In this document: positions 1 to 64,000 of the stretch, piece by piece
Numbering within the stretch: the first letter of the stretch is position 1
How the letters are laid out: each line of letters starts with the position of its first letter
From: Thermodesulfobacteriota bacterium
GTDB taxonomy: Bacteria > Desulfobacterota_D > UBA1144 > Nemesobacterales > Nemesobacteraceae
DNA: 64,000 nt
Reading direction: 5' to 3'
Assembly (NCBI GenBank): GCA_965204665.1
Contig: OZ242002.1
Location: 1,285,865-1,349,864, forward strand
The notes under the pieces: generated by a model
The model's input: only the letters and a program-made list of their open reading frames with translations
Told to the model about the DNA's origin: nothing
The model's database searches: none
Translations under genes and position numbers: made by a program

Positions 1-194
1 AGGATTTTCAATGTGAGATGCAAACCGGATGGAGGGTTTTCCGGGTTCCGATTCAGGATTTGTTCGTTTCATTTAAGAACTTGGTCGCACATATTGCGCA
101 GGCGCGCTTTGCCGGGCGATCCGCTGCTGTGTTTTTACGGTCATCGGTTCTTGATCGCGGTCCGTGAGAATCTGAACCTCTGGCGCGGAGAAAT

Positions 195-995
195 TCAACT
201 CCGCAGACCGCCCGCGACCACATGGTTTACGAGATTCCCGATTCCGCCAATCCGTACTTCCACTATGTCCCCGGGCCGCATGGGACTTACTCCGGAAGGA
301 GTCCCGGTCGCTATTACGTCTCCGGGAAGAAGCGTCATTACGCTTGATATGAAGCTTACTAGTTCCGGTACGTTGAATATGAGGTTGTTCGTACTTGAGT
401 TCTGCTTTACCTCACCGTTCAGAATTGTTTTTATTTTCAGATCAGAGGGGTCGGCTTCCGTTTCTATGAAGGGTCCGATCGGAGCAAACGTATCAAAACC
501 TTTTCCTCTTGTGAACTGTATGTCTTTCGCCTGAAGATCTCTTGCCGTTACGTCGTTTACGCAGGTGTACCCGAATATATAATCAAAGGCTTTTTCTTCG
601 GGAACCATATGGGCTTTTTTCCCTATTACGACTCCCAGTTCTCCCTCGTAGTCCACTCTTTGCGACATGTGGCCGGGATAACGTATCTCGTCACCACTGC
701 CTGTGACCGAGGTTGAGGGTTTCAGAAACAGCATGGGATCTTCGGGAGGTGTTTTTTTCATTTCTCTCGCATGGTCCGCGTAGTTGAGACCGACTGCTAT
801 AATTTTCGTCGGGAGGCATGGAGCAAGCGGTCTTATATTTTCAAAATCATATCTTCTTTCAGTTATCGAGTAGTCGCCGAACGCATTGCCTTCTATCTCG
901 AAAACCGAACCTTCGGAATACGTTCCGAATACCTGGCGGTGTTCGGCGTTTTCAAATCTCAGAAATTTCATCGCAGCATCCGTTGTCCGAACCAC
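195..995 (-). CDS. fumarylacetoacetate hydrolase (FAH) family protein, 2-keto-4-pentenoate hydratase-like
   Basis: 266-aa ORF with FAH-fold motifs (VGLNYADHAREM, EGELGVVIGK, TGTPSGV). Confidence 0.8.
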   Translation of the reverse strand: MVRTTDAAMKFLRFENAEHRQVFGTYSEGSVFEIEGNAFGDYSITERRYDFENIRPLAPCLPTKIIAVGLNYADHAREMKKTPPEDPMLFLKPSTSVTGSGDEIRYPGHMSQRVDYEGELGVVIGKKAHMVPEEKAFDYIFGYTCVNDVTARDLQAKDIQFTRGKGFDTFAPIGPFIETEADPSDLKIKTILNGEVKQNSSTNNLIFNVPELVSFISSVMTLLPGDVIATGTPSGVSPMRPGDIVEVRIGGIGNLVNHVVAGGLRS

Positions 996-1021
996 TCTTT
1001 ACGGAACACGGTTCCGCATAT

Positions 1022-1795
1022 TCAGTAGACAACTTTTTTGAGAAAAAGTCCATGAGCCGGAGCGGTCAAAATGTTTTTCGTTCTTCGTCTTCCTTCAAGC
1101 ATTCGGGTTATTTCTTCAGGATCAAGTTTCCCTTTACCTGTTTCAACGAGCGCTCCTGTAATAATTCTAACCATTCTTTTGAGAAATCCGTCGGCTTCTA
1201 TTTCAAAGAGTATTATGCCTTGCCGGGTTTTTCTGACCGCTGCGCGCTTTACTGTACGCACGGAAGTTCTCACTGTTATGTCCGCCGCAGCGAAAATGGA
1301 GAAATCATGCGTTCCTTCAAAACAGCGGGCGCCCTGCTTCATTTTCCCGACATCAAGATTTTCTCTTACATGCCATGCCCTGTTTCTCTCGAGAGCGGGG
1401 GAGTAGGGCATATTGAAAATCCTGTACCGGTATATTTTGCTTCGGGAACTGAACTGCGCATCGAATCCTTCAGCAACTTCTTGCGCGCTGACAATCGATA
1501 TGTCATCCGGCAGAACGCCGTTGAGCGCCTTCTGTAAAGTCCGGGGTTTTATTTTCGTTGCAGTCGTAAAACTTGCCACCTGCCCTATTGCGTGTACTCC
1601 CGAGTCTGTTCTGCCGGAACCCCGGGTCTTCACTTTTTCTCCTGTGATCTTTCCGATAGCGTTTTCTATCGTTTTCTGCACTGTCGCAAGCCCTTCGGTC
1701 TGGCATTGCCAGCCGTGATAGTTGGAACCATCGTACTCGATGACTATTTTCATGACTTTTTTCTTTTCAGACATTTCTTTCGCATTAAACAGCAA
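1022..1795 (-). CDS. truA: tRNA pseudouridine(38-40) synthase TruA
   Basis: IEYDGSNYHGWQ, RTDSGVHA (catalytic Asp) and YRYRI motifs. The true start is probably an internal Met (M8 or M15), which would remove the overlap with the upstream permease gene. Confidence 0.85.
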   Translation of the reverse strand: MLFNAKEMSEKKKVMKIVIEYDGSNYHGWQCQTEGLATVQKTIENAIGKITGEKVKTRGSGRTDSGVHAIGQVASFTTATKIKPRTLQKALNGVLPDDISIVSAQEVAEGFDAQFSSRSKIYRYRIFNMPYSPALERNRAWHVRENLDVGKMKQGARCFEGTHDFSIFAAADITVRTSVRTVKRAAVRKTRQGIILFEIEADGFLKRMVRIITGALVETGKGKLDPEEITRMLEGRRRTKNILTAPAHGLFLKKVVY

Positions 1796-2720
1796 CTTCC
1801 TGCTTTCTGAGTTCTATTCTGGGGTCAAGAACCGCGTAGAGAATATCAACGACAAGATTTGCGATTACCAGTAAAACGGCGTACACGACCGTTATTCCCA
1901 GCACTACCGAGTAATCTCTGTTGGCCACGGCGAACACAAAGAATCTTCCCATTCCCGGTATCGCGAATATGTGTTCAACGACGAACGACCCCGTAATCAG
2001 GTACGCCGTCAGAGGACCCAAAACGGTTACTACGGGTATCATGGCGTTTTTCAGCACATGCTTGACGAATATTCTGGTTTCTCCGAGTCCCTTCGCTCTT
2101 GCGGTTCTCACGAACAACTGCCCGGAAACATCAAGCATATTGGAGCGCACGAGTCTTGATATGTAAGCAAACGGAGCGAGGCTCAGGGTGATAGCGGGCA
2201 GTACGACGTGTCTAGGTTCGCCCCAGAGCGCGGCCGGCAAGACCCCCCATCTTACGGAGAAAAAATATATAAGCGCCGCCCCGACAACGAATCCCGGTAC
2301 CGACACCAGTGAAGTCGAAATCAGTACCGATACCGCATCGTGGAGGCTTCTCGGGAAAAGAGAGGAGATCATTCCGGCTGCGGTGCCTGCGAAAAACGCA
2401 AGAATAAGCGATACCAACCCAAGACCCATTGAGACGGGAAGAGTCTGCTTTATTATTTCAGAGACAGGTCTGTCGTCGTATTTGTATGAAGGTCCGAAAT
2501 CCCCTTGAGCGATATTTCCCATATAGATGAGGTATTGTTGAAGAAGCGGTTTGTCGAGGTGGTACTTTTTTTCTATATTCTGCAGTATTTCGGGAGGAAT
2601 GCTTTTCTCCGCATCGAACGGCCCTCCCGGAAGCACTCTCAGCAGGAAGAACGTTATAGTCGCGACTGCGACGACCACAAGCACTCCGGTCAACATACGG
2701 AAAAAAACAAATTTAACCAT
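1785..2720 (-). CDS. ABC transporter permease, OppB/DppB family
   Basis: 311-aa protein with 6 TM segments and a typical N-terminal OppB permease signature; no other opp genes are adjacent. Confidence 0.8.
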   Translation of the reverse strand: MVKFVFFRMLTGVLVVVAVATITFFLLRVLPGGPFDAEKSIPPEILQNIEKKYHLDKPLLQQYLIYMGNIAQGDFGPSYKYDDRPVSEIIKQTLPVSMGLGLVSLILAFFAGTAAGMISSLFPRSLHDAVSVLISTSLVSVPGFVVGAALIYFFSVRWGVLPAALWGEPRHVVLPAITLSLAPFAYISRLVRSNMLDVSGQLFVRTARAKGLGETRIFVKHVLKNAMIPVVTVLGPLTAYLITGSFVVEHIFAIPGMGRFFVFAVANRDYSVVLGITVVYAVLLVIANLVVDILYAVLDPRIELRKQEVAV

Positions 2721-2754
2721 GATCGGGTTTTCAAAACATGAGCATTGAGAGCTC

Positions 2755-5658
2755 TCAGGAAAGATCTCTTCTTATGGCCAAGTTCTTCCTCGACATCATT
2801 CCGTTTTTGTCCTTGGCCACTATCGTGAAAAGATTCATTTCCTCTTCAAGCGAAAGCGGAAAAGAGATGAAGACGTTGGTTTTTCGGGGAGTAAGAAGTC
2901 TTATCTTATCGTCTTTTCTCCAGACAGAAATACTTTCTATACGGTCCGAGTCCATGACCGACCCTTCTATCACCACCAGGGATTCATTGGTATGTAGAGG
3001 AAATTCAGATAATTGTATGGAGGGCGGGTTTTCAAATGCTTCTGCGAGAGCCGTTATCTGTGTTTCCCGCGTTTCATCAGGAAGTACTCCACGGGTTTCG
3101 ATCTCAGCCGTTTTTTCATCTATCCAGCCCGAGATGCCGTTTTTCCCCTCAACCCGCACCCAGTTTCCTGATTTTCCCAGAACCCTGAGCCTGGAATCTG
3201 CCTGCGCGACGGCTATCGTCCCCGCTTCGACGAAGGCGCCGCCGAAGACGGGAACGGAATCAGGAAGCACAGCGCTTCTTTCCGGATCAAAAGAGACGAA
3301 TTCGATTTTGTCCGTGTACGCGGGCAGAGTTATTCTGTGCGTTCTTATTTCACGCAGGTCCTCGTCCATTACCGAAAACTCAAACTCCGTCTCACCGCCT
3401 TGCCCGTTTTGCCTGAAGCGAAACGGAGCTGCGCGAATTTCTCCGGGACGAAAATTTTCGAACTCAAACCTTCCTTTTTCCAGAAACACATCTTCGCCTG
3501 AGAGATTCTTGAGAGATACGACGGTTTTTCCGGACACTCCTTCGCCTGTGTTTTTTAACTTCAAGTTCAGTACAACGGTTTCCCCTATTTCAGTCCGACC
3601 GTTCGAGTTGCCCTCGCTTCCGAATCTTCCGTCGTCTACCGTTTCATAGTGATGGGAGTATCCGGGGTATTCGGCCGCTGCGGTTGTTATCAGAAGAGTT
3701 TTTTCCGTAAACGATTCCTTTTCCGAACCCGACAGAATGAACTTGAGTTTATCTTCGCGGGTCGTCATCCATGCAGGTACGAATACGCTCACTTTGGAAA
3801 TTGCGCTCTGTCCCGGAAACAGTTTTCCGAAAAGAAACTCCTTATCGGCGTAGATACTGTTTTCGCAGTCCGTGACCGCACTTAACCTGTATATGGAGTT
3901 TTCGCCGATGTTGGTCACCTTCACCTCAAGAACATTCTCTTCTCCTGCCTGCAGTGCCGTCTCGGAAGGAATTAAAGTTATCTCCACTTGAGGGTCTTCC
4001 GTCCTTCCACCGGACCAATCAGTGTCTGTTTTCTGAATCTGTTCTTGTATTTCTTCGAGTTGGGTTTCCGCCATATCCTCCGCCACGCCGCGCATCTGTT
4101 CCCGCGTTTCAGTTAGAAGCAGGTTTTTTGAAAATTTCACATAGAAATCATTCTTGATTTTCTCGAGTTTTTCTTCTTTTGTCAGAGATTGATCTGATAT
4201 GATCTCCTCTTGATCTTCAGTCTGCGGCAGCAGGGATTCATCAATATATTTGATAGTAAAAGCGGGGTCTTCAAGTTCTCCTACAGCCTCTCTTTTCTCA
4301 GGCAAGGGGTTATATACGACCTTTTCTTCAGTTACGATGGACCCCTGCAGAAGTATGTCGGGAGTTACTCCGACATCCTGTATCGAAACATCTCCGGGAA
4401 GATAGTACTTGGCTACCGTAAGTTTCAGCGCTGAACCGTCTTCCATCTCAAAGATCTTTTGAACGGACCCTTTTCCATACGATCTGTTTCCCAAGACCCA
4501 CGCCCTTCCGTTGTTCTTGAGGGCACCTGCGGTTATTTCCGATGCGCTTGCGCTTCCTTGGTCAACCAGCACGACAAGATTGCCGTCGTACAGAGTGTTT
4601 TCCGTCGCTTTATAGGGAATTGAATCTTTTTTAGACCTTGTCGACACTATAATTCCGGAGGAAAGAAAGAAATCAGCTACATCTTTTGCCTGGTTGAGAA
4701 GTCCTCCGGGGTTTCCTCTCAGGTCAAGGATTATCCCTCTGATCTCATAAGGACGTTTTGTTATTTCATTTTTGAAATGGGATGCGGTGTTTTTCTGGAA
4801 GTTCTTTATCTTTAGATAGACGATATTGTTTTCAAGATCGTGGGATTCAACGCTTTCTATCTCTATGATATCTCTTATTATCGAGAATTTCAGGGGTTTA
4901 CTGGCCGTCTTCCTGGAAACCAGTATATTTACTCGGGTTCCTTTTTCTCCTCTGAGTTTTCCGACTGCCTCAAGAAGCGGCATGTTTACGGTGGACTCGT
5001 TTTCTATCTGCACGATTCGGTCTTTTGTTTTCAACCCGGATCTGTAAGCGGGAGTTCCTTCTATCGGGGATATTACAGTCAACTGCCCGTCTCTTATTCC
5101 CACGACTATTCCGAGTCCTCCGAAACTTCCGCGGGTATCTACAAGAAATTCCTTGTATATATCCGGTGGAATTATCGCGGAGTGAGGGTCCAGCACCTTG
5201 AGCATGCTGTCCGACATCAGATACTCTATGTCTTCCTTCGCATCTTCTTCAGCTTGGGTATTGGAAAGAACAAACGACATGACCTGGTCTATCATGCCCG
5301 CGACATCCCTCACGGAAGAAAGCCTCGCCATCTTAAAGATTTCGGTTTCGGAGTTTACTTGAACTGTAAAAGTATCTTCCCGGTTTTCCGGAAATTCCAC
5401 CATCACGTCATCCAGTTTTATTTCCAGGCTCGAGACGGCTGTCTCAAGTATTTTTCGATAATCAATCTTGCTTTCATCAACATAAAAGTTGTTTGCTCGA
5501 TTGAGAATATTTTCGGTTAACCGGGCGCTTCGGCTGTCGTGGCGGCTGTCAAAACTTATCTGGTCCGCTATTAGAAAAAAGGACGGGATGCCGACTATCC
5601 CAATCAAAAAGGGGATTATGTATCCGTTTCTTAGGAAATTTGAAAATTTTCGAGACAA
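2755..5658 (-). CDS. large S41-family C-terminal processing peptidase with a PDZ domain and a ~500-aa C-terminal beta-rich extension
   Basis: PDZ segment (GIVVGIRDGQLTVISPIEGTPAYRSG) and S41 core (LDLRGNPGG ... VVLVDQGSASASEITAGAL ... GKGSVQ). The reading frame starts with TTG at 5658. Confidence 0.8.
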   Translation of the reverse strand: MSRKFSNFLRNGYIIPFLIGIVGIPSFFLIADQISFDSRHDSRSARLTENILNRANNFYVDESKIDYRKILETAVSSLEIKLDDVMVEFPENREDTFTVQVNSETEIFKMARLSSVRDVAGMIDQVMSFVLSNTQAEEDAKEDIEYLMSDSMLKVLDPHSAIIPPDIYKEFLVDTRGSFGGLGIVVGIRDGQLTVISPIEGTPAYRSGLKTKDRIVQIENESTVNMPLLEAVGKLRGEKGTRVNILVSRKTASKPLKFSIIRDIIEIESVESHDLENNIVYLKIKNFQKNTASHFKNEITKRPYEIRGIILDLRGNPGGLLNQAKDVADFFLSSGIIVSTRSKKDSIPYKATENTLYDGNLVVLVDQGSASASEITAGALKNNGRAWVLGNRSYGKGSVQKIFEMEDGSALKLTVAKYYLPGDVSIQDVGVTPDILLQGSIVTEEKVVYNPLPEKREAVGELEDPAFTIKYIDESLLPQTEDQEEIISDQSLTKEEKLEKIKNDFYVKFSKNLLLTETREQMRGVAEDMAETQLEEIQEQIQKTDTDWSGGRTEDPQVEITLIPSETALQAGEENVLEVKVTNIGENSIYRLSAVTDCENSIYADKEFLFGKLFPGQSAISKVSVFVPAWMTTREDKLKFILSGSEKESFTEKTLLITTAAAEYPGYSHHYETVDDGRFGSEGNSNGRTEIGETVVLNLKLKNTGEGVSGKTVVSLKNLSGEDVFLEKGRFEFENFRPGEIRAAPFRFRQNGQGGETEFEFSVMDEDLREIRTHRITLPAYTDKIEFVSFDPERSAVLPDSVPVFGGAFVEAGTIAVAQADSRLRVLGKSGNWVRVEGKNGISGWIDEKTAEIETRGVLPDETRETQITALAEAFENPPSIQLSEFPLHTNESLVVIEGSVMDSDRIESISVWRKDDKIRLLTPRKTNVFISFPLSLEEEMNLFTIVAKDKNGMMSRKNLAIRRDLS

Positions 5659-5768
5659 TCTAACTCACACCCCGGGCACCTTTATTATCAGATATACTGC
5701 GATTATATCAAGCCGGAACTGCCAGAAAATGTAAAGGAACCTCTCTTAAGAAATGAAAAAATGTTGCT

Positions 5769-5778
5769 GGGGGGGGGG
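5769..5778. repeat. G10 homopolymer tract (C10 on the minus strand)
   Basis: Counted directly: ctgg+gggggggg. Lies between the AmiS-like gene terminator and the S41 peptidase promoter. Confidence 0.9.
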
Positions 5779-5785
5779 AGAATAG

Positions 5786-5822
5786 AAAAAAACAACAATG
5801 ACAGGATGAGAAACATCCTGTC
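5786..5822 (-). terminator. rho-independent terminator downstream of the AmiS/UreI-like gene
   Basis: Minus strand has GACAGGATG-ttctc-CATCCTGTC followed by attgttgTTTTTTT. Confidence 0.6.
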
Positions 5823-5851
5823 ATTGTCGCTGAATCTTTTAGACTAACACC

Positions 5852-6385
5852 TCAGCCGGGTACTCCTCCGAGCGGATTCCATTTATCGGTGAGAAGAAGC
5901 ATTCCGGGAAGCAGAAGGGTCAGTACCGACTCTATAATGAACAGATACGCTATCGGCTTGCCGAGGTCCTTGCCCTGGGCAAACGCAAAGAAGCAGAGAA
6001 GCACCAGCAGAGCCCAAGCCCAGCAGAAATAAGCAAATTCCGCAAGCCCGAGACCGTTGAAATGCAACCCGTACCATATGAATACCACAGTCGCGAAAAG
6101 ACAGTACACTCCGAGCCCCTTTGCATCATGACCATGCACAAACACCGCGTACACGAGCAGATATATAAGAGCAAACACACTTACAAGCGCCGTCGCCGCC
6201 GTCAAACCTAGAGTATGCAACTTCCAGGCGGCGATCGCTATCAGCACGCCTACGCCCAGATTGAGCACACCGACTTCCTTTGCGCCGGTTTTCCCCAGAA
6301 GGGTCATCCCATTCGCAAAAAAGACAAAACCAACCAACAACAGTACATAACCTAATAAAGCTTCTACTGGAACCATCGAAACCAT
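5852..6385 (-). CDS. AmiS/UreI-family membrane channel (putative urea or amide transporter)
   Basis: 177 aa with 6 TM; N-terminal pattern LLGYVLLLVGFVFFANG...K..K..GVLNLGVGVLIAI resembles AmiS/UreI. Confidence 0.65.
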   Translation of the reverse strand: MVSMVPVEALLGYVLLLVGFVFFANGMTLLGKTGAKEVGVLNLGVGVLIAIAAWKLHTLGLTAATALVSVFALIYLLVYAVFVHGHDAKGLGVYCLFATVVFIWYGLHFNGLGLAEFAYFCWAWALLVLLCFFAFAQGKDLGKPIAYLFIIESVLTLLLPGMLLLTDKWNPLGGVPG

Positions 6386-7038
6386 ACCTCCTTATGTTTG
6401 ATAAAAGTTCCTGCGCCCCCATGCTCAGGGGTTCTATACACCTTTTATCACAGTTCGGACATAAATGTCAAGCAAAAAATTGCAAATGATTAATTATTGT
6501 AAATATATAACTTACTAAGTTCTGATCTTCTGAAAGTATCAAGTCGGGTTCGATTTTGTCTCTCAAATGACTATTATCGGACACCGAGCAGACTTCTGCT
6601 CAAGTTTGAATTCGTACAGCGACGCATACCGGGCGATGTCATCAGACACCGCTTGCGCACCCGTAACGACAAACTGTTCTCTACGGTTAACGTCAGTAAC
6701 ATCCGACATCCTTTTCGCCTTGCCGCCCTCCGCGCATATTCCGGCAGTTTACTGATAAGGCTTTACAGCATTTGTATTGCTGAATTATTCAGCACAGAAC
6801 ACTCCGCTCCCCCGAAACTCATACGACCCATTTTCAATCTCACATTAAGTTGTCGTAGATTTCCGGTTTTCAGGAAAAATTCGTCCTGCAGTGTCAGAAA
6901 AATCCTGACTTGATACTCGGTATTTCACCGAAATTTTTTGCCGACACGTTTGCTTGCCGGGCCGGCAATTCTTTTACCGCAAGGTTTGAAATTGCGGCGA
7001 ACATAAATACGGAACTTCTTAACTTTCTGTTTCTTCAG

Positions 7039-7047
7039 TGTTATAAT
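7039..7047 (+). promoter_or_regulatory. extended -10 element TGTTATAAT upstream of the 7086 gene
   Basis: Exact match to TGnTATAAT about 38 nt upstream of the ATG. An RBS GGAGGG lies at 7070-7075. Confidence 0.5.
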
Positions 7048-7085
7048 TTCACTTGAGAACCGTATTCCGGAGGGTATGATAAAAA

Positions 7086-7466
7086 ATGGCGAAAAAAAAA
7101 TCAGCCGGCGGGATACCCGCCGATATATGGAGGAAACAACCAGAGAACGGAGCAAGGAGCGCCGGTATAGCGGGCACGGCACTAGGTATTCAGACCGATG
7201 TGCTTCCTAAATACAAAACCTTCGATGTTATCACACTGAGGATAAGCAGGGCGGATTTCGAGTTTCTCCACAATCTCGAGAGAGACATAATGAAAAATCG
7301 TTCCAGCGAGAATAAAAAGGAGAGAATAACCAAGAACACTGTTGTGAGGGCCATGCTTTCCTGCTTTAGAAACATAAAATTCGACAAAGATGAAATTCCT
7401 AATGAAGCTGAACTTAGGGCGAGGATAATGAAAGGTTTGAAGGAGCACCCTTCCTGGTTGTTTTGA
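7086..7466 (+). CDS. hypothetical 126-aa basic protein, possible small DNA-binding or regulatory protein
   Basis: Good promoter and RBS. Lys/Arg-rich. Convergent with the PLD-helicase gene. No recognisable family. Confidence 0.45.
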   Translation: MAKKKSAGGIPADIWRKQPENGARSAGIAGTALGIQTDVLPKYKTFDVITLRISRADFEFLHNLERDIMKNRSSENKKERITKNTVVRAMLSCFRNIKFDKDEIPNEAELRARIMKGLKEHPSWLF

Positions 7467-7555
7467 GGAGTCACTTTATCGTATTTTGCAACAGTCGACT
7501 TGATGTAGGGAGGTCTTAAATCACGGTGCTTGTCAATCAAGCGGGGACAACATCT

Positions 7556-10500
7556 TCAACCCGCGGCTGTCTTTGCGGCCTGATAAAGCCACCCCGGCAT
7601 TGGACGTTTTAGTTCCCACAGTATTTTCATGGGATGTTCAGACTCGTGGCTTCGGTATCGGGCGTGGCCGAGGCAGTGGTATGGAAGGGTCCCGCCTCCG
7701 CTACCCTTTTTGCGTTCACGCACAAACAAGATGACATTCGTATTACCTTGTTCAACGTACCGGAGACCGGTAGGCGTATCAGGTGATGTGGTATTCTGCG
7801 ATTCCCAGTGAAACAGTGTCGGCGATATTGGATAGTCGTTGTAGCGTGTAGAGGGCGAGAAATCTTGGTCAGATTTCTCCAGCGTGATGAACAAGAGATC
7901 TGTTTGCGTTTTCTTATTCCATAGAACACCACCTTGCGGAAGGGCAATCGCGTTGCGTCTGTCGGTGTGTCTGTATGCCGCCATGATCTCACCGAGTGTA
8001 TAAGTTGCATGGCTCGCCAAGGGAATATCACCTTTCGGGTCAATCGGTTCGGGAACTGTGCGGATGCGGTCGGCGAGAATTTCCAGTAGGTCGAGAATCT
8101 CGCGGTGCAACTCTGATGACTCGCAGATTTTTTCTAATGTCTGGTCGGCTTCTTCAATTGATTGCCCACGGCTACCAAGAATGGCAAACAACATGAGTCC
8201 TAGTCGATGTTTGCGGCCCTGCAGTCTCGAAATCCTGTCAGAACGACTCGTTTCCAAGATGTCGCGCCATGCTTCAATTCTCTCGTTGTCGTCTATGTGG
8301 ACCAGTCTACCGAAAGTTTTGAGAACAGGGTTGTCGGTTGACAGACCGGTGTTTAGATCAAAACCCGCTCGCTTGCGGAGTTCAGTAAAACAGTGCCCTG
8401 AACTAGGTCGCGCGTAGATATCTTCTAATGCTGCGTCGGCGTCACGTATGAAAGCACGGAGTCCCGCACTTGGTCCGAGGGCGCGTAAATCGTCGATGAG
8501 ACGCGCACGGGAGTTATGAACGGCTTTTTTAAGATTTCGCAGTACTGTGTTTTTGGAAATGCGGTCCAGTTTGAAAGCGCATCCCGGGGGTAGAAGCGGG
8601 AAGTCGTTTTCTAAGGAGCGCAGTACCTGATGACGGGTGCCTCCCAGTAGAACTCGATAACGTACATCGTAGCGATACTCACGGCGAACTTGATCAACGA
8701 AGTCCAGGACGGTAAGAACCTGCTTTCCTTCTGCCCAGCGAAGTCCTCTTCCCAGTTGCTGGAGAAACACCGTAGCGCTTTCGGTTGGTCGAAGCATCAG
8801 CACGGTGTCGACTTCGGGGATGTCCACTCCCTCGTTGAACAGGTCCACGGTGAAGATGGCGCGGAGTTTGCCCTGTCGCAGGTCCTCAAGCGCATTGCGA
8901 CGGTCATCTTGTGGAGTCTTTGAATCAAGCGCTCGTGCCGGGTAGCCGAAGCGGATGAACTCGCTTGCCATAAAGTGAGCATGGTGGACACCCGCGCAGA
9001 ACCCTAGGGCGCGCATTCGGTGCGGGTCCGTCACCCATTCCTCTATAGCTCGGCAGACCCGCATAGATCGAACATGGTCGCCGGTAAGCAGGTTGTCAAG
9101 TTCGTTTGTTATATATCTCCCGCGCTCAAAACCGACCGTAGAAAGGTCTGTCGCGCTATTCACCCCAAAATAGTGAAACGGACAGAGCAGTCCTTGGTCA
9201 AGTGCGTCCCAAAGCCGAGACTCTGATGCGATGCGGCCGTCGAACCACTCGAGAACCGACTGGCCGTCGGAGCGTTCGGGCGTAGCTGTGAGTCCAAGCA
9301 AAACTTCCGGTTTCAAACGAGACAGCAGTCGTTTGTAACTCTTAGCCGCGGCATGGTGGAATTCGTCCACGATAACCACGGCGAATCCATCCGGGTCAAT
9401 ATCATCAATACATTTGCTGAGGGATTGTATCGAGGCGAAAACATGGCGACCTACTTGTGGATGCTCACCCCCGACCAACAGCTCACCGAATTCCGGTTTT
9501 CCCAGAACCAGTTTAAAAACCCTACGACTCTGACGAAGAATTTCCTCTCTGTGCGCGACAAAGAGCAGAGAATCCAAACCTTGATTGTGCAGTCTCTTGA
9601 AGTCGAATGCCGCAATCCAAGTCTTGCCGGTGCCTGTGGCTGCCACCACGAGATTGCGGCGGTGTCCACGCATCCGTTCCGCTTCAAGTGCTTCAAGTGT
9701 CGTAGATTGATGCGGTTTGGGCGTAACATCCACCAGTAAATGCCGTGTGTTCACCTCATTTGGTGAATCACCTGGTCGCTGTCCTGAGAGTGCCTGATCT
9801 ACTCGGTCAGCATCACGTTCGGGTTCATAATCCTCAAATTCGGGCTCATGCCAATACTGTTCGAAGGTTGTCTTAAATCTTTCGATTACTTCGGGGTTCT
9901 CGACTGCGCTCACGCGCATGTTCCATTCAAGGCCCTCAACCTGTGCTGTACGGGTAAGGTTAGACGAACCGATATAGGCGGTGTGCATTCCACTGCGACG
10001 GTGGAACATCCATGCCTTGGCATGAAGGCGAGTCCGAGCGACTTCGAACGAAATCTTAACTTGCGCGCCGAGATTGATAAGCGCGTCTAGCGCGCGACGC
10101 TCTGTCGACCCTGTATAGACGCTTGTGATCACGCGTATCTGCGTTCCCTCCTGCACACGTTTCTCAAGCTCAGATTGAAATAGACGCAACCCTGAGTAGC
10201 GTACAAACGCGCACAGCAGGTCAATCCGGTCGGCACTTGGTATTTCCCGCTCAATCTCGCTTGCGATCTGAACATCGCGCCGTCCGTTGACGAGAAGCCC
10301 GGTTCGGCGAAGAGGTAGCGCCGGACGAGCGGTAGGCGTGGGATTGTCGTCTGGAGTAAGGCATTTGACAACTTCAGCGATGATGCGGACGGTATCTGTG
10401 ACTTGGTTGTCAGTCGTCACGCCATGTTTGAAAAGCACCTCTACGAGCCGGTTAACAAGGGCGATTTGTTCGGTGGATTGAGTATTTTCATTGCCTGGTA

Positions 10501-10738
10501 TTTCTTCAAGGGCGCATCGAAGGAGTTTGTATATGTGCCGGGCTAATATCTCGGGACGGACGGTTCTGTCGGTCGAACGGACATCCACCCACCAGCCCTG
10601 CGTTTTTCGGGCATTGATTTCCGCCTCCAGAGCAGAGGTGATCAACTCTTCGTAAAGTCCAGAATGAATCAGACGTGTCATAACTGACCTGAACGGAGGA
10701 GAACAAGCGGCAACATCTGCACCGCTATCAAATTTCAA
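7556..10738 (-). CDS. PLD-like (HKD) nuclease / SF2 DEAH-type helicase / C-terminal DUF3427-like fusion protein (COG3886+COG1061 architecture)
   Basis: HKD motif RLHAKAWMF...YIGSSNLT. Helicase motif I VVAATGTGKT, motif II VIVDEFHH, motif III TATP and motif VI QQLGRGLR. A long C-terminal region of ~330 aa follows. Confidence 0.8.
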   Translation of the reverse strand: MKFDSGADVAACSPPFRSVMTRLIHSGLYEELITSALEAEINARKTQGWWVDVRSTDRTVRPEILARHIYKLLRCALEEIPGNENTQSTEQIALVNRLVEVLFKHGVTTDNQVTDTVRIIAEVVKCLTPDDNPTPTARPALPLRRTGLLVNGRRDVQIASEIEREIPSADRIDLLCAFVRYSGLRLFQSELEKRVQEGTQIRVITSVYTGSTERRALDALINLGAQVKISFEVARTRLHAKAWMFHRRSGMHTAYIGSSNLTRTAQVEGLEWNMRVSAVENPEVIERFKTTFEQYWHEPEFEDYEPERDADRVDQALSGQRPGDSPNEVNTRHLLVDVTPKPHQSTTLEALEAERMRGHRRNLVVAATGTGKTWIAAFDFKRLHNQGLDSLLFVAHREEILRQSRRVFKLVLGKPEFGELLVGGEHPQVGRHVFASIQSLSKCIDDIDPDGFAVVIVDEFHHAAAKSYKRLLSRLKPEVLLGLTATPERSDGQSVLEWFDGRIASESRLWDALDQGLLCPFHYFGVNSATDLSTVGFERGRYITNELDNLLTGDHVRSMRVCRAIEEWVTDPHRMRALGFCAGVHHAHFMASEFIRFGYPARALDSKTPQDDRRNALEDLRQGKLRAIFTVDLFNEGVDIPEVDTVLMLRPTESATVFLQQLGRGLRWAEGKQVLTVLDFVDQVRREYRYDVRYRVLLGGTRHQVLRSLENDFPLLPPGCAFKLDRISKNTVLRNLKKAVHNSRARLIDDLRALGPSAGLRAFIRDADAALEDIYARPSSGHCFTELRKRAGFDLNTGLSTDNPVLKTFGRLVHIDDNERIEAWRDILETSRSDRISRLQGRKHRLGLMLFAILGSRGQSIEEADQTLEKICESSELHREILDLLEILADRIRTVPEPIDPKGDIPLASHATYTLGEIMAAYRHTDRRNAIALPQGGVLWNKKTQTDLLFITLEKSDQDFSPSTRYNDYPISPTLFHWESQNTTSPDTPTGLRYVEQGNTNVILFVRERKKGSGGGTLPYHCLGHARYRSHESEHPMKILWELKRPMPGWLYQAAKTAAG

Positions 10739-10868
10739 TTGTCCTCTCAGTTCTAAACCATACCGAGTGTACGTAATTTTACGCGGAATTCACAACATAA
10801 TATTGGTGAATTAGCAGTATGCGGAGTAGCTGGGTGCGGAAAAAACAGTTCGGTTTGAAAAAAACTGC

Positions 10869-10898
10869 TTGACAACATGCGGTGAGGTTTGATTAAAT
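10869..10898 (+). promoter_or_regulatory. putative sigma70 promoter for the ADC-like operon (TTGACA, 17-18 nt spacer, TTAAAT)
   Basis: Read in the divergent intergenic region; followed by a ~160-nt GC-rich structured leader. Confidence 0.35.
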
Positions 10899-11061
10899 AA
10901 ATAACGGGTGAGGTCGCCCCCGCGGCGACCGTCGGATTGTGAGGCTTGATCACGTATACAGAGGGGAGAGGGTTAGGGAGACGGGGGTTGAGGTTCTGGA
11001 GTGTGCGGGTTCCGGATTACTTGCGGTCCGGCCTGAAATCTAATTGTAAGGAGGCTGCAAT

Positions 11062-12042
11062 ATGAGCCATAGTCATTTAAACGTCCCGTTGAAGTACTGG
11101 GAGTTGACGAAAGAGGTCCCGCCCCCTCCGATAGAGCGGGATATAAAGTCGTGGATCATAGCGAATCCGTCGGATCCGCTGTGGGACATAGATGTGCTGC
11201 CGTTGACGTATACGGACAGCAGGTGGTCGGCGTTCGTGGTGAGGTGCGACGAGGCGACGAGGAGTCGTCTGTGCCCGAATCCTCCGTTGGAGGTGTGGGA
11301 CGGGGAGAATGCCGATCTGGTGGAGTTCTGGTATGTGGATCATAAGAACACGATGCTGGGTCCGTATCTCGAGTTCGGAGTGACGATATCGGCGACATAC
11401 AAGGATCCTCAGGGCAATGTGTGGAAGGCGGGGTACTATCCGTATATGTATCTGACGGGTGATGCGCCGGTGGATGCTGGCAGGGTGCTTGGATTTCCGA
11501 AGAAGATGTCGTACATCAGATGTACGGTGCACGGCGGGGAGAAGGGGACGGACTTTTTCGGATTTGCGATGAGTCGTAACGGGTATCTGATGCACAGTGC
11601 GACGGGTCAGTTCGACGACAAGCAGGTTACGCCGCCGTTTTTCTACGGGAAGACGGATTGGGGCAAGTTCAACATGAAGGTTATAACGAGGCCCGACGTA
11701 TCGAGTTCGGAGTGGCAGTTGACGTATCTGCCGTCGGCGCTGCCGCCGCCGTTCGACACGATGATACAGGGGCACAGGTTCAAGATAAAGCCCGAGCACA
11801 CGAGGACTGCGTCGGGGGATGCGGTGAACTGGTTCATGCAGGCTACGCCGTTCGACAACATGGGGGCCGAGTTGAAGATACAGGAGGTTACGGGATTGAT
11901 ATCGTTCGTGTTCGATCTTGTGATACCGCCTGCGCAGGTGCTGTGGACGGAGACGTATGAGAGGCCGGCCAGTTACAGGGGTTATGCGACGCCGTACAAG
12001 TACGGGTTGAGGCAGCAGTTCCCGATAAGTCAGGGGTCATAA
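11062..12042 (+). CDS. acetoacetate decarboxylase (ADC) family protein, paralogue 1
   Basis: Shares the ADC signature with Clostridium ADC (VVPEP-like region, GNVWKAGYYPYMYLTGD, GFPKK). The Schiff-base lysine position is conserved. Confidence 0.75.
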   Translation: MSHSHLNVPLKYWELTKEVPPPPIERDIKSWIIANPSDPLWDIDVLPLTYTDSRWSAFVVRCDEATRSRLCPNPPLEVWDGENADLVEFWYVDHKNTMLGPYLEFGVTISATYKDPQGNVWKAGYYPYMYLTGDAPVDAGRVLGFPKKMSYIRCTVHGGEKGTDFFGFAMSRNGYLMHSATGQFDDKQVTPPFFYGKTDWGKFNMKVITRPDVSSSEWQLTYLPSALPPPFDTMIQGHRFKIKPEHTRTASGDAVNWFMQATPFDNMGAELKIQEVTGLISFVFDLVIPPAQVLWTETYERPASYRGYATPYKYGLRQQFPISQGS

Positions 12043-12074
12043 AAAGAAAGGAATTTTCAAGGAGGTAAGAAATA

Positions 12075-13046
12075 ATGGGATTACAAGCGAATGAGTACAG
12101 TTATCCGTGGTTGGACGAGGGAGAGGTGCCGCCGCTGCCGTTGGACAGGGACAGGATACACATAATAAGTCAGGGAGTGGCGGATCCCGTGTTCGACTAC
12201 GACATCGTACCGTTGACGTATACGGAGAGCAGATGGATGGCCTATGTGATAAGGGCTGACATCAATGCGATGAAGGCGGTGGTGCCGGAGCCGATAGAGG
12301 TTACGGATGACGTGATAGAGTTCTGGTACGTGATACATAAGAACACTATGCTGGGACCGTACATGGAGATGGGAGTGACGTTTTCCGCTACAGTGGATTC
12401 GGGGGACGGGCAGATATACAAGGCGGGGTACTATCCGTATATGTATCTGTCGAACGATTCGCCGATATTCGCGGGTAAGGAGCCGTTCGGGTTTCCGAAG
12501 AAGGCTGCGTACATAGCGGGATTCGAGCACGGAACCAACAACAATTATTTCAATCATCTGATGGAGCGCAGGGGATACATACTGCATACGGCGAACGGGC
12601 GTTATTCGGACAAGCCTTTGTCCGCGAGGCCGACGTTTTACGGCAAGACGGACTGGGGCAGGATGAATTACAGGATAACGACGAGGCCCGACGTATCGAA
12701 CAGCATCCACGAGGTGACGTATCTTCCGTCGGATCTTCCGCCGGGATTCGGGACGGGTCACAGGTTCCAGTTGAATCCCGAGAGTGTGAGGACGGCGGTG
12801 GGGGAGGATGTGCGTTCGTGGTATATGTCTGGGACGCCGTTCGACTATATGGGAGGTCAGATACCTGCGACGGAAGTTGTAGGGCTGATAAGTTTTACAT
12901 TCAATCTGATAATACCGCCTGCGTTGACGATCTGGAGCAGGACGGTGGAGAGGAGTACGGACGACATGAGTCATGTTGTGTATTCCACGCCGTTCGAGTA
13001 TACGATGCGTCACAGGTTCCTGCTGCCGCAGTACAGCCAGGGATAA
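12075..13046 (+). CDS. acetoacetate decarboxylase (ADC) family protein, paralogue 2
   Basis: AMKAVVPEPIEV, YKAGYYPYMYLSND and GFPKKAAY motifs; about 45-50% identical to paralogue 1; RBS AGGAGG. Confidence 0.75.
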   Translation: MGLQANEYSYPWLDEGEVPPLPLDRDRIHIISQGVADPVFDYDIVPLTYTESRWMAYVIRADINAMKAVVPEPIEVTDDVIEFWYVIHKNTMLGPYMEMGVTFSATVDSGDGQIYKAGYYPYMYLSNDSPIFAGKEPFGFPKKAAYIAGFEHGTNNNYFNHLMERRGYILHTANGRYSDKPLSARPTFYGKTDWGRMNYRITTRPDVSNSIHEVTYLPSDLPPGFGTGHRFQLNPESVRTAVGEDVRSWYMSGTPFDYMGGQIPATEVVGLISFTFNLIIPPALTIWSRTVERSTDDMSHVVYSTPFEYTMRHRFLLPQYSQG

Positions 13047-13089
13047 AGGCGTGAGGTCTGCAGCTCGGAGTTGCGGACACTGAAGAAAC

Positions 13090-13130
13090 GGAGAGGAGGG
13101 ATGCAGAAAGGTTCTCCCTCCTCTTTTTTT
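13090..13130 (+). terminator. rho-independent terminator after the ADC pair
   Basis: GGAGAGGAGGGA...TCCCTCCTC followed by TTTTTTT. Confidence 0.7.
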
Positions 13131-13222
13131 GTAGAACGGGATTTAAACAGGGGGGGTGCTGTGCTACAAGATTTTTTGGTTATATCGCTACTATTCGAAG
13201 AAGTTTTATTCGTAAGTTCTAT

Positions 13223-14719
13223 TTAAAATTGACCTGCTTGTTCGCCAAGCGGTGTAATCTCCGATTGTCCACGCGGAACAGTCTCGTAATCACATCCCAA
13301 AGCCCTGGCAAGTGATCCTAGTCGTCGCCTGACGGTTTCACAGTGAGGCAGCTGATCCGGCATATGAAGAACCATCTTTCCCGGCAAATACTCAACCTTA
13401 GTGTTTTCAAGAATTCGCGCGACACCGCCGGAAACTGTGTACGCGAGACGAAGAGCAAGCCCGATAACCTTGGATCTCGCAATACCGTCCTTATCAAGAA
13501 GACCGGTCTCCTCCCAGCGGCGGACAAGATCTGCAACCGCAGCATGACGCGATGCTACGGAGAGTGCAATCTTTATCCTCTCGGAATGACCGATACCCAC
13601 AAGAGGCATCCTAGATATCCTTAGAAACACTTGCTCCGCTCTGTACTCGGGATGCTCTGAAATACCTATATCGGAAAGATGACAGATGGCAAGCATAAGC
13701 CTCGGGTTTGCGGTGCTTATATCAGGGAGAACTGCAGAAATCCAGCGGTAAAGAGCCTCTCCGGACTCACTTGTTCTTCCCGCCCGACGCACAACCTCCT
13801 CACACATAACTACAAGCGGGTCGAGTCTGCGCTGTTCCACCGAGAGATCACCATGTATGCATCCTTCCCTCAGTCCGTAAGTGGAAAAGACAACCTGACT
13901 TACTGCAGTCTTTCGAATTATGCTTTCCATAACCGCCGCGGCGTAAGGAGCATGCTCAGATCTTGCTCGACCGAAAATCTCAAACGCTTTCGCCGAATCC
14001 GGCGGGATTTCTGAAACATCGGAAAGCATCTCAATTGCTTCCTCGCTGGATAGACTGTAAGCGTGAACTATACGAAGCGGGTAGTCTTCAGTCTCCATAT
14101 GGTTTTTAGCGAGAGACCGCCATGAGCCGCCGACTGCGTAAAAAGTTTTGCCGGCGGCCTTTTCCAGCCAGGAGATTTCGTCAAGCAACGGGGATGCGAG
14201 TTTTCTTTGAGCCTTTTGCGGATTAAATCCGCTTTCAGAAAGAGCAATAGTACCAAGAGGAAGAGTTACAAGGTTTTCTATCCTTCCCCCGTGGACCTCG
14301 ACAAGTTCAAGACTTCCTCCTCCCAGGTCTCCCACTATACCGTCCGCATACGGGATTGAGTACAGCACACCATTTGCGGAGAGCCTCGCTTCCTCTTCAC
14401 CTGTGAGCACCCGAAGCGGAATTCCGCACTCATTCTCAACTGCCTTCTTGAACTCTTCGCCGTTCAGAGCCGCTCTGACTGCAGCTGTTGCAACAGCCTT
14501 TATACTGGAAACCTTCATTGAGTGCGCAATATCTACAAAACGACTTATGGTTCGCATAGCAAGGTCGACGCTTTGCGGCGACATCGTTCCACGGGAATCC
14601 ATCCCTCTTCCCAGTCCGCATTGAACTTTTTCATCAAGCACTGGAAGAGGAGCCCGACGCGGACCTTTATAGACCACAAGACGGATGGAGTTTGAGCCCA
14701 CATCGATCACGGCTGTCAT
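13223..14719 (-). CDS. ppx: exopolyphosphatase / guanosine pentaphosphate phosphohydrolase (Ppx/GppA family)
   Basis: AVIDVGSNSIRLVVY and DLGGGSLEL motifs of the Ppx/GppA ASKHA fold. The start is probably the internal Met at 14719. Confidence 0.85.
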   Translation of the reverse strand: MTAVIDVGSNSIRLVVYKGPRRAPLPVLDEKVQCGLGRGMDSRGTMSPQSVDLAMRTISRFVDIAHSMKVSSIKAVATAAVRAALNGEEFKKAVENECGIPLRVLTGEEEARLSANGVLYSIPYADGIVGDLGGGSLELVEVHGGRIENLVTLPLGTIALSESGFNPQKAQRKLASPLLDEISWLEKAAGKTFYAVGGSWRSLAKNHMETEDYPLRIVHAYSLSSEEAIEMLSDVSEIPPDSAKAFEIFGRARSEHAPYAAAVMESIIRKTAVSQVVFSTYGLREGCIHGDLSVEQRRLDPLVVMCEEVVRRAGRTSESGEALYRWISAVLPDISTANPRLMLAICHLSDIGISEHPEYRAEQVFLRISRMPLVGIGHSERIKIALSVASRHAAVADLVRRWEETGLLDKDGIARSKVIGLALRLAYTVSGGVARILENTKVEYLPGKMVLHMPDQLPHCETVRRRLGSLARALGCDYETVPRGQSEITPLGEQAGQF

Positions 14720-14765
14720 GTCGTGCGACGGGGGAGAATTCCGAGAGAGAATGGTGCTCATGAAT

Positions 14766-16925
14766 TTATTTCCGGACAAGTTCGGCCGGCATCATCGGCC
14801 TTGATTCGGCAATAGCTTTCCCTCTCCCCGAGAGGCTGGGGTTGGTCATAAAATACTCGTGGGCTGAGAAACCCCCGGAGCCGTTTTGAAGTTTGGTAAA
14901 TGAACCGTCAGGCTGCATTTCCCAACTTCCCGCCACATCGTTGAGGTTGGCGACCATCACCTGCTCGACAATATGCTTTTTAACTGTGGCGTTTTCTATA
15001 GGGATAAAGGATTCAACCCTGCGGTTAAGATTGCGCGGCATCCAGTCGGCGGAGGATATAAACACCCTGCATCCTTCGGAAGGGAGTCCTTGTCCCGCTC
15101 CAAAGCATACGACCCTGCTGTGCTCGAGAAAACGTCCGACCATGCTCTTCATCCGTATATTTTCTGAAAGATCCGCTACCCCCGGCCGCAGGCAACATAT
15201 GCCTCTCACAAAAAGTTCAATTCGTACTCCCGCACAACTTGCGCAATAAAGAGCGTCTATGATTTCTCTGTCCACAAGAGCGTTCATCTTGGCCCATATA
15301 ACGGCCGGAAGTCCATTTTCCGCATGGGAGATCTCCTGATTTATAAGTTCGAGAATACAGGGCCTCAGAGTTTCGGGAGAATAGAAAATCTTCTCCATTT
15401 TCTCCGGAGTCGCATAGCCTGTCATGTAGTTAAAAAGCTTTGCCGCATCGCGGCCCAGAGCGTCATCCGAGGTGAAGTAACTGAGATCTGTATAAATCTT
15501 CGCGGTAATCGGATGGTAATTTCCAGTGCCGAAATGCGTGTAGGTGCGGGTATCGCCACCCTCTCTTCTTACGACAAGAGAAACCTTGGCATGGGTTTTA
15601 AGTTCAATGAATCCGTAAACCACTTGGACCCCTGCGTTTTCAAGATCCCGCGCCCAACGTATATTCGCTTCCTCATCGAAACGCGCCTTAAGTTCTACAA
15701 GCGCCGTGACCGATTTCCCGGCTTCCGCCGCCTCTATAAGCGTCTTCACTATCGGGGAATCATCCGATGTGCGATAAAGGGTCTGTTTTATGGCGACAAC
15801 TGCGGCATCTTGTGCCGCCTGCTTGAGAAATTCCACTACCACATCAAAACTCTCGTACGGATGATGGACGACGAAATCCTTCTGCCTTATTGCGGCGATT
15901 ACGTCGCCGCCGAACTCCCTCACTCTTTCCGGGTAGCGTATTTTCATCCGCCTGTAAAGAAGGTCGCTTCTTTCGCCGAGTACTATCTCGCTTATATTTC
16001 TAAGTCCCAACATCCCTTCTATTCTGAAAAAATGAGCGTAATCGGCGTTAACCTGAGTCATTATGAAATTGACCAAGTCCTCAGGCATATCGGTGTCCAC
16101 ATCCACCCTGATGATATAACCTCCCCTGCGCTGTTTAAGCGCGGTCTCGAAAGTCTTGACCAGATCTTCCGCTTCCTCATCTATTTCAATCTGACTGTCC
16201 TTGGTTATCTGAAAAATTCCGTGAGATTCCACTTCAAAACCTGGAAATAGAGAACCCATGTGATGCGCGATCGCTTTTTCAATAGGAATAAACTGGGTGT
16301 TTTCCCCGGGAATTCTGACAAAACGATTAACCTGCGGCGGGAGCAGGATAAGACCTTTCATTTGTTTTTCATCCTCAGCCCTATTAAGAGTTACTGCGTA
16401 CACGAGGCTTCCGTTATGTATGAAGGGAAACGGATGAGCCGGGTCTATGGCAAGCGGGGTCAGAACGGGAAAAAGTTGTGTGGAGAACCACGATGAAAGC
16501 CATCGGGAATCCATAGAGTTGAGTTTCTCCGGGTCAACTATGCTTATACCCGTGTTTTGACACAGAGAAAGCAGTTTTTTTTCGCATTCGTACTGCCGGT
16601 CAATCAGGGATTTGACCTTTTCCCTTATGGCTTTAAGTTGCTCGGATGGAGTAAGTCCATCAATGCTTCTGTCCGTGACTCCCGCCATTACCTGCCCCAC
16701 AAGGCCCGCAACGCGCACCATGTAGAACTCATCAAGATTGCTTGCGGAAATGGAAAGAAACCTGACTCTTTCAAGAAGAGGAATTTCCTGGTTCGAGGCC
16801 GTTTCGAGAACCCTGAGATTAAAATCCAGCCATGAAAGTTCTCTGTTGAGAAATCTCTTAGGCAGATCAGGTAAAGAATTCTCGCCCGCAATCCCGAGTG
16901 CGGAATCTGTAGAAAAAAAAGACAT
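14766..16925 (-). CDS. ppk: polyphosphate kinase 1
   Basis: 719 aa with the PPK1 N-terminal, head and two PLD-like C-terminal domains (RFLSISASNLDEFYMVRVAGL; HAKVSLVVRRE). Confidence 0.9.
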   Translation of the reverse strand: MSFFSTDSALGIAGENSLPDLPKRFLNRELSWLDFNLRVLETASNQEIPLLERVRFLSISASNLDEFYMVRVAGLVGQVMAGVTDRSIDGLTPSEQLKAIREKVKSLIDRQYECEKKLLSLCQNTGISIVDPEKLNSMDSRWLSSWFSTQLFPVLTPLAIDPAHPFPFIHNGSLVYAVTLNRAEDEKQMKGLILLPPQVNRFVRIPGENTQFIPIEKAIAHHMGSLFPGFEVESHGIFQITKDSQIEIDEEAEDLVKTFETALKQRRGGYIIRVDVDTDMPEDLVNFIMTQVNADYAHFFRIEGMLGLRNISEIVLGERSDLLYRRMKIRYPERVREFGGDVIAAIRQKDFVVHHPYESFDVVVEFLKQAAQDAAVVAIKQTLYRTSDDSPIVKTLIEAAEAGKSVTALVELKARFDEEANIRWARDLENAGVQVVYGFIELKTHAKVSLVVRREGGDTRTYTHFGTGNYHPITAKIYTDLSYFTSDDALGRDAAKLFNYMTGYATPEKMEKIFYSPETLRPCILELINQEISHAENGLPAVIWAKMNALVDREIIDALYCASCAGVRIELFVRGICCLRPGVADLSENIRMKSMVGRFLEHSRVVCFGAGQGLPSEGCRVFISSADWMPRNLNRRVESFIPIENATVKKHIVEQVMVANLNDVAGSWEMQPDGSFTKLQNGSGGFSAHEYFMTNPSLSGRGKAIAESRPMMPAELVRK

Positions 16926-17025
16926 TACTAACCGCCGCTCTTAATTATACCGTATCGGGAGAAATCAGTCTGCTCCGTCGAAATTGTTGTCGGTCACGGA
17001 AAAATACTTCCGAATTTGCCTGAAC

Positions 17026-18531
17026 TCAAATTTGCCAGAAAAGTTCGAACTTACGCAGGTCCCTCCACCTCGGTTGGGCGGGACCGAGACATTTCGTCAC
17101 TCTGGCCTGCGACCAGTCGTGAACAAGACGGACGGTGGAAGAATCAAGCACGCCCGGTTTTACAGTGGCGATTACCTGACGGGCGGCAGCGGCGTCATTG
17201 GCCTGTCCTAAACTATCTTGAAAATTCGACATGGATTTCATAAAAGGCCTTACTGTCTCCGACCCTTCCCACAGAGAGCCGAAGAACTGAGTTGCGTAAC
17301 GAGTTTTCTTTCCCCGCTTTCTCACCTCGTGAAGATCATCCCCAGTAAGACGGGAAAGAGGACGCGTATCTTCAAGAAAATAACGCCAAGTTCTGCAAAG
17401 CACATCCCGCGCAAACGGTTTTACCGGCCGGGAAAAAGAACCACATTCCGACAGAGAGGCTATCCATCGTCCGAATTGAAGCACAAGACGGGCATAGCGT
17501 CGGCTCGCAAGACACTCTTTCACATCTTTTATCGCTCTGCGGCGGTGTCTGCGCGCTGTGCTGCGCAGACGCTCAATCATCCTGCCGTCTCCCCTGTGAA
17601 ACGACTCTATTCTGGGCAATGTTCCGCTTAGAAAAACTTCCCAGTCACGCGCGGGAGCGAGCTTCTGCTGAAACCATCTGAATTCTCCGTTGAATGCCTT
17701 GCGCTTATCATAGGGAAGTACTTTCTTAAACGCTCGCAGCGCAGAGCGCACCCGCCTCATCGCAACTCTCATTTGATGCACGCCTTCCGGTTTTCCCTCG
17801 AGCGCGGGGATTTCATTTGCGAACATATGACCAAGAGCGCCTGATATGATGGATTTAAACGCATCTCCGACGCTTGCGTTGTCAGCAAGAAGCACCCTGG
17901 GAGCTTTAATAGGTTTCGGGCGCAGTGAGGGCATCGCAATAGCGTAACCTCTTTGAGCCTTTGTTCTGTGGGACGGACGGATATCGCAAGTCTCGCAGAG
18001 TTGTAATGCCATATCGAACATCTGTGCCGGGTCTCCTGAGAGAAGTTCAAGTTCCGCCTCGCATATTGGTTCTTCTACATGACCCTTGCTGGTCTCCGCT
18101 CGAATAAACCCTCGGTCAACGGCAAGTTCAAACTCCGTTCCGCGGCTTCTTATCCGTACGGCCCGGCGCTCAAAGTCCGTGGTGAAAACAGGACGAAGAT
18201 TCTTCTGATAACGTCTGCGGGAAAAATAACGGCCGAGGTCGGGCACGGATTCGTTTGTGGAAACCGTCCACTCCCTGAAATTCTGAAGTCCCGCAGGTCC
18301 TTGAATCGGAACCTTTAAAGTCTGTTCCCGCAAAGTTCCGTTGTCCCGGACGCGAAGAGCTGCGCCTGATTTTCTCAACGCGTGACGAGGGGTATCAAAA
18401 TACGTACTCACGAGCCGACATTCTTTATAATGATGGATCTCTTCTCCTGATGACTGAAAACGCCTGCCGCGCAGAATTTTCCGCGCCGCCTGCGGCGACA
18501 GGGAAAGATTTAGTTCTGTTTCCTCATACAT
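17026..18531 (-). CDS. CYTH (triphosphate tunnel metalloenzyme) plus CHAD domain protein
   Basis: N-terminal acidic CYTH-like motif, ~300-aa helical Arg-rich C-terminal region, and adjacency to ppk-ppx. Confidence 0.65.
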   Translation of the reverse strand: MYEETELNLSLSPQAARKILRGRRFQSSGEEIHHYKECRLVSTYFDTPRHALRKSGAALRVRDNGTLREQTLKVPIQGPAGLQNFREWTVSTNESVPDLGRYFSRRRYQKNLRPVFTTDFERRAVRIRSRGTEFELAVDRGFIRAETSKGHVEEPICEAELELLSGDPAQMFDMALQLCETCDIRPSHRTKAQRGYAIAMPSLRPKPIKAPRVLLADNASVGDAFKSIISGALGHMFANEIPALEGKPEGVHQMRVAMRRVRSALRAFKKVLPYDKRKAFNGEFRWFQQKLAPARDWEVFLSGTLPRIESFHRGDGRMIERLRSTARRHRRRAIKDVKECLASRRYARLVLQFGRWIASLSECGSFSRPVKPFARDVLCRTWRYFLEDTRPLSRLTGDDLHEVRKRGKKTRYATQFFGSLWEGSETVRPFMKSMSNFQDSLGQANDAAAARQVIATVKPGVLDSSTVRLVHDWSQARVTKCLGPAQPRWRDLRKFELFWQI

Positions 18532-18639
18532 TCCAGACGGAACCGTCCGTTTTTACGTCAGTACCAACCTCAGATTATACTTGTTAGGAATCTTATCACA
18601 TCAACAGCCATCTGAGACTGTTCGACATCACGAAGTTTT

Positions 18640-18775
18640 TCCTCAGGAGTTAAGGCTGATACGGTTCGACTCCGCAGGGAAAGTGATGACGGATGTGAAA
18701 TTCAAAGACGGGATTGAGAAGATGAACGAAGAAAACGAAAAGGTGAATTCAGATAACCGGAACGCTGCTTGATAA
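18640..18775 (+). pseudogene. remnant of the C-terminus of an IS256-family transposase
   Basis: RFDSAGKVMTDVKFKDGIEKMNEENEKVNSDNRNAA closely matches the C-terminus of the intact transposase at 44999-46390; downstream flank is also related. Confidence 0.55.
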
Positions 18776-18863
18776 TGCAGACACTAAGAGTTGAGAACAA
18801 CTCCCGACCGACAACCGTAAAGCATCCATCAGAACAGCCGAATACTCCCTGGGTTTGGAGTGG

Positions 18864-19130
18864 TTACTGCTCTTTTGATTGAGAGGAGTCTTTCTGGTAC
18901 TTGCGGCGGAATTTCTCGACTCTGCCTTCTTTTTTGTAATGTTTTTCCTTTCCGGTGAAAAAAGGGTGGGAGTCGCTTGAGATTTCCACAGTTATCAATG
19001 GGTATTCATTTCCGTCTTCCCAGGTCGCTACCTCCTGAGATGTTCTTGTAGATCTCGTGAGGAACATGTGCCCGGTAAAAGAATCTTTGAAAATTACATA
19101 ATTGTAATCAGGATGAATGTCTTTTTTCAT
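18864..19130 (-). CDS. rpmE: 50S ribosomal protein L31 (type B)
   Basis: [10 protein letters not shown]...FLTRSTR signature. Confidence 0.85.
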
Positions 19131-19176
19131 TTTATCTGTCCGCCGAGTGTTTTTTGACCGTAAAACTGTATCCTGT

Positions 19177-20238
19177 CTAAGGATTTTGTAAAGTGCGACC
19201 CGTTTCTGTCAGAAGAGATGCCGCTTTTTTCGCAAAATAGGTGATTATGATATCGGCTCCCGCCCTTTTTATTCCCAGCAGGCTTTCGATAATCACTTTA
19301 TCCTCGTCAAGCCATCCCGATTCTGCGGCCGCCTTTATCATGAGATACTCTCCGCTTACCTGATACACTGCCACGGGAAGGTCACTGTTTTCACGGAACA
19401 TGTGAACCAGGTCCAGGTAATACCCGGCAGGCTTTACCATGACTATATCCGCGCCTTCCTCCTCGTCCGCCAACAGTTCCCGGAGAGCTTCTCTGGAGTT
19501 TGCCGGATTCATCTGATACGTCATCTTGTCCCCTCCTCTAGGTTCTGAGTCGAGTGCTCCTCGGAAAGGTCCGTAAAAAGCCGATGCGTACTTGGCCGTA
19601 TAAGACATAATCGAAACATCCGTGTACCCGTCTTCATCAAGAACTTCTCTCAGAGCACCGACGCGACCGTCCATCATATCGCTCGGAGCTATAATGTCTG
19701 CGCCCGCCGCCGCATGGCACAGAGCCTGTTTGCAGAGCACCTCCACTGTGACGTCATTGAGTATCTCTCCACATGGAGACACCACTCCGTCGTGACCTTC
19801 ACTTGAATAGGGATCAAGCGCCGCATCTGTTATTACAGTTATTTCAGGAATCTCTTTTTTCAGTGCGGAAACTGCTTGTGGAACAAGTCCGTTTGGATTA
19901 TAACACTCTTCGGCCAAGGGAGATTTGAGGCGATTCTCAATTGCGGGAAACAGCAGCAACGCCCCGATACCGATACTAAACGCATCCCGCGCTTCCTTTA
20001 CAAGCCCACTGATGCTCCATCTCTTGCATCCCGGCATCGACTCTATTTCCCGGTCTGTGTTTTCGGCGTGGATAAAAAGTGGATAGATCAAGTCACCCGC
20101 CGAGATCAGTGTCTCTCTAGTGAGATTTCTCACGGAAGGCGACTTGCGATTTCTTCTGGGTCGTGAAGGCAGATCAAGGAAGGAAGTATCTTTCTCGGGA
20201 ATATCTGTCTTCCGATGCTTTATTTTTTCATTTTTCAT
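19177..20238 (-). CDS. hemB: porphobilinogen synthase (delta-aminolevulinic acid dehydratase)
   Basis: [23 protein letters not shown]-terminal signature; HemB length. Confidence 0.85.
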
Positions 20239-20608
20239 GGATCAGTCCACATTGTTCTGCCGCGCAGAAAACATATTTACACAAAATATCACGGAAAATA
20301 ATAGAAACCTCGCGACAATAGTCAACATTAAGGTATTTAGGATGTCGACTATATACAAATTAAGAGTTTCGGGGAAGAGATGAAAGTTCTCAGTCTTCAT
20401 ACTTTCAGAGAGTCAATGCACTTATACTGCAGGATACCCGCCTTCAGAAAGGACACTACGCAACCGTTTTTGAGGAAGTTTAAGAAGTGAAGTTGTATTG
20501 GGATTTTACAGTCGAGGTGAGACCAACTCAAGAGAAGCAGTATTTAATTTCTTTCCTGTTTCTCAAAATTATTGAAGCGCGAGACATTCCCGTAAGGTTT
20601 GACACAAG

Positions 20609-21463
20609 GTGAAGAGTACTCTAAATTCTTGGAGGAACAGGCAGGCAGGAGGATTGGTTCTTGTAATGGACTGGGGAATGCAGAACAGAATGGCGCGCAT
20701 CATAAGGCCGGATACGGGAAGGGCGGTTATGCTTGCCCTTGACCATGGCTATTTCCTTGGCCCCACGCACCGTCTTGAAGTTCCTGCCGAGACCATAACC
20801 CCGCTTATTCCCTATGCGGATACAATAATGCTGACCAGGGGTGTGCTCAGGACCTCGGTTGATCCCGACTCCGGAGCAAATGTGGTCCTGAGGGTTTCCG
20901 GGGGAACCAGCATTGCGGGTCCGCATCTGGAAAACGAGGGACTGACCACCGATTTCGAGGAGGCTGTAAGGCTTAATGTTGCTGGAGTTGGTATCTCTGT
21001 TTTCGTCGGAACCGAATTTGAGAGACAGACGCTTTTAGGACTTTCCGAACTTGTTAACAAAGGTGAGAGATATGGAATTCCTGTTCTCGGGATAACGGCT
21101 GTCGGCAAGGAACTTGAAAAAAGAGATGCCAGATATCTTGCGCTCTGCTCCAGGATATGCGCAGAGCTCGGGGCGCGCGTCGTAAAGACATATTACTGTG
21201 AAGATTTTGAGAGAATCACCCGAAGTTGTCCTGTCCCCGTAGTGATAGCAGGCGGTCCGAAACTTGAAACCGAGATGGATGTCTTCAACATGACCCACAA
21301 GGCAGTATCCCAAGGCGCCGCGGGAGTTGATATGGGAAGAAATATATGGCAACGAGAAAACCCGGTCGCTATAATAAGGGCGATTCGTGGGATAGTCCAC
21401 CAGAACATGTCTCCACGGGAAGCGCATGATCTTTTTACGGAACTCAGCCGAAAGGATTCCTGA
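20609..21463 (+). CDS. DhnA-type class I aldolase family protein (FBA / LsrF / ADH-synthase-like)
   Basis: DeoC/LacD-type TIM barrel with the RVVKTYY lysine motif. Confidence 0.7.
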   Translation: MKSTLNSWRNRQAGGLVLVMDWGMQNRMARIIRPDTGRAVMLALDHGYFLGPTHRLEVPAETITPLIPYADTIMLTRGVLRTSVDPDSGANVVLRVSGGTSIAGPHLENEGLTTDFEEAVRLNVAGVGISVFVGTEFERQTLLGLSELVNKGERYGIPVLGITAVGKELEKRDARYLALCSRICAELGARVVKTYYCEDFERITRSCPVPVVIAGGPKLETEMDVFNMTHKAVSQGAAGVDMGRNIWQRENPVAIIRAIRGIVHQNMSPREAHDLFTELSRKDS

Positions 21464-21496
21464 CCGCCTTCCGTATGTTTTCTGCCGACACAGTTC

Positions 21497-22519
21497 ATGC
21501 TCGCAGCCGTTTACCACAGTAACGACGATATAAGAATTGAGGAATTTCCCTTGCCGGAGCCCGAAGAAGGGGAAATTCTCATCAGAGTTCGCGCAAGCGG
21601 TATCTGTGGAAGCGACCTTATGGAGTGGTACAGACTGCCGAAGGCTCCTGTTGTTCTCGGTCATGAAGTTTCCGGAGAAGTAGTCGAGACGGGGGAAGGA
21701 GTAAGAATGTTTTCCAAGGGAGACAGAGTAGTGGCTACTCATCACGTTCCCTGCGATGCGTGCCGTTACTGTCGCACCGGTAAACACACGAACTGCCCCA
21801 TGATAAAAAAATCCGGATTTACCCCGGGCGGTTTTTCCGAGTATCTGGGTATAGCTTCTCCCAATGTCGAGCGGGGGGTTTTTCGTCTTCCCGACCATGT
21901 CTCTTTCGAGGAAGGGGCGTTCGCCGAACCTTTGGGTTGCGTTATAAGAGCTGTTCAGGCTATGGGTGTCAGTCCCGGAGAAAGCGTTGCGATTCTCGGC
22001 GCCGGTACCGCGGGGCTTCTGTGTCTTCAGTATCTGCTTTATCTGGGATCAGGTCCGGTGTTTGTAACGGATTCAAGCCGGTTCAGACTCGGTCTTGCGA
22101 AACAGTTCGGCGCCGCGGAGATCTTTGATCCGAAAGAAGACCTGGTTTCTCTTCTGACAGAGTGCAACTCGGGTTATCGGCCCGATGCGGTAATAGTCTG
22201 CACGGGAGCGTGCTCTGCGGTAAAAAGCGCATTCAATCTTGTTTCTCCGGCCGGGAAGGTACTTTTCTTCGCTCCCTCGGATCCGAATTTTACTCTCGAC
22301 ATTCCCTTCAACGAGTATTGGTGGTCGGGATTGAGAGTCACTAGTTCGTATGCCGCAGCTCCTAGAGATATGGGAAATGCTCTTTCTCTGATAGAAAAAG
22401 GCTGTGTGGACGTAAAGAACATGATTACCCATAGGTTTTCTCTCACGGATGCCGCAAAAGGATTTGCTCTTGCACGAAATCCGGGGGAAAGTCTCAAGAT
22501 AATCATCGAGGCTCAATAA
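21497..22519 (+). CDS. zinc-dependent medium-chain alcohol/threonine-type dehydrogenase
   Basis: GICGSDL, GHEVSGEV, a Cys-x2-Cys-x2-Cys-x7-Cys structural zinc motif, and a GAGTAG Rossmann motif. Confidence 0.8.
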   Translation: MLAAVYHSNDDIRIEEFPLPEPEEGEILIRVRASGICGSDLMEWYRLPKAPVVLGHEVSGEVVETGEGVRMFSKGDRVVATHHVPCDACRYCRTGKHTNCPMIKKSGFTPGGFSEYLGIASPNVERGVFRLPDHVSFEEGAFAEPLGCVIRAVQAMGVSPGESVAILGAGTAGLLCLQYLLYLGSGPVFVTDSSRFRLGLAKQFGAAEIFDPKEDLVSLLTECNSGYRPDAVIVCTGACSAVKSAFNLVSPAGKVLFFAPSDPNFTLDIPFNEYWWSGLRVTSSYAAAPRDMGNALSLIEKGCVDVKNMITHRFSLTDAAKGFALARNPGESLKIIIEAQ

Positions 22520-22676
22520 ACCCCGCAAAAAATATTTGCTGTGAAATGATTTTTCGGCGACACCCGTTTTCCGTAAGTGTGTATGTAATAAGAGTTATTA
22601 TATATCCGATACCGGCTGGTGTAGGTCTATGGAGGAATGATCAACAGCAGTTCTGACTGCTTGTTCGGATTTGCGT

Positions 22677-23888
22677 TCATTGATGTCGGGATTTCTCTCC
22701 GGACACCTGCTTTATTCTGTCGAGGATTCTGTTTGCAAGCTCGAACTTGCTCATAAGAGGAAGTTGTTCTGTCTTTTCCGAGTCTATCAACCATGCGGCG
22801 TTTGTATCTTTTGCGAATCCGGAATCCGGATCGGTTATGTCGTTTGCGACCACCAGGTCAAGATTTTTTTCTTCAAGCTTTTTCCTTGCGTTCAAAATAA
22901 TATTTTCCGTCTCAGCCGCAAATCCCACTAAAAATTTCTCTCCCTTGTTTTTCCCGAGCGCCGCGAGAATATCTCGGGTTTTTTCCAGACAGATATGAAT
23001 TTTTTTCTCTGATTTCTTTATTTTCTGGTCAGATTGACTGTTTGAGGAGTAATCGCTTACCGCCGCCGCTTTTATGACTATATCCGTCGAGGGGAAGAAT
23101 CTGTGCATCTCTTCGTACATACTGGCGGAGTCTGTTGCCGTCACCACTTTAACTCCGTAGGGATACGGTACAGCGGAATATCCTGAAACCAGGGTTACAT
23201 TTGCGCCGCGGAGCCGTGCCGCGCATGCTGCGGAACAGCCCATCTTACCTGTGGACGGGTTGGAGATGAATCTCACGGGATCTATATGCTCTCTCGTAGC
23301 GCCCGCGCTGACGAGTATGTTTTTTCCTGCGAAGTCTTGCCGGGTTACCGCCTTGGCGACCTCAAGAACGATAATCTCGGTTTCCGGAAGTCTGCCTGTG
23401 CCCGTCCATCCGCAGGCAAGACGGCCGTCATCGGGTTCTACGATGATGAATCCGTGTCTTCTGAGTTTCTCCATGTTCTCGCGCACTATGGAGTTAGAGT
23501 ACATATTCGAGTTCATGGCCGGGCAGATGACCACCGGCGCTCGGGTTGCCAGTATGACCGCCGCGGGCATACTGTCCGCTATACCGGCCGCTATCTTTCC
23601 TATAAAGGATGCGCTTGCGGGCGCGATTACTACGGCATCCGCATCATCCGCCGTCTTTATGTGTCCTATCTCGGATTCGTAGGCGAGGTCAAACGGGTCG
23701 GAAGCGACTTTGTTTCCCGATAGGGTCTGTAGCGTGAGGGAGGTTATAAACCGCGAGGCGTTTTTCGTAATTGCGCAGTGAACTTGAGCACCTTTTTTTA
23801 CAAGTGACCTTATAAGTTCACAGGATTTGTAGGATGCGATGCCTCCTGTTATCCCAACTACGATGTTTTTTCCCGAAAGAGCTTCCAT
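22677..23888 (-). CDS. coaBC: bifunctional phosphopantothenoylcysteine decarboxylase / phosphopantothenate-cysteine ligase
   Basis: GITGGIASYK flavoprotein N-domain plus a CoaB C-domain. Confidence 0.9.
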   Translation of the reverse strand: MEALSGKNIVVGITGGIASYKSCELIRSLVKKGAQVHCAITKNASRFITSLTLQTLSGNKVASDPFDLAYESEIGHIKTADDADAVVIAPASASFIGKIAAGIADSMPAAVILATRAPVVICPAMNSNMYSNSIVRENMEKLRRHGFIIVEPDDGRLACGWTGTGRLPETEIIVLEVAKAVTRQDFAGKNILVSAGATREHIDPVRFISNPSTGKMGCSAACAARLRGANVTLVSGYSAVPYPYGVKVVTATDSASMYEEMHRFFPSTDIVIKAAAVSDYSSNSQSDQKIKKSEKKIHICLEKTRDILAALGKNKGEKFLVGFAAETENIILNARKKLEEKNLDLVVANDITDPDSGFAKDTNAAWLIDSEKTEQLPLMSKFELANRILDRIKQVSGEKSRHQ

Positions 23889-23897
23889 CGGAGATTC

Positions 23898-25589
23898 CTA
23901 CACCGTGTCGGTTATAGCCCCGCGGGATGCCGAGGAAACAAGTCTTGAGTATTTAGCGAGCACTCCGTTTTTTTCCTTTACAGGCGGTTTTTTCCACGCC
24001 CGCCTTCTTTTTTCAATCTCTTTTTCCTCTACGTTAAGCGTTATTTTTTTCGCTGTAGCGTCGATCGTTATCTCGTCTCCGTTTTTTATAAGCGCGAGGG
24101 TTCCCCCCGATGCTGCCTCCGGGGTTATATGTCCGACGACAAACCCGTGGGTTCCTCCTGAAAAACGTCCATCCGTTATAAGCGCTACGTCACCTCCGAG
24201 ACCCTTGCCCATCACGGCGGCTGTGGGCGCGAGCATCTCTCTCATGCCCGGACCGCCCTTAGGTCCCTCATATCTGACCACGATCACATGACCTTTTTTC
24301 ACTTTACCGCTCAGAATCGCCTTGAGACTCTGTTCCTCGGAATTAAAAACTACGGCCTTTCCGGTAAAAGATGTTCCCTCCTTACCGGTTATCTTGGCCA
24401 CTGCTCCCTCGGAAGCTATGTTTCCCTTGAGAATCACAATGTGAGAAGATTTCTTTATGGGCTTTTTTACCGGCCAGACAATTTTCTGGCCTTTCGGGTA
24501 TCTTTTCACCCCTTTCAGGTTCTGTTTCATCGTTTTTCCGGTCACAGTCATGCAGTCTCCGTGAAGAAGTCCTTCGTCGAGCAGAATCTTCAGTAGCGGA
24601 GTGATTCCCCCGATCTTGCAGAAATCCGACATCATGTATTTTCCACTGGGTCTTAGATCAGTGATTACGGGAACTTTTTTTCCTATCCTGTTAAAGTCGT
24701 CTATTGAGAGTTTAACCTTGGCGGCATTCGCCATTGCGAGCAGATGTAGAACGGAGTTTGTGGAACCTCCGAGAGCTGCAACCACGGTGATGGCGTTTTC
24801 AAAAGCTTTTTTCGTCATTATGTCTCTCGGCGTTATCTCCTCTCTGAGCAGATTCACTGTTGCCGCGCCGGCGTTTTTGCAGTCTTCGATTTTGTCTTTT
24901 GACACGGCCGCCTGCGCGGAACTGTTCGGAAGGCTCATACCCATAGCCTCTATGGCGGAAGCCATGGTGTTCGCCGTATACATTCCGCCGCATGATCCGG
25001 GTCCCGGTATGGCGCGGGATTCGATTTCCCTGAGTTGGGAATCGTTGATGTCGTTATTCGAGTGTGCGCCCACAGCTTCGAATACCGACACCACATCTAT
25101 ATCGGTTCCGTTATAGTTGCCGGGAAGTATAGTTCCTCCGTACACGAAAACAGAAGGTCTGTTGAGTCTCGCCATGGCCATCAGACACCCCGGCATATTC
25201 TTGTCGCATCCCCCTATTGCAACCATGCCGTCAAATCCTTCCGCCGCAGCTACAGTCTCTATTGAATCGGCGATCACCTCTCTTGATACAAGCGAATATC
25301 TCATGCCGGGAGTTCCCATTGATATTCCGTCGGATACCGTGATGGTGTTGAAAATTACGGATTTGCCTCCGGCCCTGTCGGTTCCCTCCGCTCCGTACTT
25401 CGCCAGCTGGTCTATATGCATGTTGCACGGCGTGACCATACTCCAAGTTGAGGCTATCCCAACAACGGGTTTTCCGAAATCACCGTCCGTAAAGCCTACT
25501 GCTCTCAGCATAGAGCGGCTGGGTGCCCGGTGGGCTCCTTCCACATAGATGGAAGAGTATTTTCTGGATGTTTTCTTTTTCGTTACCAA
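23898..25589 (-). CDS. ilvD: dihydroxy-acid dehydratase
   Basis: 563 aa ILVD/EDD family ([15 protein letters not shown] motifs). Confidence 0.9.
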
Positions 25590-25716
25590 ATGAACATTCC
25601 TCCTTTAATATGAATCGCGCGGTTCTTTGAACAGGTTCCGTTTCTGGGAAAATTGTAACTTAAAAACCCTTTCAGTGCGATATGAACGAAGGGACAGGCG
25701 GATTCAGTGGCAACCG

Positions 25717-25894
25717 TTCGGTCAAGGCGTGGATGACGTTTTCACAGCCGGATGTCCTTTTCGGGTTTGCCCGATTGACTGAACCGGCTGCAGCATCCGA
25801 GTCCCTGCGTGGTTCCGACATGTATCCATCCCGAGTCAAGGTGGACGGTGCCCGCGCAGGTCGGAATCTCGACAAGTGTTTCTATCGGCACTGG
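25717..25894 (+). repeat. copy 1 of the TTCGGTCAAGGCGTG repeat family (non-coding)
   Basis: Aligned by eye to the copies at 46492, 49310(-) and 41235(-). Shared blocks: GGATGTCCTTTTCGG and GGTTCC...ATGTATCCA.CCCGAG...TCGGAATCTCGACAA. Confidence 0.6.
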
Positions 25895-26010
25895 TGTGAT
25901 TTCCGCAGGGCAAATGAGACATTGCGCTTACGGGAATACGGTATTCTCCATCACAATATAAAAGGTATCGGGGAAATTCATCGGTCGGACTTCGTATCTA
26001 CTCACTGCAG

Positions 26011-26044
26011 AAAACCCGGGTTCCGATCTTTCGAAGCCCGGGTT
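26011..26044 (-). terminator. rho-independent terminator of RTX lipoprotein paralogue 1
   Basis: AACCCGGGCTTCG...CGGAACCCGGGTT followed by TTTTCT on the minus strand. The stem is conserved by compensatory changes in the paralogue-2 copy. Confidence 0.6.
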
Positions 26045-26125
26045 CATCTGAAAAAACAAACAGAATCCACCTGATATCAAGGTTGTTCCTTCTGCGGAAA
26101 CAACTTCACCGAAAAGACAGTGAAC

Positions 26126-27658
26126 TCAGTCTACAAACTCATACTTGTTCTGACTGATGATGTTTCCCGCCTTGTCGTTGTCCGCCGTGCTGCCTATCTG
26201 AACAACTTCAGTTCCTCCCACGGAAATCTTGCCGGCAGCGTTGGTCAACGCTCCGGCCCCAGCCGCGAAGCCCCTGAACTGAATCCTGTCGTCCGCCAAT
26301 GTGAAGTCCGTAATGATGTCCACACCGCCGTCGGCTTTTCTGATGAGGAAAGTGTCGTTTCCGGCTCCGCCGGTAAGGTTGTCGGCGCCTTCTTCACCTA
26401 TGAGAACATCATTCCCTGCTCCTCCGTCAAGAGTGTCGGTACCTTTACCGCCTCTGAGGGTGTCGTTCCCTCCTCTGCCTTCAAGAGTGTCGTCGGCGTT
26501 TCCTCCTCTGAGAGTATTCGCCTTGCCGTCCCCTTTAAAAGTAACGGCGGTAGTACGAGGACCGAACCTTGACACAGCAGTAAGGTTCTCGAAGTTGGAA
26601 GCAAAACTGGGAGGATTCGCAAGATCGAAGGTACTAAGCGCGTTACTGCCCCATGAAGCGGCAGTACTCCCACCAGCAATGAGATATGTACCTCCATACA
26701 CTACAAGGGTATCATTTCCCGGCCCGCCATCTGTTGTACCTGCTCCGGCGTTCCCGGTGGGTGGAGAGGGGTCGATTGTGTCATCTCCGGCTCCACCCTT
26801 TATAGTGTCGATACCGAACCATCCATCTATAATATTGTCTTTATCGTCTCCGATAATAGTGTCGTTACCGATACCGCCGACAACATCCTCAATACCCGTA
26901 ATTTTATCACTCCCATATGTAGCATGCGTCGAAGAGCCTAGGCTGAGGTCTACAGTATGACCCGCTGTAATGAAACTTGTGGGTGGGCGACTGGTGGTCC
27001 CGGGTGCAAGAGGAGGAGCAAAAACCAGCCTGTCATGGTCTCCGGCACCACCGATAAACGTATCGTCACCCGGGTCGGTAATGAGAAATTCATCATTACC
27101 GGGTCCGCCGTAGATCGTATCATTACCGGGTCCGCCGTAGAAAAACCCCCTCCCCTTTCCACCGTAGAGAGTGTCATTTCCGTCTCCACCCCGGAAATGG
27201 TCGTTCCCGTCTTCGCCGTAGAGAGTGTCATCGCCGTTCTCACCGTAGAGCAGATCATTACCTCCTCCGCCGTAAACAGTATCATCACCATCACCGGCTT
27301 TAATGTCGTTGATGTATTGATTTCCGCAGATGACATCGTCATCCGCAGTTCCCGTGACATCATCGGAGACACCGGGAAGCGCATTTATACCGTTGCTGAC
27401 GTCGCATCTGGGATCACCGAAGGACTTTCCCGGATCTCCCTGCAGACCCGTCGCTCCCGGTGCTCCCGAGTCTCCTTTATCTCCCTTATCCCCCTTATCT
27501 CCTTTCGCCCCGTCTTTCCCTGCCGGTCCCGCAGGCCCCATGTCTCCTTCACAGGCGGCAAAGAAAACCGCTCCGCCGAGCAGAAACAACAAAACTAAGA
27601 AATTACGTAATTTCATAATACAACCTCCTTTGATAAGATGTTTTTTATTAATAAGCAA
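26126..27658 (-). CDS. lipoprotein with collagen-like Gly-X-Y repeats and RTX (hemolysin-type calcium-binding) nonapeptide repeats, paralogue 1
   Basis: Signal peptide plus lipobox (LFAAC). GPAGPAGKDGAKGDKGDKGDKGD collagen-like region. Many GGxGNDxxY repeats. Confidence 0.8.
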   Translation of the reverse strand: MLINKKHLIKGGCIMKLRNFLVLLFLLGGAVFFAACEGDMGPAGPAGKDGAKGDKGDKGDKGDSGAPGATGLQGDPGKSFGDPRCDVSNGINALPGVSDDVTGTADDDVICGNQYINDIKAGDGDDTVYGGGGNDLLYGENGDDTLYGEDGNDHFRGGDGNDTLYGGKGRGFFYGGPGNDTIYGGPGNDEFLITDPGDDTFIGGAGDHDRLVFAPPLAPGTTSRPPTSFITAGHTVDLSLGSSTHATYGSDKITGIEDVVGGIGNDTIIGDDKDNIIDGWFGIDTIKGGAGDDTIDPSPPTGNAGAGTTDGGPGNDTLVVYGGTYLIAGGSTAASWGSNALSTFDLANPPSFASNFENLTAVSRFGPRTTAVTFKGDGKANTLRGGNADDTLEGRGGNDTLRGGKGTDTLDGGAGNDVLIGEEGADNLTGGAGNDTFLIRKADGGVDIITDFTLADDRIQFRGFAAGAGALTNAAGKISVGGTEVVQIGSTADNDKAGNIISQNKYEFVD

Positions 27659-27692
27659 AGTCTTGTCATAAGACTTTTATTTTATGGATTTG

Positions 27693-27720
27693 ATTCTACC
27701 CCCCCCCTAACTAAGTCAAG
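27693..27720 (-). promoter_or_regulatory. sigma70-like promoter with a G9 tract in the spacer (TTGACT-tagtta-G9-TAGAAT); candidate phase-variable switch
   Basis: Read directly on the minus strand. Spacer is 15 nt, so G11 would give the optimal 17 nt. ATG lies 35 nt downstream with an AGGAGG RBS. Confidence 0.55.
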
Positions 27721-27879
27721 GACAGATGCCTGACCACATATCTGACCGAGTTGAGAATCAGACTTGATTTCGGATGTTCTTGAGCGTGGAGGTGAGTTTT
27801 CGGCCGGACGGTCAAAACAACTCGCCCATTAAACTTCAAAAACAGGTGGATTTTTCTGGAAGTTCAGGAGACCCGTAAT

Positions 27880-28407
27880 CCTCTGCCGGAGACGGCGGAA
27901 TATCCGCAGCGGGTCGACTACGAGTACGAGCGGGCCGGCACGGCGACGCTGTTTCTGTTCTGCGAACCGCCGGCGGGTTGGAGAGCGGTGAATGTCCGCC
28001 CGAGACGTACGAAGCGGGACCGGGCGCAGGAGGTGGCGGACCTGCTGGAAGGTCGCTATGCGGATTGTGAGAGGATAACGTCGGTGCCGGACAACCTCAA
28101 CACGCACAAGCCGGGGGCGTTCTACGAGACCTTCAGTCCGGAGAGGGCGGAACGATTGATGAGGCGCATCAAGTTCTGTTATACGCCGAAGCACGGCAGT
28201 CGGCTGAATACGGCCGAGTGTGAATTAAGTTGTATGACACGGCAGTGCCTGCAGGAGCGGCGTATCGGGGATTCGGAAGAATTGAGGAAAGAGGTGACTG
28301 CGTGGTTCACGAGCGTGAATGCGGGTCAGCGCGGTGTGAGCCGGCATATGACAGTCGCTGATGCCCGTTGTAAACTCAAGTACATCTATCCGAAAAACGT
28401 TGTATGA
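27880..28407 (+). pseudogene. truncated IS630-family transposase (C-terminal ~175 aa only)
   Basis: DYEYERAGTATLF ... PDNLNTHK ... FCYTPKHGSRLNTAECELS motifs of the IS630/Tc1 DDE transposase. The N-terminal half is missing. Confidence 0.6.
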
Positions 28408-28497
28408 CGGAGCACTGGTTTTCCCTTGTCCGTAATTTTACGGATCAGAAAACGAACAGATGTTTTCCGGCCCTTCATAATGTAAATCCGTCAGTCT

Positions 28498-30027
28498 CTA
28501 CTCATCTATTCTTGAAAACAGGTTTCTTCCTTTGCTTACTCTTGTCCCCGCCTGCATGCATCCCCACTCCCTTTCATCGGTGTTGATGTCCGACAGGACT
28601 CCGATTCTTCTCCGGATCTCCAAGGATGTTTCGGGAAGAAAGGGGTAGATGAGAATAGAAGTTGCCCTTATGCTCTCAGTTAAGGCCCACAGTACGGTTC
28701 TCAGCCGTGCGTGCTGGTCATCCCGCTTTGCAAGTGTCCAGGGAGACTCGCTGTCGACATATCTGTTAACGAAAGCTATAAACTCCCATATGCGGGAAAG
28801 GGCCTTGTTGAAGGCGAGTTCATCCAGTTCTGAAGATACCCAACTTGCCGTTTTCCCGTAAAACTCCTTTATTTCCTCTTCACGGCTAGTGAGTTCCGAC
28901 GGTTCCGGAACTACTCCTCCGAAGTACTTCTCCACCATTCCGAGTGATCTGCTTACAAGGTTGCCGAGCCCGTTCACCAGTTCTCCGTTCACCCTGCCTA
29001 TGAGCGATTTTCTGGAGTAGTCTCCGTCCTGTCCGAAAGGAATTTCCCGGAGAAGGAAATAACGAAACACCTCCGAACCAAACTCCTCCACCACCTGATA
29101 AGGGTCCACTACGTTTCCAAGCGACTTCGACATCTTCTCACCCTCCACCGTCCACCATCCGTGAGCGAAAACGGTTTTCGGAAGAGGTAGCCCCGCCGAC
29201 ATCAGAAATGCGGGCCAGTAGACTGCATGAAACCTCAGTATGTCTTTTCCGACCAGATGTATGTCCGCCGGCCAGAATTTGTCGAAATTCTCTGATTTTT
29301 CCGGAAAGCCCAGAGACGTGAGATAATTTGTGAGGGCATCGAACCAGACATATATAATATGTACGGGAGCCCCCGGGGCGGGAATTCCCCACGAGAAGTT
29401 CGTTCTGCTTACGCTTAGGTCTCTGAGACCTCCTTCAACGAAACTTATCACTTCATTCCTTCGATAATCGGGTTTTATGAATTCGGGGTGTTCGCGATAA
29501 TGGCGGAGCAGCGGCTCCTGGTATCTCGAAAGTCGGAAGAAGAAGCTTTGCTCCTTTATTTTTTCAAGTTTCGGGCGGTTCGCCTCCGGAAGTTTCATGA
29601 TTTCATCAAGTTGGGTGTCGGTTAGAAACAGCTCGTTTCTTACGTCGTACCATCCCTCGTACTCATCGAGATATATGTCTTCGTTCTTCTCGACGAGTCT
29701 CCATATCTCGGAGACCGCCTTATAATGGCGGGGTTCGGTGGTTCTTATAAAATCGGTGTTTGAGATGCCGAGAAGTTTCCAGAGATCAATAAATTTACTG
29801 AATACTCTGTTGGCAAGATGTATCGGGGTTTCCCCGGTTGCTTTTGCCGTTTGTTCTATTTTGCGACCGTGCTCGTCTGTCCCCGTAAGGAAGTATACGT
29901 CATATCCGGCGGCCGCTTTGTACCTTGCGACCGTGTCTGCGGCTATTGTTGTATAAGCATGCCCTATGTGCGGCACATCGTTCACGTAATATATGGGCGT
30001 TGTTACGTAGAATTTATTTTTTCTCAT
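28498..30027 (-). CDS. metG: methionine--tRNA ligase (short form)
   Basis: HIGH motif (PHIGHAYT), KMSKS motif and class I fold. Confidence 0.9.
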   Translation of the reverse strand: MRKNKFYVTTPIYYVNDVPHIGHAYTTIAADTVARYKAAAGYDVYFLTGTDEHGRKIEQTAKATGETPIHLANRVFSKFIDLWKLLGISNTDFIRTTEPRHYKAVSEIWRLVEKNEDIYLDEYEGWYDVRNELFLTDTQLDEIMKLPEANRPKLEKIKEQSFFFRLSRYQEPLLRHYREHPEFIKPDYRRNEVISFVEGGLRDLSVSRTNFSWGIPAPGAPVHIIYVWFDALTNYLTSLGFPEKSENFDKFWPADIHLVGKDILRFHAVYWPAFLMSAGLPLPKTVFAHGWWTVEGEKMSKSLGNVVDPYQVVEEFGSEVFRYFLLREIPFGQDGDYSRKSLIGRVNGELVNGLGNLVSRSLGMVEKYFGGVVPEPSELTSREEEIKEFYGKTASWVSSELDELAFNKALSRIWEFIAFVNRYVDSESPWTLAKRDDQHARLRTVLWALTESIRATSILIYPFLPETSLEIRRRIGVLSDINTDEREWGCMQAGTRVSKGRNLFSRIDE

Positions 30028-30597
30028 GTGTGCATATCCGCCGTGGAAAGTATACGGAATGCAGGTTATTAAAACACAATAAGAGTCATATTCAAACTGA
30101 ACCTCTGCTTGCGCCGGATCCGACTATGGTTTATCTCTGCCGATATTTCTGTTGATTTTTCGGTTTTGACTGTCCCTGAACGAGAATTGTTCTGTAATCG
30201 ACCTCGACTTGCGTTTCGTACCGCGAACAATAAGGTTTTGTTTCAGCCGTTCTTGATCCTCCGTAGATTGATTTTCCGCGCAGACCGTAGTATGAGAGGC
30301 TGGAGACGAGCGGTTGTCCAGAGATGAAAATGCCGGTGTATCCGATGTGGAACTTAAGAGCATTGCTCTGTTTGACCGCCTGGATGACGGCACACCCGAG
30401 ACCCGATTCTCGGATACATGGTCCGGAGGCGGCGGGAAATTGAGAATTGTTTGTTGCCGAAAGCGTCATCACAACAGTTGACGGACGACTGCTTGACAGC
30501 GAAGTTATATTGTACTGACGCTACATGCAGTAGAGGGAAGCGTTCCGATTTACCTTCTCTCTACTGCGCAACAAAATTCCATCGGGATAATCGGCTG

Positions 30598-31254
30598 CTA
30601 AGCAAAGTCGCGGGTAAGTCTGCAGGGCTTCCAATTTTCCGTCCAGTGTTCGTCACTTTGTACATGTCCGTCGCGAACACTCTTGCAGATATTGATCGGA
30701 AATTCCGATTCGGAAAAGCCCGACGCCACTCGCATTACAACGCCTTCCCGCTCGCCTCCGAGTACGGAAGGCTCAGCGTGAGCATGGTTCAAAAACGTCT
30801 GCGCTTCCTTGACCGATCTGAAGACTCCTCTGAACAGGACAGGAACTGTCGGGATTCCGTTCCGGTTCGCATAACTCTCCATATCGGCGAACGGGGCGAA
30901 TGCTCCGGTCTTGTTCCCAAGAGCGAAGGCGTAGAATGTTCGGTCCTCGGGAACCGGTCCGTACGCAATACTGTGCACACCATATATATCCTCTCCGTAG
31001 AGATAGATATCGAATCCGGTCACTTTCCAAGCATGGTGCTTTTTCACCATCGCCGTCCATTTCCCTTCAGATGGGGCGGACACGCTGCGTTCATAAACCC
31101 TGCCGTCATGCAGAAGAATGTTGCTGCCGTCTAATTTCTCGGTAACCACTACAGGTACACCCGCAAAATGAGACGGGTCGGGGTGGATTCTTTCATCCCG
31201 ACCAATAGCCGGAGAGTGTGGCCAATACGGCGTTCTGGGATATTTACGGTTCAA
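30598..31254 (-). CDS. Rnl-type RNA ligase family protein (nucleotidyltransferase with KxDG motif)
   Basis: Motif I TEKLDGSN (Lys40), motif IV-like EGVVMRV, and a lysine-containing motif V-like segment. 218 aa. Confidence 0.6.
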   Translation of the reverse strand: MNRKYPRTPYWPHSPAIGRDERIHPDPSHFAGVPVVVTEKLDGSNILLHDGRVYERSVSAPSEGKWTAMVKKHHAWKVTGFDIYLYGEDIYGVHSIAYGPVPEDRTFYAFALGNKTGAFAPFADMESYANRNGIPTVPVLFRGVFRSVKEAQTFLNHAHAEPSVLGGEREGVVMRVASGFSESEFPINICKSVRDGHVQSDEHWTENWKPCRLTRDFA

Positions 31255-31292
31255 ATCTGTTGTCCTCTGTATCCGCTCTAGCCCAAGTCATA

Positions 31293-31769
31293 TCATTTGC
31301 TTGCGTAGTGAGGACAAAGCTGGCTGATCTTCAAGCACAGACGTTTCATTAAAGAATCTTGTTGCCGCCAGTCGCTGTCCGTCGCGTTCAGCACAACCGC
31401 ATTCGCTTTCACTGCTACCGCAAGAAATTTCCGGTCGCTCGGGTCAAAGTTGTTTCGGGGCAACTCTTCAAAACTTCTCCGGTCATCCTCCGACGGAGTA
31501 ATGACAACTCTCCGTACGCGGCCATTCGGCAAGTGTTGGTTATCCCATAGATATTTGAAAAACATGTCACCTACTCCCGGTTTGCCGGAGAGAGACAGGT
31601 GATTTCTATATTCTTCGATGATCAACCCTCTTTCATCGACCGCTACAGTTTCTCTCTCGACCACTTCCTGCAATTTTTCCACGCAGCTCAGTTGACATTT
31701 AAAGTCAATATTTTCGTTGCCGCCGTTAGCCACGACGGCAACATTGGTATCAACGACAAATACATTCAT
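31293..31769 (-). CDS. PIN-domain nuclease
   Basis: FVVDTNV (Asp7), acidic residues around 38-40, and DRKFLAVAVKANAVVLNATDSDW (Asp112, Asp131/133). The start codon overlaps the stop of the upstream ATPase gene. Confidence 0.65.
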   Translation of the reverse strand: MNVFVVDTNVAVVANGGNENIDFKCQLSCVEKLQEVVERETVAVDERGLIIEEYRNHLSLSGKPGVGDMFFKYLWDNQHLPNGRVRRVVITPSEDDRRSFEELPRNNFDPSDRKFLAVAVKANAVVLNATDSDWRQQDSLMKRLCLKISQLCPHYASK

Positions 31770-33139
31770 CAGGAATGTCCTATTCTTCTTTTCAAAGAAG
31801 CTTTGGCTATAGCTGCTACTTCTCCCATTTCATCGCCGAAGAAATTCTTCGGCCAGTTCTCCACCTCTCCCCACTCATTGAGGGACAGATCGGAAATCTG
31901 CGCTTTATGTCCTCTAGTCGATACAAAATACAATTTGATGTTCTCCGGAGATTCCTTTCCCTCTGCCACCCTGCGCTGCAGGCGGCGCAACAGATATTCG
32001 CTATGGCTTTCCACGATGATTTGCACATCTCGGACATTGGAAACTTCCAACATCAGATCTGCAAGTCCGCTCTGCACTGCAGGATGGAGATGTATCTCGG
32101 GTTGTTCCATCAGCACAGTGGAGCCTTCCGGGACATAGTAAAGAAGTACCAACGCCGGCAGAACTTGCGATACGCCGAATCCAACATCGGTTAATGCGGT
32201 TTGCGGACTTGACCTGGATGTCTTCACGATTGCCCTGTACAGATTAGTTCCCTCGGAGATCTCCTCGATGCTGAATTCGTGAATAAGCCCCAGTTTTTTG
32301 AGCCAGTGTGCGATCACTTCCTGAAATGTTTTTTCTGGATAATATTTGATACGTTTCATTTCTTTATTGCGGGTAGCGGCGAGAATCGCTTCGACCGTGC
32401 GTTCACCTCGTTGTCCGACATCGCAGGGGCCGGAACCGGCCCAATTATATTGTCGTTGCGGATATTCCCGCAGAGGACCGAGGTAGTAGATGGAGTCCAT
32501 CAAATTTTCGTATTCCCACTCGAAAAGATTCAGAAACTCGGCGTTCTGATAGTGAAAACGCATGTCCGGAAACAGGTGTGTCTTGATCGGGCGGGGAATA
32601 GTGTTTGCTTGACCTTTGTTGCGTACGAATTCAAAATCGTCAGCAGTTGTCTTCAGGTCGAATTCATTATCCGACCTAGGCTTGGATTTCAACCGGAAAT
32701 CCGCCCCGGCGAACCTGTAGGCTAACTCATATGTCCAAGGAAGGTCGTTCTTCATGCCGACCTGGCATCGAGTCTGAAGAGAGTTACCTTTCAGTTGAGG
32801 GATGGAAGGTCCGGTCTGCATGTTCATCTCTCTCATCATGTCTGAGAGTTCGAGAGTATCGGATAACGACCAGTCAAGGAGCCAGCCGATCCGCTTTTTT
32901 TCATCATGAAGGTGCACTATATCACGAAAGGACCTGAGGCTTACTAAGTCGGAAGGACCTCCGAAATGGAGCACCAACCGGCGGTCTGTCGCATTCTTGG
33001 TCTGTTTAAGCAGGAGTAGAAATTGTAGAAGACTGCTCTTGCCCGCACTGTTTGTGCCGAAAAATCCGGTTACTTTTCCGAATCGTATGTCCGCTTCCTT
33101 CCACGCCTTGAAATTTGAGAGTTGCAGTTTGTTTATCAT
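31769..33139 (-). CDS. ABC-type AAA ATPase (AAA_15/AAA_21-like) with a C-terminal DUF3696-like motif
   Basis: Walker A GTNSAGKSS. Walker B / D-loop VLMEQPEIHLHP. H-loop ESHSE. C-terminal WPKNFFGDE. Confidence 0.7.
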   Translation of the reverse strand: MINKLQLSNFKAWKEADIRFGKVTGFFGTNSAGKSSLLQFLLLLKQTKNATDRRLVLHFGGPSDLVSLRSFRDIVHLHDEKKRIGWLLDWSLSDTLELSDMMREMNMQTGPSIPQLKGNSLQTRCQVGMKNDLPWTYELAYRFAGADFRLKSKPRSDNEFDLKTTADDFEFVRNKGQANTIPRPIKTHLFPDMRFHYQNAEFLNLFEWEYENLMDSIYYLGPLREYPQRQYNWAGSGPCDVGQRGERTVEAILAATRNKEMKRIKYYPEKTFQEVIAHWLKKLGLIHEFSIEEISEGTNLYRAIVKTSRSSPQTALTDVGFGVSQVLPALVLLYYVPEGSTVLMEQPEIHLHPAVQSGLADLMLEVSNVRDVQIIVESHSEYLLRRLQRRVAEGKESPENIKLYFVSTRGHKAQISDLSLNEWGEVENWPKNFFGDEMGEVAAIAKASLKRRIGHS

Positions 33140-33400
33140 TCGATTTTCCTGATCTATACTTCAAAAGTCCGGACAAGTTCAATGGAATTTTACACCTATA
33201 AGAGATGTATGTTCAAATCAGGAGCATCTCAAAATCTCTGTGACAACCGACAAGAAACCCGCAATCCTACTGGTTATGAATGAGCCGTGGAACAGAAAAC
33301 AAATATTCGTTATCGACTACTTGCTGTGCTATAATAAGATTTCCATGAAGTTTCGGCGTTAGATGAGTGCTGTTTGAGAAACAGGTCAGGAGGGTAGGAA

Positions 33401-33823
33401 TTGGAAGAAGGCGCATCTCTTTATCACGTATCGATTGCTGTCAGGGACATTGCCGAGGCGGAGCAGTTGTACTCAAAACTTATAGGACTTGAAGTTGTCC
33501 ACAGAGAGGTTGTGGAAGAACAGGGGGTCAGCACCTCAATGCTCAGGTCTCGGGATGGGAAGGGAACCGCGATTGAACTTGTCGAGCCCCTTGATGAAAA
33601 TTCGCCTATAACGAAATTTCTTGAAAGGAGGGGTGAAGGCATTCATCACATATGCTTCATGGTGGATGACATAGAGGCTTCTCTTGAAAAACTCAAAGAG
33701 CAGGAAGTGAAACTCATCGACGAGCATCCCAGAGACGGGTCTTACAACTCGAGAGTCGCCTTTATACATCCCAAGGCTATGAACGGGGTGCTGGTGGAAC
33801 TTGCCGAGATAAAAAAGGACTGA
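33401..33823 (+). CDS. methylmalonyl-CoA epimerase (VOC/glyoxalase family)
   Basis: HVSIAVRDI...GEGIHHICFMVDDIE signature; TTG start with an AGGAGGG RBS. Confidence 0.8.
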   Translation: MEEGASLYHVSIAVRDIAEAEQLYSKLIGLEVVHREVVEEQGVSTSMLRSRDGKGTAIELVEPLDENSPITKFLERRGEGIHHICFMVDDIEASLEKLKEQEVKLIDEHPRDGSYNSRVAFIHPKAMNGVLVELAEIKKD

Positions 33824-33825
33824 TT

Positions 33826-34017
33826 TCAGTTCCCGGAATCCGGTCCGTTCTGTTTCCCCCCTGTATCCGCGGAGTCTTCTTCCTTGAGAGATCTGCGGAA
33901 CCCTCTTATTCCCTTTCCGAGAGAAGACCCAAGATCAGCGAGTCTTCGCGGACCGAAGACGAGCAGCAGAATCAGCAGTATTACGATAAGTTCCCATATG
34001 CCGGGCGTCCATGACAT
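33826..34017 (-). CDS. tatA: twin-arginine translocase subunit TatA/E
   Basis: GIWELIVILLILLLVFGPRRLADLGSSLGKGIRGFR matches the TatA consensus. Confidence 0.8.
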   Translation of the reverse strand: MSWTPGIWELIVILLILLLVFGPRRLADLGSSLGKGIRGFRRSLKEEDSADTGGKQNGPDSGN

Positions 34018-34079
34018 AGTCTTAAAAAACTACCCGAATTCCTTTTTATCTCAAATATTTCGGCGGACGGCGCAGAGTC

Positions 34080-36170
34080 TCAGACTTTTGAAAAGTCGGC
34101 GATTCTGAAAAAAAGGTTCTTTATATCGCTGAGAAGAAGAAGTCGGTTGTTTCTTATCTTCTCATCCTTGTCCATAACCATTACGGCGTCAAAGAAACTA
34201 TCTATGGGTTCTGCGAGCGTCCTTATCGCCGCAAGGCAATCTGCGTAATCATTTTCCGAAGGTGCTTTTCCTGATCCGCAGAGTTTTTCAGATACTGCGC
34301 TTCTGACTTCGCAGAAAATCTCCCGCAATTCTTTTTCCTCTTTCTGCGCAAGAAGTTTTTCATTGAATTCCGCGGATGGTCTGGTTTTCGCGATGTTGAA
34401 GACCCTTTTGAAACCGGTGGACAGCATGTCGAAATCTGAGCGCCCGGCAAATTCTTCAACCGCTTTTATTCTTCGCAGCGCGTCAAGCGGATTGTCGAAT
34501 CCCGCTTCGACCACGGATTCGACAATGTTTCTCTCATGGGCAGTTTCGGTCATGAGGTTCCGAAACCTTTCAGAGAAAAAACCGAGAATGGTCCGTTCAA
34601 GTTCGCAGCGGGGCTTACGTGTTGAACCGGCTTTTTCCACGTCAATCGAGTCAAGAACGAGTTTGGTGCTGCGATTTATAATTTCCGTGAGGGAGATATC
34701 GAGGTTTTTCTCTATCGCTATTCTCAGTATTCCGAGAGTCTGTCTTCTGAGCGCATAAGGGTCCGACGACCCTGTGGGAGCGAGGTTTGCGATAAAGCAG
34801 GAACAGATGCTGTCCATCTTGTCCACTATGCTCAGGAGGGCTCCGGTTTTAGTCTCGGGGAGCTTATCCGTTCTCGATAGGGGCATGTAGTGTTCTTCCA
34901 ATGCGGCAGCAACGGACTCTTTCTCCCCGGAGATAAGGGAATAGTATTTTCCCATTACGCCCTGAAGTTCAGGGAATTCAAAAACCATCTGGGTTGCCAG
35001 ATCTGATTTCGAGAGTTCAGCGGCCCTCCCGAGATCGGGATCTGTGAACATCTCCTCGGCAAGTGCCTTCATCCTCTTCACTTTAGTTCTGTAACTTCCT
35101 ATTTCCGAGAGAAACACCATGCTGTCGAGGGCTTTTGTGTAGTGTTCCAATTTGTTTTTCGTATCTTCCGAGAAGAAAAATTCCGCGTCATTCAGTCTCG
35201 CTCTTATGACTTTCTCATTTCCTCTTATGACAACGCTTTCGTCACTGATCGGGGTTCCGCAGACAAAGACGAAATTTGAAACCAGGTTGCCGGTTTCCGC
35301 TGAACGGACGGGAAAATATTTCTGGTGGCCTTTCATAACGCTTACAAGCACTTCTTCGGGAAGGTCGAGGTATTTTTTCTCGAATTTCCCGACGAGTACG
35401 GTCGGGTGCTCCACCAGGTTCGCAACGATCTCGAGCAACTCCTGATCCCGGTCTATTCTGCCCCCTGTTTTTTCCGCAGCCGCATCAGACTGTTTTTTTA
35501 TAATTTCTTTTCTTCTCTCCGGGTCGAGTATGACGTCCCTTTTCCTGAGGGCGTTCATATAACTTTCCCAGGATGAGATTCGGAAAGGTTTCGGGGAAGT
35601 AAATCTGTGTCCGAAACTCAGACCGCAGTTTTTTACGTTTTCAATACTGAAATCAATTATCTTCGCGTCATAGACGGCGGCTATCCATCTGATGGGTCTT
35701 GCGAAAGTGGTTTTTCCCACCCCCCATTTCATCGATTTCCTGAACGGAATTGAAAGAATCGCTCTGGGAAGAATATCCTTGAGTGCAGAAGATGTCGGAG
35801 TTCCCTTGACGGTTTTTTTCGCGCACAGGAATTCACCGTTCTGCCGTTTCGTCACTGTGAGTTCCGACACGCCCACCCCCTGTGCCCTGGCAAAACCCAA
35901 AGCCGCTTTTGTCGGTTCTCCGCTTTCGTCAAACGCCATGCGTACGGGTGGTCCGAAGTTTTCTGTTGTGCGGTCCCGTTGCATCTCTTCCAGTTCACTT
36001 ACCCTCACTGAAAGTCTTCTGGGAGTGTGGAAAACTTCTATTGAGCCGAACCCGATACCCTGCCCGCGAAACTCCGCGTCAAGGATACTGCGCAATTGAT
36101 TTCTCGCATTTTCAAGAAACAGTGCCGGTATCTCCTCTGTTCCGATTTCCAGTATCAGTTCTTTTTCCAT
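34080..36170 (-). CDS. glyS: glycine--tRNA ligase beta subunit
   Basis: Around 700-aa GlyS. The likely start is the internal Met ([15 protein letters not shown]). Confidence 0.85.
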
Positions 36171-37051
36171 GGGCTGTTTTTCAAAAGAGGAAATCCGAGT
36201 TTCTCTCTGGTTTCCAAGTAGCCTGCGGCGCACAGATTGGCAAGAGACCGTACTCTTGCTATGTAGGACGCTCTCTGCGCTACTCCGATGGCTCCTCTCG
36301 CGTCAAGCAGATTGAATGCATGCGAACTCTTAAGGCAGTACTGGTAAGCGGGCAGCGGAAGTTTTTTTTCTATAAGAGACCGGCACTCCTGTTCGTACAT
36401 ATTGAACATTTGACGAAGCATATCCGGGTCCGATTCTTCAAAGTTGTATGTTGAAAACTGAAATTCGTCCTGATGATGTATTTCCCCGTAGGTTATTCCT
36501 TCTGTCCATTGAAGATCATAAACGCTTTGAACTTCCTGCAGATACATGGCTATTCTTTCCGTTCCGTAGGTGATTTCCGCGGATATGGGGTTAAGGTCTA
36601 TTCCTCCGGCCTGCTGAAAATATGTGAATTGGGTTATCTCCATGCCGTCGAGCCACACTTCCCAGCCCAGCCCCCAGGCTCCGAGAGTGGGAGATTCCCA
36701 GTCATCCTCGACAAATCTTATATCGTGCTCAAGCGGGTTTATTCCGAAGGACTTCAGACTGTCGAGAAACAATTGCTGGATGTTGTCGGGAGACGGCTTT
36801 ATGATCACCTGGAACTGGTAGTAGTGCTGAAGCCTGTTGGGGTTATCTCCGTATCGGCCGTCAGTGGGTCTCCTCGACGGCTCAACATAAGCCGCATGCC
36901 ACGGCTCGGGGCCCAGACACCGCAGAAAAGTGGCCGGATTGAAAGTCCCTGCTCCTTTCTCCGTATCGTAGGGTTGAACTATAAGACATCCCTTGGAAGA
37001 CCAATAGTTCTGCAGAGATAAAATGAGTTTCTGATACGTCATCAGCGGCAA
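36155..37051 (-). CDS. glyQ: glycine--tRNA ligase alpha subunit
   Basis: [18 protein letters not shown] ... highly conserved GlyQ sequence. Confidence 0.9.
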
Positions 37052-37171
37052 GATACTACCATTAAAACAGAAGAATCAAACATCAGAACAGAACATTTGG
37101 GGAAATCAGCCGGTTCAGTAATTTTATTGTCCGATGCCCGAAATTGTAAAAGAGATAATTTCGGATGCCGC

Positions 37172-38503
37172 CTACAGCGCGTAAGGATTATATCGTCTGA
37201 TACCACAAAGAGCACGCCGTGCCGCAAACGCGCGGGCTTTCGTTTTTCCCGTTTTCTGCTCCGCTTTCGGAGAAAGCCCGAAATTCATGTTCATCGGCTG
37301 AAAGTCCGTTTTTTCTCCGGAGCAGATATACTCCGGCAGAGAACCTATGGATGTTTCTCTCGGAACAGTTGTCGGAGGCAGTCCCAGAGCTTTTCTCGCA
37401 GCGTTTATACCGCACACCATTCCGGTGGCTGCGGACTCCACGTATCCTTCAACTCCGGTTATCTGCCCCGCAAAGAAAACGTCGCCGCGATTTCTGAGCG
37501 AAAGGTCGTTCTTGAGCAGTTTCGGGGAATTTATGTAGGTGTTTCTGTGCACGCTTCCGTACCTGAGGAATTCCGCTTTCTCCAGACCGGGAATCTTTCT
37601 GAACACACTTCTCTGCTCCGGATATCGCAGTTTCGTCTGGAAGCCGACCATATTATACATGCTCTGCTCCGAGTTCTCCGTCCGGAGCTGCAGAACCGCA
37701 AAAGGAGTTTTTCCGGTTCTCGGGTCCGTAAGTCCCACGGGTCTTAACGGACCGAAACGCAGGGTATCTCTTCCCCTCTCGCACATTACTTCAACCGGCA
37801 TGCAGCTTTGAAAATATATCGCCTTTTCAAACTCTCTGGTTTTCACTTTCTCCGCCGAAAGCAATCCGTCCACAAGTTCGTAATACCGCCGCTCGGATAT
37901 AGGGCAGTTGAGATAGTCCCCATGCAGTGAATCCCTCCGGTCATATCTGGAAGCTCTGAAGGTTTTCAATTGGTCAATCGTGTCCGCGTCGATTATCGGA
38001 GATATGGCGTCGTAGAAATAAAGGCGGTCGGATTCCGTAAGCGAGGAGATGCTTGCGCACATATCATCCGACGTAAGAGGCCCCGTAGCTATTATGGTTA
38101 TGCGTTCATCCCGCTTCGGTATTTCTTTCGCCTCTTCCCTTATTATATCGACGAGTTCGTTCTCTTCCGTTCTCCGCGTTATGTAGTTTGAAAACATATC
38201 TCTGTCCACAGCCAGCGCCTTTCCCGCGGGAACCCTTGAAGCCTCCGCCGCTTCAATAACCAGCGAACCGAGATGTTTCATTTCCTCTTTCAATATTCCC
38301 GATGCGTTTTCCGTGGATGACGATTTAAGGGAATTGCTGCACACAAGTTCGGCAAGACCTGAAGTTCTGTGAGCTTCCGTATTTCGTACGGGTCTCATTT
38401 CATAGAGTTTCACACTCACTCCGAATTTCGTGACCTGATTCGCCGCCTCGCCGCCGGCAAGACTGCCGCCTATCACCGTTATGGAAGTTTGTTCCGCGTT
38501 CAC
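37172..38503 (-). CDS. trmFO: methylenetetrahydrofolate--tRNA-(uracil54-C5)-methyltransferase TrmFO
   Basis: FAD-binding VIGGSLAGGEAA, a ~440-aa Gid/TrmFO family. Confidence 0.85.
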   Translation of the reverse strand: MNAEQTSITVIGGSLAGGEAANQVTKFGVSVKLYEMRPVRNTEAHRTSGLAELVCSNSLKSSSTENASGILKEEMKHLGSLVIEAAEASRVPAGKALAVDRDMFSNYITRRTEENELVDIIREEAKEIPKRDERITIIATGPLTSDDMCASISSLTESDRLYFYDAISPIIDADTIDQLKTFRASRYDRRDSLHGDYLNCPISERRYYELVDGLLSAEKVKTREFEKAIYFQSCMPVEVMCERGRDTLRFGPLRPVGLTDPRTGKTPFAVLQLRTENSEQSMYNMVGFQTKLRYPEQRSVFRKIPGLEKAEFLRYGSVHRNTYINSPKLLKNDLSLRNRGDVFFAGQITGVEGYVESAATGMVCGINAARKALGLPPTTVPRETSIGSLPEYICSGEKTDFQPMNMNFGLSPKAEQKTGKTKARAFAARRALCGIRRYNPYAL

Positions 38504-38652
38504 TGCGAGATCCCCTGATATTCACCCGGTTCCGGTGAGAATTCTCCACCGCATCCCCGAGCCGGCGAGCATCCGGAGAAAAATACATTATTTCCGTCCG
38601 TCGTCGGAATTGTTTTCTGCTCTGAGATTAGTTATTTAATTCCCGAAGGATA

Positions 38653-39309
38653 ATGAGATATAGAGCAGTTGTATTTGACCTTGACGGGACCCTGATTGAC
38701 TCTCTCGAGGACCTTGCCGATGCTGTCAACCAGGCGCTTTTAGTAAACGGCTTCCCGACTCATGAAACCGGATGCTTCCGTCATTTCATAGGAAGCGGAG
38801 CATTTGTGATGGTAAAAAGGGCTCTTCCGGAAAGAAACAGAGATGAGATCACCGTCGGCAAATGCCTTGACGATTTCAACTCCATTTACAGCCGCAGCTT
38901 CGATACGAAGACCACCCTGTATGAAGGAATACCGGAACTTCTCGACGAGCTTTTAAGAAGAAATATGAAAATCGCCATCCTGACCAACAAACCTCAGGAA
39001 TTTACGGAAAAATACGTGAGGAATCTGCTTTCCAGCTGGAGTTTCGAGGTGGTTCTGGGTCAGAGGGATGAGATTCCCAGGAAGCCTGACCCTTCGGGAG
39101 CTATCAGAATACTGGAAGAGCTCGGCATTGAGTCTTCCCAGACGGTTTATCTGGGAGATTCCGGTGTGGATATGCTTACCGCCGTGGGAGCCGGTATGCT
39201 TCCCGTAGGGGTTCTATGGGGTTTCCGCACCGGAGACGAGCTTCGCAGAAACGGTGCGCGGCATCTTATAGAGACTCCGATGGATTTGTTTTCAATCATA
39301 GACTCGTAG
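38653..39309 (+). CDS. HAD-family hydrolase (phosphoglycolate-phosphatase-like)
   Basis: VVFDLDGTLIDS motif I and the other HAD motifs. Confidence 0.8.
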   Translation: MRYRAVVFDLDGTLIDSLEDLADAVNQALLVNGFPTHETGCFRHFIGSGAFVMVKRALPERNRDEITVGKCLDDFNSIYSRSFDTKTTLYEGIPELLDELLRRNMKIAILTNKPQEFTEKYVRNLLSSWSFEVVLGQRDEIPRKPDPSGAIRILEELGIESSQTVYLGDSGVDMLTAVGAGMLPVGVLWGFRTGDELRRNGARHLIETPMDLFSIIDS

Positions 39310-39321
39310 TGTTTTCTGCAT

Positions 39322-40476
39322 GTGGCATCCATGAACTTTCAGGATATGAAACTCGGAATTTTGGGAGGCGGACAACTCGGAAAGATGCTCTGTCTCGCCG
39401 CGGCGCCTTGGAATCTGAACACCTGTGTACTTGACCCTTCCCCGGATTGTCCCGCTGCGTCCGTGTGCACGGAGTTTCACCATGGTGATTTCAGAAACTA
39501 CGAAGATGTTCTGCAGTTCGGAAAAAATGTGGATGTTCTAACTATAGAAATTGAGCATGTGAACTTGGATGCGCTCGTGCGTCTGGAAAACCTCGGAATT
39601 ATTGTAAGACCCGAGCCCCGTGTACTTAAAATCATACAGGACAAATCCGAGCAGAAAAGATTCTACTCCTCGAACGGACTTCCGACAGCGGATTTTTCGG
39701 TTTTTCCAGGGAAAGATGCGATAACGGATGCCGTATCCCTCGGGAAGATTGAGATTCCTTTTGTCCAGAAACTTGCAAGAACAGGTTACGACGGAAGGGG
39801 GGTGCTGGTTGTAAAGGAGAAAAAACAACTGGAAAATCTGCTTGAAGGTGAATCCGTGGTGGAGGACCTGGTTCCGATGGAAAAGGAGATCTCCGTAATA
39901 GTCTCCCGTAATTCCCGTAAAGAAACAAGAAGTTTTCCTCCGGTCGAGATGTTGTTCAACAGTCATGCCAATCTTGTGGAGTTTCTGATAAGTCCGTGCG
40001 ACATCCCCCAGGAACTTGCCGGAGAGTCCGTCACTCTTGCCGAGCGCACCATAGAATCTCTGGACATGTGCGGAATACTCGCCGTGGAGATGTTTATTTC
40101 GAAAAAAGGGGAAATTCTTATCAATGAATCGGCTCCGAGACCGCATAACAGCGGACACCACACCATAGAAGCAGCTTTCACTTCTCAGTACGAGCAGTGT
40201 CTGAGATCAATCCTTGATCTTTCTCCCGGTGATACCGGAGTGAAAATTCCCTCCGTCATGATCAATATGCTCGGACAGCCCGGTTATGAAGGTGAGGCGA
40301 AATACCGGGGAATTTCCGAGTGTATGAATGTTCCGGGAGCTAAATTTCATATATACGGCAAAACTCTGACCAAACCCTACAGAAAAATGGGTCATGTCAC
40401 GGTTATCGACGACAATGTTTCAGCCGCGCTTGAAAAGGCCAGATTCATAAAGGACAATTTAAAGGTGGTATCATGA
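39322..40476 (+). CDS. purK: N5-carboxyaminoimidazole ribonucleotide synthase
   Basis: KLGILGGGQLGKM, ATP-grasp fold. Confidence 0.85.
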   Translation: MASMNFQDMKLGILGGGQLGKMLCLAAAPWNLNTCVLDPSPDCPAASVCTEFHHGDFRNYEDVLQFGKNVDVLTIEIEHVNLDALVRLENLGIIVRPEPRVLKIIQDKSEQKRFYSSNGLPTADFSVFPGKDAITDAVSLGKIEIPFVQKLARTGYDGRGVLVVKEKKQLENLLEGESVVEDLVPMEKEISVIVSRNSRKETRSFPPVEMLFNSHANLVEFLISPCDIPQELAGESVTLAERTIESLDMCGILAVEMFISKKGEILINESAPRPHNSGHHTIEAAFTSQYEQCLRSILDLSPGDTGVKIPSVMINMLGQPGYEGEAKYRGISECMNVPGAKFHIYGKTLTKPYRKMGHVTVIDDNVSAALEKARFIKDNLKVVS

Positions 40477-41024
40477 AATCGCCTTTAGTCAGCGTTATTA
40501 TGGGTTCTGATTCCGACCTGCCGGTAATGGCGGATGCGGTCGATATTCTTGAGCAGTTCGGCGTCAGTTATGAGACTACCATAGTGTCTGCGCACAGGAC
40601 CCCCGAGCGTCTTTTCAATTTCTCGGCGAAAACGCATAAAAGAGGGGTGCGGGTGATAATAGCGGGCGCCGGAGGAGCTGCGCACCTGCCGGGAATGGTG
40701 GCGTCGCTTTCACCACTGCCGGTCATAGGAGTTCCGATAAAATCGTCCAACTCCATCGACGGCTGGGACTCTGTACTTTCCATTCTTCAGATGCCTCCAG
40801 GCGTTCCGGTCGCCACCGTGGCTTTAGGAGCGGCGAGAAATGCTGGAATACTGGCCGTACAGATACTCTCCGCCTCAGAACCGGAGTTTCTGAGGGCGAT
40901 TATAGAGTACAAAGAAAATCTCCGCTCCGACATAACAGAAAAAGCCGTGAGGCTTGAGGAACTCGGAACTTCGGACTACCTTGAACAGACGGGCAGAAGC
41001 GACGCTTCAGATTCCAAGCGGTAA
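40473..41024 (+). CDS. purE: N5-carboxyaminoimidazole ribonucleotide mutase
   Basis: VSVIMGSDSDLPVM...GAGGAAHLPGMVAS; start overlaps the purK stop. Confidence 0.9.
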   Translation: MKSPLVSVIMGSDSDLPVMADAVDILEQFGVSYETTIVSAHRTPERLFNFSAKTHKRGVRVIIAGAGGAAHLPGMVASLSPLPVIGVPIKSSNSIDGWDSVLSILQMPPGVPVATVALGAARNAGILAVQILSASEPEFLRAIIEYKENLRSDITEKAVRLEELGTSDYLEQTGRSDASDSKR

Positions 41025-41099
41025 GGGCAAGTAACCGCAGAAGCATTTTTGTTCGTCCTGTTCGGGCATAACCGCTTGCTTCAGGTCAGGTCATCATGA

Positions 41100-41235
41100 C
41101 CGGGAGCTCGGCCGCTGTGACAGGCACGAACAATTCGGCAAGTCCGAAAAGGACATCCGTTCGCTTCCGCTTCGGATGAACCGGAAGCGAACCGTCAACG
41201 GGGCTGAAAACGACCCGGTCCGTCATCAATTACCG
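41100..41235 (-). repeat. partial copy 4 of the TTCGGTCAAGGCGTG repeat family
   Basis: Contains TCCGAAAAGGACATCCG, flanking similarity to copies 1 and 3, and the GTTTTCAGC block. Confidence 0.45.
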
Positions 41236-41243
41236 GTCCGCTA

Positions 41244-42242
41244 CTAGCCTTGCGGGGCAGCGAAGGCCGTCAGATGAACGACGGTATCGTCGGCCACAAG
41301 TGCGCCGCCGACCAGTTTCTCTCCTGTTATACCCACATCACGGCCGAGCCCGACGGCAGGATGGTCGTCGAATGAACCGTCGAGGATACGGTCAAGGAAT
41401 GCCTGGGAATCATATTCCAGTGATTTCTCCTGGTCTCGGGGGCTGTTTCTCAACGCGTCGATAGCGTAACTCCGCACCAACTTCGGAAGTAGTGCGGCGA
41501 ATGTTTCAGGCTGGTCGAAAAGGTCCAGTCCGCAGCATCTGTTCTTCACAACGAAAACAGCCCCGACTTGGGTTGGAACGGCCTGCACCGATTCGACATA
41601 GTCATTGAGGGTTTTCCTGTGTCTGTCGAACATCGCGTGCATAGCCCCGGTTGGAGATGACGCGTCCAGATTCCTCATCTCTTCAGCCAGTGAATCCCAG
41701 ACTCGCCCTTGGTTGGACCGACGGTGCCCGCGGCGCATTGATTCTCGAACATCGGCCAGGTTTTCCGACCGACCCCGCACGGTTGAGATGTAGTCAGTTG
41801 TGTCGAAATCGGTTTTTCTGCGAGACTGTGCCTGTCGCCGCTCCTCCGAGCCGCCGTGGTCATCCATGCTGGAGACGGTCTCTCTTCTATAATGCCACCG
41901 GCCGGATTCTACGCATGAGACGGGAATTTTTGTTTCTTGGTTTGCCGCAATGAGCATGGTGAGGTTTGCAATTCGGTTCTGCTTGGCGCCGGCAAGTTCC
42001 TCTCCATCAACTATAAGTACCGGTAAATCGGCGTAGTTCTTAACGACAAGTTCCGGCACGCTACCGCTCTCGGACACTTCCTCAATTTTGACGAGATTTT
42101 TCTGCAGACCGTCACCCAAGAGCAGGTAGCGAAGAGAACTGGTATGTTTCGAAGTCAGCGGAAAGACGGACAACTCACCGTATGTTGTCGGTTCCTCTGA
42201 CTCCAGACTGGAAATCGTGGTTTTGATTTGATCCAATTTCAC
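41244..42242 (-). CDS. hypothetical protein encoded with the vWA protein (unknown family)
   Basis: 332-aa ORF with very high GC codon usage and its own AT-rich upstream gap; no family recognised. Confidence 0.5.
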   Translation of the reverse strand: MKLDQIKTTISSLESEEPTTYGELSVFPLTSKHTSSLRYLLLGDGLQKNLVKIEEVSESGSVPELVVKNYADLPVLIVDGEELAGAKQNRIANLTMLIAANQETKIPVSCVESGRWHYRRETVSSMDDHGGSEERRQAQSRRKTDFDTTDYISTVRGRSENLADVRESMRRGHRRSNQGRVWDSLAEEMRNLDASSPTGAMHAMFDRHRKTLNDYVESVQAVPTQVGAVFVVKNRCCGLDLFDQPETFAALLPKLVRSYAIDALRNSPRDQEKSLEYDSQAFLDRILDGSFDDHPAVGLGRDVGITGEKLVGGALVADDTVVHLTAFAAPQG

Positions 42243-42494
42243 TTCCTCCTTAAATGTGTAATTTTTACTTGTATTGGTTTTACTTCTGATCTTTATGTCT
42301 GACCGTATAGAGCATCAGACATGACAGCTAATCGCGATTGGAAATGCCTGAATGGATTGATCAGGTCGGGTCCATCCGGACATTTCATAACTGCTCAACT
42401 ATCGCCAGGCGGACTGCGCAAGAATGTATCCGATTCCCTTTGCTGCAATCCCGTTCGGTCCTTAGGAACTCCAGGGCATCTTAACAGCCGGTCG

Positions 42495-43823
42495 TCATTC
42501 ACCGCGTTCCATTCGAGTACTCCAGCTGTCTCTCATACCCCTGTGGTCTGCCCGACTGTTCCTGCTCTGATACGACTGATTCACCATCTCCTTGTGCATC
42601 CGCGGTGAAAACCTGCGGTCGACACGGCGCGCGAGCATCTCGAGTTCACGCACCATATCATTCCCCCGGTCAAGACCCCTCGCGTAACGACGGAAATAAT
42701 GCAGCTCCCGCTGAACATATTCCTTCGCCTCGGAATATGCTCCGTCCCGATTCATCCGAGACGCAGTGAGAACGACATCCGCGCTCCACATCCTCGCCAC
42801 TACTTCGGCAGTCTTCATGTCGCGCGGCTGATAGTTGTTGACCCTGCTGTCGGCGGCAACCAGACCGACCGTCTTCGGACCGGCCTCAAGAATGCGTCGA
42901 TCCCCGACGGAACTCGCTCTTGTCGACAGTTCAAACTCCAACACGTCTTTGGCCTTTCCGCCCGGACAGGTTACTTTGAAGACGGCGACCCGCTCTATGC
43001 CGTTCTGAATCGGCCCGAGCCGGACGAGAACGGAGTCGTCGCGAAGAACGGAGTTCTCTCTGCCCAGCGCATCGACCCGTACACCCGCAGGAAATGTCAG
43101 AGTCACCTCCGCATCCTCGACCACCGTGTTGTAGATGTCTCCGAGTTCACCCAGAAGAACGGTTGAAATTTCACCGGCGTGCTCCACATCGTGCAGACGC
43201 CCTCCTCCGTTCTCGGCCATGCCCCTCAACAGATGCTCGTCGTATCCGGCACCTATACCGAGAGCGGAAGTGAATACTCCCCGCTTTCTGAATTCACCGG
43301 CATGCTCTCTGAGTTCCGCAGGGTCCGTTATACCTGCATTGGCGTGGCCGTCGCTCAGTATGATCACGCGCGGCGTCATGCGGGCATCCTCTTCCGCCAC
43401 CCGAGCCGTGCACTCGACCCCGGCAAACCACCCCTCGGACAGTGCGGTCGAACCTCGGGTTCGCAGCCGTAAAATCTCTTCGCGTATCCGGTCCGCATTT
43501 TCCCCGCTCGCCTGCACCGCGTCGAGATGTATCCGAACATCGGATGCGAAAGAGACCAGGGTGATCCGGTCCCTGTCCGTCAGATGCCCGGTCAGACCGA
43601 CCGCCGCTTCCTTGGCCGCTTCAAGCTTTCCACCGCCCATCGACCCGCTCGCATCCATCACAAGAGCTATGTTGACGGGCATCTCCTCTCCGGAAACGCC
43701 GTCTTCCCCGCTCCGCGCCTCGAGTCTCGCAACGAGATAACGCACGGAATCTCCACCCTGCCAGTAGAATTGCCGGTCGAAGCCGGCTTCCGCAGTAAAA
43801 TTCACATCAGTCATTCTTTCCAC
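42495..43823 (-). CDS. von Willebrand factor type A (vWA) domain protein
   Basis: MIDAS motif VMDASGSMGG...LSDGHANAG, plus a ~250-aa C-terminal region. Confidence 0.8.
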   Translation of the reverse strand: MERMTDVNFTAEAGFDRQFYWQGGDSVRYLVARLEARSGEDGVSGEEMPVNIALVMDASGSMGGGKLEAAKEAAVGLTGHLTDRDRITLVSFASDVRIHLDAVQASGENADRIREEILRLRTRGSTALSEGWFAGVECTARVAEEDARMTPRVIILSDGHANAGITDPAELREHAGEFRKRGVFTSALGIGAGYDEHLLRGMAENGGGRLHDVEHAGEISTVLLGELGDIYNTVVEDAEVTLTFPAGVRVDALGRENSVLRDDSVLVRLGPIQNGIERVAVFKVTCPGGKAKDVLEFELSTRASSVGDRRILEAGPKTVGLVAADSRVNNYQPRDMKTAEVVARMWSADVVLTASRMNRDGAYSEAKEYVQRELHYFRRYARGLDRGNDMVRELEMLARRVDRRFSPRMHKEMVNQSYQSRNSRADHRGMRDSWSTRMERGE

Positions 43824-44499
43824 CTCCTGTTAGAATGGCGCGGAACTGGTCCGCAAGTTGTTCAAAAAGAATCCGCTCCCGAGGCTCGAGTTCCCCTCGA
43901 ACAGAGATCTCGAAGGCGGATGTTACGGATATTCTCGTCCAGACTTCACCCCGCGAGTGCCGGGGCGCAGAGTCTCCCAGTATCTTCTCCAACTGAAAAA
44001 TCAACCATTCAATGCTCGTCAATTCGTTCCCGCCCGGTTCGGACCGCCCGGTTCTGCGGAACTTTATCGACCTCCGGTTCAGACCCCGTTCCGAAAACGG
44101 TGCTTCCGATACATCTCCGTACGGCTCCCGCCGGGTGGTGGAATCCGTTGCGGACCGGGTCGACCCGGTAGAAGTGCCTCCCGCCCGAATCCTGCTCAGA
44201 TAATCGCGGGCAGACCCGGGCGGCGCTGAAGTCAGACCGATTCCGGTCGCCCACTCCCTGATCTGTTCTTCGGTCGCCCTGATGAACAACTGCCCGATTT
44301 CGGACAACGACAACCCCCGATGTTTTTTGAGCGCCCTGACCGCCGCCGCGCGGTCCGCGTTGCTGCTCGGATAGCGCGCTCCCCGGCCGGGCCTGAAGGG
44401 CGGAGCCAGCAGTCCCTCGCTGATCCACGAACGCAGAGTACGGACCTCGACGCCGGTACGTCTGCTGAGCTCTTCGATTGTGAGTCGATCATCATTCAT
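43807..44499 (-). CDS. MerR-family transcriptional regulator with a low-complexity C-terminal half
   Basis: N-terminal HTH LTIEELSRRTGVEVRTLRSWISEGLL; overlaps the vWA gene start by 17 nt. Confidence 0.7.
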   Translation of the reverse strand: MNDDRLTIEELSRRTGVEVRTLRSWISEGLLAPPFRPGRGARYPSSNADRAAAVRALKKHRGLSLSEIGQLFIRATEEQIREWATGIGLTSAPPGSARDYLSRIRAGGTSTGSTRSATDSTTRREPYGDVSEAPFSERGLNRRSIKFRRTGRSEPGGNELTSIEWLIFQLEKILGDSAPRHSRGEVWTRISVTSAFEISVRGELEPRERILFEQLADQFRAILTGGGKND

Positions 44500-44968
44500 G
44501 GTAATAACAGTATAACGCCGGAATCCGACATGTCAAGATGTTATTTTGTTTGAGGCAACCAGGCTTTCTAAAAAATGTAGAGATATCAAGAAGTTTGGGA
44601 AAGGGTAAATTTTTTTACCTCAAGATTCCCACCGAGAAACTCCGTCCTTAAAACCTGCAAAATCAGCTGGTTCTGGCCAAACACCGCAAATTCAGACTTC
44701 CTGACCCGAGATTTAAATGAACCGTTTTTATGGGAGCGGCAAAACTACCCTGGGAGTTCATATACAAGCCGAAGATTGGTCCTCGGATAGATCATGCGGA
44801 TTTGGTTGATTCCAGTAAATTGGAAGAAACAATTGCTGTTGTTAGTCAACCGTAGAATTAGGCGTCAAATTAAGCGTTGTGAAAGGACCACGAAATTGAT
44901 TCATACCATCATTTTGTGAATGGGCGTTGTATAATGGGCGAACCCAAACCTGAATCGTAAGCGTTCGG

Positions 44969-46491
44969 GAGTTATTGTCAAATCTGGTGTTTGCGTGATC
45001 AAGCGGCGCTCCAGTTATTTGAATTCTCCTCTTCGTTTTCCTGATTTATATCCTCAATTCCATCTTTGGATTTCACACCTGTTATCACTTTTCCTACGAA
45101 GTCGAATCCGTTGAGCCTTCGCCAGTTGTTCTCCGCACACATCCCCAACTTGAAGATCATGTGCAGCATTCCCTCGGAATTCAGACACCCTTCAGCTCTC
45201 CTGGTTCTGTGCCGTATGGTTCCGAAGGAGGACTCTATCGGATTCGTCGTCCTTATGCTTCTCCAGTGCCGAGCTGGAAAATCGTAAAAGGCCGGAAGTT
45301 GCTCACGGTCCCTCTCCAAACATCCGGCAGCCTTCGGATATTTGTCCCCGTACATCCTTATGAACAGATCAAAAGCCTTCCGCGCTTCCTCCTTCGTCTC
45401 AGCCTGCCGGATGTCATGCAGGCACCTCTTCGCTTTTCTCCGGGAAGTCTTCGGAAGACAGTTCAGCACATTCGCCGTCTTATGTACCCGGCAACGCTGC
45501 TCCCGCGTCTCCCCGTAAACTTCAGGAAGCGCAGACCAAAACCCTGGAGCTCCGTCACCGATTGCAAGCTTCGGCTCTTCCATCCCGCGAGCCTTCAGGT
45601 CCGACAACACTTCGCGCCGACTCTGCTTTGATTCCCCGACTCCGTTTTCAATGGAAAGGAAGTGCTTCTTCCCGCTCTGATCCACCCCTATCACCACCAG
45701 CGTGCACAACCCGGGATCATCTCCCCGCACCTTGCTGTGTATACCGTCCACCCGGATGTAAGCCCGGTCGTGGCCGCTGAGGTCTCTCCTGCGCCGTTTA
45801 TCGTATTCCTCAGCCCACTTGCGCTTGAGCCTGGATACCGTAGCCGCGGAAAAACCCCGAGCCTCGGGGCCTATAAGGGCTTCCAATGCGGACTTTATGT
45901 TCCCCGTGGACAATCCCTGCAGGTAAAGCCAAGACAGAGACGATTCAAGTTTCGCAGCCTTGCGTACGTACGGAGGCACAATAGCCGAACGGAACACGGC
46001 AGGCTGACCGTCTCTTGATCTCACTTCGGGTATGCGTACCGATACAGGACCTATACCCGTCTGCACATCCCGTTCCGGGTGGTATCCGTTACGAATCACC
46101 GCGGCCCTGCCGTCTTCGAGTTGTCTGTCGTTCCGGGACTGCAGGTATGCTTCCGACTCCATTTCGATTGCGGAAACCAAGAGAAGCCGAGCTGACTTCC
46201 TCAACAGATCACTGAGGTCATCGCAACACTGTTCAGGACTGCCGAATCCGGAGTCCGGTCGTCTCTGAGTGCGGGACCCGTCAATTACTGTTTGAGAGTT
46301 CTTCCCGAAGAACTTTGTAAAAATGTTTTCCAATGAATCAAAAAGCTCTTTTTGACCTTCACGGTCAAAAACTTTATATTTTCTGCCCATAGCGGCGTAT
46401 CCTCCTGTAATTGGAATTTTGGTGAATTCAAATTAACCGGATACGCCGCTTTTTTTCAAAACCTGCTGAACACCAGATTAGAGCATAACTC
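44969..46491 (-). mobile_element. intact IS256-family insertion sequence (~1.52 kb) with imperfect terminal IRs and a 9-bp target-site duplication
   Basis: IRs GAGTTATTGTCAAATCTGGTGTT and GAGTTATGCTCTAATCTGGTGTT. Direct repeat AGCGTTCGG sits immediately outside both ends (about 44960-44968 and 46492-46500). Confidence 0.75.
44999..46390 (-). CDS. IS256-family (Mutator-type) transposase
   Basis: 463 aa; DDE region with CRVHKTANVLNCLPK and NPIESSFGTIRHRTRRAEG motifs. Confidence 0.85.
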   Translation of the reverse strand: MGRKYKVFDREGQKELFDSLENIFTKFFGKNSQTVIDGSRTQRRPDSGFGSPEQCCDDLSDLLRKSARLLLVSAIEMESEAYLQSRNDRQLEDGRAAVIRNGYHPERDVQTGIGPVSVRIPEVRSRDGQPAVFRSAIVPPYVRKAAKLESSLSWLYLQGLSTGNIKSALEALIGPEARGFSAATVSRLKRKWAEEYDKRRRRDLSGHDRAYIRVDGIHSKVRGDDPGLCTLVVIGVDQSGKKHFLSIENGVGESKQSRREVLSDLKARGMEEPKLAIGDGAPGFWSALPEVYGETREQRCRVHKTANVLNCLPKTSRRKAKRCLHDIRQAETKEEARKAFDLFIRMYGDKYPKAAGCLERDREQLPAFYDFPARHWRSIRTTNPIESSFGTIRHRTRRAEGCLNSEGMLHMIFKLGMCAENNWRRLNGFDFVGKVITGVKSKDGIEDINQENEEENSNNWSAA

Positions 46492-46548
46492 AGCGTTCGG
46501 TCAAGGCGTGGTGAATGAACATTTTCAGCGGTTGAGGATCTGCACCTC
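46492..46548 (+). repeat. copy 2 (5' part) of the TTCGGTCAAGGCGTG repeat, interrupted at its first bases by the IS256 insertion
   Basis: AGCGTTCGGTCAAGGCGTGGTGAATGAACATTTTCAGCGGTTGAGGA aligns to copies 1 and 3. Confidence 0.55.
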
Positions 46549-46602
46549 TTTGAAAGATTGCAAAGCGGAGTTCTATAGCTTTTCCGCAAACACTTTCACT
46601 GC

Positions 46603-46636
46603 AAAAATCCGGGCCTCAATTTCCTGAGACCCGGAT
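46603..46636 (-). terminator. rho-independent terminator of RTX lipoprotein paralogue 2
   Basis: ATCCGGGTCTC...GAGGCCCGGAT followed by TTTTT on the minus strand. Confidence 0.6.
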
Positions 46637-46706
46637 TCTTCGAACGAAACTTACTGAATATAGGTTGTTCCTTTCGGGGAAACAACTTCACCGGAACCGA
46701 TTGAAC

Positions 46707-48005
46707 TCAGTCTGTAAATTTATACAGGGTCGGTGTCTCACGGATTGCTTTTGCTGTGGCGTCATCCTGCACATCAACTACATTGTCTGATCCTATGGTG
46801 ATCGTGCGACCCGACCCTGTCAACGTAGACCCTTTCGGAAAACCTCTGAACTCAATTATATCTTTCTGCGATGCGTTGAAGTCCGTAATAGTATCCTTGG
46901 AGCTTCTGGTCACGTGTCTGATTAGAAAGGTGTCGGCACCGGCACCACCTGTAAGATTATCAGCACCGTACTGTCCATCGAGCAGATCATTTCCGGCTTT
47001 TCCGTCAATCGTATCATTTCCATTTACCCCGATGAGATGATTTCCCAGGGCATCTCCGCTGATGGTATCGTTGCCGTGTCCAGCATAAATGTTCTCGATA
47101 CCTTCAAATGTAATCACTCCCCAACCATGAGCAGTGCCGTCAAAAGACCCCGTGGAAAGATCAATGGTTATAGCTGTCCCCACATTTCCGAAAATGGGCA
47201 ACAAAAATTGCTTCATTCTCGGCACTACACTACCTACACCGACAATTCCACCTAGGACCAGAAAATCACCATTACTATTATTACTAACAGCAGTCCCTGT
47301 CGGGGCGCCGCCGTTAAAGCTGTCATTGCCTGGTTCATTGATGTAAAAAATATCCATCCCGGCTCCGCCGTTGAGCGTATCATTGCCTTCGTCGCCATAG
47401 AGTGCGTCGTTTCCCGCATCGCCGTTGATCGTATCATCGCCGCCTGCTCCCCGGATGTAATCAGTTCCGTCTCCGCCGTAGATGGTGTTGGCGCCGGCGG
47501 TGGCCCAGATTGTATCATCTCCGTCTCCACCGTAGATGATGTCGTCGGTAGTTCCCGAGAGGTTGCCGTCAAGATGAGCATCAATGTGGTCATCTCCGTC
47601 TTCACCATATATCGTATCCGTGCCGTCACCGCCGCCTATCTTGTCGTTTCCGGCACCGGCGTAAACAGTATCATCGCCGTCTCCGGCATTAATCGTGTTT
47701 TTGTACTGATTTCCGCATATGACATCGTCGTCATCAGTCCCCGTGATATCATTGGAGATACCGGGCAGCGCATTTATACCGTTGCTCACGTCGCATCTGG
47801 GGTCACCGAAGGACTTTCCCTGACCCCCTTGCTGGCCCGGGTTTCCTTGATCTCCTTTTGCCCCATCTTTTCCTGGTGTTCCCGGATCTCCTTTCGGACC
47901 TTGAGGACCTGCCGGTCCAGCCGGACCCGTATCACCTTCACAGGCAGCAAAGAAAACCGCTCCGCTGAACAGAAACAATAAAACTAAGAAATTACGTAAC
48001 TTCAT
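46707..48005 (-). CDS. lipoprotein with collagen-like and RTX calcium-binding repeats, paralogue 2
   Basis: Same signal peptide plus lipobox, GPAGPAGPQGPKGDPGTPGKDGAKGD region, and RTX nonapeptides. Confidence 0.8.
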   Translation of the reverse strand: MKLRNFLVLLFLFSGAVFFAACEGDTGPAGPAGPQGPKGDPGTPGKDGAKGDQGNPGQQGGQGKSFGDPRCDVSNGINALPGISNDITGTDDDDVICGNQYKNTINAGDGDDTVYAGAGNDKIGGGDGTDTIYGEDGDDHIDAHLDGNLSGTTDDIIYGGDGDDTIWATAGANTIYGGDGTDYIRGAGGDDTINGDAGNDALYGDEGNDTLNGGAGMDIFYINEPGNDSFNGGAPTGTAVSNNSNGDFLVLGGIVGVGSVVPRMKQFLLPIFGNVGTAITIDLSTGSFDGTAHGWGVITFEGIENIYAGHGNDTISGDALGNHLIGVNGNDTIDGKAGNDLLDGQYGADNLTGGAGADTFLIRHVTRSSKDTITDFNASQKDIIEFRGFPKGSTLTGSGRTITIGSDNVVDVQDDATAKAIRETPTLYKFTD

Positions 48006-48047
48006 AACACAACCTCCTTCGACAATGTAGAATCTTTCATAACTTTG

Positions 48048-48074
48048 ATTCTACCCCCCCCCTTACTAAGTCAA
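48048..48074 (-). promoter_or_regulatory. promoter with a G9 spacer tract (TTGACT-tagtaa-G9-TAGAAT), second copy
   Basis: Same architecture and 15-nt spacer as the promoter at 27693-27720. Confidence 0.55.
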
Positions 48075-48149
48075 GGGATACAAGGGCAGGATCAATCAGA
48101 CCCGTCATAGGCGAGGTTGCGGCTGTTCAAGCGTACGGGAGTTTTCGGG

Positions 48150-48900
48150 TTCATGTACTGTAAGAGTGTTACTTCGACAAACGCACCGGCCGCCGGGTTG
48201 GACAACGGCTCGGAGACCAGGGTTTGGATTTTTCACCGGGAACCCTGATGGAGAGTATGAAGCGGATGCTGCTCCTGTTCAAGCCGATCTATGACGCGAT
48301 TCTCGCCCGTTCCAGCGCATATAAATGAAGATGGCCGGAGAGTCTGCCGGCAAAGTGATACTGTGCTTCTGCCGGGCGCATGTAGGAAGATATTTCATAG
48401 ATTGCGCGGCGAGTCATCCGCATCTTGAACCGTGGCGTGAAAAATATCCTGATCTCATCGGAGGTATTTATCGACTGTACAGAGAGAGGCTCAAGTACTA
48501 TGTTGCGGGGTGCAGGTCCTCGGACTTTGAACGGGTGCAGAGCAAACTGGAAGATGCGGTCGGCGGTCTGTTCACCGAAGCCGAGAGTGAGTTGGAAGGA
48601 CCGGCAGAAGATGAAGTCGCCGCGCCCGCTGATTCAGCATCACGAGGGGGCTGAGCATGTTCATTGATCAACCTCGGGTGCCTATGGACAACAACACGGC
48701 GGAGAGGTCTCTGCGCAGGGCTGTCATAGGACGCAACTGAGCTTCGGTTCAGACAGCATGGAAGGAGCTGAAATAACTGCAGTGATCCGCTCGGTGCTGG
48801 AACGGTCAGGGATAACGGTATTGATGTGCTTCGATGGTTGGAGGCATGGTTGACCGCATGTGCGGAAAACGGTCGGAAACCTCCGGATGGTCCGGTACCA
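48150..48900 (+). pseudogene. degraded IS66-family transposase (TnpC) fragment, frameshifted
   Basis: LCFCRAHVGRYFIDC (IS66 CWAHxRR motif), IGGIYRLYRERLKYY, and in another frame FIDQPRVPMDNNTAERSLRRAVIGR. Confidence 0.55.
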
Positions 48901-49098
48901 TGGTTGTCGTGGTTGAGGAACAGGGAGCACCTTCATCGGATGGACATCCCGAAAGCGGGAGCGGAATCTTCCGCTTGTCATGGACAACCCGAGATTTCTT
49001 GTTCTTCCATGGATACAAATACCCGACCTCGGGTCTCATATCCTCTCCGCTCGTCTGTCGGCGTCTGCCTGACGAGCGGAGTCGACGATACAACATAG

Positions 49099-49310
49099 CC
49101 GGTGCTGATGGAAACGTTTGTCGAGATTCCGACATAAAAGGGCACGGTCTACCGTGCCTCGGGGTGGATACATGCAGGAACCACCAAAGGACGCGGACGT
49201 TACGACCGGTACAGGAAATCCGAAAAGGACATCCGGCTGAAACCGCTTCGCAGGAACTGGAGACAAGTTCTCGACCGCTGAAAACGCTCATTCAACACGC
49301 CTTGACCGAA
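49099..49310 (-). repeat. copy 3 (most complete) of the TTCGGTCAAGGCGTG repeat family
   Basis: Reverse complement begins TTCGGTCAAGGCGTGTTGAATGAGCGTTTTCAGCGG and ends ...GTTTCCATCAGCACCGG. Internal hairpin GGCACGGtagaCCGTGCC. Confidence 0.6.
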
Positions 49311-49499
49311 TGGTTACGAGAGGGGAGGGGGAAATCAGATTCTGTAAAAACATCTCGGCTCTGATGTCTACGCTGAACAATGCGAAACCTCAGAATATCT
49401 TCACAGTCTCAACTGTCTCTGACTCTACTGCAGACCTAACTCTCCGTAGGTAGTAGAATGATAATTTGATGCAGTCACGTTATAAAGATTTTTGACGGT

Positions 49500-49928
49500 T
49501 TACTGGATGGTTCTTTTGCCGGGCTCGTAGCCGCGGACCGGAACAGGAGAAGCGTGGTGAAAGACCAGAAGCCATCTGCCGTCTTTCTTCTCGAATATGT
49601 TGGTCGACTGAGATAGGTTGAACATTACAGGGTCTCTTTTTATGTACACCATCTCCTGAAGGCAGGTGACCCAGGCTATATCTTCATTTACGTCAACGGT
49701 CACGTTGGAAATGCTGATGTCCACTTGGTCCTGAGGATCGAACACGCTTTCCCAACTCTGCCTGATCGCTTCCCAATTACGAAGAGCCGTCCATCCGGGA
49801 TGCACGCATCCTGACCTTGAGTCCTGAATCCAGACTTCCGCCATGAGTTCAAGGTTTCTTGTTCCCAGAGCTTCATAAAACAGGCTGTTTATTCTCAGTA
49901 TTTCCTTGTTGTCCGCTTTTTCAGTCAT
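49500..49928 (-). CDS. NTF2-like / SnoaL-like (DUF4440-type) protein
   Basis: 142 aa with an NTF2-fold pattern (LFYEAL..D...W). Confidence 0.55.
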   Translation of the reverse strand: MTEKADNKEILRINSLFYEALGTRNLELMAEVWIQDSRSGCVHPGWTALRNWEAIRQSWESVFDPQDQVDISISNVTVDVNEDIAWVTCLQEMVYIKRDPVMFNLSQSTNIFEKKDGRWLLVFHHASPVPVRGYEPGKRTIQ

Positions 49929-49947
49929 TTGCTCTCCCCGACTGGTT

Positions 49948-51534
49948 TTACCGGAAGAGGTCGACGATTTTTGAAAACTGCATAAGTATATCCCCCCGCA
50001 TTTTCAGAACATCGTTGTAAAGCGCCGCCGCCATAAGAACTATCAAAAATGAAAAGCCTACCCGTTGCGTTATCTCCAAGGTTTTAAAACTGAGGGATTT
50101 CCCCCTTAACTTCTCAATCGCTAGGTAAAGAATATGTCCTCCGTCGAGCATTGGTATCGGGAGAAGATTTATAAGCGCTAGATTTACGCTTATAAGAGAA
50201 GTGAACTGTAGAAGATTCGATATGCCCCCCTGGGCCGCAGACCCCGAAATCTTGGCTATGAGAAGCGGTCCCGCAACAGTCTTTCCCGCGGTCGCAAGCG
50301 CTATTTTCCCGGTCAGAAGTTTAAAGAGAAAACCGAAGAAAAGAACGGTTATCTCGACTGTCATGCGCGCGGCCTCTAAAACCCCTTTTACTACCGCTTC
50401 GAAAAATCCGTACTTCTTCACCGTGTAATCTCCATGTGGAGTAATGCCGATTACATAGCGGTCGAGCGTTTCATCCATTCGGGGCGTCACCCGGAAACTC
50501 ACTTCGCTCTTCTCCCGTTCGACTGTGAAGTCAAGCGGCGCGCCGCCGCTTCCGGATATCATTTCCGACATCCTGTTCCAATCACTTACAACCGTTCCGT
50601 TCACGGATTTTATCGTATCTCCGGAACGTATGCCCGCAGCATACGCCGGCATTGCCGCATCCACCTGATCCACTGTGGTTCCCATGGGCATTGAAAGTCC
50701 TGTTTTCACTCTGCCGTCAGGACCCGCTTCTGCGAACAGAGAAAGAGTTTTTACTTCTCCACCTCTTTCCACATCGATTTTCAGCAATGAATCGGGGTTT
50801 GTATGAACGGCGATATTCAAGTCCCGCCAAGTTTCGACTTCTTTTCCGTTTACCCTCAATATCGTATCGCCCGGGACAAATCCCGACTTCTCGGCTGGAG
50901 AGTCTTTCTGCACATGGGTGACGTACGGTGTTTTTTCCGAGTTGTCGGAGACGTTTATTCCGAGCATAAACGCAATCGGCATCAGGATAAACACGATTGC
51001 GAAATTCATCGCCGGTCCCGCGACGACCACCATAAATCTCTGCATGACGGATTTGGCGGAAAAACCTCTTTTGTATTCCTTTTCGTGATAAACTTCCACA
51101 TCTTCGAAAGAGGAAACATCCACGGTCAGTTCCAGCATTTTCCCGTCTCTCTCCACCTCTATTTCCTTTTTCGTTTCCGGCTCGGACTTCATATCGGAGA
51201 GGAGTTTTTTCCAGTTCGGGTATTTTTCGAGTTCGTATCCGCTTATCCCCGTTATTCTGTCCCCCGATACAAGAGGTGACCCCGGAATAGAGACGTTTTC
51301 AACGATTATGTTTCTCTCCGTGCCCTCTCCGTACATCTTTACGTATCCGCCGAGAGGAAAGAGTGAAATCATGTACTCGGTTTCACCTCTGGTGAAGGAA
51401 AATATTCTGGGTCCGAATCCCAGGGAAAACTTTTCGACTCTTATGTTGTTTCTTTTCGCGAGCGCGAAGTGTCCAAGCTCGTGAAAGAAAACCAAGATTC
51501 CTATTACGAAGATGAAAGCGAGAATTGAAGTCAT
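49948..51534 (-). CDS. rseP: RIP metalloprotease RseP (site-2 protease, M50) with PDZ domains
   Basis: HELGHF zinc motif, TM segments, multiple PDZ repeats, and an LDGG motif. Confidence 0.9.
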   Translation of the reverse strand: MTSILAFIFVIGILVFFHELGHFALAKRNNIRVEKFSLGFGPRIFSFTRGETEYMISLFPLGGYVKMYGEGTERNIIVENVSIPGSPLVSGDRITGISGYELEKYPNWKKLLSDMKSEPETKKEIEVERDGKMLELTVDVSSFEDVEVYHEKEYKRGFSAKSVMQRFMVVVAGPAMNFAIVFILMPIAFMLGINVSDNSEKTPYVTHVQKDSPAEKSGFVPGDTILRVNGKEVETWRDLNIAVHTNPDSLLKIDVERGGEVKTLSLFAEAGPDGRVKTGLSMPMGTTVDQVDAAMPAYAAGIRSGDTIKSVNGTVVSDWNRMSEMISGSGGAPLDFTVEREKSEVSFRVTPRMDETLDRYVIGITPHGDYTVKKYGFFEAVVKGVLEAARMTVEITVLFFGFLFKLLTGKIALATAGKTVAGPLLIAKISGSAAQGGISNLLQFTSLISVNLALINLLPIPMLDGGHILYLAIEKLRGKSLSFKTLEITQRVGFSFLIVLMAAALYNDVLKMRGDILMQFSKIVDLFR

Positions 51535-51540
51535 TGAGAT

Positions 51541-52701
51541 TTACGAGGAAGGCAGACTGCCGGCGAGTGAAACGGCAACGCTCCTAGACCACCTGTCAGC
51601 CTCTAATATATTGTCAAGACATTTCGAGTCAAGTTTTTCGTGACGGTCAAGAGTCTCTTTCACGATCGGGATTATATCCGTAAATCTTATCTCTCCGCCC
51701 AGAAATGCCCCGACCGCCACTTCATTTGCGGCATTCAGAACCGCGGGGTAGGTGCCTCCCATCTCAAGACACCTGATTGCTATTGCCGGAGCCTCGAATT
51801 TCTTCGAGTCAAGTTCCTCAAAAGTGATTTCAGGCAGGTCCCGCGGGAAAGACGATTTTCCGGGAAGATCAAGCCTGCGGGGATAGGCCAGCGCCCAGGC
51901 TATGGGGATTTTCATATCAGCTTCGGAGAGGTGAGTTACAAATGAACCGTCAATATACTCAAGGATCGAGTGCACTACGCTTTGAGGATGTATCCAAACC
52001 GATATTTTTTCCGCGGGAATGTCGAAGAACCATCTCGCTTCGATGATTTCAAAACCCTTGTTCATAAGCGTTGCGGAGTCAATGGTTATTTTTTTTCCCA
52101 TTTTCCATGTGGGGTGGCAAAGCGCATCGGCTACGGTAACTTTGTCGAGTTCGCTTTCGGGTGTTTTTCGGAAAGGCCCGCCAGAGCCCGTTATAATAAC
52201 CTTTTCGAGAAACTCGCGGTTTTTTTCTTCAAGGGTCTGAAAGATAGCGCTGTGTTCGCTGTCGATAGGAAGTAGAGTGACGTTTCTTCTTCGTGCTTCG
52301 GACATCAAAATACTTCCCGCAACCACAAGAGATTCCTTATTGGCTATAGCCACATTCTTGCCGGCTCTTATCGCGGAAAGCGTCGGAATGAGTCCGGAAA
52401 AACCCACGATGGAAGATACCACAAGATCACAATCCGTTTCCGTTGCGACCGCGACGCTTCCCTGTTCTCCGTAACATATCCGGGTTTGCGGACCCGCGAC
52501 GTTACTCAGGCGTTCCGAGTCCACTTTGGTCGCAACTGATACTATCTTCGGTGAGAACTCGGTTATCTGTTCCGCCAGAAGATCAATGTTTTTTCCTGCG
52601 CAAAGTCCCGTGATTTCGAACCGTTGAGGGAATTTTCTTACTATTTCAAGCGTCTGAACTCCGATCAGCCCGGTTGACCCCAGTATGGATATTCTCTTCA
52701 A
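51541..52701 (-). CDS. dxr: 1-deoxy-D-xylulose-5-phosphate reductoisomerase
   Basis: KRISILGSTGLIG N-terminus. The probable TTG start at 52701 overlaps the uppS stop by 4 nt; the upstream in-frame extension is unlikely to be translated. Confidence 0.85.
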   Translation of the reverse strand: MKRISILGSTGLIGVQTLEIVRKFPQRFEITGLCAGKNIDLLAEQITEFSPKIVSVATKVDSERLSNVAGPQTRICYGEQGSVAVATETDCDLVVSSIVGFSGLIPTLSAIRAGKNVAIANKESLVVAGSILMSEARRRNVTLLPIDSEHSAIFQTLEEKNREFLEKVIITGSGGPFRKTPESELDKVTVADALCHPTWKMGKKITIDSATLMNKGFEIIEARWFFDIPAEKISVWIHPQSVVHSILEYIDGSFVTHLSEADMKIPIAWALAYPRRLDLPGKSSFPRDLPEITFEELDSKKFEAPAIAIRCLEMGGTYPAVLNAANEVAVGAFLGGEIRFTDIIPIVKETLDRHEKLDSKCLDNILEADRWSRSVAVSLAGSLPSS

Positions 52702-53450
52702 CTCTTGAGTCCCCGAGATTGTATCTGTTCCCCCGTAAGTCCGAATCTTCTTTCCCTGTCGCGGTAATTTCCTATTGCTTTGCGCAGATGTCTTTTTCTG
52801 AAATTCGGCCAAGGTGTCCTGGTTACGTACATCTCAGAGTAGGCGAGTTGCCAAAGAAGAAAGTTGGAAAGCCTCATTTCTCCACCGGTTCTTATCAACA
52901 GGTCGGGCTCGGGAAGGCCGGAAGTATAGAGGTGCTGCTGGAAATCCTGTTCAGTCACCGGCTGTTTTCTGCCGGAACGGATTATGCGGTTCACGGCGGC
53001 CACTATTTCTTCTCTGCTTCCGTAACTCAGCGCGAGGGTAAGTGTCAACGAATTACAATGCTCCGTCATCTTCATCACGCTCTCAAGAAGATCGCCTATG
53101 TCCGAAGGCAGGTTCGAGAGGTTTCCGATAGCGTTTAGTCTTATATCCCGCGACAGCAGATTTTCAGCCTCGTTTTCAAGATAGTTTCTCAACAGGTCCA
53201 TCAGAGAGAACACTTCATCTTCAGGTCTTTTCCAGTTCTGAGCTGAAAAAGCGTAGAGAGTCAGGTACTTTATGCCGATTTCAATCGCCTCGCTCACCAC
53301 AGACCTCGTCGACTTCATTCCCTCTCTGTGGCCGTCTATTCTCTCCAAGTCTTTCTGTTGCGCCCATCTGCCGTTGCCGTCCATTATTATGACCACATGC
53401 CTGGGTACGGAAGTCCGGATGGAATCGTTGCGTTTTTCCTTCATAGTCAA
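52698..53450 (-). CDS. uppS: isoprenyl transferase (undecaprenyl diphosphate synthase)
   Basis: HVVIIMDGNGRWA ... cis-prenyltransferase signature. Confidence 0.9.
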   Translation of the reverse strand: MTMKEKRNDSIRTSVPRHVVIIMDGNGRWAQQKDLERIDGHREGMKSTRSVVSEAIEIGIKYLTLYAFSAQNWKRPEDEVFSLMDLLRNYLENEAENLLSRDIRLNAIGNLSNLPSDIGDLLESVMKMTEHCNSLTLTLALSYGSREEIVAAVNRIIRSGRKQPVTEQDFQQHLYTSGLPEPDLLIRTGGEMRLSNFLLWQLAYSEMYVTRTPWPNFRKRHLRKAIGNYRDRERRFGLTGEQIQSRGLKS

Positions 53451-53486
53451 GGTAGTGCGGTTATAAGTCCGGAGGACTGTAGTCTC

Positions 53487-53705
53487 TCAGTTTCCGTTCC
53501 TGTAGAGATAGGAAACGGGATAGACTACTATTGCGACCGTCATTACTACCGCCGCGGCGACGATTATAGCGATCGGGTATATGAAGAGCGCACCTGTGTA
53601 GAGAAGCGCTCTTTTGATCGGCAACCATTCCTTGGAAACCTCCGGCAGGTCGAGAACGCAACTTTTAAGAAATCCTGATAATATTCCCGTTATTAGTACA
53701 GACAT
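53487..53705 (-). CDS. hypothetical small membrane protein
   Basis: 72-aa ORF with a C-terminal TM segment, 37 nt upstream of uppS; weak support. Confidence 0.3.
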   Translation of the reverse strand: MSVLITGILSGFLKSCVLDLPEVSKEWLPIKRALLYTGALFIYPIAIIVAAAVVMTVAIVVYPVSYLYRNGN

Positions 53706-53937
53706 ATCGTTGAACCGGTCCTGCTACAATCTATCCTATTTTCCTTTTTTCATCAAGGAGACAGAAAATCTTAACGGGAATACTTCCCCGCAAACTGCTT
53801 CGGGATAACAACTCCACTGGGCAAGTTATTTGAGAAAGAGGTTTGAAGTGATGTGGAAATTGAATAGAACGATTTAAAGAATTATTTCGCACAAATCGAA
53901 GATGGCGTTTTCAATTTGTGCGAAATGTGTTAAATTC

Positions 53938-55122
53938 ATGATTATGATTGAACGTGAGATCGCGCCGCGCCTAGTCGAACTTTTTAACCAGTACCCGTTT
54001 GTGACTGTGACAGGACCGCGTCAGTCCGGCAAAACCACTCTTTGCCGAGAGACCTTTCCCCATCTTCGATATGTGAATCTGGAACTTCCCGATCAAAGGG
54101 AGTTCGCTCGCACCGACCCCAATCGATTTCTTTCAGAACTTGAAGAAGGTGCGATTCTTGATGAAATTCAGCGTGTACCTGAACTGCTGTCCTATCTTCA
54201 AGTTCTGGCCGATGAGAAAAAATGCAACAGTCTTTTTGTTCTTACCGGCAGTGAGAACTTTCAACTTTCTCAGGCTATCACACAGTCTTTGGCGGGGCGG
54301 ACAGCTTTGCTCCACCTGCTGCCTTTTTCTCTCGCAGAACGTGCGGAAACGGGAGCCGGCGATTCTTTAGACGACATTCTCTACTCCGGATTTTATCCTC
54401 GTATTTATGACCAGAGAATTGAACCCCGGCAGGTTCTGGGTGATTACTTTGAAACCTATGTTGAGCGGGATGTGCGTCGTCTTGGTGAAATTCGCAATCT
54501 GTCGAATTTCCAACGTTTTGCACGTCTATGCGCAGGGCGAGTCGGACAACTTGTCAACCTCAGTTCTTTGGGCTCGGACGCCGGAATATCCCACGCCACG
54601 GCGAGGAACTGGGTCACCTTGCTGGAAGCAGGTTATATAGTTTTTCAGTTGCCGCCCTTTCATGCCAATATTCGAAAGCGTCTGGTCAGGTCTCCGAAGA
54701 TATACTTTTACGATGTAGGGCTTGTTTGCTATCTCCTTGGTATTGAGCGAGCAGAACAAGTTGTTACTCACCCTTTGCGGGGCGCGTTGTTCGAGAACCT
54801 AGTTCTGGCCGAGGTCCTCAAATATCGTTTCAATCGCGGTGGCAGGTTTAATCTGTCTTTTTTTAGAGATAGTCGAGGTCTTGAATGTGACCTGTTTTTT
54901 GAAACCGGTCATGGAATAGGCGCAATTGAAGTCAAATCCGGCCAGACGATTGCGGGAGATTACTTCAACTCGCTTAATCGTGTTGCAGAACTCGTTCCGG
55001 AGATTTTCTCCAAGACCGTTGTTTACGGCGGGTCTTTTCGTCAATCCCGCAGCGCCGGGGATATAGTCGGGTTTCATGATTTATCCGAATTACTGAAAAG
55101 TTTTGAGGCAAATCAGAAATAG
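53938..55122 (+). CDS. AAA-superfamily ATPase with DUF4143 (COG1373 family)
   Basis: Walker A GPRQSGKTTL and the characteristic COG1373 layout. An internal Met is the probable start. Confidence 0.75.
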   Translation: MIMIEREIAPRLVELFNQYPFVTVTGPRQSGKTTLCRETFPHLRYVNLELPDQREFARTDPNRFLSELEEGAILDEIQRVPELLSYLQVLADEKKCNSLFVLTGSENFQLSQAITQSLAGRTALLHLLPFSLAERAETGAGDSLDDILYSGFYPRIYDQRIEPRQVLGDYFETYVERDVRRLGEIRNLSNFQRFARLCAGRVGQLVNLSSLGSDAGISHATARNWVTLLEAGYIVFQLPPFHANIRKRLVRSPKIYFYDVGLVCYLLGIERAEQVVTHPLRGALFENLVLAEVLKYRFNRGGRFNLSFFRDSRGLECDLFFETGHGIGAIEVKSGQTIAGDYFNSLNRVAELVPEIFSKTVVYGGSFRQSRSAGDIVGFHDLSELLKSFEANQK

Positions 55123-55572
55123 TCCTGTGGCATTCATTTGGTTTGCAGGTATTGGATTTACTGCCACCCTGTTATTAAAACGAAAGTCGACTCGTACGGT
55201 TTTACTCCTCCTAGTCAAGTTGGATACTGCCGTCAATGGATTCAATTTCGACTTCTTTATGGCGCCCCGACCGAGTCAGGTCGGATAAAGCGGTCTTTAA
55301 TGTCTACTGTTTGAGGCCATAAAGAACCGATTACCGGATAAATTATGGGCTTTTGGAGTAACAGTTCCTTCGCTGTTGTCGCACTGAATTCCCTGCCTGA
55401 ATTACGGTTTAATGGCGATGGGAAAACCCTGTCCGTCTCCAGTGCGACACACTGAAGCAGTTGGTCTGATTTTCCCGGTCCTCCCGGCCTCGTACCCGCA
55501 TCCGGTTTCGCAGGTCTCCTGCATTATCCTGAAGAGATTTCTTTCAGGTAAAATATTCATTTCTGAACCACT

Positions 55573-56691
55573 ATGAAGAAATTGTCCTTAATATGCTTAT
55601 TTCTGGTGTTCATGCTTTTTCCGGGTGCGCTTTCCGCAAAGGATGACACGTACAGAGAACTTTCCGATTTTGCGAAGGCGCTCAGCATTATAGAGGAGAA
55701 CTATGTAGAAGATATTCTCTCTGAGCAACTCGTCAGAAGCGCCATAAAGGGAATGTTTAATTCTCTTGACCCTTATTCCGCATACCTGTCCTCCGACAGA
55801 CTCAGAGACCTTGAGATAGGGACCATGGGGGAATTTGAGGGAATAGGGGTTGAGATTACAGTTAAGGACGGGATGCTGACCGTCATATCTCCTATAGAGG
55901 GAAGTCCGGCGGAAAGAGCGGGAATAAAATCCGGCGATGTGATCGTTTCCATAGACGGGAGTGAAACCGCGAAAACCAGCATAGCCGACGCCATGGAGCG
56001 GGTAAGGGGAAGGAGCGGAACCAAGGTGGATATACTGGTCAGGAGAAAAGGGGAGGCAGAGGAACTCGGTTTTTCAATCACAAGGCAGGTTGTGAAGATC
56101 AGCAGCGTTGTGTCGAAGCTTGTGGAAAAAGACATGGGATATGTAAAACTTTCGCAGTTTCATGCCAACTCGGCCGAGGAATTCCTGAATTCCTACAGAG
56201 AACTTGAAAAAGAAAACGGGGCGGAACTCACGGGACTGATTCTTGATCTCAGAAACAATCCCGGAGGGCTGCTGGAGCAGGCGCTTCTGCTTTGCGATAT
56301 GTTCATTGACAGCGGAACCATTCTCAATGTACGGGGCAAGTCCCCTAACACCTCGAAGGAGCATTTCGCGAGGGAGGAAACGGAAGTATCATCTCATCCG
56401 GTGGTTGTTATGGTAAACGGCGGCAGCGCCAGCGCCGCGGAGATTCTGGCCGGCGCGCTCAAAGAAAACGGAAGAGCCAAAATAGTAGGTACCAGGACTT
56501 TCGGCAAAGGGTCTCTTCAGCGGGTAATGGAACTTTCCCCGGATACGGGAATCAAAATAACGACGGCGAAACTATACACTCCGAAGGGGAAACTGATAGA
56601 CGGAAACGGTATAGAGCCCGACATTGAAGTTGAAGACGGTTCCGAGGATGCACAACTTGCAAAAGCCGTTGAGACGATAAAGAGCATGTAG
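55573..56691 (+). CDS. ctpA: S41-family carboxyl-terminal processing protease
   Basis: Signal peptide, PDZ domain, and LDLRNNPGG ... GGSASAAEILAGAL ... GKGS. Confidence 0.85.
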   Translation: MKKLSLICLFLVFMLFPGALSAKDDTYRELSDFAKALSIIEENYVEDILSEQLVRSAIKGMFNSLDPYSAYLSSDRLRDLEIGTMGEFEGIGVEITVKDGMLTVISPIEGSPAERAGIKSGDVIVSIDGSETAKTSIADAMERVRGRSGTKVDILVRRKGEAEELGFSITRQVVKISSVVSKLVEKDMGYVKLSQFHANSAEEFLNSYRELEKENGAELTGLILDLRNNPGGLLEQALLLCDMFIDSGTILNVRGKSPNTSKEHFAREETEVSSHPVVVMVNGGSASAAEILAGALKENGRAKIVGTRTFGKGSLQRVMELSPDTGIKITTAKLYTPKGKLIDGNGIEPDIEVEDGSEDAQLAKAVETIKSM

Positions 56692-56701
56692 GGGAAAATA
56701 A

Positions 56702-57595
56702 ATGCCCAGGAAAAAACAGACGAAAAAGAGTTCTTCTTCAGCAGGAAAAACATCGGGAGCAAGGAAGCCCGCCGGACTTTCCCACGCGGTTTTTGTACTG
56801 CTTTTCTTTCTCGCTTTTTCCATTTTCGGTCTGCGTCATATCGAAAGATTTCTTGGCGGATGGCCTCCTAGTCAGCCGGAAAAACCCGTTACTGCAGAAA
56901 AGCGGGAAACAATTTCCGCCCGTCCCAAGGTTGTGCTCATAATAGACGATCTGGGTTTTAATAAGGAATATGTGGACAGGCTCCTTCGGATCGGTCAACC
57001 GATCAATATGTCCGTACTTCCGCATCTTCCTTACTCCAAGTACTCCGCGGAAGCATCCCACCGCAAGGGTATGGATGTTCTTCTGCATCTTCCCATGGAA
57101 CCCAAGGTATCCACCGGTTATACAGCGGACGACTCGGGAGAGGGTGTGCTGCTTCTTGGACGCTCCCTGGATCAGATAAGACAGGATGTCGAGAGAAATA
57201 TTCTGGCGGTTCCCAACATAGCAGGGGTTAACAACCACATGGGTTCGAAGTTCATGGAAAATGAACAGCCCATGAAAGTGGTGATGGCGGAACTGAGAAA
57301 CCGGGGACTTTATTTCGTTGACAGCCTTACCACGAAGGATTCTCTAGGTCGCGAGGTCGCGACGAAATTAGGAGTAAGGGTGCTTGTAAGAGATGTTTTT
57401 ATTGACCGGAGCCCGAGCGATGTCAAGTACACTAAACAACAACTTGATAAACTGGTGGAGATTGCGGAGAAAAAAGGGCTTGCCGTCGGTATAGGACACC
57501 CGTACCCGAAGACCATAGACGCTTTGGAGCGATATGCCCCGAAGATTGCCAAACAGGTGGATTTTGTGAAAATATCTTCAGGCGCTTTTGATTGA
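56702..57595 (+). CDS. divergent polysaccharide deacetylase family protein (YibQ-like)
   Basis: VVLIIDDLGFN ... LLHLPMEP motifs. Confidence 0.75.
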   Translation: MPRKKQTKKSSSSAGKTSGARKPAGLSHAVFVLLFFLAFSIFGLRHIERFLGGWPPSQPEKPVTAEKRETISARPKVVLIIDDLGFNKEYVDRLLRIGQPINMSVLPHLPYSKYSAEASHRKGMDVLLHLPMEPKVSTGYTADDSGEGVLLLGRSLDQIRQDVERNILAVPNIAGVNNHMGSKFMENEQPMKVVMAELRNRGLYFVDSLTTKDSLGREVATKLGVRVLVRDVFIDRSPSDVKYTKQQLDKLVEIAEKKGLAVGIGHPYPKTIDALERYAPKIAKQVDFVKISSGAFD

Positions 57596-57799
57596 AGTTC
57601 ACAGGACTTCAATCAAAAGACAATATGCGGAGTATGTCGAGCACTGCCTTGATGGTCGCTTAAATATCCTGCGCGGAGGACAAGGATCTGCACTTCCGTG
57701 CATTTCCCTGCTGCGGGTTCGGAACTACCAGACGCGCGGGACTGAAGTGACGACACCCTCGGCGACATCAGAGATCATCTTTTTGATTGCGGGTTCGGG

Positions 57800-58192
57800 A
57801 TGGGCGTGAAAGAAATAACGGCGGGGAAAAACAAACAACTCATGATCAGCGCCGCAGGCGTCACGGAGGAACTGAAGAACTTGCCTATGGAAATTGCTGC
57901 CTGCTTGCTCCGCATATTCCAGCTTCGAATCGGTAATGTGGATAAGTTGAAGATGTCACCGAGCAGACTACATTGCCTAGTGCGGATTATGTATGAGGCT
58001 TACCGGGAGAGCACCGGTCAGAACCCGCTGTACAGACAGTCCGGGAAAAATAGGCGTTGGTGCCCGGCGCTGCTGACCCGTAAGGAAAGCCCGAACTTGG
58101 TTAATCTCAACATCCGAAAGACTTTCCTGCTACATCAAGATACCTTGTCGGGTTTCGCAGAACGCATTTTCAAGATTCACCGGAACGGGTAG
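57800..58192 (+). CDS. hypothetical protein, translationally coupled to the HTH-ImmA gene
   Basis: 130-aa ORF whose TAG stop abuts the ATG at 58193; no family recognised. Confidence 0.4.
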   Translation: MGVKEITAGKNKQLMISAAGVTEELKNLPMEIAACLLRIFQLRIGNVDKLKMSPSRLHCLVRIMYEAYRESTGQNPLYRQSGKNRRWCPALLTRKESPNLVNLNIRKTFLLHQDTLSGFAERIFKIHRNG

Positions 58193-59323
58193 ATGTCTCC
58201 GCAGAGAGTAGAAAACATCAGTCCTGAAATCCTTCGTAAGTGCCGCGAGCAGACCGGCCTTACTCTTCACGATGTAGGGAAGAAGATTCCGAAAATCGCG
58301 GATATGGAAAAAGGAGAATGGAAACCGACATTCGGACAACTGACGAAACTGGCAGGTCTTTACAGCTTGCCTCGTTGGGTGCTTGCATGTGGGTCTCTGC
58401 CGGAACAATACCAGTTTGATCAAGATACTTCTTTTCGAAAATTCTCAAGCGACCGTGAAAAAACTTTCAGCCATCCGAAAATTCGCCGTATGACGGTCGA
58501 GGTGGAAAGACTTCGCAATCTTGTTCTTGATCTGCGGGAAGACATGGATGATCCGGTTGAACCATTTAAACCGCCTGAATTGGAACCAGATGCTTCGGTA
58601 TCGAGATTCGCAGGACAGGTGCGGTGTTGGCTTGAGTGCGGGAAACGAAGTCTTGATTTCGGACAGTGGAGAGAAAAACTTGAAGAAAGGAACATATTCG
58701 TTTTTACCACAAGTAAATACCTTGGATGGTCTTTTGTCGAACAAAAACAGTTTCGAGGTCTTGCCATATACCATTCGACACTTCCCGTTATCGTAATCAA
58801 CAGTTCAGACTACAGGAAAGCTCTCACTTTTTCTCTATTTCACGAATTGGGTCATTTACTGAAAAAGCAAAGCGGAATTGATGAATGGGAAGACGATGAG
58901 CAGTGGTGTGATGAATTTGCCGCCTGCGTACTGATGCCCGACAAGGAATTCCTGGATGTTGTCCGGCGACACGATGCCGAGGATCTCGAGAATGTCCGAA
59001 AAACGGCCGCCGAATTTAAGGTCAGCGAATACGCGTGCCTTGTTCGAATGAAACAATTGCGGATAATCAATTTCAAGACATACAAACATCTTGAGGCACG
59101 ATTGAAATATTCCTATGAACAGTACGCCGCAGAATTCAAAAAGAAAAACACCAGAATCAAAAGAGTTCGTTCTAAGGAAGTTCTTGATCAATACGGTCAT
59201 ATTTACTCAAGGGCGGTAATTCAGGCTTATCGGAATCAGGAGATCGGACTTAACGGATTGTGCATGATGTTCAGTCTGAAAAAAGTATCGGACGCCTTTG
59301 AACTGGAACAGAGAATCGGATGA
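58193..59323 (+). CDS. XRE-type HTH domain fused to an ImmA/IrrE-family zinc metallopeptidase (COG2856, DUF955)
   Basis: N-terminal HTH (LRKCREQTGLTLHDVGKK) and an HExxH in the FSLFHELGHLL context. Confidence 0.7.
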   Translation: MSPQRVENISPEILRKCREQTGLTLHDVGKKIPKIADMEKGEWKPTFGQLTKLAGLYSLPRWVLACGSLPEQYQFDQDTSFRKFSSDREKTFSHPKIRRMTVEVERLRNLVLDLREDMDDPVEPFKPPELEPDASVSRFAGQVRCWLECGKRSLDFGQWREKLEERNIFVFTTSKYLGWSFVEQKQFRGLAIYHSTLPVIVINSSDYRKALTFSLFHELGHLLKKQSGIDEWEDDEQWCDEFAACVLMPDKEFLDVVRRHDAEDLENVRKTAAEFKVSEYACLVRMKQLRIINFKTYKHLEARLKYSYEQYAAEFKKKNTRIKRVRSKEVLDQYGHIYSRAVIQAYRNQEIGLNGLCMMFSLKKVSDAFELEQRIG

Positions 59324-59776
59324 ACGAAAGGTATTGCCTGGATTCCAATGTCTTTATAGATTCTTGGAAAGAGTCCTACCCTTCAGATGTTTTTCCATCT
59401 TTGTGGAAACAAATTGCCGACCACGGAAACAGTATTATTTTACTCAGGCCCATATATGATGAAATCAAAGACGATTCACTGCGTGATTGGTTGAAGGAAA
59501 ATCTTTTTTCCGTTGTTTCTGTTGATGGTGGAACAGAAGAACTTTCATTGCGTTGGGAAAAAAATACGCACTCAATCAAAAGGGGTGAGTCAGAAAGACC
59601 TTACATTGATCGCATACGCAAAGAGAAACAACAAAACAGTGGTGACTTTTGAAAAGAAGCAAGTGCAGAAACCGAAAGAGAAGTACAAGTTCAAAATCCC
59701 TCTGGTGTGCAAAGATCAGAATGTTGAATGCATTGATTTTGTGGAAATGATCAAAGAACTCGGTTTAATTGTATAG
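59320..59776 (+). pseudogene. DUF4411 PIN-like nuclease gene carrying a +1 frameshift
   Basis: MNERYCLDSNVFID...VFPSLW N-terminus in frame 1 and LIAYAKRNNKTVVTFE...KIPLVCKDQNVECIDF C-terminus in frame 2. The shift is near an A7 run at about 59560. Confidence 0.5.
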
Positions 59777-60186
59777 TCCGCGCTCCGGTCAAGATTATGA
59801 TCTGGATTGTAGAAATCGGAGGGATGGAGGATGCGGATTAGGACCCGCGGGAGAATAAGGGGTGAGTGATCTTATTCTTAAAATGTAATTTCAAAAGAGA
59901 TTGAGAGGAAAACACTGATGGGACTTGTAGATGAAATCAGGAACAGGCGCGATTCATGGATGCGCAGGTTTGAGGAGCAGAGGGTTTTTACGGAACCGTA
60001 CGACCATGAGTTCGAGAAGGAAAACGCCGAAAAGATAGAAGAGCGGATAAAGAAGAACCGCGAAATGGTGGGAAATTTTCCAATTAAGGAGAAGTCATCC
60101 GAGTGACTGTGCGTGCAGCGTGATTTGACAACGTTTTTTTAGTCCTGTAAAGTGAAAATCCCCACGAAGACGGAGGTTTTGGTTTT

Positions 60187-60375
60187 TTGCCAGGAATAAC
60201 TGTAGGCAGTAGCGAAGGCATCGATAGCGCTTTAAAAAGGTTCAAGAAACAGGTTGAGAAGGGTGGAGTTCTTTCTGAACTGAGGAAGAGGGAATATTAC
60301 GAAAAGCCGAGCGAAAGGAAAAAAAAGAAACTTTTCGCCGCAAAAAAGCGCAGTTCAAGAGGAAGAAGAAGGTAG
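60187..60375 (+). CDS. rpsU: 30S ribosomal protein S21
   Basis: [34 protein letters not shown] matches the S21 consensus. Confidence 0.85.
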
Positions 60376-60457
60376 TTTGTTCGCGCTTGCCGGGTTTACG
60401 GATTCTGTAACCGTGTTTTCTCTCTCAATACCCCTCCCCCTGTTCTAATTGCTTTGA

Positions 60458-62236
60458 ATGAAGAACTCTTCTTCTAGATTGGCTATAGACGAAGTAAAGG
60501 CGAGGCTCGGTATAGTTGAAGTTGTACAGGGTTTTGTCTCCCTCAGTAAATCCGGCAAAGACTATGTGGGTCTTTGCCCCTTTCACGACGATAAAAACCC
60601 TTCTATGCGGGTAAACGATGAGAAGGGGTTCTTCTATTGTTTCAGCTGCGGAGCCGGAGGAGACATGTTCGGTTTCCTCATGAAGTACAACAATGTCGGT
60701 TTCGGCGAGGCGCTTAGAGAACTTGCGACAAAAGCAGGAGTTAAACTTCCCTCATATGGAAAATCCATAGTCAGGGGCAAAAAATCATCTGCCGCTGAAA
60801 AATTTTTCGAGATAAATTCTCGGGTTTCTTCCTTTTACAGTGAAACTCTCCATGCACATCCAACTGCGGAGAACTACTTGAGGTCAAGAGGAATCACTCG
60901 GGAGACAGCGGAACTGTTCGGCCTGGGATACGCACCTGACAGTTGGGATTCTCTTTTAAGATTTGCCGGAGAAAACCGGATTGACGTTGAGGACATTGAA
61001 AAGCTGGGACTTGTCATATCAAGAGAAAAATCGGGCGGGCACTATGACCGGTTCCGAAACAGGGTGATTTTCCCCATACGCGAAATAAGCGGAAAGATCT
61101 GTGGTTTCGGGGGCAGAACAATCTCCGGAGACGGTCCGAAACAGGTCAAATATATAAACTCGCCCGACTCTGCGGTTTTTGACAAAAAGAATGTTCTTTA
61201 CGGTCTTTTCCACTCAAAGAGCGAGATCAGAAGAGAACAGAAAGCTGTCTTGGTTGAGGGCTACATGGACTTTATAAGACTTTACTCGAGCGGGATACGG
61301 AATGTCGTAGCCACTCTGGGGACGGCATTTACCAGAGAGCACGCAACCCTTCTGCGTCGTTTCTGCCAGGAAGTGGTGATTGTTTACGACGGAGACGATG
61401 CGGGAATAAGTTCCGCCGCGCGCGCGGGAAAAATTTTTCTGCAGCAGGGGCTTTTTCCTCAAATCTGCAGGATTCCGGAGGGACTGGACCCGGATGACTA
61501 CATAGAGAAACACGGACCCGAAGGACTAAAAGAACTTGTGGACAACGCCCATAGCGCATCTCGTTTCATAATTGACGATACGTTTGCAAAATACAGAGGA
61601 AAAAAGGTCTCTTCCGGCGAAGCGATGAAACTTCTTGCGGATACGATCTCCTTGATAACGGACCCGGTCCGGAGAGCTGAATCCGTCACTAGGACAACGG
61701 AGATCTTCGGGATAAGGGAGTCCGATTTTCTTTCCATGGTGAATAATTCAAACCCCGGGAAAAACCGCGGGTCGCTTGCGTCTTCCTCTGCCTTTCCCGA
61801 AAAGGATATTCACGAAAGGGAAATTGTCAGAATACTGCTTAGATACCCTGACCTGATGAGTCTTGAGAAAATCAGAAGCGTCAGTAATCTTTTCAGAGAT
61901 GTTGATCTGAGAACTATCGTTGAGTCGGTGGGGGAGGATGATTTTACGGGGGTTTCATCTTTAATGGGTTCTTTTGAAAGTACTGAGATGCAGCAGTTGC
62001 TGAGCGAGCTGGTTATTTCATCGGACGACTTGTTAGATGAGGATACATCAGGGGAGACGCTGCGCGGTTGTCTGCAGAAACTTGAACTCAGAGAGATAGA
62101 GTTCAGACGCAACGAGGTGATTGAAAGTATACGCAAACAACGAGGGGCGTCGGATAAAGCCGTTGAGAGAGAACTCGTCAGGCAGTACGGCGACCTTCTG
62201 AAGAAGGAAGAACATCTCAAGGGGGTTGCACATTGA
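60458..62236 (+). CDS. dnaG: DNA primase
   Basis: Zinc ribbon [11 protein letters not shown]...CFSCGAGG, a TOPRIM domain (EGYMD...DGDDAG). Confidence 0.9.
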
Positions 62237-63756
62237 GCTCGAACTACGAGAGCAGTGATTTGGAGAGCCGGTTGTCCGGGTACATGTGCGGTATGGACGG
62301 ACAATGTGAAGATTCTGTAATTTCTCATAAGGATTCTGCAAATGGAGTTCTTCCTAAATCCAAGGATGGAAGTTCTCTCAGTCGCAATTCGGACCACGAT
62401 CTCGTAAAGTCGTATATCCTCTCCATCAAGGAGCACTCCCTGCTTTCCAAGAAAGAAGAAATTGAAATCGCAAAACGAATTGAAAAGGGCGAAAAAATAA
62501 TCGCAAGAATGATAATAGAGAGCCCCTTCATGATGAAAAAGGTCCTCAAACTTGAAGAAGAGATGGTAGATTTGGGTGATTCCACCTTGACGTGCAGTGA
62601 GCGTGCTGAGAACATCACATCGGACGGAGAATTCCAGCGGCAGTCGGCAACAAAAGATTTCCGTCCCGTAAAAGAGCTTTTCGCCAAGAATCAGGAACTC
62701 AGAGAAAAACTTGATGACCCGTCGGTTTCTGAAAGTTCTAAAGCAAGAATTAGAGGAAAGATAAAGAAAAACGACGAAAAAACGGTTGAATTTCTCGACA
62801 GGATAGATTTTTCCTCTGCACAAGCAGAAAAAATATACGGACTTGCTGTTGAATACGTGGACAGAATGGAGAGAGGAGAATTCGGTTGTCCTGAATGCGG
62901 AAGCGCAATGAACAATCCATCTTCGGAACATGGAGAAAATGTCCGCCGTTGTGAATACCTGGAAGAGTGGATAGTTCTGCAGAAAAGAGTGCTCAGAAGG
63001 TTCAAGAAAGCCAAGAAGGCCACTAAGAGAGCGAGGAAACGACTTGTCGAGTGCAACTTGAGGTTAGTGGTCAGCATAGCGAGAAAATACATCAACCGAG
63101 GACTCCCTTTTCTCGATCTGGTTCAGGAGGGTAATATGGGGCTTATCAAGGCGGTTGATAAATTCGAGCACGGCATGGGTTACAAATTTTCAACCTGCGC
63201 CACTTGGTGGATAAAGCAGGCGATCACGCGCGCCATAGCCGACCAGTCGAACCTTATAAGAATTCCGGTTCACATGACCGAGAACATAAACAAACTCAAC
63301 AAGGTCACAAGATCTCTTATGCAGAAACTGGGAACCGAACCTGGACCGGAAGAGATAGCCGAGGCGATGGAACTGCCGGTCGAGAAAGTACTGAAAATCA
63401 TGAAAATTTCTCGTGACCCGATTTCTCTTGAAACTCCGGTTGGTGAAGATGACCGCAGGCTTATGGATATCCTTTCCGACCCCAGCACTGCATCCCCTCT
63501 TGAAATGCATGAAACCAAGGAACTTAACCGCATCATGCGGAATGCCCTGTGCACCAACCTCAGCGTCGGAGAGGAAGGAGTTTTAAAAATGCGGTTCGGT
63601 ATAGATGAAGACAAGGAATATACGCTTGAAGAGATAGGGAACAAATTGAATGTTACGCGGGAAAGGGTAAGGCAGATAGAAGTGAAAGCACTTGACAAAC
63701 TCAGAAGATTCAGTAGATCTTTACCCGTGTCTGCCAAGAGTTTCAATCCTGACTGA
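62233..63756 (+). CDS. rpoD: RNA polymerase sigma factor RpoD (sigma-70)
   Basis: Regions 2 to 4 ([17 protein letters not shown]; region 4 HTH). Confidence 0.9.
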
Positions 63757-63929
63757 CCGTTCGGCTTCGGTCGCGAGGTCGGGTTTAGTTTTTCTAGAAA
63801 ATTCTTGACAAATGGAAACTTACTGTGATAAGGTTATATGCGATGGAGCCGGAGGGTTTCTATTATCAGTGCGGATTAGCAATTTTACATCATACTGACG
63901 AAATTATTTTACAGAGGAGGTTGTATTAT

Positions 63930-64000
63930 GAAATTACGTAATTTTTTAGTGTTGTTGTTTTTACTTAGCGGAGCGGTTCTCTTCGCGGCTTGTGAGGGGG
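63930..64000 (+). CDS. 5' end of a third RTX/collagen-like lipoprotein paralogue (runs off the window)
   Basis: MKLRNFLVLLFLLSGAVLFAACEG is nearly identical to the N-termini at 27658 and 48005. RBS GGAGG. No G tract in its promoter region. Confidence 0.7.

Follow-up and report, generated by a model that had tools for sequence, protein, structure and literature searches.

A conserved RNA-ligase-like gene as the third member of HEC-03 defence operons in one large clade, with a possible role in resealing the damage that they cause

The window (the whole stretch of 64,000 nucleotides analysed, from contig OZ242002.1 of a Thermodesulfobacteriota bacterium) contains a compact cassette that encodes an ABC-type ATPase, a PIN-domain nuclease and a small RNA-ligase-like nucleotidyltransferase (Table 1). 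A preliminary description, made from the sequence alone, had placed three co-oriented genes between metG and a methylmalonyl-CoA epimerase gene, and the positions and translations of the open reading frames, all three on the minus strand, agree with it. The stop codon of the ATPase gene and the start codon of the PIN gene share one base, as had been noticed (the junction reads TGATG), the PIN-to-ligase distance of 38 nt is correct, a GAGGA Shine–Dalgarno sequence being placed 8 nt ahead of the TTG start codon, and the flanking genes encode MetG (PF09334, 3e-107) and a protein of the Glyoxalase_4 family that fits a methylmalonyl-CoA epimerase in size and kind. All of the motifs that had been quoted are present in the translations (GTNSAGKSS, VLMEQPEIHLHP, ESHS, WPKNFFGDE, KLDGSN and EGVVMRV).

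Table 1. Features of the HEC-03–ligase cassette and its edge (positions in the window)
Feature	Position	Strand	Description
ABC-type ATPase	31769..33139	-	456 aa; AAA_15/AAA_21 core and DUF3696 tail; PADLOC HEC-03B
PIN-domain nuclease	31293..31769	-	158 aa; PADLOC HEC-03A
PIN–ligase spacer	31255..31292	-	38 nt; GAGGA ribosome-binding site at 31263-31267
RNA-ligase-like nucleotidyltransferase	30598..31254	-	218 aa, TTG start; minimal, ATP-dependent, adenylyltransferase domain only
Sigma-70-like promoter match	33187..33216	-	About 50 nt upstream of the ATPase start
Non-coding gap, ligase to metG	30028..30597	.	570 bp; edge of the cassette, no part in its function

No minus-strand terminator was found inside the cluster in a terminator scan. 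The promoter match upstream of the ATPase gene scores 9/12, such sites being no commoner in the region than in shuffled sequence, and is a possible but weak candidate for the operon promoter; apart from the missing internal terminator, the promoter and terminator scan was uninformative. Rfam and tRNA scans returned no RNA genes in the whole window, so the cluster has no associated RNA gene. At the closest relative of the locus (L161), the flanks of which share 78–81% nucleotide identity with the window, the position of the 570-bp gap is occupied by genes for a full-length GajB helicase (PADLOC, 1.4e-276) and an AAA_15 ATPase. The gap itself gives a weak tblastx match to this AAA_15 gene (2e-5) and is probably a scar left by a deleted Gabija-type system.

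The ATPase of the cassette matches the Pfam families AAA_15 (4.5e-25, 89.5 bits; cut-off 32.1) and AAA_21 (2.3e-19, 71 bits; cut-off 27) above their gathering thresholds, and its C-terminal tail, which had been likened to DUF3696, indeed matches that family (2.6e-8, 34.4 bits; cut-off 22). Walker A, Walker B/D-loop and H-loop are all present, and G28, N30, S31, G33, K34 and S35 are invariant in 21 homologues, as are E345-Q346-P347-E348, H350, H352 and E377-S378-H379-S380. For the second protein, conservation in 85 homologues bears out the proposed acidic active site of a PIN domain (Asp7, Asp112, Asp131/133): D7, D45, E53, D112, D131 and D133 are 92–100% conserved, and the conserved positions are alike in clades with and without a ligase. 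The protein stays below the Pfam thresholds (PIN_3, 0.003, 18.8 bits against a cut-off of 27; PIN, 16.8 bits against 23.6), has no DUF4411 match in Pfam and finds no significant sequence match in the PDB; NCBIfam holds no equivalog for the ATPase, the PIN protein or the ligase. We presume that the PIN protein is an RNA-cleaving effector under the control of the ATPase, which would serve as sensor and scaffold.

The preliminary description could match the three genes to no named defence system. This does not hold for the first two, because the ATPase–PIN pair is HEC-03 (Hma-embedded candidate 03; Payne et al. 2024 preprint; PADLOC-DB v2), and one of the grounds for refutation that the description had named, a match to a catalogued system, thereby applies in part. 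Residues 1–454 of the ATPase align with positions 1–454 of the 458 in PADLOC model HEC-03B (8.1e-194), its next best PADLOC matches being far weaker (NsnB, 3.6e-62; PDC-M55A, 6.4e-55), and residues 4–157 of the PIN protein align with positions 3–156 of the 159 in HEC-03A (1.2e-60). The ATPase is also 55% identical over 403 aa (E 4e-149) to that of the validated HEC-03 of Pseudomonas cichorii ATCC 10857. In Escherichia coli, the P. cichorii system blocks phages and requires both genes, the HEC-03 strains were cultured without IPTG because of apparent toxicity, and the HEC-03 PIN protein shows VapC-like structural similarity (Payne et al. 2024 preprint). For the ligase the statement stands: it matches no PADLOC model, neither the HEC-03 paper nor its supplement mentions a ligase (Payne et al. 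2024 preprint), and the three-gene form is absent from both sources. The new part is thus the ligase as a third gene, for which a literature search, incomplete in coverage, found no earlier description.

The assignment of the 218-aa protein to the RNA-ligase nucleotidyltransferases was also upheld, because the HMM scores that might have spoken for a non-ligase came out in the ligase's favour (PF09414, 1.6e-20, 74.4 bits, well above the cut-off of 27). The motif I lysine (KxDG) and motifs Ia, III, IIIa, IV and V are all present, and K40, D42, G43, R56, E88, F110, E170, G171, K191 and R194 are invariant in 62 sequences. A structural model built from the alignment of these 62 sequences has the adenylyltransferase fold and lies nearest to the nick-sealing ligases Rnl5 and Rnl2; it replaced a first model from 30 close homologues, which had a pLDDT of 62 and weak Foldseek matches. 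Neither the ligase sequence nor its profile has a significant sequence match among solved structures. The protein thus has a genuine ligase fold with an intact active site and, as judged from motifs and model, looks catalytically competent.

The ligase is small. About 175 of its residues align, to the adenylyltransferase domain alone, and the matched ligases are 316–376 aa in length compared with 218 aa for the HEC-03-linked protein. Rnl2, Rnl5, Rnl3 and Rnl1 (320–390 aa) use accessory domains for substrate binding or 5′-adenylylation, and none of these (the Rnl2 C-terminal, Rnl5 N-terminal OB-like, Rnl3 N-terminal/dimerisation and Rnl1 C-terminal domains) was found in the ligase. Because it has no family's accessory domain, we did not file it in any of Rnl1–Rnl6 and treat it as a minimal stand-alone clade. 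A putative zinc knuckle (C190, H197, H203 and C211, invariant in the HEC-03-linked ligases) was rejected as a family feature, because both cysteines vary in the phage clade.

The ATPase has at least 7,979 homologues at E ≤ 1e-20. To place the cassette in a wider context, we compared the neighbourhoods of related loci. A PIN match lies directly downstream of the ATPase gene in 77 of 80 related loci, which disposes of the concern that homologues of this ATPase might never occur with a PIN gene. An intact PIN gene and an intact ligase gene follow directly in 36 of 81 ATPase-selected loci. The ligase-bearing loci span at least seven phyla, with Pseudomonadota, Acidobacteriota, Gemmatimonadota, Binatia, Latescibacterota, Thermodesulfobacteriota and Spirochaetia represented, and group into what is essentially a single clade in a quick neighbour-joining tree of the ATPase. 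Order, orientation and short spacers are the same in the 47 loci with three intact genes (ATPase-to-PIN gap, median 0 nt; PIN–ligase spacer, median 38 nt, range 9–89), the flanks of which are otherwise unrelated. Because the gene order recurs in dozens of genomes, the arrangement is not due to chance, and the operon linkage of the ligase to the pair is conserved. Consistent with this, a reverse test on ligase-selected metagenome loci (ligase identity of at least 62%) returned 12 in which the genes upstream are intact (one truncated at a contig end), and most of the others keep PIN remnants. Pairwise identities of ATPase and ligase are correlated (r = 0.82), and mean pairwise identity is highest for the ligase (0.69; ATPase, 0.64; PIN protein, 0.58). 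These comparisons indicate that ATPase and ligase are inherited as a unit, and they support the ligase as a conserved partner of the pair as opposed to an accidental neighbour.

The HEC-03-linked ligases form a discrete group (62–80% identity) found beside the pair or its remnants in the sampled loci, the exceptions with neither being L098, L102 and L100 (ligase identity 55%). Decay of the cassette is asymmetric. An intact ligase gene stands beside a deleted, frameshifted or truncated PIN gene and/or a lost ATPase gene at L031, L054, L082/L083, L089 and L093, and probably also at L099, which lies on a short contig; within the core ligase clades, no locus with enough sequence to judge combines a broken ligase gene with intact ATPase and PIN genes. 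Three ligase-less loci with an intact PIN gene (L034, L042 and L079) branch beside ligase-bearing clades in the same quick neighbour-joining tree, which implies either several gains of the ligase or some losses with the PIN gene kept. If the ligase was sometimes lost while the PIN gene stayed, the argument for an antidote is weakened.

The related loci yielded no fourth conserved gene, and the ligase-less ones no substitute repair gene. End-healing enzymes (a kinase and/or phosphoesterase) are absent from the cluster in the window and not conserved in the 81 related loci. Neighbours at related loci are housekeeping genes or large unannotated genes that resemble Hma components, and the cassette is placed in a defence hotspot, in which unrelated systems stand side by side. 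The ATPase has 15 relatives on viral contigs, the best with 53% identity, below nearly all ligase-bearing loci, and relatives of the ligase on plasmids reach at most 36% identity; the trio is therefore not typically borne by phages or sequenced plasmids.

Beyond HEC-03, the ligase belongs to a family of minimal ligase-like proteins of about 215 aa (about 780 cluster representatives at E ≤ 1e-10); we found no biochemical characterisation of it in the literature. Members occur in the genomes of jumbo- and mega-phages and in phage-like arrays that adjoin genes which, as judged from sequence, resemble those of T4 Rnl1- and DRB0094-type ligases; phage Rnl ligases are considered to mend tRNAs that host effectors have cleaved (PMC7824862). 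Other members are fused to AAA_33 kinase, PTP-SAK phosphatase or 2H phosphoesterase domains, and the gene of a Deinococcus relative has a 4-nt overlap with that of an HD + AAA_33 kinase-like protein. The relatives in such overlaps or healing-domain fusions share 32–40% identity with the ligase in the window, and no PIN–ligase fusion occurs among the family representatives. These contexts point to a role in repair.

We propose that the cassette is a three-gene form of HEC-03 in which the ligase reseals the RNA breaks made by the PIN nuclease, a reading to which we give a probability of roughly 45%. In this model, the ATPase would sense infection and hold the nuclease in check until it activates or releases it, and the nuclease would then halt translation by cutting an RNA that is essential to the cell (probably tRNA or rRNA). 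The ligase, presumably co-transcribed with the pair, would reseal these breaks; it could thereby buffer self-damage from a leaky nuclease and, as an enzymatic antidote, set a threshold, and could let cells recover once the trigger is gone, which would make the arrest reversible. The RNA target, the mode of sensing and the resealing role are inferred, and the comparative evidence speaks for protection or repair as the role of the ligase. Somewhat more tentatively, the cassette may contain a built-in undo step, in which translation is arrested by an ATPase-gated PIN nuclease and reset by a co-transcribed ligase, which would act on host RNA and leave the toxin unbound; its phage-associated family is elsewhere linked to the reversal of host RNA cleavage.

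Whether such a ligase could act alone depends on the RNA ends that it meets. The single 5′-PO4/3′-OH tRNA nicks made by P2-OLD, an ATPase-coupled metal nuclease, are sealed directly by T4 Rnl1 and Rnl2 (PMC12445682), and the absence of a healing enzyme from the operon fits directly ligatable ends of this kind. By contrast, VapC-family PIN toxins are stated to leave 5′-OH ends (PMC6459853), and VapC expression activates the Rtc operon, the proposed ligands of which are tRNA fragments with a 2′,3′-cyclic phosphate (PMC7790460); a lone ATP-dependent ligase could not join such ends, which counts against resealing. The other main doubt comes by analogy from a Runella ligase-like protein, encoded in an open reading frame that overlaps that of HD-Pnk, which forms the enzyme–AMP intermediate and left the tested 3′-OH/5′-PO4 substrates unsealed (PMC6097658); its likeness to the Deinococcus relative is one of gene arrangement. 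The missing accessory domains would likewise count against sealing. Because two-gene HEC-03 works without it, the ligase is dispensable for defence, which could even be weakened if repair were constitutively active.

Three other roles deserve consideration. The ligase might be an independent RNA-repair or defence gene that rides with the cassette and mends RNA damage from the nucleases of phages or competitors or from other resident toxins, and not the cuts of the PIN nuclease. The intact ligases that outlast the decay of PIN or ATPase would suit such a gene, as would the occurrence of the family on its own in many unrelated contexts and the placement of the cassette among the juxtaposed systems of a hotspot. 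However, the tight operon (short spacer, same strand, no terminator), the discreteness of the linked ligase group, with its three exceptions, and the matching divergence of ATPase and ligase lead us to expect a functional unit and not a hitch-hiker, and we consider independence unlikely.

Less probable is a role as a co-effector that fixes the damage in place: the nuclease would make two cuts or remove a segment, after which the ligase would join the ends left over or circularise fragments, and the outcome would be a shortened, dead RNA that offers no ends to phage repair. Two-gene HEC-03 defends already, the conserved positions of the PIN protein do not differ with the presence of a ligase, orphan ligases are kept without a nuclease and the other contexts of the family are those of heal-and-seal repair; all of this argues against a co-effector, even though the ligase is more strongly constrained than the PIN protein and RloC has been described as excising the wobble nucleotide. 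There is also a precedent for the outcome, because P2-OLD removes the anticodon stem-loop and T4 ligases then yield an aberrant, shortened tRNA (PMC12445682).

We regard as quite improbable a regulatory adenylyltransferase that AMPylates the PIN protein or the ATPase, caps 5′-phosphate RNA with AMP or couples the system to the level of ATP, and so serves as antitoxin or switch. Such an enzyme has a model in type VII toxin–antitoxin systems, in which MntA, a nucleotidyltransferase, AMPylates the HepT RNase and so neutralises it. A bare domain without a substrate-binding accessory domain would suit this role, as would the similarly arranged Runella protein, which adenylylates itself and does not ligate standard substrates (PMC6097658), and VapC-type ends, which would be unligatable (PMC6459853). 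Against it, motifs Ia, III, IIIa, IV and V, which serve the nucleic-acid steps, are invariant in addition to the lysine, and relatives are fused to RNA end-healing domains. To our knowledge, no ligase-fold enzyme AMPylates another protein. Finally, that the genes are chance neighbours without joint function, for which one can say only that defence islands do juxtapose unrelated genes, is refuted by the 47 intact trios of like order, orientation and spacing between unrelated flanks in at least seven phyla.

Defence by RNA cleavage, as in PrrC, PARIS, OLD and VapC-like systems, is usually seen as one-way, in that the cell is sacrificed or recovers passively, and RNA ligases are usually cast as phage counter-weapons. 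That a large clade of a validated defence system, of wide phylogenetic range, has a ligase of its own makes the active reversal of abortive-infection-type immunity testable, and the comparison is ready-made because natural two-gene and three-gene versions exist. If resealing is what the ligase does, abortive infection would become a reversible, self-resetting arrest, and the widespread minimal ligase-like family would gain a biological role and a natural substrate. The ligase-bearing clade also makes it testable how cells limit self-damage from leaky nucleases. In practice, HEC-03 models in defence finders should gain the ligase as an accessory gene.

Several known systems share parts of this design. 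With PrrC or RloC and the T4 Pnk–Rnl1 response, the proposed model shares an ABC-ATPase-regulated RNase that damages tRNA and an ATP-dependent RNA ligase that reverses the damage. In PrrC and RloC, however, a nuclease other than a PIN protein is fused to the ATPase, whereas here the PIN protein is separate and DUF3696 forms the end of the ATPase; the best 25 PADLOC matches listed for the cluster include no PrrC or RloC model. T4 Pnk and Rnl1 are phage enzymes that work against the host and depend on the kinase–phosphatase, whereas the ligase here is host-encoded, lies in the operon of the nuclease and has no healing partner. DarTG and the type VII HepT–MntA system, in which a co-encoded enzyme reverses the damage of a toxin or neutralises it, have the toxin and enzymatic-antitoxin logic proposed here but no sequence or fold kinship with the cassette, the putative toxin of which would also be gated by an ABC ATPase.

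PARIS (AriA/AriB) and OLD/Gabija likewise combine an AAA_15/AAA_21 ABC ATPase with a metal-dependent nuclease. The cassette is nevertheless not a PARIS system, because its effector is a PIN protein and AriB is a Toprim (DUF4435) protein, and the matches of the ATPase to AriA (2e-28, over the C-terminal 100 residues) and GajA are partial and far weaker than that to HEC-03B. Cleavage of tRNA is the established outcome for P2-OLD (PMC12445682) and for PARIS; a system-encoded ligase is described neither for P2-OLD (PMC12445682) nor in the PARIS source consulted. RNA repair has been linked to immunity against ribotoxins (PMC4411300), and heal-and-seal cassettes (Pnkp1–Rnl–Hen1, the HD-Pnk and ligase pairs of Runella and Deinococcus, and 'Swiss Army Knife' fusions) share the covalent nucleotidyltransferase ligase; these cassettes have healing enzymes, as does RtcAB, and contain no nuclease, whereas the cassette here has a nuclease and no healing enzyme. 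HARP, a PIN-fold protein-only RNase P, is also statistically associated with an ATP-dependent RNA ligase, but that ligase is of a different, circularising type, and the association is a genome-level co-occurrence, proposed to serve tRNA biogenesis, in neither an operon nor a defence context (PMC12153264). The system to which the locus belongs is HEC-03, with full-length matches to both of its models and with ATPase and PIN genes that are adjacent, co-oriented and overlapping; it lies outside any Hma system and, whereas HEC-03 was defined and tested with two genes, has a conserved RNA ligase as the third gene of its operon.

The 456-aa ATPase matches the PADLOC-DB model HEC-03B over its whole length (8e-194), and the PIN-like protein matches HEC-03A (1.2e-60); the ligase-like protein matched no PADLOC-DB model. 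HEC-03, which Payne et al. list among their "Hma-embedded candidates", consists of an ABC ATPase and a VapC-like PIN protein. In the published assays of a two-gene system of Pseudomonas cichorii origin, neither gene was dispensable for phage defence, and strains expressing HEC-03 were cultured without IPTG owing to apparent toxicity (bioRxiv 10.1101/2024.01.29.577857). Over 403 residues, the window ATPase shares 55% identity with the P. cichorii ATPase. Given this identity to a tested protein and the PADLOC matches, the claim in the preliminary description that the cluster corresponds to no named system was wrong for the ATPase and PIN genes, a core that had been described before. A conserved trio that includes a ligase was absent from PADLOC, the HEC-03 paper and the literature searched (a set that excludes Burroughs and Aravind 2016), and a ligase is never mentioned in the HEC-03 paper or its supplement (bioRxiv 10.1101/2024.01.29.577857). 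What appears to be new here is the ligase as a conserved third gene of HEC-03; its function in that setting we infer throughout.

Features of the cassette and its surroundings in the window
Feature	Coordinates	Strand	Basis
ATPase, 456 aa	31769..33139	-	ORF
PIN-like protein, 158 aa	31293..31769	-	ORF
Ligase-like protein, 218 aa, TTG start	30598..31254	-	ORF
Non-coding gap, ligase to metG, 570 bp	30028..30597		tblastx
Transposase fragment, 139 aa	27988..28407	+	DDE_3
RTX repeat protein, 510 aa	26126..27658	-	RTX repeats

All three genes and every motif attributed to them from the sequence were recovered. The ATPase stop overlaps the PIN start by one base, as had been described (a TGATG junction), and the spacer between PIN and ligase is 38 nt. 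A GAGGA ribosome-binding site lies 8 nt ahead of the TTG start of the ligase. The public database holds a 183-aa gene call for this protein (representative P0121; 84% of the ORF), and homologues cover 98–100% of the 218-aa ORF. Because of this coverage and the GAGGA motif, the deposited start is probably too late, removing a conserved N-terminal KYPRTPYWP motif. A scan of the entire window for RNA families and tRNA genes found none.

The cluster is flanked, as described, by metG and a glyoxalase-fold epimerase-like gene. In the closest relative available (L161; ATPase 79% identical, flanks 78–81% identical in nucleotides), the trio likewise sits between the epimerase-like gene and metG, and this slot also contains a Gabija-type pair of a full-length GajB helicase (1.4e-276) and an AAA_15 ATPase (L161 10653–14758). 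The non-coding gap in the window gives a weak tblastx match (2e-5) to the AAA_15 ATPase gene of L161. From this match and the L161 pair, the gap is probably the scar of a Gabija-type system lost from the window, and the epimerase–metG interval seems to be a defence hotspot in this lineage. Just past metG, an ORF matching the C-terminal part only of DDE_3 (4e-10, profile positions 58–146 of 146) hints that mobile elements were once active close to the cassette. The 510-aa protein beyond it is a secreted repeat protein with no connection to the trio: it carries RTX calcium-binding nonapeptide repeats (5.5e-40) and, close to the N-terminus, a short collagen-like Gly-X-Y stretch.

Pfam bore out the domain assignments of the ATPase (AAA_15, AAA_21 and DUF3696) and the RNA-ligase call (PF09414, 74 bits against a cut-off of 27). 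Across 62 ligase sequences from two clades, the nucleotidyltransferase motifs K40-x-D-G, R56, E88, F110, E170-G171 and K191...R194 are invariant, and an AlphaFold model built from this alignment was confident (pLDDT 92.6, pTM 0.90). The protein is an adenylyltransferase domain alone; because it lacks the accessory domains that define Rnl1, Rnl2, Rnl3 and Rnl5, it belongs to a minimal stand-alone clade of the RNA-ligase superfamily, outside the numbered families.

We sampled 80 loci by their ATPase from species-representative genomes, locating PIN and ligase by tblastn. A PIN match followed the ATPase in 77 of the 80 (median gap 0 nt). With L161 added, an intact PIN was followed directly by an intact ligase in 36 of 81 loci, ORF calls being crude in GC-rich loci; the PIN–ligase gap had a median of 38 nt (range 9–89). 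Ligase-bearing loci were found in Alpha- and Gammaproteobacteria, Acidobacteriota, Gemmatimonadota, Binatia, Latescibacterota, Thermodesulfobacteriota and Spirochaetia, with flanking genes otherwise unrelated among loci. They form essentially one large clade in a quick neighbour-joining tree of ATPases, and the ligase was absent from every sampled locus whose ATPase is less than 50% identical to that of the window. In a reverse sample of 80 metagenome loci picked solely for a ligase relative, ligases of at least 62% identity lay behind PIN and ATPase or their remnants, except in L098 and L102, and full-length relatives at 34–55% identity never did. In the 47 loci where the whole trio is intact, mean pairwise identity was 0.69 for the ligase, 0.64 for the ATPase and 0.58 for PIN. 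This conservation of the ligase, and a divergence that tracks that of the ATPase (r = 0.82), indicate that the trio is inherited and transferred as a unit. Many of the loci L001–L052 and L081–L099 presumably come from sponge-associated or marine metagenome-assembled genomes, an assumption drawn from isolate and genus names (Candidatus Palauibacter, Entotheonella, Porisulfidus, and RHO, CAR and SB bins); this skew may reflect sampling close to the lineage of the window or real ecology.

Some loci showed other arrangements. Four ligase-less pairs (L038, L044, L045 and L051) sit between conserved genes of ~950–1300 aa, a setting that seems similar to the Hma-embedded one from which HEC-03 was first identified; such embedding was seen in none of the ligase-bearing loci. 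In L010, L011, L022 and L040 (about 4000–8000), from Vicinamibacterales genomes, ORFs of 840–1140 aa lie at the ATPase position or immediately upstream and group with the HEC-03 ATPase family; they may represent either an additional, larger defence gene of ATPase type or an artefact of ORF calling.

The PIN assignment held: Pfam PIN models matched below threshold only and the suggested DUF4411 gave no match, but the acidic residues D7, D45, E53, D112, D131 and D133 are 92–100% conserved among 85 homologues. No position among these homologues separates ligase-linked from ligase-less PINs. With the acidic residues kept in both forms, PIN looks active with and without a linked ligase, and the ligase is an add-on rather than a substitute for lost PIN activity.

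Decay, seen in several independent loci, was one-sided. The ligase is intact where PIN has been cleanly deleted (L031), where the ATPase is gone and PIN is a frameshifted remnant (L082/L083), where PIN is truncated or interrupted (L089, L093 and, probably, the short contig L099) and where an insertion disrupts the locus (L054). Among core-ligase-clade loci with enough sequence to judge, none paired an intact ATPase and PIN with a broken ligase; where the ligase is missing in these clades, PIN is broken too (L014, L021) or the contig stops short (L027, L028). Anecdotally, this asymmetry is what would be expected of a protective ligase. Three loci with an intact PIN and no ligase (L034, L042 and L079) branch beside ligase-bearing clades in the quick tree; PIN is followed by housekeeping genes in L042 and by no recognisable family in L034. 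Their placement indicates either repeated gain of the ligase or its occasional loss with PIN retained.

The wider ligase family is large (about 1400 cluster representatives at E <= 1e-3, 782 at E <= 1e-10). Relatives occur in jumbo- and mega-phage genomes, on contigs of 630–640 kb, and in phage-like arrays beside genes that, judged by sequence, appear to encode NAD-salvage enzymes and T4 Rnl1-/DRB0094-like ligases. Phage Rnl ligases have been read as repairing tRNAs cut by host effectors (Iyer et al., PMC7824862). Two plasmid-borne relatives, about 34% identical to the window ligase, overlap a downstream gene by 4 nt: in Deinococcus sp. QL22 (L177 3989–5880) it encodes an HD phosphoesterase plus AAA_33 kinase-like protein of the end-healing type, and in Rhodobacter capsulatus pRCB133 (L178 4001–5373) a 249-aa protein that has no Pfam match and is possibly an unrecognised partner. 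Other relatives are fused to kinase, PTP-SAK phosphatase and 2H phosphoesterase domains, the same pattern as in "Swiss Army Knife" repair proteins. The contexts in phages, in Deinococcus and in fusions are consistently those of nucleic-acid end-healing and sealing. Seven proteins of 465–1390 aa (P0427, P0429, P0438, P0451, P0460, P0464 and P0473) each have two RNA_ligase-matching stretches, which suggests tandem ligase domains; several also carry AAA_33 kinase, PTP-SAK phosphatase and 2H-SAK domains. In L108 (654–4074) and L109, a ligase relative (50% identity) heads a run of overlapping ORFs on one strand; the next two encode a 359-aa protein without a Pfam match and a 576-aa SMC_N/AAA_23 ATPase, making this a different ligase-plus-ATPase module.

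By analogy with PARIS, OLD and the published HEC-03 data, the ATPase would sense infection and free or activate PIN, which would cut an essential RNA and stop translation. The ligase would then reseal the PIN-made breaks, buffering leaky activity and allowing recovery. We tentatively favour resealing, at a probability of roughly 0.45, on the basis of the operon linkage, strong conservation and intact catalytic site of the ligase, the association of its relatives with repair, the one-sided decay and the apparent toxicity of two-gene HEC-03. Also in favour, where an ATPase-coupled metal nuclease introduces a single 5'-PO4/3'-OH nick into a tRNA, T4 ligases seal it directly (PMC12445682), and an operon without a healing enzyme fits directly ligatable ends. 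Resealing is weakened, however, by the 5'-OH ends stated for VapC-family PIN toxins (PMC6459853), and by the induction by VapC of the Rtc operon, for which tRNA fragments with 2',3'-cyclic phosphate ends are the proposed ligands (PMC7790460). It is further weakened by the missing accessory domain, by the fact that defence works without a ligase, and by a Runella ligase-like protein encoded with HD-Pnk that formed enzyme-AMP and sealed no tested substrate (PMC6097658). An independent repair gene co-mobilised with the pair is an unlikely account of the ligase; a co-effector that locks in the damage and a regulatory adenylyltransferase are somewhat less probable still. The published form of HEC-03 is an ATPase and a PIN protein; the window and one large clade add a ligase as the third gene.

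Follow-up and report, generated by a model that had tools for sequence, protein, structure and literature searches.

A MerR-like regulator and vWA protein gene pair adjacent to an ARPP-1 gene, probably a variant of a predicted anti-phage system

Analysis of the 64,000-nucleotide stretch of DNA (referred to here as the window) revealed three co-oriented minus-strand genes, as the original prediction had stated, which encode a MerR-like regulator, a vWA protein, and a protein of the ARPP-1 family (Table 1). The AT-rich gap of about 250 bp that had been noticed between the vWA and ARPP genes was confirmed. The MerR-vWA pair has the highest GC content of the window (0.59 to 0.60, approximately 3.3 standard deviations above 0.496 ± 0.032) and is compositionally foreign. 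The GC content of the ARPP gene (0.544) is near those of purE (0.536) and the IS256 transposase gene (0.534). The strikingly higher GC content attributed to all three genes thus applies to the MerR-vWA pair but not to the ARPP gene.

Table 1. Coordinates of the genes and other features in the window
Feature	Position	Strand	Details
DruA/DUF4338-like C-terminal fragment	41126..41185	+	direct repeat of 49202-49261, 73% identity
ARPP-1 family protein	41244..42242	-	332 aa
Junction gap vWA/ARPP	42243..42494	-	252 bp, GC 0.46
vWA protein (predicted ArnB-like)	42495..43814	-	439 aa from conserved ATG; ORF of 442 aa reaches GTG at 43823
MerR-like regulator	43807..44499	-	230 aa; MerR_1 E=3e-15; 8-nt overlap with vWA start
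Sigma70-type promoter TTGACA-16-TATACT (11/12)	44509..44536	-	position and sequence conserved across loci
Operator-like palindrome centred on -35 box	44522..44547	-	family consensus AATGCGACAT-N-TTGAC-ATGTCGCATT
IS256-family insertion sequence	44969..46491	-	transposase 44999-46390, Transposase_mut match
Degenerate IS66-like transposase and DruA-like remnants	48260..49364	+	homologous to ARPP flanks in closest relative

The 332-aa protein, for which no recognizable family had been proposed, was matched end to end by the Pfam family PF20208 (ARPP-1, also DUF6569) with an E value of 6.7e-91 and a score of 305 bits, where the gathering cut-off is 27, covering positions 2 to 297 of the 297 positions of the model. 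The ARPP-1 family has been described previously; it has an absolutely conserved Cys and Gln, and its core in a RoseTTAFold model consists of a duplicated beta-meander with an inserted barrel (PMC9503650). Residues C110 (in PVSCVE) and Q88 (in GAKQNR) were invariant in 28 sequences, including that of the window. The search for structural relatives of the protein returned none that were informative. An alternative TTG start at position 42236 gives a protein beginning with MDQIKT, as in the homologues, and a strong ribosome binding site (AAGGAGG) is located upstream.

The vWA domain was located at aa 51 to 217 (Pfam VWA, E=4e-17). The MIDAS motif is intact, as originally read, and 26 homologues show no variation at its residues D57, S59, S61, T126, and D158. 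The homologues start with MTDV, which corresponds to the ATG at position 43814 and gives a family-typical 8-nt overlap (ATGACTGA) with the MerR gene; the 17-nt overlap reported before is a figure of the ORF caller. The predicted structure comprises N-terminal strands and a beta-sandwich, the vWA domain with a complete MIDAS, and a C-terminal four-helix bundle. The combination of beta-sandwich, vWA trunk, and C-terminal helical bundle in a single predicted chain is that of the ArnB-like proteins and the Sec23/24 core. The extension of about 250 aa noted earlier exists but comprises about 210 aa and is structured in the model. No signal peptide-like N terminus was found in the protein, and the model is compact, ArnB-like, and of cytoplasmic type. 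In the JGI annotation, some of the vWA homologues are named "Ca-activated chloride channel homolog."

The HTH assignment of the upstream protein was borne out by a MerR_1 match at aa 7 to 71, with profile scores of 56 bits for PF13411 and 39 bits for PF00376. The protein consists of the HTH region (aa 1 to 105), a variable low-complexity linker (approximately aa 105 to 160), and a strongly conserved C-terminal module of about 65 aa; the Ser/Thr/Arg-rich region, originally taken for the tail, is the linker that precedes this module. The alignment of the MerR-like proteins revealed neither a conserved Cys/His effector site nor the long coiled-coil typical of MerR, and the NCBIfam MerR/SoxR/CadR/ZntR scores were far under the cut-offs. 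The promoter ends about 10 nt ahead of the MerR ATG, which implies a near-leaderless mRNA. In the approximately 30 closest loci, the operator-like palindrome is present exactly once per locus, always just upstream of the MerR gene, and no second copy was found upstream of the third genes. The copy in the window (AAAATAACATCTTGACATGTCGGATT) has a degenerate left arm, with 5 of 25 positions mismatched. This arrangement differs from the layout with which the MerR family activates by DNA distortion, since the promoter spacer has 16 nt and not 19 to 20 nt and the dyad lies on the -35 box, outside the spacer.

An 8-12-8 palindrome (ATGTCTGA...TCAGACAT) is located at positions 42295 to 42322 of the gap between the vWA and ARPP genes. 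The operator search of the window found no MerR operator in this gap, and no terminator was predicted there. A remnant of the divergent MerR gene typical of ARPP loci was sought in the gap, whose sole ORF (42321-42608, plus strand) was, by eye, unlike the aligned MerR-like N termini. The resemblance of a 9-mer in the gap to one in the MerR promoter spacer (ATGTCgGAT/ATGTCtGAT) was at chance level by our own estimate, and GCTGTCAT, shared with intergenic regions of the ARPP type, was discounted as too short. No match emerged from the Rfam and tRNA scans covering the island. No ARG (ADP-ribosylglycohydrolase), no PARG profile match, and no phosphatase of the ARG-system type were found in the 64 kb.

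The neighbouring IS256 element, also noted originally, was verified by its transposase match, its 23-nt terminal inverted repeats (44969-44991 and 46469-46491), and an intact 9-bp target duplication (AGCGTTCGG) at 44960-44968 and 46492-46500. The window contains no second IS256 copy and consequently no composite transposon around the trio. Because a single copy with an intact target duplication is present, the element was rejected as the acquisition vehicle; it is a later simple insertion outside the module. The proposed horizontal acquisition is supported by the composition of the MerR-vWA pair, but not with IS256 as the carrier. The DruA-like fragment beside the ARPP gene marks the rearranged IS66-like/DruA setting in which ARPP travels. 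Between the window and the closest relative, identity is about 70% for the trio proteins and 76 to 84% for the flanking housekeeping proteins; the acquisition is therefore probably older than the separation of the two lineages, and not a recent event.

In the genome of the closest relative, the ARPP gene and the MerR-vWA pair are 1 Mb apart. The ARPP gene abuts an IS66-like/DruA pair there, remnants of which lie 6 kb away from it in the window, and genes for GrpE-like and Hsp70-like proteins, TerB, and an M48 peptidase follow MerR-vWA. Both genomes have kept both modules, at about 70% identity and with all invariant residues intact. About 240 bp of the junction in the window are homologous to neither locus of the relative. 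The 1-Mb separation, the difference in GC content, the non-homologous junction, and the lack of an operator before ARPP indicate that the adjacency of the modules in the window is probably secondary.

In 82 of 85 homologous loci, the vWA gene is immediately preceded by a full-length MerR-like gene; in most cases the two overlap by as much as 14 nt or are separated by a few tens of nucleotides. In none of the 80 reference loci (species representatives) does an ARPP gene lie within 10 kb of vWA. MerR-vWA is thus an obligate two-gene core with a variable third gene, and not part of the constant three-component module suggested originally. ARG (PF03747) occurs in 9 to 10 sister loci, is tightly linked in 9 of the 80, and is the commonest identifiable partner. 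By Pfam, ARG directly follows vWA in 5 of 54 loci; once the ORF starts are corrected, 7 loci have it as the next gene downstream, another (L006) has it one gene off, and in a further one (L054) it is divergent from MerR. By our own estimate, linkage in 9 of 80 loci clearly exceeds what chance would give for a gene with 0 to 3 copies per genome, and as the ARG-linked loci are concentrated in Acetobacteraceae, the independent events are fewer than the loci. AIG2+HD-like proteins were present in 4 MerR-vWA loci, Inositol_P (inositol-monophosphatase family) in 2, and a Zn-ribbon protein after vWA in only 6; most genes downstream of vWA have no ADP-ribose annotation. The recurrent neighbours included no kinase or FHA family, and the conserved core contained no kinase, FHA, or PP2C genes, no MoxR or STAND NTPase, and no TerD. 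The loci often lie amid integrases, restriction genes, and McrBC/GmrSD-type genes.

The functional connection of MerR, vWA, and ARPP was recovered in other genomes. Three metagenome contigs encoding two distinct proteins carry a MerR gene followed by a fusion of ARPP (1-309), vWA (324-726, including the C-terminal extension), and PARG (775-916), with a second PARG gene next. In 13 of 68 metagenome loci, ARPP has as its divergent neighbour a MerR-like gene that shares the full-length architecture of the vWA-linked regulator, and operator-like motifs are repeated in the intergenic region. The ARPP clade closest to that of the window has this divergent gene in all sampled members; it is missing in the window. 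Of about 80 ARPP loci, 14 have a WYL neighbour and 13 a MerR-like one. A 345-aa gene beside MerR-like/ARPP in one locus was tested as a diverged vWA and is not one. The ARG linkage, the ARPP-vWA-PARG fusions, and the divergent MerR-like genes at ARPP tie the three families to ADP-ribose processing.

ARG-centred systems predicted to act against ADP-ribosylation have been described by Iyer, Burroughs, Anantharaman, and Aravind (2022, Viruses 14:1977, section 3.8; PMC9503650). Their architecture is variable and mobile, with ARG as the core gene without a linked ART, a coupled phosphatase (R-P, calcineurin-like, HD, or HAD), a one-component repressor (Nudix-HTH or WYL), a vWA "peptide-binding chaperone," and ARPP as an accessory (PMC9503650). 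The window resembles these systems in its adjacent vWA and ARPP accessories, and the resemblance extends to sister MerR-vWA loci with ARG directly downstream and to the PARG-bearing fusions. However, it contains neither ARG nor phosphatase, which form the defining core; the HD-like and Inositol_P candidate phosphatases occur only in sister loci. In addition, its regulator is MerR-like, and MerR-vWA is here the invariant core with its own conserved operator. The published contexts of ARPP are ARG systems, HIRAN, WYL, and a deacetylase; neither MerR nor a vWA fusion is among them, and MerR is absent from the text of the paper (PMC9503650). The two-gene WYL-ARPP neighbourhoods (PMC9503650) likewise combine ARPP with one divergent or adjacent one-component transcription factor, whereas the window has another regulator family, lacks the divergent regulator, and has a vWA-type MerR operon upstream.

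The second point of comparison is the ArnA-ArnB archaellum regulatory module of Sulfolobus (PDB 8s05), in which ArnA is a Zn-finger/FHA protein and ArnB works in a phosphorylation-driven switch under Ser/Thr kinase control (PMC12852372, PMC6509490). The vWA protein is about 17% identical to ArnB. In contrast to ArnB, it is paired with a DNA-binding protein of the MerR type, and its loci, which are bacterial and mobile, have different outputs and no linked kinases or PP2A.

Aravind-group surveys offer a further analogy in the TerY-P/vWA ternary and NTP-dependent conflict systems. A cytoplasmic vWA with an intact MIDAS and a mobile conflict-type neighbourhood are shared with these, and the trio genes do belong to conflict- or mobile-type families, as anticipated. 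The original analogy to NTP-dependent or Ter-type systems nevertheless found no support, as the module lacks an NTPase, a kinase, and a phosphatase, and TerB/Hsp70 occur only in one relative. PADLOC-DB v2 gave no match for ARPP or vWA and only a weak HTH-level match of MerR to mad1; none of the three proteins had a specific match in the scans against PADLOC, PHROGs, and NCBIfam.

These results are consistent with two allied modules lying side by side, and we give an even chance to the reading that the trio is an inducible system which senses and reverses or processes ADP-ribosylation. The first module would be an autonomous, self-regulated bicistron, in which the MerR-like protein is translationally coupled to the ArnB/Sec23-24-core-like vWA protein. 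The MerR-like protein would hold expression of the operon low by binding the palindrome that covers its own -35 box. By analogy with ArnA-ArnB, the vWA protein is a candidate for both the protein partner of MerR and the signal receiver; through its MIDAS and its beta-sandwich and helical surfaces, it may recognize a protein that is modified or foreign, or else the linker or C-terminal domain of MerR, and so switch the repressor. In the second module, ARPP-1 is a predicted Cys/Gln enzyme or binder for ADP-ribose or ribose moieties and would serve as the output, with its transcription arising either by read-through from the MerR promoter or at a promoter of its own. Across genomes, the slot after MerR-vWA preferentially holds ADP-ribose-removing enzymes (ARG, with HD-like and Inositol_P proteins as candidate phosphatases). 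Because this slot favours ADP-ribose removers and ARPP-vWA-PARG fusions exist, reversal of ADP-ribosylation is the most likely function. Phage ADP-ribosyltransferases are one conceivable source of the modification, and the locus is probably a variant of the predicted anti-phage system, because related loci link MerR-vWA and ARPP to ADP-ribose-removing enzymes. More tentatively, MerR and the ArnB-like vWA may constitute an undescribed mobile, autoregulated switch that senses protein ADP-ribosylation, possibly on the Ser/Thr/Arg-rich linker of MerR itself, and drives interchangeable ARG, PARG, ARPP, or phosphatase outputs, with the window as the ARPP-output version.

A serious alternative, which we regard as somewhat doubtful, is that MerR-vWA and ARPP are independent modules, juxtaposed by IS66-like/DruA rearrangements in a recombination-prone island and not cooperating here. 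ARPP, with its divergent MerR-like regulator lost, may then be constitutive, silent, or decaying. This reading accounts well for the lack of ARPP near vWA in the reference loci, the separation of the modules in the closest relative together with the nearby IS66-like/DruA remnants, the unequal GC contents, the junction without homology or operator, and the absence of a divergent gene that is normal in the closest ARPP clade. Cooperation of the families is nonetheless evident from the natural MerR plus ARPP-vWA-PARG arrangements, both modules have been maintained with intact invariant residues in the two genomes, the genes share one orientation and no terminator is predicted in the interval that separates them, and the slot after vWA is occupied by partner genes in other loci.

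An improbable alternative is that MerR-vWA is a general stress or proteostasis switch of the ArnAB type, responding to phosphorylation, metal, or protein damage, with no role in ADP-ribose or phage biology and with the third genes as diverse regulated cargo. The predicted ArnB-like fold, the chaperone, TerB, and peptidase genes after MerR-vWA in the closest relative, the many downstream genes lacking an ADP-ribose annotation, and the missing PADLOC matches for vWA and ARPP agree with it. The above-chance ARG linkage and the PARG fusions argue against it, as do the frequent integrase, restriction, and McrBC/GmrSD-type surroundings, the conserved core without kinase, FHA, or PP2C genes, and, for metal sensing, the MerR-like protein without conserved cysteines. 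The pair would be more ordinary still if a classical metal- or drug-responsive MerR activator controlled a secreted or adhesive vWA target, as the Pfam MerR_1 and VWA matches taken alone and the JGI names would suggest. This explanation is very improbable: the vWA protein has a cytoplasmic-type model and no signal peptide-like N terminus, the regulator has neither an effector site nor a long coiled-coil and scores far under the NCBIfam cut-offs, and the palindrome covers the -35 box of a 16-nt-spacer promoter instead of lying within a 19- to 20-nt spacer.

To our knowledge, no host defence against phage ADP-ribosyltransferases has been demonstrated, although such counter-measures have been predicted. 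The module with candidate ADP-ribosylation-reversing function provides a compact, testable handle on this prediction, with a two-gene core, a defined promoter with an operator-like palindrome, and a confidently modelled ArnB-like candidate sensor. The natural ARPP-vWA-PARG fusions point to proteins expected to act jointly; for the window itself caution is advised, because its gene order differs from the conserved one. The MerR-like proteins add a third regulator class to ARPP biology. If the structural model holds, a regulatory architecture like the archaeal and eukaryotic Sec23/24 core occurs in mobile bacterial modules. Approximately 190 species-level MerR-vWA loci were found in Alphaproteobacteria, Thermodesulfobacteriota, Melainabacteria (Obscuribacterales), Planctomycetota, Gemmatimonadota, and Actinomycetota. 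Plasmid carriage is rare, with one close vWA match and one distant ARPP match in the plasmid search.

Listing of open reading frames reproduced exactly the three co-oriented minus-strand genes of the original prediction. Pfam analysis located a MerR_1 HTH at aa 7 to 71 of the 230-aa MerR-like protein and a vWA domain at aa 51 to 217 of the 442-aa product of the second ORF, and the neighboring gene proved to be a Mutator/IS256-family transposase, as proposed. The third protein (332 aa), previously assigned to no recognisable family, matched PF20208 (ARPP-1; here, ARPP) over the whole model (E=6.7e-91). The MIDAS of the vWA protein is indeed intact, residues D57, S59, S61, T126, and D158 being invariant in 26 homologues. 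Conservation places the start of vWA at ATG 43814 (MTDV...), which yields a 439-aa protein 100% identical to database protein P0121 and shortens the supposed 17-nt overlap with the MerR-like gene to 8 nt, typical of the family. Compared with the window GC content (mean, 0.496; sd, 0.032; 1-kb windows), the strikingly higher GC claimed for all three genes was found for the MerR-vWA pair, which forms the window maximum, but not for ARPP, which is not GC-richer than purE or the transposase.

Features of the window
Feature	Position	Strand	GC	Remark
Tandem paralogous genes	11062-12042 and 12075-13046			~325 aa; segments 72-78% identical (repeats D3-D5)
ppk-CHAD	16.3-18.4 kb			76-84% aa identity to closest relative
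DruA fragment and RTX paralogue	25.7-27.7 kb
Degenerate IS66-like transposase and DruA/DUF4338-domain remnants	25733-25898, 41126-41185, 48260-49364			last at 48.3-49.4 kb; 41126-41185 (DruA-like) is a direct repeat with 49202-49261
RTX/collagen-repeat genes	26126-27658 and 46707-48005	minus		78-83% nt identity over 5' parts
~42-nt elements	27680-27721 and 48035-48076			upstream of each RTX/collagen-like gene
ARPP	41244-42242 (41.2 kb)	minus	0.544
vWA/ARPP gap			0.46	252 bp
vWA gene	42495-43814	minus	0.59-0.60 (with MerR)	ORF to 43823
MerR-like gene	43807-44499	minus	0.59-0.60 (with vWA)
MerR promoter	44509-44536			TTGACA-16-TATACT
Palindrome	44522-44547			left arm degenerate
IS256 transposase	44999-46390		0.534
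purE			0.536

The vWA-family alignment was scanned against one genome per species, which revealed 192 relatives, and 80 loci were retrieved. These were mostly from Rhodobacterales/Paracoccaceae and Acetobacteraceae, the remainder from Obscuribacterales, Planctomycetota, Gemmatimonadota, an Acidobacteria MAG, and a Thermodesulfobacteriota MAG that, at 69% identity, is the closest relative. A separate look-up added the locus of an actinomycete (Parafrankia/Frankia BMG5.11). Applying a profile of the upstream protein showed that vWA is immediately preceded, in 82/85 loci, by a MerR-like gene complete with HTH and C-terminal module, and two of the three exceptions were truncated contigs or hits. 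In most loci the two genes overlap by ≤14 nt or are separated by a few tens of nt. MerR-vWA is thus an obligate, self-contained pair. The MerR-like protein consists of a conserved HTH region, a variable low-complexity linker, and a strongly conserved C-terminal module of ~65 aa (...IERLILQLE...WTRISVT...LSVRG...RERVLFEQLADQFRAIL); the Ser/Thr/Arg-rich region described originally exists, but it is this linker rather than a tail. In the closest ~30 loci, the promoter upstream of MerR carries a palindrome, TTAATGCGACAT-CTTGAC-ATGTCGCATTAA, centered on the -35 hexamer, with exactly one copy per locus at a constant position and only 8 to 10 nt between the -10 box and the MerR ATG. DNA homology to the closest relative starts at the vWA stop, ends 48 nt before the MerR ATG, and therefore covers exactly the MerR-vWA-promoter unit.

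The AF2 model of the vWA protein was confident (pLDDT, 90; pTM, 0.86) and comprised a vWA fold (residues 50 to 232), a beta-sandwich (233 to 324) joined by N-terminal strands, and a four-helix bundle (336 to 422). Judged by this model, the vWA protein is ArnB-like. Sulfolobus ArnB contacts its partner ArnA via the beta-sandwich and C-terminal domains and acts as a modification-driven conformational switch with no DNA binding of its own (PMC12852372). By analogy, the vWA protein may pair with the MerR-like DNA binder and receive the signal for it.

No ARPP gene was found within 10 kb of vWA at any of the 80 loci. Neighbor clustering revealed no family except MerR at more than ~12/80 loci; a Zn-ribbon family unmatched in Pfam follows vWA at 6. 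Among the 54 genes immediately after vWA on the same strand were ADP-ribosylglycohydrolases (ARG; 5), AIG2-like proteins (4), short-chain dehydrogenases (3), and inositol-monophosphatase family members (2). Profile searches with corrected starts placed ARG immediately downstream of vWA in seven loci (L067, L068, L076, L077, L078, L084, and L086; a 4-nt overlap in four of them), one gene from vWA in L006, and in divergent orientation to MerR in L054. The surroundings often contain tyrosine integrases, WYL regulators, and restriction genes of the McrBC/GmrSD or other types. The third gene is variable yet thematically biased. The AIG2-like third gene of L052, L053, L060, and L061 (312 to 325 aa), recurrent in Acetobacteraceae, overlaps the vWA stop by 4 nt and combines an AIG2/GGCT-like N-terminal half with a C-terminal half whose HD-like motif was seen by eye and not confirmed by Pfam; full Pfam assignment is absent. 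In the closest relative (L004/L008), the same core is followed by differing, chaperone-type cargo: a 57-aa gene, a GrpE-like gene (286 aa), and Hsp70-like, TerB-domain, and M48-like peptidase genes.

In the searched literature, ARPP is described only by Iyer et al. 2022 (PMC9503650), as an uncharacterised protein in which a Cys and a Gln are absolutely conserved and which occurs, as a variable accessory, in predicted ARG-centred systems that would counter viral ADP-ribosylation. The other components of these systems are a Nudix-HTH or WYL repressor, a phosphatase, and a "peptide-binding chaperone," e.g., vWA; two-gene ARPP contexts involve HIRAN, WYL, or a deacetylase, and MerR is absent from the text of that paper. 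A metagenome scan with the ARPP alignment gave 80 loci. Three contigs encode ARPP, vWA, and PARG in a single protein, preceded by a co-directional MerR-like gene: 1029 aa and the same in L110 and L111, 965 aa in L112. The fusion comprises ARPP-1 (aa 1 to 309), vWA including its C-terminal extension (aa 324 to 726; profile positions 6 to 420 of 440), and a microbial-type PARG/macro domain (aa 775 to 916); in L110 (7423 to 11999), a second, stand-alone microbial-type PARG follows. No other finding speaks as strongly as this fusion for joint action of ARPP and this vWA family on ADP-ribose. A PLD-like gene with two PLDc/HKD motifs lies upstream of the L110-type locus.

Among metagenome loci with enough flank, a MerR-like gene of the full-length architecture seen beside vWA adjoins ARPP in 13/68. 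Other immediate ARPP neighbors were WYL (14 loci), sigma54/RtcR-like activators (7), ARG (2 to 3), and TY-Chap3 (2). All sampled genomes of the closest ARPP clade (53 to 65% identity) carry a divergent MerR-like gene 107 to 125 nt upstream, and the shared intergenic regions contain multiple ACTGTCAA/ACTGTTGAC repeats over promoter elements. These are direct repeats at roughly helical spacing overlapping a -35-like TTGAC (L092, L089, L158, L098, L105, L002, L107, and L093), probably an operator array of ARPP-type MerR-like regulators distinct from the vWA-type palindrome. Both Thermodesulfobacteriota ARPPs (the window protein and P0002) share a ~23-aa insert (around aa 123 to 146) and lack the basic C-terminal tail YAxYRQRRDSLRRRY of most other close homologues.

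The best-supported reading, held with evenly balanced confidence, is a MerR-like/ArnB-like-vWA core with a preference for ADP-ribose-processing cargo, here juxtaposed with an ARPP-1 output. The autoregulated pair would form the sensor-regulator core, ADP-ribose-processing enzymes would be its preferred cargo, and ARPP-1 would be its output in the window; we infer repression, a MerR-vWA complex, an inducing signal, and the chemistry of ARPP. With such a core, cargo, and ARPP-1, the trio would be a variant of the ARG-centred systems in which ARG is missing and the regulator class is new. A general stress switch of the ArnAB type, with no relation to ADP-ribose, would suit the modeled fold, but the ARG genes after vWA and the PARG-containing fusion make it unlikely. 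A classical MerR regulon, to which the HTH would be suited but not the palindrome on the -35 hexamer, is very improbable.

The main rival, that the juxtaposition is a rearrangement by-product with no coupling in this genome, is a real possibility, although the natural fusion speaks for a functional link, and we lean against it. It draws on the history of the locus. In the closest relative, ARPP (70% identity) stands by itself adjacent to ppk-CHAD, adjoined by an intact IS66-like/DruA-domain pair and an RTX/collagen gene (L001), and MerR-vWA (70 to 71% identity) lies 1 Mb away. Homology to the relative stops 13 nt upstream of the ARPP start, and the 240-bp vWA/ARPP junction matches neither of its loci. 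Given the separate loci, the scattered IS66-like/DruA remnants, and the unmatched junction, the adjacency is most simply read as secondary. The intact 9-bp target duplication flanking IS256 indicates a later, simple insertion. Since trio divergence (~70%) is only slightly above housekeeping divergence, the two modules were probably already present before the lineages separated.

ARPP-1, vWA, and MerR are known families, and the ARG-system concept is known as a prediction. The searched literature does not appear to describe the MerR/ArnB-like-vWA core, obligate and with a conserved operator, MerR paired with ARPP, or the ARPP-vWA-PARG fusions. The trio offers a useful entry point, open to testing, into how hosts respond to ADP-ribosylation, its weight tempered by a gene order not conserved elsewhere.

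The intact pair in L001 (4781 to 7683; 670-aa IS66-like and 297-aa DruA-domain proteins) lies between the RTX gene and ARPP, which suggests a mobile unit shifting ARPP and RTX genes. The two RTX/collagen-repeat genes of the window are paralogous, and the element upstream of each holds a C9 tract, read as G9 in the coding direction, and is a candidate switch for phase variation by strand slippage.
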